From IMG/VR virus record IMGVR_UViG_2724679236_000011, positions 1 to 5,221 of that record: a stretch of 5,221 bases of DNA; one strand, given 5' to 3'. This document shows positions 1 through 5,221 of the stretch, one piece after another. The notes beneath the pieces are model-generated. The model worked only from the letters and a program-made list of their open reading frames with translations, was not told where the DNA came from and made no database searches. This DNA comes from a virus. Its lineage: Duplodnaviria > Heunggongvirae > Uroviricota > Caudoviricetes. Within the stretch, counting starts at the first letter, position 1, and each line of letters begins with the position of its first letter. Made by a program: the position numbers and the translations under genes.

Positions 1-84
1 CAGAATCAGCCGGATGAAATTCCCGTTCTGGAATGGCAGGGAGTACGTGTCGTGACAACCGAAACTCTTGCTAGAGGGTATGGG
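1..84. repeat. Terminal inverted repeat, left copy (perfect reverse complement of 5138-5221)
   Basis: Positions 1-84 equal the reverse complement of 5138-5221 exactly; identity breaks at position 85 / 5137. Confidence 0.95.
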
Positions 85-780
85 GTCGATGAAGCCAATA
101 TTCGCAACAATTTGTCTCGCAACCTTGACCGCTTTGAAGAAGGTAAGCATTACTTTCTTCTAACTGGTTTAAAATTAAGAGAATTTAAGAACAGAGTAAC
201 CGGAAGTTACTCTGTTGGTAAGAACGCCAGAAGCCTTACACTCTGGACAGAGCGCGGCGCTGCACGCATGTCTAAGATCGTGGACACAAATGAAGCATGG
301 GCATTCTTTGAAAAACTGGAAGACAGCTACTTCCGGCAAAAAGAACAGCAACCGGTTGCAATCCCCCAAACATTACCAGAAGCCCTACGCCTGGCTGCCG
401 AACTGGCTGAACAAAAGCAGCTTCTGGAACAGAAAGCCCACCAGCTAAATCAGCAGCTGGTGGCCGCCGCTCCTAAGGTCGATTTTGCCGACCGGGTATC
501 AGTAGCTAAAGGGATCCTGATTGGGAATTTTGCAAAGGTTGTTGGACTTAAGCAAAATGCGCTGTTTGCCTGGTTACGGGAGAACGGCATCCTGATAGCG
601 TCCGGTGGACGTAAAAATGTGCCGTTCCAGCAGTACATCAACGCGGGGTATTTCACGGTGAAAGAAGTGGAAGATGGCTACCAGATACGGTTGACGCCTC
701 AATTAACGGGTAAAGGCCAGCAGTGGTTGACGCGTAAACTGCTCGATGCTGGCTTGTTAAAACCGGTGGCGGCTGAATAA
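1..780 (+). CDS. Antirepressor-like protein, 5'-truncated by window edge (ORF continues in frame from position 1; track start GTG at 52). N-terminal ORF6N/Rha-like region, coiled linker, C-terminal KilAC/Ant-type domain
   Basis: Long ORF open to window start; stop TAA 778-780. C-terminal motifs (FADRVSVAKGILIGNFAKVVGLKQNALFAWLRENGILIASGGRKNVPFQQYINAGYF) resemble phage antirepressor C-terminal domains as I recall them. A paralog lies inverted at 4451-5221. Confidence 0.7.
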   Translation, partial: QNQPDEIPVLEWQGVRVVTTETLARGYGVDEANIRNNLSRNLDRFEEGKHYFLLTGLKLREFKNRVTGSYSVGKNARSLTLWTERGAARMSKIVDTNEAWAFFEKLEDSYFRQKEQQPVAIPQTLPEALRLAAELAEQKQLLEQKAHQLNQQLVAAAPKVDFADRVSVAKGILIGNFAKVVGLKQNALFAWLRENGILIASGGRKNVPFQQYINAGYFTVKEVEDGYQIRLTPQLTGKGQQWLTRKLLDAGLLKPVAAE

Positions 781-787
781 TGGAAGA

Positions 788-818
788 ATGCCCGGTTGAT
801 GCCGGGCATAATTTATTG
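788..818. terminator. Bidirectional intrinsic terminator between convergent ant-like gene and c1
   Basis: Perfect 8-bp stem ATGCCCGG (788-795) / CCGGGCAT (802-809) with 6-nt loop, followed by AATTTATT on + strand and a T-rich stretch on the - strand side. Sits between stop codons at 778-780 (+) and 813-815 (-). Confidence 0.6.
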
Positions 819-1664
819 CGCGCTTTCGGGGTTGTCGTTTACTGGCTGCCCCTTCTTGGTTTTACGGCTGCGCGTAACTGATGCGGCTGACTTAACCTTT
901 TTCTCTTCGCGAGTGATGGCAATTTGTTTTTTTACATTTTCAATATCTGCCAGGCGATATATTTTTGCTTGCGGCCAGCGGTCGCAGATGATCGGTTCTA
1001 TGGAGTCATAAAGGCTAAATTTTGCTTTTTCGAATTCACCGTTGATGATAATTCCATCACGGAGAGTTTCATCGCAGATAAACACGCCACACAGTGGCAC
1101 ATGGTAACTAACTGATTTACCATCATTGTAGTTAGGGCTACTGGAAATGTAGTGGACGCGCAGCATTGTTTCGCTAAAGCCGTGTACGCGCATACGGAAT
1201 TTTTCATCCTCCGGGTACTGCTTCATTAGCTCTTTTGTTGCTTCCAGGTTCTCTATGTATTTCGCACTGTGCTCATTGATCCCCGCGCTTTTTTGGATGC
1301 GAATGTCCTTATCAATCAGATGAATAATGCGGCCAGCGGTCATGTTGACGCTGTTCACAGCCTCTGTCTGATAAGTTGTAACCTTACGCACACCGCGAAG
1401 GATGTTAGGCACTGGATATAAAATAGTCTTTGGGATATTGAGGTCTGGGTACTGTTCCAGTTCCCGCGCCATTAAAGTCCATTTATCAATTTCAGCCTGA
1501 ATGCTGTCAGTTTCTTTGAACGGTAGAACGACAACCGGGCGTACAGGACGACCGTCGCTGGCTGTATCAACGTGTTGGGCGCGTGCAACAGCTTTTTTTA
1601 GAAAGAGATCCCTGAAGCTGACGAACTCCTGGTACAGTTGTTCGCCGTAGACATAATTTATCAT
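813..1664 (-). CDS. c1: P1-type C1 repressor of lysis (283 aa)
   Basis: 283-aa ORF with strong SD (GGAGGAGG, reverse complement of 1668-1675) upstream of ATG. Length and N-terminus (MINYVYGEQLYQEF...) match my recollection of P1 C1. Sits directly downstream of a 69-aa coi-like ORF and near multiple C1-operator motifs, next to loxP/cre. Confidence 0.85.
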   Translation of the reverse strand: MINYVYGEQLYQEFVSFRDLFLKKAVARAQHVDTASDGRPVRPVVVLPFKETDSIQAEIDKWTLMARELEQYPDLNIPKTILYPVPNILRGVRKVTTYQTEAVNSVNMTAGRIIHLIDKDIRIQKSAGINEHSAKYIENLEATKELMKQYPEDEKFRMRVHGFSETMLRVHYISSSPNYNDGKSVSYHVPLCGVFICDETLRDGIIINGEFEKAKFSLYDSIEPIICDRWPQAKIYRLADIENVKKQIAITREEKKVKSAASVTRSRKTKKGQPVNDNPESAQ

Positions 1665-1728
1665 TGATCCTCCTCCAGAATTGACATGGTCAATAACGCC
1701 CGGCTGAGAAAACCGGTCATTACTGACC

Positions 1729-1774
1729 TATATTATAGAGGGATCAAACAAAAATAATAGATTTATTAGTGCAT
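1729..1774 (-). promoter_or_regulatory. c1-proximal promoter/operator region: -10 TATAAT on - strand (complement of 1733-1738) and a degenerate C1-operator-like site (complement of ~1758-1774)
   Basis: Minus-strand reading gives ...ATGCACTAATAAATCTA...TATAAT...; the operator-like site resembles ATTGCTCTAATAAATTT and overlaps the -35 position. A GATC lies in the spacer (1742-1745). Confidence 0.4.
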
Positions 1775-1984
1775 TTATTGTGAGTCCAACTGGTTAGTTG
1801 CCATGAGATATTCGATTGTGTCAGTGAGGTCATCCAGGTCGTCTTGGGTGATGCGGTACTCCTGATTGGATATCTTTGAGTAGTGTTCAGCAATGGCGCG
1901 GGCAGCGTCGGTTTCGGCAGGGTCTACAGATAAAGCGTTAGAGCAATGTCTAACGTCGTCGATGGTTGGTTGAATGAAAGCCAT
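1775..1984 (-). CDS. coi: Coi, C1 inactivator (69 aa)
   Basis: 69-aa acidic ORF immediately upstream of and co-oriented with c1, with a GAGG SD 8 nt before the ATG. Size and position match P1 coi in the immC operon. Confidence 0.75.
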   Translation of the reverse strand: MAFIQPTIDDVRHCSNALSVDPAETDAARAIAEHYSKISNQEYRITQDDLDDLTDTIEYLMATNQLDSQ

Positions 1985-2222
1985 AATTATGCCTCACTGT
2001 ATTGACAACACAGAGCCTGAAGCTCTGACCTACTGTTTCACCCATGATCCATGCTGGGGTAATCTAACAACATTGCGCTGTGTGTAAGATGAGCAATGCA
2101 TAGCTGTAATGCCGTTGTATAAGGTTTCCCTGTTTGCTCATTTCCTTCTGAGCCGCTCTACAACGCTGAAGACACATTAAATAGTGAATCCAAAGTCGTA
2201 TTACGTAACGACGGCAAAACTA

Positions 2223-2245
2223 TAATTTATTAGAGCAATTGTCAA
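2223..2245 (-). promoter_or_regulatory. C1 operator (minus orientation, ATTGCTCTAATAAATTA) abutting a consensus -35 TTGACA; promoter directed toward coi-c1
   Basis: Reverse complement of 2223-2239 is ATTGCTCTAATAAATTA (16/17 to the P1 C1 operator consensus as I recall it). Reverse complement of 2240-2245 is TTGACA; a -10-like TATAGT/TAGTTT lies 15-17 bp downstream on the - strand. The operator overlaps the promoter spacer, as expected for autorepression. Confidence 0.65.
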
Positions 2246-2305
2246 ACAACTATGAAAAACAATCCAGTTTTTAGCTGGTGGAGTGGGATTTTTCTCTCTA
2301 AATTT

Positions 2306-2322
2306 ATTGCTCTAATAATTAT
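2306..2322 (+). promoter_or_regulatory. C1 operator (plus orientation), ATTGCTCTAATAATTAT
   Basis: 13 consecutive matches to the operator consensus core. Inverted relative to the 2223-2239 operator, about 67 bp away, 44 bp upstream of loxP. Confidence 0.6.
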
Positions 2323-2365
2323 TGATTTTTGTGCACAGCTGGACGTAAACTCCTCTTCGGACCTG

Positions 2366-2399
2366 ATAACTTCGTATAGCATACATTATACGAAGTTAT
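2366..2399 (+). other. loxP: loxP recombination site (13-bp inverted arms ATAACTTCGTATA / TATACGAAGTTAT, 8-bp spacer GCATACAT)
   Basis: Exact 34-bp canonical loxP sequence read directly in the window. cre start lies 452 bp downstream, matching the P1 arrangement. Confidence 0.97.
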
Positions 2400-2588
2400 C
2401 TTAAGGGTTATTGAACATGATCAATTTACCTGTAAATCCATACAGTTCAATACCTTATTAGATTAAATAGTGAACACTTGATCATTTGATCAAGGTTGCG
2501 CTACGTAAAATCTGCGAAAAGTTGGCAGAGTTAGTGCTCCAGATTTCGCGTAGCGCGCTTAGCACCACCAATCAATCAGAGGTGAAAA
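2400..2588 (+). promoter_or_regulatory. cre upstream regulatory region with clustered GATC (Dam) sites and promoter-like elements
   Basis: GATC at 2419-2422, 2480-2483 and 2488-2491. The latter two sit in the near-palindrome TTGATCATTTGATCAA (2478-2493), which contains -35-like TTGATC hexamers, with TTGAAC at 2411-2416. Multiple cre promoters with Dam sensitivity are described for P1; exact promoter hexamers are not resolved here. Confidence 0.5.
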
Positions 2589-2810
2589 ATGGGATATTCA
2601 GCTGCTAAAGTGTCCACTCATCTTGAGCTTGAGAAAAACCGTGGTTACTGGCGGGCAAAATGCTTTGAGCGTGATAGTTACCAACTGTCATTATCTCGCG
2701 GTGAAGAGAAAATAGAACGCACACGCGGTCGCTGGCGTTTCTATGACGAGAACCATAACCAGGTAAAGGCAGAGCCGATCCTGTACACTTTACTTAAAAC
2801 CATTATCTGA
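2589..2810 (+). CDS. Hypothetical small basic protein (73 aa), immediately upstream of and probably co-transcribed with cre
   Basis: ATG preceded by strong SD AGAGGTGA (2578-2585) at 5-nt spacing. Stop TGA 2808-2810 lies 7 nt before the cre ATG (2818). No recognisable domain by eye. Confidence 0.5.
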   Translation: MGYSAAKVSTHLELEKNRGYWRAKCFERDSYQLSLSRGEEKIERTRGRWRFYDENHNQVKAEPILYTLLKTII

Positions 2811-2817
2811 GTGTTAA

Positions 2818-3849
2818 ATGTCCAATTTACTGACCGTTCACCAAAATTTGCCTGCATTGCCGGTCGATGCAACGAGTGATGAGGTTCGCAAGAACCTGAT
2901 GGATATGTTCAGGGATCGCCAGGCGTTTTCTGAGCATACCTGGAAAATGCTTCTGTCCGTTTGCCGGTCGTGGGCGGCATGGTGCAAGTTGAATAACCGG
3001 AAATGGTTTCCCGCAGAACCTGAAGATGTTCGCGATTATCTTCTATATCTTCAGGCGCGCGGTCTGGCAGTAAAAACTATCCAGCAACATTTGGGCCAGC
3101 TAAACATGCTGCATCGTCGGTCCGGGCTGCCACGACCAAGTGACAGCAATGCTGTTTCACTGGTCATGCGGCGGATCCGAAAAGAAAACGTTGATGCCGG
3201 TGAACGTGCAAAACAGGCATTGGCGTTCGAACGCACTGATTTCGACCAGGTTCGTTCACTCATGGAAAATAGCGATCGCTGCCAGGATATACGTAATCTG
3301 GCATTTCTGGGGATTGCTTATAACACCCTGTTACGTATAGCCGAAATTTCCAGGATCAGGGTTAAAGATATCTCACGTACTGACGGTGGGAGAATGTTAA
3401 TCCATATTGGCAGAACGAAAACGCTGGTTAGCACCGCTGGTGTAGAGAAGGCACTTAGCCTGGGGGTAACTAAACTGGTTGAGCGATGGATTTCTGTCTC
3501 TGGTGTGGCTGATGATCCGAATAACTACTTGTTTTGCCGGGTCAGAAAAAATGGTGTTGCCTCGCCATCATCCACCAGCCAGCTATCAACTCGCGCCCTG
3601 GAAGGGATTTTTGAAGCAACTCACCGATTGATTTACGGAGCTAAGGATGACTCTGGTCAGAGATACCTGGCCTGGTCTGGACACAGTGCCCGTGTCGGAG
3701 CCGCGCGAGATATGGCCCGCGCCGGAGTTTCAATACCGGAGATCATGCAAGCTGGTGGCTGGACCAACGTAAATATTGTCATGAACTATATCCGTAACCT
3801 GGATAGTGAAACAGGGGCAATGGTGCGCCTGCTGGAGGATGGCGATTAG
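2818..3849 (+). CDS. cre: Cre tyrosine site-specific recombinase (343 aa)
   Basis: Sequence essentially matches P1 Cre from memory (MSNLLTVHQNLPALPVDATSDEVRKNLMDMFRDRQAF...MVRLLEDGD). Catalytic-motif context is present (GHSARVG, GGWTN, MNYIRN with the tyrosine nucleophile). Adjacent to loxP. Confidence 0.97.
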   Translation: MSNLLTVHQNLPALPVDATSDEVRKNLMDMFRDRQAFSEHTWKMLLSVCRSWAAWCKLNNRKWFPAEPEDVRDYLLYLQARGLAVKTIQQHLGQLNMLHRRSGLPRPSDSNAVSLVMRRIRKENVDAGERAKQALAFERTDFDQVRSLMENSDRCQDIRNLAFLGIAYNTLLRIAEISRIRVKDISRTDGGRMLIHIGRTKTLVSTAGVEKALSLGVTKLVERWISVSGVADDPNNYLFCRVRKNGVASPSSTSQLSTRALEGIFEATHRLIYGAKDDSGQRYLAWSGHSARVGAARDMARAGVSIPEIMQAGGWTNVNIVMNYIRNLDSETGAMVRLLEDGD

Positions 3850-3866
3850 CCATTAACACGTAAATT

Positions 3867-3883
3867 ATTGCTCTAATTATTTG
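3867..3883 (+). promoter_or_regulatory. C1 operator-like site (ATTGCTCTAATTATTTG) upstream of the 103-aa ORF
   Basis: 12/17 match to the operator consensus with an intact ATTGCTCTAAT core. Located 17 bp after the cre stop and 17 bp before the next ATG. Confidence 0.55.
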
Positions 3884-3899
3884 GTATTTATGGTGACAT

Positions 3900-4211
3900 A
3901 TGAGAAAGGATTTCAACATCGACGGAAAATATGTAGTGCTGTCTGTAAGCACTAATATTCAGTCGCCAGCCGTCATTGTCACTGTAAAGCTGAGCGATAG
4001 AATGCCTGATATTGACTCAATATCCGTTGCGTTCCCTGTCAAAAGTATGCGTAGTGCTGAACATTTCGTGATGAATGCCACCGAGGAAGAAGCACGGCGC
4101 GGTTTTGCTAAAGTGATGTCTGAGTTTGGCGAATTCCTGGGGCACGTTAACAAAGCTCTCTCAATCAGTTCATCAAGGTCCAAAGCGTTAACAGCATCCA
4201 TGATGAAATAA
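3900..4211 (+). CDS. Hypothetical protein (103 aa), cre-downstream, likely C1-regulated
   Basis: ATG at 3900 with GGTGA SD 5 nt upstream and an operator-like site just upstream; stop TAA 4209-4211. It occupies the position of the cre-adjacent small gene in P1-like genomes, but I cannot confirm identity from memory. Confidence 0.55.
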   Translation: MRKDFNIDGKYVVLSVSTNIQSPAVIVTVKLSDRMPDIDSISVAFPVKSMRSAEHFVMNATEEEARRGFAKVMSEFGEFLGHVNKALSISSSRSKALTASMMK

Positions 4212-4235
4212 AAAAGCCTGGCAAGGAGCCAGGCT
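4203..4235 (-). terminator. Intrinsic terminator oriented for minus-strand transcripts
   Basis: Stem AGCCTGGC (4215-4222) / GCCAGGCT (4228-4235) with 5-nt loop. On the - strand it is followed by TTTTTTATTT (complement of 4203-4214). On the + strand there is no T-tract after the stem. Confidence 0.55.
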
Positions 4236-4341
4236 GCACAAAATAGCGAGTTTGTATCCCGCATCCAATCAATCGGAAGGGAGTATAGCACATAGGTACT
4301 GAAGTGAAAAAATGTGAATTGCGATAAATAAATCGCATGCT

Positions 4342-4365
4342 ATTGCTCTAATTAATTGCTACAAT
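4342..4365 (+). promoter_or_regulatory. C1 operator-like site (ATTGCTCTAATTAATTG) overlapping a -10-like TACAAT (4360-4365)
   Basis: Intact ATTGCTCTAAT core at 4342-4352, with TACAAT 2 bp beyond the operator. No credible ORF follows before the terminator at 4425-4448. Confidence 0.5.
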
Positions 4366-4424
4366 CAAGCCGTGGCGCTAGTCAACTACGAAGACATGGC
4401 CATTACCTGCTTCTTGAAATCATT

Positions 4425-4448
4425 GGCGGCCTAAAGGCCGCCTTTTTT
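4425..4448 (+). terminator. Rho-independent terminator (GGCGGCC-TAAA-GGCCGCC + TTTTTT)
   Basis: 7-bp GC stem (4425-4431 / 4436-4442), 4-nt loop, T6 run 4443-4448. Lies immediately 3' of the minus-strand ant-like gene stop (4451-4453), so it may act in both directions. Confidence 0.75.
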
Positions 4449-4450
4449 AA

Positions 4451-5221
4451 TCACTCAGCCGCTACAGGCTTTAATAAACTTGCATCGAGCAGTTTACGCG
4501 TCAACCACTGCTGGCCTTTCCCCGTTAGCTGGGGCGTCAACCGTATCTGGTAGCCATCTTCATCATCCAGCACCACTTCTTTCACCGTGAAATACCCGGC
4601 GTTGATGTATTGCTGGAACGGTACATTTTTACGTCCACCGGACGCTATCAGGATACCGTTCTCCCGTAACCAGGCAAACAGCGCGTTTTGCTTAAGTCCA
4701 ACAACCTTTGCAAAATTCCCAATCAGGATCCCCTTGGCCACTGATATCCGGTCGGCAAAATCGACTTTAGGGGCTGCGGCCACCAGCTGTTGTTCCAGCT
4801 GCATTTTCTGTTCAGCCAGTTCGGCAGCCAGGCGCAGGGCTTCTGGAAGCGTCTGGGGGATTGCAACCGGTTGCTGTTCTTTTTGTCGGAAGTAGCTGTC
4901 TTCCAGTTTTTCAAAGAATGCCCATGCCTGATCGGTTTCGAGCATTTTAGCGTGGCGGGCTGCGCCGCGTTCCGTCCAGAGAGTGAGGTGCTTTGCTCGC
5001 GGTGCGACTAAGTTACTTTGAGTAACCTTGTCCTTCAATTCTTTTAATTTTGAACCAGTTAGTAGAAAGTAATGTTTACCTTCCTCAAAGCGATCAGCAT
5101 TACGCGTATAGTTAACTTTGATGTTATTAGTTTCGGTCCCATACCCTCTAGCAAGAGTTTCGGTTGTCACGACACGTACTCCCTGCCATTCCAGAACGGG
5201 AATTTCATCCGGCTGATTCTG
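4451..5221 (-). CDS. Antirepressor-like protein paralog, 5'-truncated by window edge (ORF open to position 5221; track start GTG at 5170)
   Basis: Paralog of the 1-780 gene. Protein is identical over the first 11 residues, divergent over roughly residues 12-80, and near-identical thereafter apart from two in-frame indels and two substitutions. Confidence 0.7.
   Translation of the reverse strand, partial: QNQPDEIPVLEWQGVRVVTTETLARGYGTETNNIKVNYTRNADRFEEGKHYFLLTGSKLKELKDKVTQSNLVAPRAKHLTLWTERGAARHAKMLETDQAWAFFEKLEDSYFRQKEQQPVAIPQTLPEALRLAAELAEQKMQLEQQLVAAAPKVDFADRISVAKGILIGNFAKVVGLKQNALFAWLRENGILIASGGRKNVPFQQYINAGYFTVKEVVLDDEDGYQIRLTPQLTGKGQQWLTRKLLDASLLKPVAAE
5138..5221. repeat. Terminal inverted repeat, right copy
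   Basis: Reverse complement of 1-84, read directly. Confidence 0.95.

Follow-up and report, generated by a model that had tools for sequence, protein, structure and literature searches.

A P1-type immC-loxP-cre-c8 region probably enclosed by two additional immI antirepressor operons in a phage-plasmid

Our analysis indicates that the window (the whole 5,221-nt stretch of DNA studied here) probably belongs to a P1-like (IncY-type) phage-plasmid and represents its immC-loxP-cre-c8 region, situated between two extra immI operons. Its closest relative is the closed E. albertii plasmid pEA4_97, to which it aligns over 100% of its length at 99.9% identity (3 mismatches). The arrangement is a variant of a known system and is of ordinary to moderate interest. 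In many P1-like plasmids from nature there are two or three antirepressor operons whose c4 genes have diversified, a situation that is absent from the reference phages and appears in the searched literature only in passing. Competition among P1-like plasmids is of wider importance, since these elements disseminate genes for resistance and virulence in E. coli, E. albertii and Salmonella.

The central module

The features of the window are collected in Table 1. The genes follow the order c1-coi-loxP-cra-cre-c8, with C1 operators placed as in P1, and over positions 799-4448 the window shares 93-97% identity with P1, P7 and their relatives. Five C1-operator-like sites were found in the window, where 0.05 would be expected by chance. 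In P1 and P7, pacB adjoins c1 and ref follows c8, so that the context does differ from these references, as the first-pass annotation had stated in placing packaging genes beside c1 and ref beyond cre in P1. The homology to P1 stops at position 4448. It ends with a hairpin and T run (4425-4448) that lies directly before the ref ATG in ref-bearing plasmids. On the other side, the weak hairpin after the left ant gene is missing in plasmids without the left cassette.

Table 1. Coordinates of the features of the window
Feature	Position	Strand	Basis and remarks
Perfect 84-bp inverted repeat, left arm	1..84	.	self-comparison; start of the ant ORF6N segment
Left ant, 3′ two thirds (codons ~108-366)	1..780	+	ORF open at the window start; last gene of a supernumerary immI operon between pacB and c1
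Hairpin after the left ant stop codon	788..809	+	weak, terminator-like; part of the inserted cassette
c1, primary P1-type repressor (immC)	813..1664	-	ORF, phage alignment, pEA4_97 annotation; PF27008
Further C1 operator-like sites	1759-1775, 3867-3883, 4342-4358		operator motif search
coi, C1 inactivator	1775..1984	-	ORF; phage records: coi / C1 repressor inactivator
C1 operator-like pair, upstream of coi/c1	2223-2239, 2306-2322	-, +	operator motif search
loxP, canonical exact 34 bp	2366..2399	.	sequence match
cra, Cre-associated gene	2589..2810	+	ORF, phage alignment
cre, tyrosine recombinase	2818..3849	+	ORF, phage alignment; PF00589
c8, putative lysogeny establishment	3900..4211	+	ORF, phage alignment, pEA4_97 match
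Remnant of the C1-controlled ref promoter region, with hairpin	4342..4448	+	operator 4342-4358; -10 TACAAT at ~4359-4364
Right ant, 3′ two thirds	4451..5221	-	terminal gene of the other supernumerary immI operon, inverted; in place of ref
Perfect 84-bp inverted repeat, right arm	5138..5221	.	self-comparison

The flanking immI-type operons

In pEA4_97, each arm of the window belongs to a complete immI-type operon, of which it forms the 3′ portion; the operon comprises a C1 operator, a c4 antisense RNA, icd and ant. The annotation of this plasmid runs pacA-pacB, icd, ant, c1/coi/cra/cre/c8 and then an inverted ant and icd, and both extra operons are transcribed toward the central module. The insertion junctions could be read directly: the left operon fills the 24-nt spacer between pacB and c1, and the right operon stands exactly in place of the ref ORF. 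A third, canonical immI operon with its own C4 stands at the usual P1 place beside kilA-repL (icd-ant-kilA-repL, pEA4_97 positions 10886-13974), giving three immI operons per plasmid.

Several elements support the assignment of both flanking operons to immI. The C1 operator is present as TTGCTCTAATAAATT on the left, directly after the pacB stop, and as ATTGCTCTAATAAATTT on the right, upstream of c4. The c4 genes of both cassettes lie outside the window; in pEA4_97 and in other plasmids, Rfam model RF01695 (C4) matched upstream of both flanking icd genes at 63.6-76.7 bits (gathering score, 45). The leader upstream of the left icd is isrK-like and reaches the Rfam isrK gathering score, and that of the right operon is of the c4-a1b1 kind. 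In both cassettes icd and ant overlap by 4 nt. An IS is located in pEA4_97 between the left operator/promoter and the c4 leader-icd-ant part, and the left cassette may therefore be disabled in that lineage.

The ant genes of the window are truncated by its ends. In pEA4_97 the full genes start 321 nt outside each window end, and the GTG codons at 52 and 5170 that resemble starts are products of this truncation. The left gene encodes 366 amino acids according to the pEA4_97 annotation. The first-pass annotation had described the flanking genes as inward-facing antirepressor paralogues, and the complete proteins agree with this: they are 88% identical to each other, and each contains ORF6N and ANT/KilAC domains. 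Left Ant shares 56% identity with P1 Ant1 (E = 7e-126), with much higher identity over the N-terminal ~85 and C-terminal ~150 residues. Both proteins have kept the N-terminus of P1 Ant1 and the ANT/KilAC C-terminus, with an ORF6N domain in the middle that P1 Ant1 lacks. An internal AAGGAGG-ATG is retained at the position of the ant2 start.

These operons resemble immI of P1 (Oc4, a1/b1, a2/b2, icd, ant1/ant2). The C1 operator and c4 (RF01695) follow in the same order, with target sites before and after c4 and b2 on the icd ribosome-binding site; icd likewise overlaps the start of ant, and the Ant C-terminus is of the ANT/KilAC type. In contrast to P1, however, the operons described here flank immC instead of lying beside kilA-repL, and there are three copies per plasmid. 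They also differ in the ORF6N middle of Ant, in a left leader that matches Rfam isrK and not c4-a1b1, and in c4 loops that are not those of P1. In the isrK-orf45-anrP region of the Salmonella prophage Gifsy-1, an isrK-type leader RNA reportedly stands upstream of an antirepressor gene, as it does in the left cassette. In contrast to Gifsy-1, the isrK-like stretch here holds the upstream target sites for the adjacent c4 and belongs to a P1 backbone.

c4 specificities

The loops of c4 and their targets were read directly and by alignment to the annotated P1 sites. The upstream a1/b1 sites and the a2/b2 sites at the icd ribosome-binding site match both c4 loops, and the loops co-vary with their targets. 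Eight loop combinations were found in 16 cassettes (P1 and P7 counted), at least six of them beyond those of P1 and P7. Duplex folding of six combinations with a crude model gave each c4 its best predicted energy with the cognate leader downstream of it, and the upstream a1/b1 sites were mostly in agreement with cognate pairing. Differing c4 loops with matched targets suggest, at the level of sequence, that immunity specificities have been stacked in the manner of P1 and P7. As in the heteroimmunity of those two phages, the cassettes differ in two recognition loops and carry matched changes in both target pairs. Unlike the P1/P7 case, several predicted specificities occur here within one genome.

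Based on these observations, we predict that each cassette acts like immI of P1, with its c4 RNA pairing around the icd ribosome-binding site and silencing icd and ant in the lysogen. By analogy, ant expression that escaped this control would allow Ant to inactivate C1. A prophage with several cassettes would be expected to silence the ant genes of several incoming immI types. As an invader, a multi-cassette phage could escape residents that hold only one type, a stacked form of the heteroimmunity known from P1 and P7. Should the specificities prove orthogonal, this would help to explain which P1-like plasmids displace one another or coexist.

A tentative extension of this scheme is that stacked immI cassettes with different c4 "keys" serve as a combinatorial weapon among incompatible P1-like relatives. 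Such a stack would both broaden the immunity of the prophage and break that of residents with fewer keys. The inverted arms around immC might then recombine with each other and so move ant segments and c4 heads from one position to another. Once derepressed, the cassettes could also send antisense transcripts into c1 and, from the opposite side, into c8/cre, which would reinforce the lytic switch.

The extra cassettes might instead be superfluous copies in decay that serve no function themselves. In pEA4_97, the c4 loops of the right cassette are the same as those of the canonical operon, which leaves two specificities in three operons, and the IS cuts the left cassette off from its promoter. 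Nevertheless, icd and ant are intact in all seven of the two-cassette plasmids examined, and c4 loops change together with both of their target sets, which needs selection on pairing. Since the left cassette is also present in about 29% of matched P1-like plasmids, we consider decay unlikely.

Recurrence among plasmids

Searches of PLSDB found the left cassette (pacB-immI-c1) in 238 of the 810 P1-like plasmids matched. The order cre-c8 followed by an inverted immI was present in 56 plasmids, and both cassettes occurred in 43 (lineages that are not independent of one another). The arrangement was seen in plasmids of E. albertii, E. coli, E. fergusonii and Shigella. The first-pass annotation had called the context of the module non-canonical. 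This is correct with respect to P1 and P7, but it is too strong a term for a recurrent arrangement, and the left insertion has already been published. Venturini et al. 2019 (PMC6906374) described ant and two short ORFs between pacB and c1 in pTZ20_1P and RCS47, as well as icd-ant1/2 homologues in RD-1 (the P1 res-mod region) of pSvP1. That paper does not deal with an inverted pair around immC, c4 genes or c4 specificities. It was the only relevant report in a literature term search for multiple immI operons or extra antirepressors in P1-like elements; other papers on phage-plasmids and EHEC O145 genomes yielded nothing relevant.

An alternative is that the arms serve mainly as homology handles, through which related phage-plasmids exchange the whole immC-loxP-cre module. 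Among the matches listed, an identical Cre protein occurs on contigs with zero, one or two cassettes. The region is mosaic, and the identity of the module to other plasmids (94-97.5%) does not track the identity of the arms; such values across contexts fit both exchange and ordinary mosaicism. However, any conserved P1 flank, such as pacB or mat, would serve equally well as homology, and a swap does not require the ant arms. Further, most plasmids with this module have one cassette or none, and no transferred module was found with breakpoints mapped to both flanking arms. A main role for the arms in module exchange is therefore improbable.

The inverted repeat and the orientation of the central segment

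The first 84 nt of the window form a perfect reverse complement of its last 84 (5138-5221), and the first mismatch falls at position 85. This perfect repeat had been noted at the window ends in the first pass, and it is also present in closed long-read plasmids, where the arms continue into different outer DNA. Further complementarity between the arms is found in blocks at 126-211 (83%), 234-431 (84%), 442-670 (93%) and 657-814 (79%), with two in-frame indels. The near-identical block of ~480 bp that had been reported in addition to the repeat was overstated, since the best block beyond it comprises only 229 nt at 93%. We infer that the similarity of the arms is that of paralogues exchanging patches by recombination.

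The first-pass annotation had also raised the possibility of a cassette that inverts through RecA. On such a reading, crossover between the ant arms would turn c1-loxP-cre around at a noticeable frequency, giving two states with different properties. The arms are certainly long in pEA4_97: they extend over ~1.3 kb including icd, with a 96-bp perfect tract and ~510 nt at ~96% identity outside the window. Moreover, ant ORF6N alleles that are on the left in some plasmids are on the right in others, which two flips with different crossovers could yield. Inversion was examined with a synthetic flipped junction (pacB-immI-ant-c8-cre), the native junction serving as positive control and 80% coverage as the cut-off for a match. 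At this cut-off the flipped junction was found in none of 72,556 PLSDB plasmid records and none of 5,426 complete E. coli genomes (best coverage, 66%), numbers that refer to consensus assemblies, in which a minority flipped subpopulation of a plasmid would be masked. The control worked, with the native junction recovered from 238 PLSDB plasmids. None of the 43 two-cassette plasmids was flipped, whereas rapid flipping would make the two orientations about equally common among assemblies. In every sequenced plasmid examined the central segment had the same orientation, and among the matches listed Cre-bearing contigs had one orientation relative to pacB throughout. A flip would also keep both junctions convergent and so make little functional difference. 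As for the swapped alleles, the plasmids concerned are not otherwise close (pacB 81% identical), and patch exchange between plasmids explains them equally well. A double inversion as the source of the swapped ORF6N segment in L002 relative to L019 and L003 is not proven by these sequences, given this distance in pacB and a partly non-reciprocal pattern.

Nor was a dedicated recombination route to inversion seen in the window. The loxP site is the sole lox site in the window, which leaves Cre without a partner site and rules out Cre-mediated inversion, and no invertase gene was found within the window. Programmed invertible segments (the P1 C-segment with Cin, Mu G with Gin, Hin and the shufflons) similarly consist of DNA between inverted repeats, in the first case in a P1-type genome. 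They differ in that the arms described here are kilobase-long coding paralogues and not short recombinase sites, the window has no dedicated invertase, and one orientation is observed. Neither both orientations among isolates nor paired recombinase sites with a cognate recombinase were thus found. Taken together, we regard an invertible cassette as very unlikely; the lack of a flipped plasmid indicates a fixed gene arrangement and not a switch.

The ends of the window

There is only a negligible probability that the inverted repeat arose in assembly, as a collapsed, chimeric or fold-back structure missing from the real molecule. Dozens of plasmid records that different laboratories deposited as complete contain the entire window, both arms included, and beyond the arms lie different flanks, with pacB at one end and mat or cargo genes at the other. 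For the repeat itself, the closed references refute this reading; of the mirror-image window ends, which the first-pass annotation had compared to a graph node, only their position looks assembly-related.

The ends themselves are a different matter. They are exact reverse complements of each other, and in pEA4_97 perfect identity between the arms continues for 12 nt past both of them, followed by one mismatch and then 98 matches. The window thus ends at mirrored but otherwise arbitrary positions that lie exactly 84 nt beyond the first base at which the arms differ. This distance and the continuation of the repeat in pEA4_97 fit the fallback explanation of the first-pass annotation, an assembly node bounded by a repeat. 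The mirrored ends most likely represent a contig or unitig cut inside the repeat, and a de Bruijn unitig would give the same appearance. An exact 63-mer covering two variants specific to the window had no match in genome_contigs, viral_contigs or metagenome_contigs. On this reading, the mirrored inverted repeat around Cre-loxP would reflect paralogous genes and a contig boundary and not a new switch, and short-read assemblies of these plasmids can be expected to break at the repeat.

Organization of the flanking cassettes

Our analysis has shown that the window matches pEA4_97 (NZ_CP117679.1), a closed plasmid of E. albertii, over its whole length at 99.9% identity with 3 mismatches. The two partial ant reading frames of the window extend in this plasmid into full genes of 366 aa (left) and 363 aa (right), with 321 nt of each gene lying beyond the window end. 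Each ant is preceded and overlapped by icd, before which Rfam detects a C4 antisense RNA; the leader is isrK-like in the left cassette and c4-a1b1 in the right. A C1 operator is found at the start of both. Since C1 operator, C4, icd and ant are all present, both cassettes are complete immI-type operons, and their transcription is directed toward the immC-lox-cre module. The canonical immI beside kilA-repL, with its own C4, is also kept in pEA4_97 (record coordinates 10886-13974, L004); the plasmid therefore carries three c4-icd-ant operons. Relative to the canonical copy, the left cassette is repeated in direct and the right one in inverted orientation. The right cassette is itself chimeric, being canonical-immI-like up to the first icd codons and left-cassette-like thereafter.

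Features of the window
Feature	Position	Strand	Remark
ant-L ORF, partial	left edge to 780	+	ORF running in from edge
c1	813-1664	-
coi	1775-1984	-
loxP	2366-2399		perfect canonical
cra	2589-2810
cre	2818-3849
c8	3900-4211
ant-R ORF, partial	right edge to 4451	-

The Ant-L and Ant-R proteins are 88% identical, and Ant-L is 56% identical to P1 Ant1. An Ant1-like N-terminus and an ANT/KilAC C-terminus are retained in the cassette proteins; however, their middle is formed by ORF6N, which is missing from P1 Ant1. As additions to the known P1 immI family, the cassettes bring c4 specificities that are new and an Ant that contains ORF6N. The module between them holds five C1-operator-like sites within the window, versus 0.05 expected by chance.

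Distribution among plasmids

The first-pass annotation had judged that this context looks non-canonical. It does differ from P1 and P7, yet the arrangement is recurrent: at 80% coverage, the native pacB-immI-c1 junction was found in 238 of 810 matching PLSDB records, cre-c8 followed by an inverted immI in 56 PLSDB plasmids, and both cassettes in 43, the last with a query designed to reach 80% only if both are present. It is also partly in print, as an ant insertion between pacB and c1 has been noted in pTZ20_1P and RCS47, and icd-ant homologues in RD-1 of pSvP1 (Venturini et al. 2019, PMC6906374). In the literature searched, we found no account of the two insertions forming an inverted repeat, or of c4 genes within them. 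Hosts of the 43 two-cassette plasmids are E. albertii (birds and humans; USA, Poland and China), E. coli, E. fergusonii and Shigella; E. albertii BIA_4 (CP117679) and E. coli EA13 (CP069714) are two strains that have both cassettes. Contigs encoding a Cre identical to that of the window fall into three kinds: without cassettes, with the left one alone, or with the pair. The multi-copy arrangement is only modestly surprising.

Specificity of the c4 RNAs

Cassette leaders were aligned to the annotated P1 immI, and the c4 loops and their targets were then read off. In every cassette type, changes in the c4 loops are mirrored in the upstream and downstream targets, and the downstream b site overlaps the Shine-Dalgarno sequence of icd. 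Duplex energies were predicted for six combinations, leaving aside P7 and the L018/L021 right type; for each c4 the best energy was obtained with its cognate leader downstream of c4, and upstream a1/b1 energies mostly agreed with cognate pairing. The principle is that of P1/P7 heteroimmunity, known from the P1 literature, here widened to 8 loop/target combinations in 16 cassettes, counting P1 and P7. Single genomes contain two specificity classes, with left heads always of the isrK type and right heads always of the P1/P7 type. pEA4_97 calls for two caveats, since its right and canonical c4 have identical loops and an IS lies between the left promoter and the operon it serves. Based on these pairings, we predict that a prophage with several c4 types would keep ant silent in a wider range of invaders, and that a multi-c4 phage would, as an invader, escape residents with fewer types.

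Targets of the c4 loops by cassette (L002, L003 and L018-L021 are loci of other P1-like plasmids carrying both cassettes)
Cassette	a target	b target
P1	TTGACAG	GTTAGTG
P7	TTAGCAG	GATTGTG
pEA4_97 canonical and right	TTAGCAG	CTTACG
L002, L003, L019, L020 right	TTAGCAG	GTACATG
L018, L021 right	TTGACAG	ACGAATG
pEA4_97 left	TTGAGAC	GCAAAAGG
L003, L018 left	TTGGAAC	GCAAAAGG
L002, L019, L020, L021 left	TTGGCCT upstream, TTGGTCT downstream (G-U wobble)	GTCTAAGG

Exchange and inversion

When 14 arms from 7 plasmids are aligned, a patchwork emerges. One ORF6N-segment allele of ant lies on the left in L001 (a stretch of pEA4_97), L003, L018 and L019 and on the right in L002, while a second occupies the left arm of L002 and the right arm of L003, L019 and L020. 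As these alleles are found at either position, exchange has taken place between left and right. The swap looks reciprocal between L002 and L019/L003 (arm alignment columns 600-900). It was considered as proof of inversion and rejected, because the plasmids concerned are not isogenic (their pacB genes are 81% identical) and the swap is not reciprocal throughout. Conversion of patches, whether inside one plasmid or from one plasmid to another, would suffice to account for these sequence patterns.

The segment between the arms had been proposed as a candidate invertible or exchangeable cassette. A synthetic flipped junction, in which left pacB, c4, icd and 5′ ant were joined to 3′ ant-R followed by reversed c8, cre and loxP, was searched as a single query. 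At 80% coverage it was absent from PLSDB plasmid records (best 66%) and from 5,426 complete E. coli genomes; a native junction of equal length, the positive control, returned its 238 PLSDB records. By annotation, all seven two-cassette loci inspected have the order pacB, then c1 (-), then cre (+), as in P1, although orientation was read from consensus assemblies, which could hide rare flips or minority subpopulations. Free flipping should put about half of the 43 assemblies in the other orientation. The window has a single lox site, and neither a partner lox site nor an invertase gene was found within it. These results give no support to an invertible cassette. A flip would leave both junctions convergent, and thus no obvious switch phenotype would be expected.

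The repeat itself is confirmed: window positions 5221-5138 pair perfectly with 1-84, at mirrored ends, and position 85 is the first mismatch. The "near-identical" block of ~480 bp claimed beyond it was generous, because the inward arm blocks match at only 83%, 84%, 93% and 79% and include two in-frame indels; the paralogy of the arms is real. Outward of both window ends, pEA4_97 has 12 nt of perfect identity, then 1 mismatch, then 98 matches, and between each window end and the first base at which the arms differ lie 84 nt. Since identity runs past both ends, the window does not end at a natural repeat border; ends of this kind would be expected of a de Bruijn unitig whose overlap is 84, which is the likely explanation. 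That the repeat is an assembly artefact is contradicted by its presence in closed plasmids from many laboratories.

Insertion sites and minor observations

Insertion points were read by comparing plasmids with and without the cassettes. The left cassette (~1.7 kb) takes the place of a 24-nt spacer between the pacB and c1 stop codons, and the right cassette that of the ref ORF. P1 homology stops at window position 4448, directly 3′ of a hairpin and T run, with the ant-R stop codon at 4451-4453; ref-bearing plasmids have the same terminator-like hairpin directly before the ref ATG. The former C1-controlled ref promoter (operator 4342-4358) survives without ref and now faces the 3′ end of ant-R, in antisense orientation.

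All 3 differences between the window and pEA4_97 lie in or beside C1 operator/promoter regions: 3879 is within the operator before c8, 4334 completes a GCGAT-N6-ATCGC palindrome, and 4363 turns the -10 of the former ref promoter from TACGAT into TACAAT. To the left of the window, pEA4_97 has an IS with an rve-type transposase (L001 ~10060-11190), missing from the PLSDB gene table. This IS splits the left cassette, with the C1 operator/promoter on one side and leader-c4-icd-ant on the other, and may uncouple the cassette from C1 control in that lineage.

On its outer side, the right cassette meets the backbone at ATGCACTAATAAATAT, which is C1-operator-like (L003 ~14150-14250; ~12195-12215 in a further locus, L006), and the canonical immI of P1 is bracketed by two operators, Oc4 and OrepL. 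We speculate that short operator homology may have helped the cassettes to move.

Several public records label cra "creatininase" and cre "GST-loxP-cre recombinase fusion protein"; both look like propagated mis-annotations. A 39-aa "ash family protein" CDS (L001 11324-11443) overlies the Rfam C4 RNA match at 11320-11407 and recurs at L003 7324-7443 and L018 2625-2744; an RNA gene has probably been miscalled as protein-coding here. The 34-bp loxP has a perfect match in Lactococcus phage Q33 (JX564242.1, 17548-17581) under a gene annotated "portal protein", and this record may represent an engineered or marked genome.

Follow-up and report, generated by a model that had tools for sequence, protein, structure and literature searches.

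An exchangeable ORF6N-core cassette distinguishes the antirepressor genes of extra immI-type operons in P1-like phage-plasmids

Overview

The two antirepressor genes at the ends of the analysed stretch of DNA (5,221 nt; the window) differ mainly in a single block of about 70 codons, which corresponds to the core of their ORF6N domain. This block is a discrete cassette of recombinational origin; it belongs to an allelic series and is found reassorted between positions, regulatory heads and plasmids. Judging from their sequences, the antisense-control modules in the operons are intact. Taken as a whole, the explanation that we regard as likely is that a multi-allelic ORF6N-core cassette is moved by flank recombination within extra immI-type operons and probably sets the target of Ant. 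The mosaic is of an ordinary recombinational kind and may mark where Ant proteins choose their targets.

Genomic context of the window

The window matches NZ_CP117679.1 at 99.9% and, on this basis, is assigned to the immC–loxP–cre core of the Escherichia albertii P1-like phage-plasmid pEA4_97. The core is bracketed by two convergent, inverted extra operons of the immI type (C1 operator, leader, C4 antisense RNA, icd, ant1/ant2), whose homology takes the form of 1.3-kb inverted repeats that begin within icd and end at the stop codon of ant (7489-8776 vs 13733-12455 of the larger locus sequence L001, 87.6% identity). The extra operons occupy non-canonical sites, pacB|c1 on the left and c8|mat on the right, and a third, canonical immI lies elsewhere in the same plasmid, adjoining kilA and repL. 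Both ends of the window fall within ant genes. The left gene, antL, is represented by its 3′ 259 codons plus stop (1-780, + strand) out of 366 aa, and the right gene, antR, by its 3′ 256 codons plus stop (4451-5221, − strand) out of 363 aa; both assignments rest on the annotation of NZ_CP117679.1, on Pfam (ORF6N and ANT) and on PHROG 63. GTG starts at 52 and 5170 were rejected as window-edge artefacts, the annotated genes starting 321 nt upstream of the window for antL and 321 nt beyond its other edge for antR.

Between the ant genes lie c1, encoding the primary repressor (813-1664, − strand, 283 aa; annotated as phage repressor protein C1, 95% nucleotide identity to P1/P7 immC), coi, encoding the C1 inactivator (1775-1984, − strand, 69 aa; annotated as c1 repressor inactivator), an exact 34-bp loxP sequence (2366-2399), cra (2589-2810, + strand) and the cre recombinase gene (2818-3849, + strand; Pfam Phage_integrase), the last two also identified from P1 records, and a c8-like gene annotated as a lysogeny establishment protein (3900-4211, + strand, 103 aa). 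Sequence matching located C1-operator-like 17-mers at 1759-1775 (− strand), 2223-2239 (− strand), 2306-2322 (+ strand) and 4342-4358 (+ strand); L001 contains 7 such sites vs 0.11 expected by chance.

Divergence between antL and antR

The preliminary description, made from the window, held that the two proteins are identical at first, diverge over an N-terminal domain and then return to near-identity. The full-length genes bear out this pattern and shift its position. Nucleotides 1-84 (+ strand) match 5138-5221, read as the reverse complement, without a single mismatch (0/84 differences), while 73 of the 207 nt differ in the block that follows (85-291, + strand, in antL; 4931-5137, − strand, in antR). 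Elsewhere in the full-length genes only 55 of 870 nt differ (Fisher p=7e-25), and divergence is therefore concentrated in one block rather than uniform. Past the block, the only protein differences are the V/I and G/S substitutions and two indels, namely QLLEQKAHQLN vs MQLEQ and a four-residue gap, corresponding to a 12-nt deletion in antL (VLDD absent, junction 669|670). Both indels are minority variants among related copies and not a regular antL/antR difference. A length of 84 bp also understates the shared 5′ block, which extends over about 600 bp, beginning inside icd, with a single mismatch across roughly the last 190 nt ahead of the cassette. Since the window truncates both ~365-aa genes at codon 108, the block that appeared N-terminal is in fact central, spanning Ant residues 136-204 inside ORF6N.

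Synonymous divergence between antL and antR is saturated in the cassette (dS 1.74, dN 0.33, dN/dS ~0.19) and reaches only 0–0.37 in the flanks, and for this reason we attribute the block structure to recombination rather than to uneven selection. In addition, the short linker of antR contains a patch of ~30-60 nt (core at 4781-4810, − strand) which matches P1 ant1 at 100% identity but differs from the other copies of ORF6N type, and is therefore a gene-conversion tract from a canonical-type ant. Of the two origins originally put forward, gene conversion stands for this one patch, but shuffling of whole domains does not: the breakpoints fall inside ORF6N, whose first ~20 and last ~15 residues are conserved, and not at the Pfam domain borders.

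Domain organization of the Ant proteins

The suggestion that the two products are antirepressor-like is well founded. Both window proteins match Pfam ORF6N (PF10543; E 1e-18 and 1e-20; 66.6-73.8 bits, cut-off 27.8) and ANT/KilAC (PF03374; E 1e-30 and 1e-32; 103-113 bits, cut-off 25.3) above the curated cut-offs, and PHROG 63, anti-repressor Ant, is matched end to end (E 1e-134; residues 1-366 align with positions 13-367 of a profile 431 positions long). Ant consists of a conserved Ant1-specific N domain, the central ORF6N domain and a conserved linker plus KilAC. The alignment with P1 Ant1 covers the N domain (about 55% amino acid identity) and KilAC (about 89%). The two proteins are not collinear end to end: the central ~100 residues, i.e., the ORF6N domain, are missing from P1 Ant and from canonical Ant, which has instead a shorter central module without Pfam match. 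In antL the segment following the cassette (292-780, + strand) comprises the conserved last ORF6N helix, the coiled linker and the KilAC domain.

The AlphaFold model of ORF6N is confident (pLDDT 85-92) and its variable residues map to helix 31-40, strand 51-55, helix 56-65, loop 66-77 and the end of helix 84-94, while the motifs RFxEGKH and LWTERGAAR are invariant across types. The KilAC half of the model has low confidence and was left out of the structural reading. For the structure alignment we used a protein search with the type-e core; this search returned ORF6N-only short proteins alone and does not represent a census of full-length Ant. A sequence search of the PDB gave nothing beyond chance-level matches to ribosomal L9.

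Regulatory heads of the extra operons

In both full operons icd overlaps ant by 4 nt, and an internal in-frame Ant2 start (AAGGAGG-N8-ATG at codon 84) is present in 26/26 copies. A C4 RNA (Rfam RF01695, gathering score 45) is predicted in each flank outside the window, with 75 bits on the left and 63.6 bits on the right. The leaders detected are isrK-like and c4-a1b1; the left head belongs to a separate C4 lineage whose leader matches Rfam isrK (59 bits, gathering score 50; L001 7197-7275). The C4 loops show exact 6-7-nt complementarity to their a1/b1 leader targets and to the a2/b2 targets at the icd RBS, and the sequences co-vary in all three places, defining four L and four R sub-types of loop/target combination. 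The R-head loops were assigned from the alignment; G-U-tolerant matching sometimes gives a spurious earlier match. A perfect C1-operator-like 17-mer is found upstream of the right head and represents a candidate operator. A candidate C1 operator is also present on the left, but in pEA4_97 an IS element (L001 6500-7190) lies between the operator/promoter and c4L; since it parts the left operon from these elements, antL may be abnormally expressed here.

Gene order, icd-ant overlap, the in-frame Ant2 start with its own RBS, a C4 RNA that exceeds the Rfam threshold, complementarity between the C4 loop and its target at the RBS of icd, and an upstream C1-operator-like sequence are all features of P1/P7 immI. 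Unlike the latter, the operons described here are extra copies at pacB|c1 and c8|mat, and the left one combines the separate C4 lineage with the isrK-like leader. If they work as P1 immI does, an operon would make antirepressor whenever silencing by the C4 RNA of that operon fails. Insertions of extra ant or icd-ant are known in the P1-like plasmids RCS47, pTZ20_1P and pSvP1, where they were listed as regions of difference, although C4 heads, an ORF6N cassette series and reassortment were not described there (Venturini et al. 2019, PMC6906374). The left head also recalls the isrK-orf45-anrP locus of Gifsy-1 in Salmonella, in which an sRNA leader precedes a short ORF coupled to an antirepressor gene, with RNA pairing at the RBS of the ORF, and IsrK acts in trans as an activator of the translation of anrP (Hershko-Shalev et al. 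2016, PMC4825925). The two arrangements would share an RNA leader and a coupled short ORF plus antirepressor gene; in contrast, IsrK activates while P1 C4 represses, and here a C4 RNA is also present between leader and icd.

Cassette alleles and their reassortment

The distribution of the cassettes was followed in a non-random panel of 14 related plasmids picked from BLAST hit lists, in which 24 of the 25 ant copies sampled at the two immC-flanking positions were intact. The blocks were typed on real fetched loci; coverage of synthetic junctions was dropped, megablast extending through the diverged block. The 24 copies fall into six discrete cassette types (at least six overall) with sharp boundaries common to all types; the window copies carry type a (antL) and type b (antR). 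The variable/constant architecture noticed in the antL/antR pair extends to the population, with π of 0.2-0.37 over residues 131-203 and of 0.01-0.07 over most of the rest of ant, apart from two short stretches at ~0.1. Copies of one type are at least 98-99% identical even though their backbones differ by 3-5%: type a occurs in 100 plasmid records, with identity never below 99%, and type b in 26, at 98% identity or above. All of the 120 matches listed in a protein search with full-length antL are type a with the long linker. Taken with the low dN/dS and saturated dS, these sequence comparisons indicate that the cassette types are old and under purifying selection.

Types a, b and c are each found at both the L and the R position and behind both L-type and R-type regulatory heads, and no head sub-type is tied to a single cassette type, each being combined with two or more. 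The earlier expectation that recombination in the 5′ block re-pairs the variable block with the upstream regulator thus finds support at the population level. Homologous recombination in the conserved flanks moves cassettes between positions, heads and plasmids, with short gene-conversion patches arising besides this exchange; the two window copies simply carry two members of a circulating series. Finally, the same type was never found twice in one plasmid record among 188 occurrences, which is only suggestive, the ~39 two-operon plasmids including many closely related ones.

Alternative explanations for the mosaic

Concerted evolution within the plasmid, in which repeated gene conversion between the inverted copies homogenises the flanks while selection keeps the central block different, would fit long inverted repeats on a single replicon, the near-perfect match ahead of the cassette and the one real conversion patch in antR. 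We nevertheless consider it improbable. In 10 two-operon plasmids, L-R distances are equal within and between plasmids (0.049 and 0.050 for the N block, 0.054 and 0.053 for the C block), so paralogs from one plasmid have flanks no closer than those from different plasmids; the C-terminal block clusters by position (L-L 0.028), regardless of plasmid or cassette; flank dS between the two copies is 0.20-0.37 and not near zero; and the source of the sole proven patch was a canonical-type ant rather than the partner copy. The idea that within-plasmid exchange keeps the flanks alike is contradicted by these data, and since the conserved flanks do not group by plasmid, recombination between elements is a better explanation than local homogenisation. 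A further mechanism based on the repeats, an inversion switch flipping the c1-loxP-cre segment and re-pairing the 5′ and 3′ halves of ant, has in its favour that 1.3-kb inverted repeats flank a 3.7-kb segment, that a flip would yield in-frame chimeras and that P1 itself has an invertible C segment. It is nonetheless very improbable: c1 is on the pacB side in 11/11 two-operon loci, the synthetic inverted junction is found in 0/806 plasmid records and 0/986 E. coli records, and there is no dedicated invertase gene beside the repeats. Diversification in place, through targeted mutagenesis (e.g., by a diversity-generating retroelement) or through positive selection in the recent past, would explain why a gene that is conserved elsewhere varies in a single short stretch. 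This we hold to be the least credible possibility, given the low dN/dS with saturated dS, the discrete types identical across many plasmids and changes not limited to particular bases; moreover, the plasmid annotation contains neither a reverse transcriptase nor a template repeat.

A different matter is whether the variation has consequences. The cassette types could be equivalent C1-binding versions of the antirepressor inherited from different phage ancestors, the block pattern being irrelevant to specificity. C1 is the known target of P1 Ant. Across the plasmids C1 retains an identity of at least 98%, and its differences do not follow the cassette types; indeed, one identical C1 protein occurs alongside the cassette sets a, a/c, f/b and a/pseudogene. 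If every cassette type binds C1, the variation may be without consequence. Mosaic genes are, besides, normal in temperate phages. Enterobacterial prophages commonly contain ORF6N cores with 50-88% identity to these cassettes, and segments 82-85% identical at the nucleotide level are found in Hafnia and Yersinia phages. On the other hand, neutral mosaicism sits uneasily with boundaries common to all types, with near-invariant types on diverged backbones, with the lack of any duplicated type within an element and with variation focused on certain helices and one loop around invariant motifs; we regard it as possible, though doubtful.

Possible role of the cassette in target choice

A role of the cassette in target specificity is plausible by analogy. 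In our preferred reading, that of a recombining cassette series, the cassette probably sets the DNA site or protein partner recognised by Ant, because the variation lies on helices plus a loop of a small winged-helix-like domain, which is the usual partner-contact surface; the N and KilAC parts would supply a common activity. Phage-plasmids of the P1 type, which carry genes for resistance and virulence, are widespread in E. coli, E. albertii and Salmonella, and their immunity circuits govern whether two such elements can coexist, whether one excludes the other or whether one induces the other. The classic example is the heteroimmunity of P1 and P7, for which differences in C4 RNA are a sufficient explanation. 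In many natural P1-like elements there are one to three additional immI-type operons varying in C4 specificity and in Ant cassette, and an element with two to four operons that differ in C4 and cassette type would act on a broader range of rivals or targets. If the cassette sets specificity, it would constitute a second, protein-level axis of immunity type and a swappable unit of ~70 codons for probing target choice by the poorly understood KilAC-type antirepressors. If it does not, the locus simply illustrates, in a clean form, how a regulatory gene of a phage can be mosaic at the level of alleles.

As a tentative extension, P1-like phage-plasmids might deploy a two-layer combinatorial system of attack and resistance, in which each of the two to four immI-type operons has an RNA specificity given by its C4 loop/target type and a protein specificity given by its ORF6N-core cassette. 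The cassette would pick the repressor or DNA site that is hit, possibly in other prophages rather than in the element's own C1; selection would keep cassettes different within an element, and flank recombination would spread them between elements.

Iyer, Koonin and Aravind are said to have reported in 2002 domain shuffling among phage regulators with KilA-N, Bro-N, ORF6N, Rha and ANT/KilAC domains. The present genes likewise join a variable DNA-binding-type module on the N side to KilAC; in this case, however, what is exchanged is not a whole domain but the core of a single one, and the types represent allelic forms of the same gene. KilA of the same plasmid combines KilA-N with KilAC. As a side observation, the ORF6N part weakly matches the candidate system PDC-S05 in PADLOC.

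Two immI-type operons bracket the immC-loxP-cre core

The full-length window is matched at 99.9% by pEA4_97 of Escherichia albertii BIA_4 (NZ_CP117679.1, IncY, 97 kb). It carries an exact loxP site at positions 2366–2399, the Cre recombinase gene, cra and a c8-like gene, while c1 and coi lie on the strand opposite to cre. Because the match to phages P1 and P7 (about 95% identity) is confined to positions 799–4448, the antirepressor genes cut by the two window ends, antL (1–780, plus strand) and antR (4451–5221, minus strand), are additions to the P1 backbone. Inspection of 8-kb flanks gave full-length products of 366 aa (antL) and 363 aa (antR), whose genes start 321 nt outside the window; the GTG codons adopted in the preliminary description are not gene starts. 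Each ant overlaps by 4 nt an icd-like gene located 5′ of it. In the regulatory region preceding each icd (hereafter, the head), Rfam detects a C4 antisense RNA (75 and 63.6 bits; gathering score 45) and a leader, isrK-like on the left and c4-a1b1 on the right. The immC-loxP-cre core is thus bracketed by two complete operons of the immI type, which are convergent and inverted; the immI operon of P1/P7 represents their parent kind. A third, canonical immI operon (c4, icd and a 344-aa ant) is also present in pEA4_97, adjoining kilA and repL (NZ_CP117679.1, 12722–14226).

The right operon sits where P1 has ref. Beyond it, pEA4_97 carries cargo encoding an HTH protein, DsbA, a fimbrial chaperone and an usher (13760–21221 of L001, the window with its flanks), in the place occupied by mat in the other two-operon plasmids.

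The antirepressor genes are mosaics

Nucleotides 1–800 were aligned with the reverse complement of 4422–5221 and identity was calculated in 30-nt windows. The two genes are 100% identical over positions 1–84, fall to 55–80% in most windows between about 85 and 290 (the conserved RFEEGKHYF motif reaches 90%), and return to 87–100% 3′ of about 290, save for two indels of 21 nt (near 424–465) and 12 nt (at 669|670). When the full-length genes are compared, 73 of 207 nt differ in the variable ORF6N-core block, or cassette (Ant residues 136–204; window 85–291 in antL and 4931–5137 in antR), versus 55 of 870 nt in the remainder (Fisher p = 7e-25), which bears out the block structure first proposed. 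Its recombinational origin is upheld by the silent substitutions: the cassette has a dS of 1.74 (dN 0.33), as compared to 0.20 in the N block, 0.30 after the cassette, 0.37 in KilAC, and 0 over the 28 codons immediately 5′ of the cassette. Since protein-level constraint cannot raise silent divergence five- to nine-fold from one block to the next, these have separate histories; the mosaic is real and a product of recombination. The dN/dS of about 0.19 indicates an old cassette under purifying selection, not a newly diversified one.

Other parts of the preliminary description need correction. The variable block lies not in an N-terminal domain but in the central domain of genes of about 365 aa that begin outside the window. 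The shared 5′ block of 84 bp was too small, as homology begins about 30 nt into icd and continues up to the stop codon of ant (L001 7489–8776 versus 13733–12455, 87.6% identity); 5′ of it, the left and right heads are not alignable with each other. Finally, the two indels do not distinguish the paralogs, both being minority variants; for instance, the 12-nt deletion of antL (366 aa) occurs in 3 of 120 proteins among the matches listed.

Cassettes form discrete types, three of them found at both positions

Adding the region of 13 more P1-like plasmids, from E. coli, E. albertii and Salmonella, to that of pEA4_97 gave a panel of 14, in which 24 ORF6N-type ant copies were aligned. Nucleotide diversity is 0.2–0.37 across Ant residues 131–203 and 0.01–0.07 over most of the remaining gene, with about 0.1 in two short stretches. 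The variable block sorts into at least six discrete types, a to f (antL carries a and antR carries b), and types a, b and c were each seen at both the left (pacB|c1) and the right (c8|mat) position. A census of PLSDB with cassette-only queries (E ≤ 1e-60) returned type a in 100 records (100 places), type b in 26 (26 places), type c in 12 (12 places) and type f in 50 (50 places); no record of this census had the same type twice, and all 10 two-operon plasmids of the panel carry two different types. Identity within a type is at least 99% for a and c, 98% for b and 95% for f, while the backbones carrying same-type cassettes differ by 3–5%. Given that an ORF6N-type ant adjoins c1 in about 319 records and c8 in about 39, these four types cover only about half of all copies; further cassette types probably exist.

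Many enterobacterial prophages encode short proteins consisting of an ORF6N core alone, 50–88% identical to type e. A part of the ORF6N region of antR (4877–5041) shares 82–85% nucleotide identity with genes of three phages outside the P1-like group: Hafnia phage Meifeng and Yersinia phages vB_YpM_41 and vB_YpM_44. A fourth insertion site was observed in pEA24_3, where an extra icd-ant operon with cassette a, an R-type head and a short linker lies between the head-processing gene pro and lyz (NZ_CP117623.1, 6725–8034; 5226–6535 of L018, the region taken from this record). At minimum, this plasmid holds cassettes a and c; f is probably present too.

Heads, cassettes and flanks reassort

C4 a-site and b-site variants were compared in the 620 nt upstream of every ant copy in L001 and the further plasmid loci L005–L017. 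The heads follow position, with four C4 loop/target combinations on the left and four, plus the P1 type, on the right; C4 specificity is itself combinatorial, a-site and b-site variants combining into head types. In each combination, changes in the loop bases are accompanied by changes at the leader and icd-RBS sites, and this three-way co-variation speaks for functional antisense modules in both heads.

At least two cassette types are found with every head sub-type, and the C-terminal block groups by position (L–L distance 0.028) whatever cassette precedes it. Left–right distances are 0.049 within and 0.050 between plasmids for the N block, and 0.054 and 0.053, respectively, for the C block. 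As the distances within and between plasmids are the same and the C block groups by position, the conserved flanks are not homogenised inside each plasmid. Rather, cassettes, at times along with the N block, are exchanged through crossovers in the conserved flanks. The short linker of antR (core 4781–4810) is 100% identical to P1 ant1, unlike the other ORF6N-type copies, and is the one true gene-conversion tract visible in the window; the same patch recurs in the pro–lyz operon of pEA24_3, there joined to cassette a.

The cassette may form a recognition surface

All Ant proteins have the N domain, the linker and the KilAC domain in common with P1 Ant1, and every copy keeps the P1 Ant2 start, an ATG at codon 84 with its RBS. 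The central module differs, being ORF6N in the two flanking copies and giving no Pfam match in the canonical Ant. Both flanking proteins align end to end with PHROG 63 (anti-repressor Ant). In an AlphaFold model of the window-encoded part, ORF6N is confidently predicted (pLDDT 85–92) and KilAC poorly. The first two strands, helix 20–27, the turn carrying RFxEGKH, the strand and helix start formed by LWTERGAAR, and the final helix are built from invariant residues; the variable ones map to helix 31–40, strand 51–55, helix 56–65, loop 66–77 and the end of helix 84–94. This predicted pattern is compatible with a conserved scaffold bearing a variable recognition surface.

The canonical Ant gene repeats the pattern: between it (NZ_CP117679.1, 12722–13756) and P1 ant1 (L004 540–1508), the central block has a dS of 0.81 and a dN of 0.33, with flank dS of 0.04–0.14. 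Ant proteins of the P1 family may in general have an exchangeable central module. The ORF6N part (Ant residues 116–208; window 25–303 and its mirror) weakly matches three models of PDC-S05, a candidate defence system in PADLOC (E 1e-5 to 3e-8).

Targets, regulation and relation to known systems

In the immI operon of P1, Ant1 and Ant2 are made when C4 RNA is absent or mismatched; by analogy, each flanking operon would make Ant1/Ant2 under the same circumstances. A simple possibility is that each cassette matches its own repressor. However, the C1 proteins of the panel are at least 98% identical, and one identical C1 sequence co-occurs with cassette sets a, a/c, f/b and a/pseudogene; this near-invariance counts against the idea. 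If cassettes set specificity, targets outside the element (DNA sites or the repressors of other prophages) are more likely, and partners other than C1 could also be envisaged.

Inversion of the flanked segment gains no support from the sequences searched. In 11 of 11 two-operon loci c1 lies on the pacB side, and an artificial junction of the inverted arrangement, running from the 3′ end of pacB through the left head, icd and ant into c8/cre, was covered at 80% or more by none of 806 matching plasmid records and none of 986 matching E. coli records, a null result that amounts to 0 of a few dozen, as only about 39 two-operon plasmids are able to invert.

The left-head leader (L001 7197–7275) scores above threshold for Rfam isrK, an Hfq-binding sRNA of Salmonella Gifsy-1, which suggests that, among antirepressor control regions, this head is of the isrK-orf45-anrP lineage. 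The Gifsy-1 operon, to which this leader connects the left head, is likewise an antirepressor operon with RNA control and translational coupling (PMC4825925). Venturini et al. (2019; PMC6906374) recorded, without further analysis, an ant insertion between pacB and c1 in pTZ20_1P and RCS47, and icd-ant homologues after cre in pSvP1. Extra ant insertions are thus already known; the ORF6N-core cassette series and its reassortment are apparently new, no description of either having been found in the searchable, incomplete literature.

The canonical C4 RNA shares its a′ and b′ loops with that of the right extra operon and departs from it only by compensatory changes in stem 1, so the canonical and right-hand operons are probably cross-regulated. 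On the left, an IS element just outside the window (L001 6005–7305; a 395-aa HTH plus rve transposase ORF) separates the c4L leader from the left C1 operator, which lies at the pacB end, and the same insertion is found in the E. albertii 2012EL-1823B locus; by this arrangement, the left operon of pEA4_97 appears to have lost its native promoter context. The coi of 2012EL-1823B (L011 4778–4996) encodes a protein 84% identical to the otherwise near-invariant Coi. Some right-hand operons show signs of decay: the annotation of pESBL-blaCTXM-55 (L016 7462–8577) has no more of ant than a 291-nt fragment, and the right icd of p06-3542 (L015), which has a deletion of about 62 nt, is left unannotated. 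In the plasmid of E. coli 2013C-3252, an extra ORF of 396 nt is inserted between cra and cre (L013 5848–6243).

Follow-up and report, generated by a model that had tools for sequence, protein, structure and literature searches.

The window, the whole stretch of 5,221 nucleotides analysed here, is a P1-type immC/lox/cre segment. It contains a short open reading frame (ORF) immediately upstream of cre, together with the following features.

813-1664, minus strand: c1, of the P1-type immC/lox/cre segment
1775-1984, minus strand: coi
2366-2399, no strand assigned: loxP (ATAACTTCGTATA GCATACAT TATACGAAGTTAT), by exact pattern match; annotated in X03453 and AF234172
2430-2445, no strand assigned: LexA box (CTGT-N8-ACAG; CTGTAAATCCATACAG), by pattern search; a LexA site is annotated in P1 and P7
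2486-2511, plus strand: P3cre (pR1) promoter, upstream of cra; transferred from AF234172 104-129
2578-2585, plus strand: Shine-Dalgarno sequence (SD) of cra (AGAGGTGA), read from the sequence; putative rRNA binding site in X03453
2589-2810, plus strand: cra coding sequence (73 aa plus TGA), from the ORF list; homolog of P1 Cra, P7 Upf0.2 and X03453 ORF1; PHROG 804
2665-2694, plus strand: P2cre (pR2) promoter, within cra; transferred from AF234172 283-312
2782-2806, plus strand: P1cre (pR3) promoter, in the last cra codons; from AF234172 400-424 and X03453 449-473
2811-2817, plus strand: cra-cre spacer GTGTTAA, 7 nt, without an effective SD for cre
2818-3849, plus strand: cre, a tyrosine recombinase of 343 aa, from the ORF list; annotated as cre in AF234172, P7 and X03453
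3900-4211: c8-like gene

The promoter positions rest on the annotation of P1 and X03453, with AF234172 coordinates shifted by +2382. The window Cre is 99-100% identical to the Cre proteins of P1-clade loci.

The ORF preceding cre starts with ATG, ends with TGA and encodes 73 amino acids. Its SD, AGAGGTGA, ends 3 nt ahead of the ATG, with the GAGG core approximately 6 nt upstream. The encoded protein contains 14 Lys and Arg residues (6 K, 8 R), where a first-pass annotation of this DNA had given about 16, and 10 acidic residues, with a pI of 9.4. The same annotation described the ORF as occupying the interval from the cre promoter region to cre; the ORF does abut cre, but P2cre and P1cre fall inside it. 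Counting every ORF of 30 aa or more, the window has 55, among them spurious ORFs that reach 60-110 aa, and the length of the cra ORF is by itself not significant. This ORF stands above chance because it is conserved, not because of its length.

The c1-coi-lox-cra-cre-c8 block is flanked, at 1-814 and 4417-5221, by two copies, inverted relative to each other, of the 3' portion of an antirepressor (KilAC/Ant) gene. Complementarity between the copies runs at 79-98% over four blocks and is 98% in the outermost 89 nt. The closest record, Escherichia albertii plasmid pEA4_97, encodes a Cra 100% identical to that of the window and carries complete inverted icd-ant pairs on both sides. Homologous recombination between the inverted copies could invert the immC-lox-cre block. 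Two further observations concern lox itself. A Salmonella-type locus (L007, 1467-1500) has a lox site with P1 arms and the 8-bp spacer ACACACAT in place of GCATACAT, which would make it incompatible with loxP recombination. In addition, a perfect 34-bp loxP lies inside the annotated portal protein gene of Lactococcus phage Q33 (JX564242 / NC_049809, 17548-17581; H23/H24), a match far too long for chance that may be a relic of engineering or an error of assembly.

The ORF is the annotated P1 gene cra

BLAST against phage records returns the region at 95-97% identity to P1, P7, SJ46, RCS47 and others, and the features underlying these matches bear the labels cra, Upf0.2 or 'putative Cre-associated (regulatory) protein'. 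AF234172, the P1 reference genome, places cra at 207..428 with a 'putative cre associated function' (AAQ13977). P7 (AF503408) names the gene upf0.2, and X03453, the cre sequence of Sternberg et al. 1986, lists it as 'pot. ORF1 (aa 1-73)' with an RBS feature of its own. The arrangement loxP, cra, cre on the cre strand is common to the window, AF234172, AF503408 and X03453. The window Cra is 93% identical to P1 Cra and P1-type clusters and matches phrog_804 over residues 3-73 (E=2.1e-32). Like P1 cra, it occupies the interval between loxP and cre, encodes 73 aa and has an identical SD and cre junction; the P3cre and P1cre sequences of P1 are likewise identical to those of the window. The ORF, which the first-pass annotation took as having no named gene in standard P1 annotation and as possibly overlooked, is thus the known P1 gene cra, which has been annotated for decades. 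In work on loxP published in 2008, the short ORF that separates loxP from cre goes by the name cra (PMC2409434), and in a 2023 genome-wide CRISPRi screen cra was non-essential for plaque formation (PMC10695390), plasmid maintenance lying outside that assay.

The window allele differs from P1 Cra by G25C, at a nearly invariant Gly, and by D27E, C31Y and K57N. The first two changes fall in codons 25-27 (2661-2669). Codon 25 is TGC (Cys) at a position where Gly is at least 90% conserved in a 48-member family alignment; Cys25 is unique among 78 P1-clade copies, two others of which have Trp25. The D27E change (GAT to GAG) abolishes the GATC Dam site of the P1 P2cre -35 element, which reads TTGAGC in the window vs TTGATC in P1.

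Many NCBI homologs of Cra carry the label 'creatininase' (clusters P0002, P0007, P0008, P0021, P0022, P0026, P0042 and P0056; plasmid matches H29, H32, H43 and H44). We rejected this assignment: Cra has 73 aa vs a length of approximately 260 aa for that family, to which it has no match, and searches of Pfam and NCBIfam with Cra return no match at E values up to 1. It seems to be an artefact of annotation that has propagated through public records.

cra evolves as a protein-coding gene

A homology search with Cra returns 41 protein clusters, including 71-aa forms of 59-70% identity from P1-like plasmids of Klebsiella and Salmonella, whose loci keep the order lox, cra, 7-nt gap, cre. Between P1-like lineages with Cre proteins approximately 80% identical, dS for cra is greater than 1.5 or is saturated or not computable, dN is 0.25-0.35, and omega is at most 0.2 (0.04 for L007 vs L010). 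Differences per codon position range from 8/5/35 to 22/15/42 across four lineages and lie mostly at the third position. The cra frame is the only one of the six open in all four lineages, and it is kept in lineages with 35% DNA divergence.

Within the P1 clade, 82 loci were picked with a Cre query, not a Cra query, to avoid bias; the sample comes mainly from IMG/VR, and a contig scan of genomes gave 2 Cre loci. An intact, ATG-started 73-aa cra adjoins cre in 75 of the 82 loci and is parted from cre by an inserted gene in 3 more, so that 78 carry an intact ATG-started cra. CTG replaces the cra ATG in 2 loci, and cra is frameshifted in the remaining 2. Among variant codons in the 78 P1-clade cra sequences, 30 are nonsynonymous and 21 synonymous (pN/pS 0.40), and nonsynonymous changes are fewer than neutrality predicts (binomial p=0.0016). 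The corresponding ratio for cre is 31:136 (pN/pS 0.07), and cra is much more relaxed (Fisher p=9e-8). Judged by these comparisons, cra is a genuine protein-coding gene under purifying selection. The earlier conjecture that the ORF is conserved holds on both counts, namely dN/dS across lineages and a frame open in 78/82 loci.

Geometry of the cra-cre junction

SD strength was calculated as the duplex of the 20 nt before a start codon with the 16S 3' end and was compared with the 20-mers of the window. The cra SD, noted as strong in the first-pass annotation, reaches -11.7 kcal/mol, within the top 1% of window 20-mers, and diverged lineages have equal values (-11.5 to -12.0 kcal/mol). The 20 nt preceding cre form a duplex of -3.0 kcal/mol, which 58% of random window 20-mers at least equal. 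The start of cre is thus poorly served by an SD of its own, as had been proposed. Over all lineages and architectures, the cre value lies between -3.0 and +1.0 kcal/mol (background median -3.3), and the values of the neighbouring genes cra, orf356, orf131, c1, coi and c8 lie between -5.8 and -14.7 kcal/mol.

The stop codon of cra ends at 2810 and cre begins at 2818, leaving the 7 nt described earlier. All 77 P1-clade loci with an adjacent cra (77/82 sampled) have this stop-start gap, as do three diverged lineages, one Klebsiella-type and two Salmonella-type. The length is constant and the spacer sequences have diverged (GTGTTAA, CTAACTT, GCAGACA). In-frame deletion alleles of Cra (69, 68, 64 and 45 aa) still end with the original C-terminus at the original stop, as do alleles with a compensated double frameshift (P0010, P0017, P0019).

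Three loci (L065, L079, L084) carry a 131-aa ORF between an intact cra and cre, the stop codon of which overlaps the cre ATG (ATGA). This ORF, orf131, has a strong SD of its own and in L065 spans 448-843. Across these architectures, any gene that precedes cre, whether an adjacent cra or orf131, ends at or beside the cre start codon. The Cre proteins of the three loci begin with MTNSL, as in the Salmonella-type lineage, which suggests that the orf131-cre junction is recombinant. On the other side of cra, the lox-cra interval of the diverged lineages (L004, L007, L010) contains orf356, a 356-aa gene (phrog_7674; 1934-3004) whose stop codon overlaps the cra start (ATGA) to give a chain orf356-cra-cre; orf356 is absent from P1 and from the window. 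A 68-aa ORF also lies in this interval in L004 and L007.

Termination-reinitiation is established for bacterial operons with short or overlapping junctions. Like such coupled pairs, cra and cre combine a stop codon near the downstream start (7 nt, or an ATGA overlap in the orf131 variant) with a downstream cistron devoid of an effective SD, and ATGA overlaps recur at the orf356-cra and orf131-cre junctions. They differ from such pairs in having internal promoters that would give uncoupled cre transcripts. Since cre starts without an SD of its own, it is most likely reinitiated from cra. Folding of the mRNA across the cre start (2740-2870) gives a structure no better than shuffles (z=0.24). Coupling by unmasking was ruled out on this basis, there being no structure that hides the cre start, and because no stable structure sequesters that start, coupling would likely proceed by termination-reinitiation. 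We infer that cra and cre are probably translationally coupled, a reasonable reading with comparative support.

Annotated promoters inside cra and the limits of the proposed coupling

The first-pass annotation suggested that Cre translation may depend on the upstream ORF. The 7-nt gap, the missing cre SD and the ATGA variant favour this dependence, but it is not absolute, as the internal promoters and a frameshift allele indicate. P3cre, located ahead of cra, has two Dam sites (2480 and 2488) and is identical in sequence to its P1 counterpart. By the P1 annotation P2cre and P1cre start inside cra, and part of the cre mRNA therefore cannot be coupled. Only 11 nt separate the -10 element of P1cre (CATTAT) from the cre ATG, and the leader of a P1cre transcript would be only a few nucleotides long. 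Furthermore, a 1-nt deletion (GAGCGTGAT to GAGGTGAT) cuts Cra to 41 aa and places its stop codon 102 nt before cre. This allele is widespread, being indexed in 138 blocks of the collection, and it always accompanies a full-length 343-aa cre; full-length Cra and tight coupling are consequently dispensable for persistence of the element.

These features raise the alternative that Cre translation is independent of cra altogether, proceeding on P2cre and P1cre transcripts from the weak TGAGTG or from a near-leaderless start, with the 7-nt gap a product of compact packing. The two annotated promoters inside cra, the proximity of the P1cre -10 to the cre ATG and the intact cre genes beside frameshifted cra alleles all speak for it, as does a -10-like hexamer whose position agrees across four lineages (CATTAT, TATAAT, TATCAT, AACAAT). 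However, the hexamer coincides with the Thr-Ile-Ile codons of a C-terminal motif conserved also in homologs with no downstream cre, and it may for this reason be a by-product of coding. In L065, moreover, the hexamer CATAAT ends 2 nt before the cre ATG, so that a promoter there could not include the start codon. A scan of 2300-2900 for consensus sigma-70 promoters and terminators called nothing, P3cre included. Finally, compact packing sits poorly with a spacing kept exactly while the spacer sequence is not, and with the overlap of the orf131 stop codon and the cre ATG. Taken together, we place full independence of cre from cra on the unlikely side.

Between lox and P3cre, 159 nt ahead of cra, lies the LexA box (2430-2445), which is conserved in L007 and L010. 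In P1 this box overlaps the leftward promoter P2coi, and SOS control probably acts on coi, not on cra-cre. Two Rep3 plasmids have a LexA box approximately 96 nt upstream of a Cra homolog; it sits beside umuD and off the apparent promoter of the Cra-like gene. No LexA box was found at SSU5-type and phage homologs of Cra. We do not take these boxes as evidence that cra is under SOS control.

Cra homologs outside P1-like elements

A profile built from P1-type Cra only, searched against 1.84 billion protein representatives, returns 15 clusters. The distant homologs in this search have 65-79 aa (E values 3e-10 to 1e-4) and share with Cra the motifs ELEK-x2-GYWRAKGF, R-x-D-x-I, W and LxxLLKxII. With tblastn, 675 plasmid records contain distant copies; these are pMT1 of Yersinia pestis and plasmids of approximately 110 kb from Klebsiella, Enterobacter, Salmonella and Shigella, which we take to be SSU5-type. 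On pMT1 and SSU5-type plasmids, the Cra homolog closes an operon, with approximately 430-570 nt of non-coding sequence and a convergent repA beyond it. In these loci (L095, 3510-3722, of Y. pestis pMT1; also L096 and L097), the 70-aa Cra-family gene overlaps a 111-aa gene. On Rep3 plasmids of approximately 90 kb, the homolog is divergent from umuDC, and in the 157-kb Salmonella phage ST-W77 it precedes a Pyr_excise (denV-like) gene. Further homologs occur in other phage-like contigs.

The 70-aa proteins of the pMT1/pHCM2/SSU5 type (e.g. WP_002222711 of Y. pestis pMT1) and the 79-aa proteins of the ST-W77 type resemble Cra in length and motifs and belong to the same family. They differ from it in having 30-40% identity, in standing terminal or alone near repA, umuDC or a denV-like gene, and in having no cre downstream. 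By these sequence relationships, Cra belongs to a small family whose members occur in phage-plasmids of enterobacteria and in some virulent phages. In eight distant loci examined, no tyrosine recombinase is adjacent to the Cra homolog; pMT1 has an annotated 'recombinase' approximately 3 kb upstream, known by annotation only. The proposal that the ORF is an element of the Cre/lox system in particular does not fit these homologs, which lack an adjacent recombinase, and 'Cre-associated' is best read as a positional label only. Because the conserved C-terminus of Cra is kept where no cre follows, it belongs to the protein itself and does not merely reflect the cre promoter. Structure prediction (pLDDT 77.9) gives Cra as a small basic protein of generic alpha+beta type, predicted to consist of a helix, a four-stranded meander and a C-terminal helix.

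Discussion

As a genuine coding gene, cra is likely to be the first cistron of an mRNA that starts at P3cre and also carries cre. We further consider it likely that cre is translated from this mRNA by termination-reinitiation, and that the function of Cra is independent of Cre. In such a scheme, the P3cre transcript would carry cra and then cre. Ribosomes would load at the strong cra SD, translate 73 codons and stop 7 nt before the cre ATG, and cre would be started mostly by ribosomes that have just terminated on cra. The expected outcome is a low level of Cre synthesis that, on the long transcript, is tied to translation of cra. Transcripts from P2cre and P1cre would provide a second, cra-independent and probably inefficient route to Cre. 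Any activity of the Cra protein is likewise inferred.

A variant of this scheme assigns the Cra family a conserved function of its own, which might lie in DNA metabolism, in the control of replication or in interaction with the host, and has P1-like elements placing cre behind cra in order to set Cre output through translation of cra. We judge this version decidedly unlikely; if true, Cra might link Cre-lox recombination to the signal that controls cra. Conceivably, Cra could also interact directly with Cre or lox in the P1 branch alone.

It is very doubtful that Cra is a trans-acting factor of Cre-lox recombination, be it a directionality factor of the Xis kind or one that represses the cre promoters. 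The idea draws on the position of a small basic protein just upstream of a tyrosine recombinase and beside a recombination site, a position kept in all P1-like lineages examined, and on the name 'cre associated' chosen by the P1 annotators. Indeed, Cra resembles xis-int modules in gene order, size and positive charge. It departs from them in having no excisionase or helix-turn-helix signature or fold, and the eight distant loci reveal no consistent association of the family with recombinases outside P1-like elements.

Were cra only a translated leader that feeds ribosomes to cre, its peptide being functionless, then the strong SD and tight junction would be expected, as would the weak constraint in the P1 clade (pN/pS 0.40) and the tolerance of in-frame deletions. 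Purifying selection on the amino acids across lineages (omega at most 0.2), the motifs common to terminal and stand-alone homologs with no cre, and the predicted fold (pLDDT 77.9) run against this explanation and render it highly improbable. As for a chance ORF devoid of coding function, a run of 73 codons without a stop is not unusual, and spurious ORFs of like length are numerous in the window, but the third-position bias, the saturated dS with low dN, the frame open in 78/82 loci and at 35% DNA divergence, and the homologs at 30-40% identity lead us to regard this notion as refuted by the data.

The preferred reading, with cra as first cistron and cre reinitiated behind it, bears on a system that is among the most widely used of genetic tools. 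To our knowledge, how cre is expressed in its native setting seldom receives attention. The gene cra itself has long been known, and the new points are modest, namely the conserved stop-start geometry, a cre start without an SD across lineages and a Cra family independent of Cre, together with a flag on the misleading 'creatininase' name in public annotation. The comparisons suggest that native Cre synthesis is held low by the missing SD and draws on ribosomes that have just finished the preceding cistron. This logic of Cre supply may be useful in studies of P1 plasmid maintenance or in reuse of the native cassette.

What the first reader, a model, noticed from the sequence alone, without database searches (positions are those of the whole stretch)
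4342..4448. Orphan C1-operator/promoter driving a short terminated transcript: candidate C1-repressed small RNA
A C1 operator-like site with an adjacent TACAAT -10 (4360-4365) is followed by no credible ORF and then, about 60 nt later, a strong intrinsic terminator (4425-4448). This predicts a 60-80 nt transcript made only when C1 is inactivated. It ends 3 nt from the stop of the inward-facing ant-like gene, so it could pair with or interfere with that gene's 3' end. Alternatively it is a remnant of a C1-regulated promoter (as for ref in P1) whose cargo gene was replaced.
Basis: inference. Interest (0 to 1): 0.5.

Follow-up and report, generated by a model that had tools for sequence, protein, structure and literature searches.

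The report
Leftover P1 ref promoter and attenuator
The "orphan" operator, promoter and terminator are the long-known control region of phage P1's ref gene, left behind in a P1-like plasmid lineage where ref was swapped for an inverted antirepressor cassette, so this is an ordinary remnant and probably not a new small-RNA gene.

Summary
A C1 operator lies at 4342-4358 and an extended -10 (TGcTACAAT) at 4357-4365. There is no credible ORF. A strong hairpin plus T6 lies at 4425-4448, 2 nt from the stop of a convergent ant-like gene.

The region is not a new unit. It is the orthologue of the P1 ref control region: Oref, P2ref, the leader and the leader hairpin. Homology to P1 stops exactly in the T-run (P1 position 2069). 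In P1 the ref ATG follows 8 nt later.

Of 110 P1-like loci, 87 have ref right after the hairpin. Nineteen have the same TTTTTT-AA-TCA junction to ant as this window. Four carry transposon insertions.

The window is 99.94% identical to E. albertii plasmid pEA4_97. There the ref coding sequence (P1 2070-2628) is replaced by an inverted c4-icd-ant cassette of 1,708 bp that ends at the Omat operator. No Ref is encoded anywhere on that plasmid.

In ref-less lineages the operator core and the -10 vary as much as the neighbouring spacer. The hairpin stems and T-run never vary (0 of 20 sites against 37 of 99).

Most likely reading: a leftover promoter makes a short by-product RNA, and the terminator is kept to shield the convergent cassette. 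A functional small RNA is not excluded, but nothing supports it.

The parts
3900..4211 (+). c8 gene, the upstream neighbour. Together with cra and cre it forms the rightward transcription unit that precedes the element.
   Evidence: ORF. It is 96.2% identical to P1 c8.
4215..4235 (-). Hairpin just after the c8 stop. It has a T-run only on the minus strand, so it is a leftward terminator and a poor rightward one.
   Evidence: One search lists it on the minus strand only. One search gives -16.2 kcal/mol with z = -4.5. On the plus strand it is followed by GCACAAAA.
4342..4358 (+). C1 repressor operator, the orthologue of P1 Oref.
   Evidence: Two mismatches to the consensus. It aligns with P1 1962-1978, annotated as 'monovalent C1 controlled operator Oref'.
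4357..4365 (+). Extended -10 TGcTACAAT, the orthologue of the P1 P2ref -10 (TGcTATAAT). The start site is predicted near 4370-4373.
   Evidence: Sequence, alignment to P1 1980-1985. The start site is inferred, not measured.
4366..4424 (+). Leader, the orthologue of the P1 ref leader. It holds a weak counterpart of P1ref (TGGCCA at 4397-4402, 16-nt spacer, TGaAATCAT ending at 4424).
   Evidence: 76% identical to P1. The window-type allele also occurs upstream of ref in L109. No robust 5' structure.
4425..4442 (+). Terminator or attenuator hairpin GGCGGCC-TAAA-GGCCGCC.
   Evidence: The stems are identical to P1 2046-2063 and invariant in all 12 ref-less haplotypes.
4443..4448 (+). T6 tract of the terminator. 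This is the last stretch homologous to P1 and the left junction of the cassette swap.
   Evidence: Homology to P1 ends at window 4448, which is P1 2069. The same TTTTTTAATCA junction occurs in all 19 ant-type loci.
4451..5221 (-). Convergent ant-like antirepressor gene, cut by the window end. It is the last gene of an inverted c4-icd-ant cassette that replaces ref.
   Evidence: ORF6N and KilAC domains. In pEA4_97 the gene is 363 aa and lies downstream of icd and a C4 RNA.

Best explanation
Positions 4342-4448 are the orthologue of the phage P1 ref control region. It comprises the C1 operator Oref overlapping the extended -10 promoter P2ref, a roughly 60-nt leader, and a GC-rich hairpin plus T-run. 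In P1 that hairpin sits 8 nt upstream of the ref start codon, and I infer it is the published 'attenuator'.

In this lineage of P1-like phage-plasmids the ref coding sequence was replaced by an inverted c4-icd-ant (immI-like) cassette. The left junction lies in the terminator T-run and the right junction at the Omat operator. The control region was therefore left without a gene.

Inferred mechanism: when C1 is inactivated, sigma-70 polymerase starts near 4371, makes an RNA of about 75-80 nt, and stops at 4443-4448. This RNA is the same attenuated leader predicted in P1 and is most likely a by-product.

Selection still keeps the terminator. It is the first rightward intrinsic terminator after cra-cre-c8 and P2ref. 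It stops rightward transcription from running antisense into the convergent ant-icd-c4 operon. It also places a hairpin at the 3' end of the ant message.
For: Shown:
- Homology to P1 runs through c8, Oref, P2ref and the hairpin, and ends at P1 2069 inside the T-run. In P1 the ref ATG is at 2077.
- The P1 record annotates Oref, P2ref and P1ref at the aligned positions. The hairpin is the only plus-strand terminator-like site between c8 and the end of ref in P1.
[quoted passage not shown] I saw this title in the reference list of PMC4713147.
- Of 110 loci anchored on the c8 hairpin, 87 have ref after the hairpin, 19 have the identical ant junction, and 4 have transposon insertions.
- The window is 99.94% identical to pEA4_97. 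That plasmid has no Ref by tblastn but does have Mat. P1 2070-2628 is replaced there by 1,708 bp carrying ant, icd, C4 RNA and its a1b1 targets in inverted orientation, ending at Omat.
- In 12 ref-less haplotypes the stems plus T-run have 0 of 20 variable sites. The spacer has 37 of 99 (Fisher p = 3.5e-4) and the leader 31 of 66 (p = 3e-5). The operator (6 of 17) and TGn-10 (5 of 9) vary like the spacer.
- In 54 ref-linked haplotypes the operator core and the -10 hexamer never vary.
- No other plus-strand terminator lies between lox and 4425.

Inferred: the start site, actual termination, and the shielding role.
Against: - No transcript data exist for this locus. Promoter activity and termination are predictions only.
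- The window itself keeps an intact operator core and a near-consensus extended -10, so selection on the promoter in this particular sub-lineage cannot be excluded.
- The haplotypes are phylogenetically related. The operator changes trace to perhaps 3-4 events, so the contrast in variable sites is descriptive and not a formal test.
- I could not read Windle 1988. Equating its 'attenuator' with this hairpin is my inference.
- On the minus strand the hairpin is followed by AAUGAUUUCA, not a U-tract, so its role as the ant terminator is doubtful.
Confidence: 0.75

Rival explanations
1. The short RNA from the orphan promoter is a genuine C1-repressed regulatory RNA, and perhaps already is one in P1. 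It would act in trans through its single-stranded 5' part. Alternatively it would act in cis as an antisense partner of an ant mRNA that reads through the hairpin as far as the leftward terminator at 4235-4215.
For: - It has the layout of a small-RNA gene: a promoter, no ORF, and a strong terminator with a U-tail preceded by a U-rich stretch.
- A 15-nt block, GTCAACTACGAAGAC, is nearly invariant while its flanks vary.
- Eight of 12 ref-less haplotypes still have a perfect TATAAT.
- The hairpin lacks a U-tract on the minus strand, so ant transcripts may overlap the leader completely.
Against: - No Rfam family matches the locus.
- The longest complementarity elsewhere on the 97-kb plasmid is 13 nt, and 9% of shuffled leaders reach that length.
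- The P1 5' stem-loop is not kept in the window.
- The operator core and -10 drift like spacer in exactly the lineages where the RNA would be the only product.
- Two of the 3 differences between the window and pEA4_97 lie in this promoter region, one of them in the -10 hexamer, which is TACGAT in pEA4_97.
Confidence: 0.12
2. The promoter is dead or irrelevant in this context. Only the hairpin matters, as the terminator for cre-c8 read-through and as a 3' cap for the ant message. No discrete short transcript is made.
For: - The -10 has decayed stepwise in this sub-lineage: TATAAT to TACAAT in the window and TACGAT in pEA4_97.
- The -35 is poor at 3 of 6, and the scan does not call a promoter here.
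- Only the hairpin is invariant.
Against: TACAAT keeps the key A2 and T6 positions and has the TG extension. The P1 promoter with an equally poor -35 is annotated as P2ref, and ref was induced 73-fold after thermal induction of a P1 lysogen (PMC4713147).
Confidence: 0.15
3. The attenuator-antiterminator logic of ref has been co-opted. After induction, regulated read-through of the hairpin sends antisense transcription into ant-icd-c4 and tunes the extra immunity cassette.
For: The 1988 title implies that read-through of the ref attenuator can be regulated in P1. The convergent geometry would turn any read-through into antisense RNA. A weak P1ref-like promoter (TGGCCA, 16-nt spacer, TGaAATCAT at 4397-4424) would start inside the hairpin and bypass it.
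Against: This is pure inference. The junction shortened the T-run only from 8 to 6. The right-hand cassette is itself decaying in several lineages: only 432 nt of ant remain in six loci, and it is split into pseudogenes in pO111_2.
Confidence: 0.05

Closest known systems
Phage P1 ref regulatory region: Oref/P2ref, P1ref and the leader attenuator (Windle, Laufer and Hays 1988, J Bacteriol 170:4881; annotation of AF234172)
   Same: It occupies the orthologous position after c8. It has the same 17-bp operator overlapping a TGn extended -10, the same hairpin stems and a T-run. The sequence is alignable from end to end.
   Different: No ref gene follows. The T-run is cut from 8 to 6 and abuts the stop codon of a convergent ant gene. 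The leader is 76% identical to P1, and the P1 5' stem-loop is lost.
Phage lambda pR'-tR' 6S RNA: a short terminated leader that needs an antiterminator to reach the late genes. This comparison rests on my own knowledge.
   Same: A phage promoter followed closely by an intrinsic terminator, giving a short RNA that is a by-product of a read-through control point.
   Different: Lambda keeps its downstream genes and a known antiterminator (Q). Here the downstream gene is gone, and I could not identify an antiterminator.
P1 immI C4 antisense RNA (Rfam RF01695)
   Same: It is a small non-coding RNA in the P1 immunity circuit. Three C4 copies are present on the near-identical plasmid, one in the cassette that abuts this element.
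   Different: No sequence or structure relation. C4 is processed from the immI operon transcript. The present RNA would come from its own C1-controlled promoter, and Rfam gives no match at 4342-4448.
Extra icd-ant modules in P1-like plasmids, such as region RD-1 of pSvP1 (Venturini et al. 2019, PMC6906374)
   Same: Additional icd-ant1/2 homologues acquired in the variable ref/res-mod neighbourhood of P1-like plasmids.
   Different: In pSvP1 the module lies in the res-mod position, after mat. Here it replaces ref exactly, between the attenuator and Omat.

Membership tests
P1 ref control region (Oref/P2ref plus attenuator) | A C1 operator overlapping the -10 of a sigma-70 promoter, downstream of c8 | tested here: met
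   4342-4358 aligns with the annotated Oref and 4360-4365 with the P2ref -10. The operator match is far above chance.
P1 ref control region (Oref/P2ref plus attenuator) | A GC-rich hairpin plus T-run in the leader, before the start codon | tested here: met
   The stems are identical to P1 2046-2063 and the T-run is present.
P1 ref control region (Oref/P2ref plus attenuator) | Controls a downstream ref gene | tested here: not met
   A convergent ant gene follows instead. tblastn with P1 Ref finds nothing on the whole near-identical plasmid, while Mat is found.
P1 ref control region (Oref/P2ref plus attenuator) | Transcription repressed by C1 and attenuated at the hairpin | not testable with these tools
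   This needs in vivo or in vitro transcription. Only the 1988 title and a report of 73-fold ref induction in P1 were accessible.
Stand-alone regulatory small RNA gene | Own promoter and an intrinsic terminator with a U-tail, with no ORF | tested here: met
   These are predictions only.
Stand-alone regulatory small RNA gene | Promoter and RNA body conserved where the RNA is the only product | tested here: not met
   In ref-less haplotypes the operator core changed in 6 of 12 and the -10 in 4 of 12. The leader is variable at 31 of 66 sites. Only the terminator is fixed.
Stand-alone regulatory small RNA gene | An identifiable target or a match to a known RNA family | tested here: not met
   No Rfam hit at the locus. 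The best complementarity on the plasmid is 13 nt, within chance. Host targets were not searched.
Bidirectional terminator between convergent genes | A hairpin between two convergent units, flanked by an A-tract on one side and a T-tract on the other | tested here: inconclusive
   The hairpin lies between P2ref/c8 (+) and ant (-). The T-tract is present for the plus strand only. On the minus strand the tail is AAUGAUUUCA.

The most novel reading that the evidence does not exclude
The attenuated ref leader is itself a lytic-phase, C1-repressed regulatory RNA, both in P1 and in ref-less relatives. In this lineage it would act as a cis-antisense partner of a long ant 3' UTR, or regulated read-through of its terminator would send antisense transcription into the extra c4-icd-ant cassette. 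Either way the C1 switch would be coupled to a second antirepressor module.
Probability: 0.1. Interest if true: 0.5.

Novelty: new variant of a known kind. Interest (0 to 1): 0.2.

Why it matters
It matters mainly as a clean-up. What looks like a novel small-RNA gene is a known regulatory region stranded by a cassette swap.

Three modest points of interest remain:
- It shows how modules are exchanged in P1-like phage-plasmids. The junctions sit at a terminator T-run and at a 17-bp C1 operator.
- It gives a natural experiment. Once ref is gone, selection keeps the terminator but not the operator or promoter, which argues that the hairpin has a shielding role of its own.
- The plasmid carries three c4-icd-ant modules, two of them inverted around the c1-lox-cre region. 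This may matter for superinfection immunity in E. albertii and STEC plasmids.

Tried and rejected
- Rfam at E-value 1 over the whole window gave only chance-level hits. The best was MicX on the minus strand at 21.7 bits, against a gathering score of 75.
- The leader-peptide idea was rejected. The window's 12-codon ATG ORF (4396-4434) is absent from P1. A TTG frame that runs into ref in P1 is broken by 1-nt indels and T-run length changes in relatives.
- I considered that the window's unusual divergence from P1 in the leader (76%) reflects decay after ref loss. I rejected this because a similar leader allele (loop TAAA, GAAATCATT, CATGGCC) sits upstream of an intact ref in L109, and partly in L092.
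- I considered that the junction lies inside the hairpin loop, because ant-type loops are GAAA or TAAA and ref-type loops are ATTA. I rejected this because L109 has TAAA together with ref.
- I looked for inversion of the c1-to-c8 segment between the two inverted ant copies. In every ant-type locus whose flanks reach mat, the hairpin side joins the mat side. No inverted isomer was seen.
- An RNA duplex energy scan of the leader against the plasmid timed out. I replaced it with an exact-complement scan.
- Windle 1988, Schaefer and Hays 1990, and the P1 genome paper (Lobocka 2004) are not held in the library.
- Literature searches for a P1 small RNA at this locus found nothing.

Full report
**What the window is.** The window is the immC-lox-cre region of a P1-like phage-plasmid.
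- c1 lies at 813-1664 (-) and coi at 1775-1984 (-).
- loxP is near 2366-2399.
- cra lies at 2589-2810, cre at 2818-3849 and c8 at 3900-4211.
- Two inverted, partly cut ant-like genes flank the whole, at 52-780 (+) and 4451-5221 (-).
- The ant-like product carries ORF6N and KilAC domains.
- The window is 99.94% identical (3 mismatches in 5,221 nt) to Escherichia albertii plasmid pEA4_97, NZ_CP117679.1.

**Checking the observation.**
- ATTGCTCTAATTAATTG at 4342-4358 has 2 mismatches to the C1 operator consensus. That consensus comes from my own knowledge.
- Five such sites occur in the window, against 0.05 expected by chance.
- TACAAT at 4360-4365 is preceded by TG, which makes an extended -10.
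- The -35 is poor. This is why the simple scan lists neither this promoter nor the annotated P2ref of P1.
- The hairpin GGCGGCC-TAAA-GGCCGCC plus T6 at 4425-4448 is the best terminator-like site in the window. It is the only robust structure in the predicted 80-nt RNA.
- No credible ORF lies between promoter and hairpin.
- The ant stop codon begins 2 nt after the T-run.

**What it is.** Homology to phage P1 runs from lox through cra, cre, c8 and the intergenic region, and stops exactly at window 4448, which is P1 2069, inside the T-run.
- The P1 record annotates the aligned operator as Oref and the aligned -10 as P2ref. It also annotates a second promoter, P1ref, just before the hairpin, and the ref ATG at 2077.
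- In P1 the same hairpin, with T8, therefore sits in the ref leader, 8 nt ahead of the start codon.
- It is the only plus-strand terminator-like site between c8 and the end of ref.
- The reference list of Ronayne et al. [quoted passage not shown]
- I could not read that paper. Equating its attenuator with this hairpin is my inference, though no other candidate exists.
- Ronayne et al. also report that ref is induced 73-fold after thermal induction of a P1 c1.100 lysogen. They further report an H-NS site, CGATAAA, in the ref 5' region. The window keeps that motif at 4322-4328.

**What happened to ref.** I collected 110 P1-like loci from IMG/VR and from earlier fetches, anchored on the c8 hairpin and therefore blind to the operator and the leader hairpin.
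- 87 have ref immediately after the hairpin.
- 19 have the identical junction TTTTTT-AA-TCA, where TCA is the ant stop.
- 4 have transposon insertions.
- In PLSDB and in complete E. coli genomes, about 8% of records with any match to the 4200-4800 query carry the ant-type junction: 56 of 702 records and 54 of 696 genomes.

In pEA4_97 the picture is specific.
- tblastn finds no Ref anywhere on the plasmid, but Mat is present.
- P1 2070-2628, essentially the ref coding sequence, is replaced by 1,708 bp.
- That insert carries ant, icd, a C4 antisense RNA and its a1b1 targets in inverted orientation.
- The right junction is at the C1 operator Omat.
- The cassette is one of three immI-like modules on the plasmid.
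- pO111_2 of E. coli O111 has the same arrangement with a decayed ant.
- Six IMG/VR loci retain only 432 nt of ant.

**Is the leftover still under selection?** There are 66 distinct haplotypes, 54 ref-linked and 12 ref-less.
- In ref-linked haplotypes the operator core ATTGCTCTAAT and the TATAAT hexamer never vary.
- In ref-less haplotypes the core is changed in 6 of 12, to ATTGCTATAAT or ATTGTTATAAT.
- In ref-less haplotypes the -10 is changed in 4 of 12: CATAAT, TACAAT in the window, and TACGAT in pEA4_97.

| Element (ref-less haplotypes) | Variable sites | Fisher p against stems plus T-run |
|---|---|---|
| Operator | 6 of 17 | not computed |
| TGn-10 | 5 of 9 | not computed |
| Leader | 31 of 66 | 3e-5 |
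| Spacer | 37 of 99 | 3.5e-4 |
| Hairpin stems plus T-run | 0 of 20 | n/a |

The operator does not differ from the spacer in variability (Fisher p = 1.0).
- The few stem variants in ref-linked haplotypes are all C-to-T changes that keep G-U pairs.
- Two of the 3 differences between the window and pEA4_97 lie in this promoter region, at 4334 and at 4363 in the -10. The third, at 3879, lies in another operator-like site.
- The haplotypes are related, so these numbers are descriptive only.
- The window's own divergence from P1 in the leader (76%) is allelic and not post-loss decay. A similar allele sits upstream of ref in L109.

**How it most likely works.** This part is inference.
- With C1 inactive, polymerase starts near 4371, makes an RNA of about 75-80 nt, and terminates at 4443-4448. 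This is the same attenuated leader that P1 is predicted to make.
- With ref gone, the RNA is probably a by-product.
- The conserved part is the terminator, including its T-run, which matters only for rightward transcription.
- The c8 hairpin at 4215-4235 has a T-run only on the minus strand. The 4425 hairpin is therefore the first rightward intrinsic terminator after lox.
- It would stop cra-cre-c8 read-through and P2ref transcripts before they run antisense into the convergent ant-icd-c4 operon.
- On the minus strand the hairpin is followed by AAUGAUUUCA. It is therefore at best a weak terminator for ant, and the next good leftward terminator is 4235-4215.

**The small-RNA idea.** It is not excluded, but nothing supports it.
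- Rfam gives no match at the locus.
- The P1 5' stem-loop is lost in the window.
- The best complementarity elsewhere on the plasmid is 13 nt, a length that 9% of shuffled leaders reach.
- The promoter drifts where the RNA would be the sole product.
- Points in its favour are the gene-like layout, a nearly invariant 15-nt block (GTCAACTACGAAGAC), and possible full overlap with a long ant 3' UTR.

**Verdict.** The element is a known regulatory region in an undescribed orphan context, which makes it a variant of a known kind and of low interest.

Noticed in passing
window 4207-4310, minus strand: A candidate leftward small transcript lies in the c8-Oref spacer. It has a promoter-like TTTTCA, 17-nt spacer and TGcTATACT (4310..4282), a small hairpin (4262..4246), and a strong hairpin (4235..4215) followed by TTTTTTATTTC. 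This predicts an RNA of about 65-70 nt ending over the c8 stop codon. The same signals occur in P1 (1930..1902 and 1855..1835) and are not annotated there. The promoter block is nearly invariant across 66 haplotypes. The predicted RNA folds at -23.5 kcal/mol (z = -2.7).
   Followed up: partly
window 3867-3883: An operator-like site, ATTGCTCTAATTATTTG, lies 17 nt upstream of the c8 start and has an intact operator core. P1 has ATTGCTATAAT there, which is a TGnTATAAT motif and is not annotated as an operator. c8 may therefore be C1-controlled in this lineage but not in P1. One of the only 3 differences from pEA4_97 (position 3879) falls in this site.
   Followed up: partly
window 1-780 and 4451-5221; L002 3998-5581 and 9252-10815: The c1-coi-lox-cra-cre-c8 block is flanked by two inverted immI-like modules (C4 RNA, icd, ant) that are about 83-88% identical. 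The window's last 89 nt are a 98% inverted copy of its first 89 nt. pEA4_97 also has the canonical immI, which makes three C4/icd/ant modules. The left module is additionally preceded by an isrK-like RNA hit. No inverted isomer of the block was found in the ant-type loci whose flanks reach mat.
   Followed up: partly
L002 10940-10975 (P1 2628-2645): The right end of the cassette that replaced ref coincides with the C1 operator Omat. That one operator now sits between the leftward c4-icd-ant cassette and the rightward mat gene. This suggests that short operator homology guided the swap.
   Followed up: partly
L072, L073, L074, L076, L082, L086 (positions aligned to window 4342-4365): In half of the ref-less haplotypes the operator core became ATTGCTATAAT or ATTGTTATAAT. 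The ATTGCTATAAT variant forms a second TGnTATAAT motif just upstream of the original -10. This may turn a repressible promoter into a constitutive one. Several of these loci also have a truncated right-hand ant (432 nt).
   Followed up: no
L095, L104, L108, L112: Four P1-like loci carry transposon or resistance-gene insertions in the c8-ref intergenic region. L095 is interrupted inside the ref leader, which suggests an insertion hot spot.
   Followed up: no
window 4321-4336: The window has a palindrome, GCGAT-AAATAA-ATCGC, that P1 lacks. It contains the CGATAAA motif reported as an H-NS site in the ref 5' region (PMC4713147).
   Followed up: no
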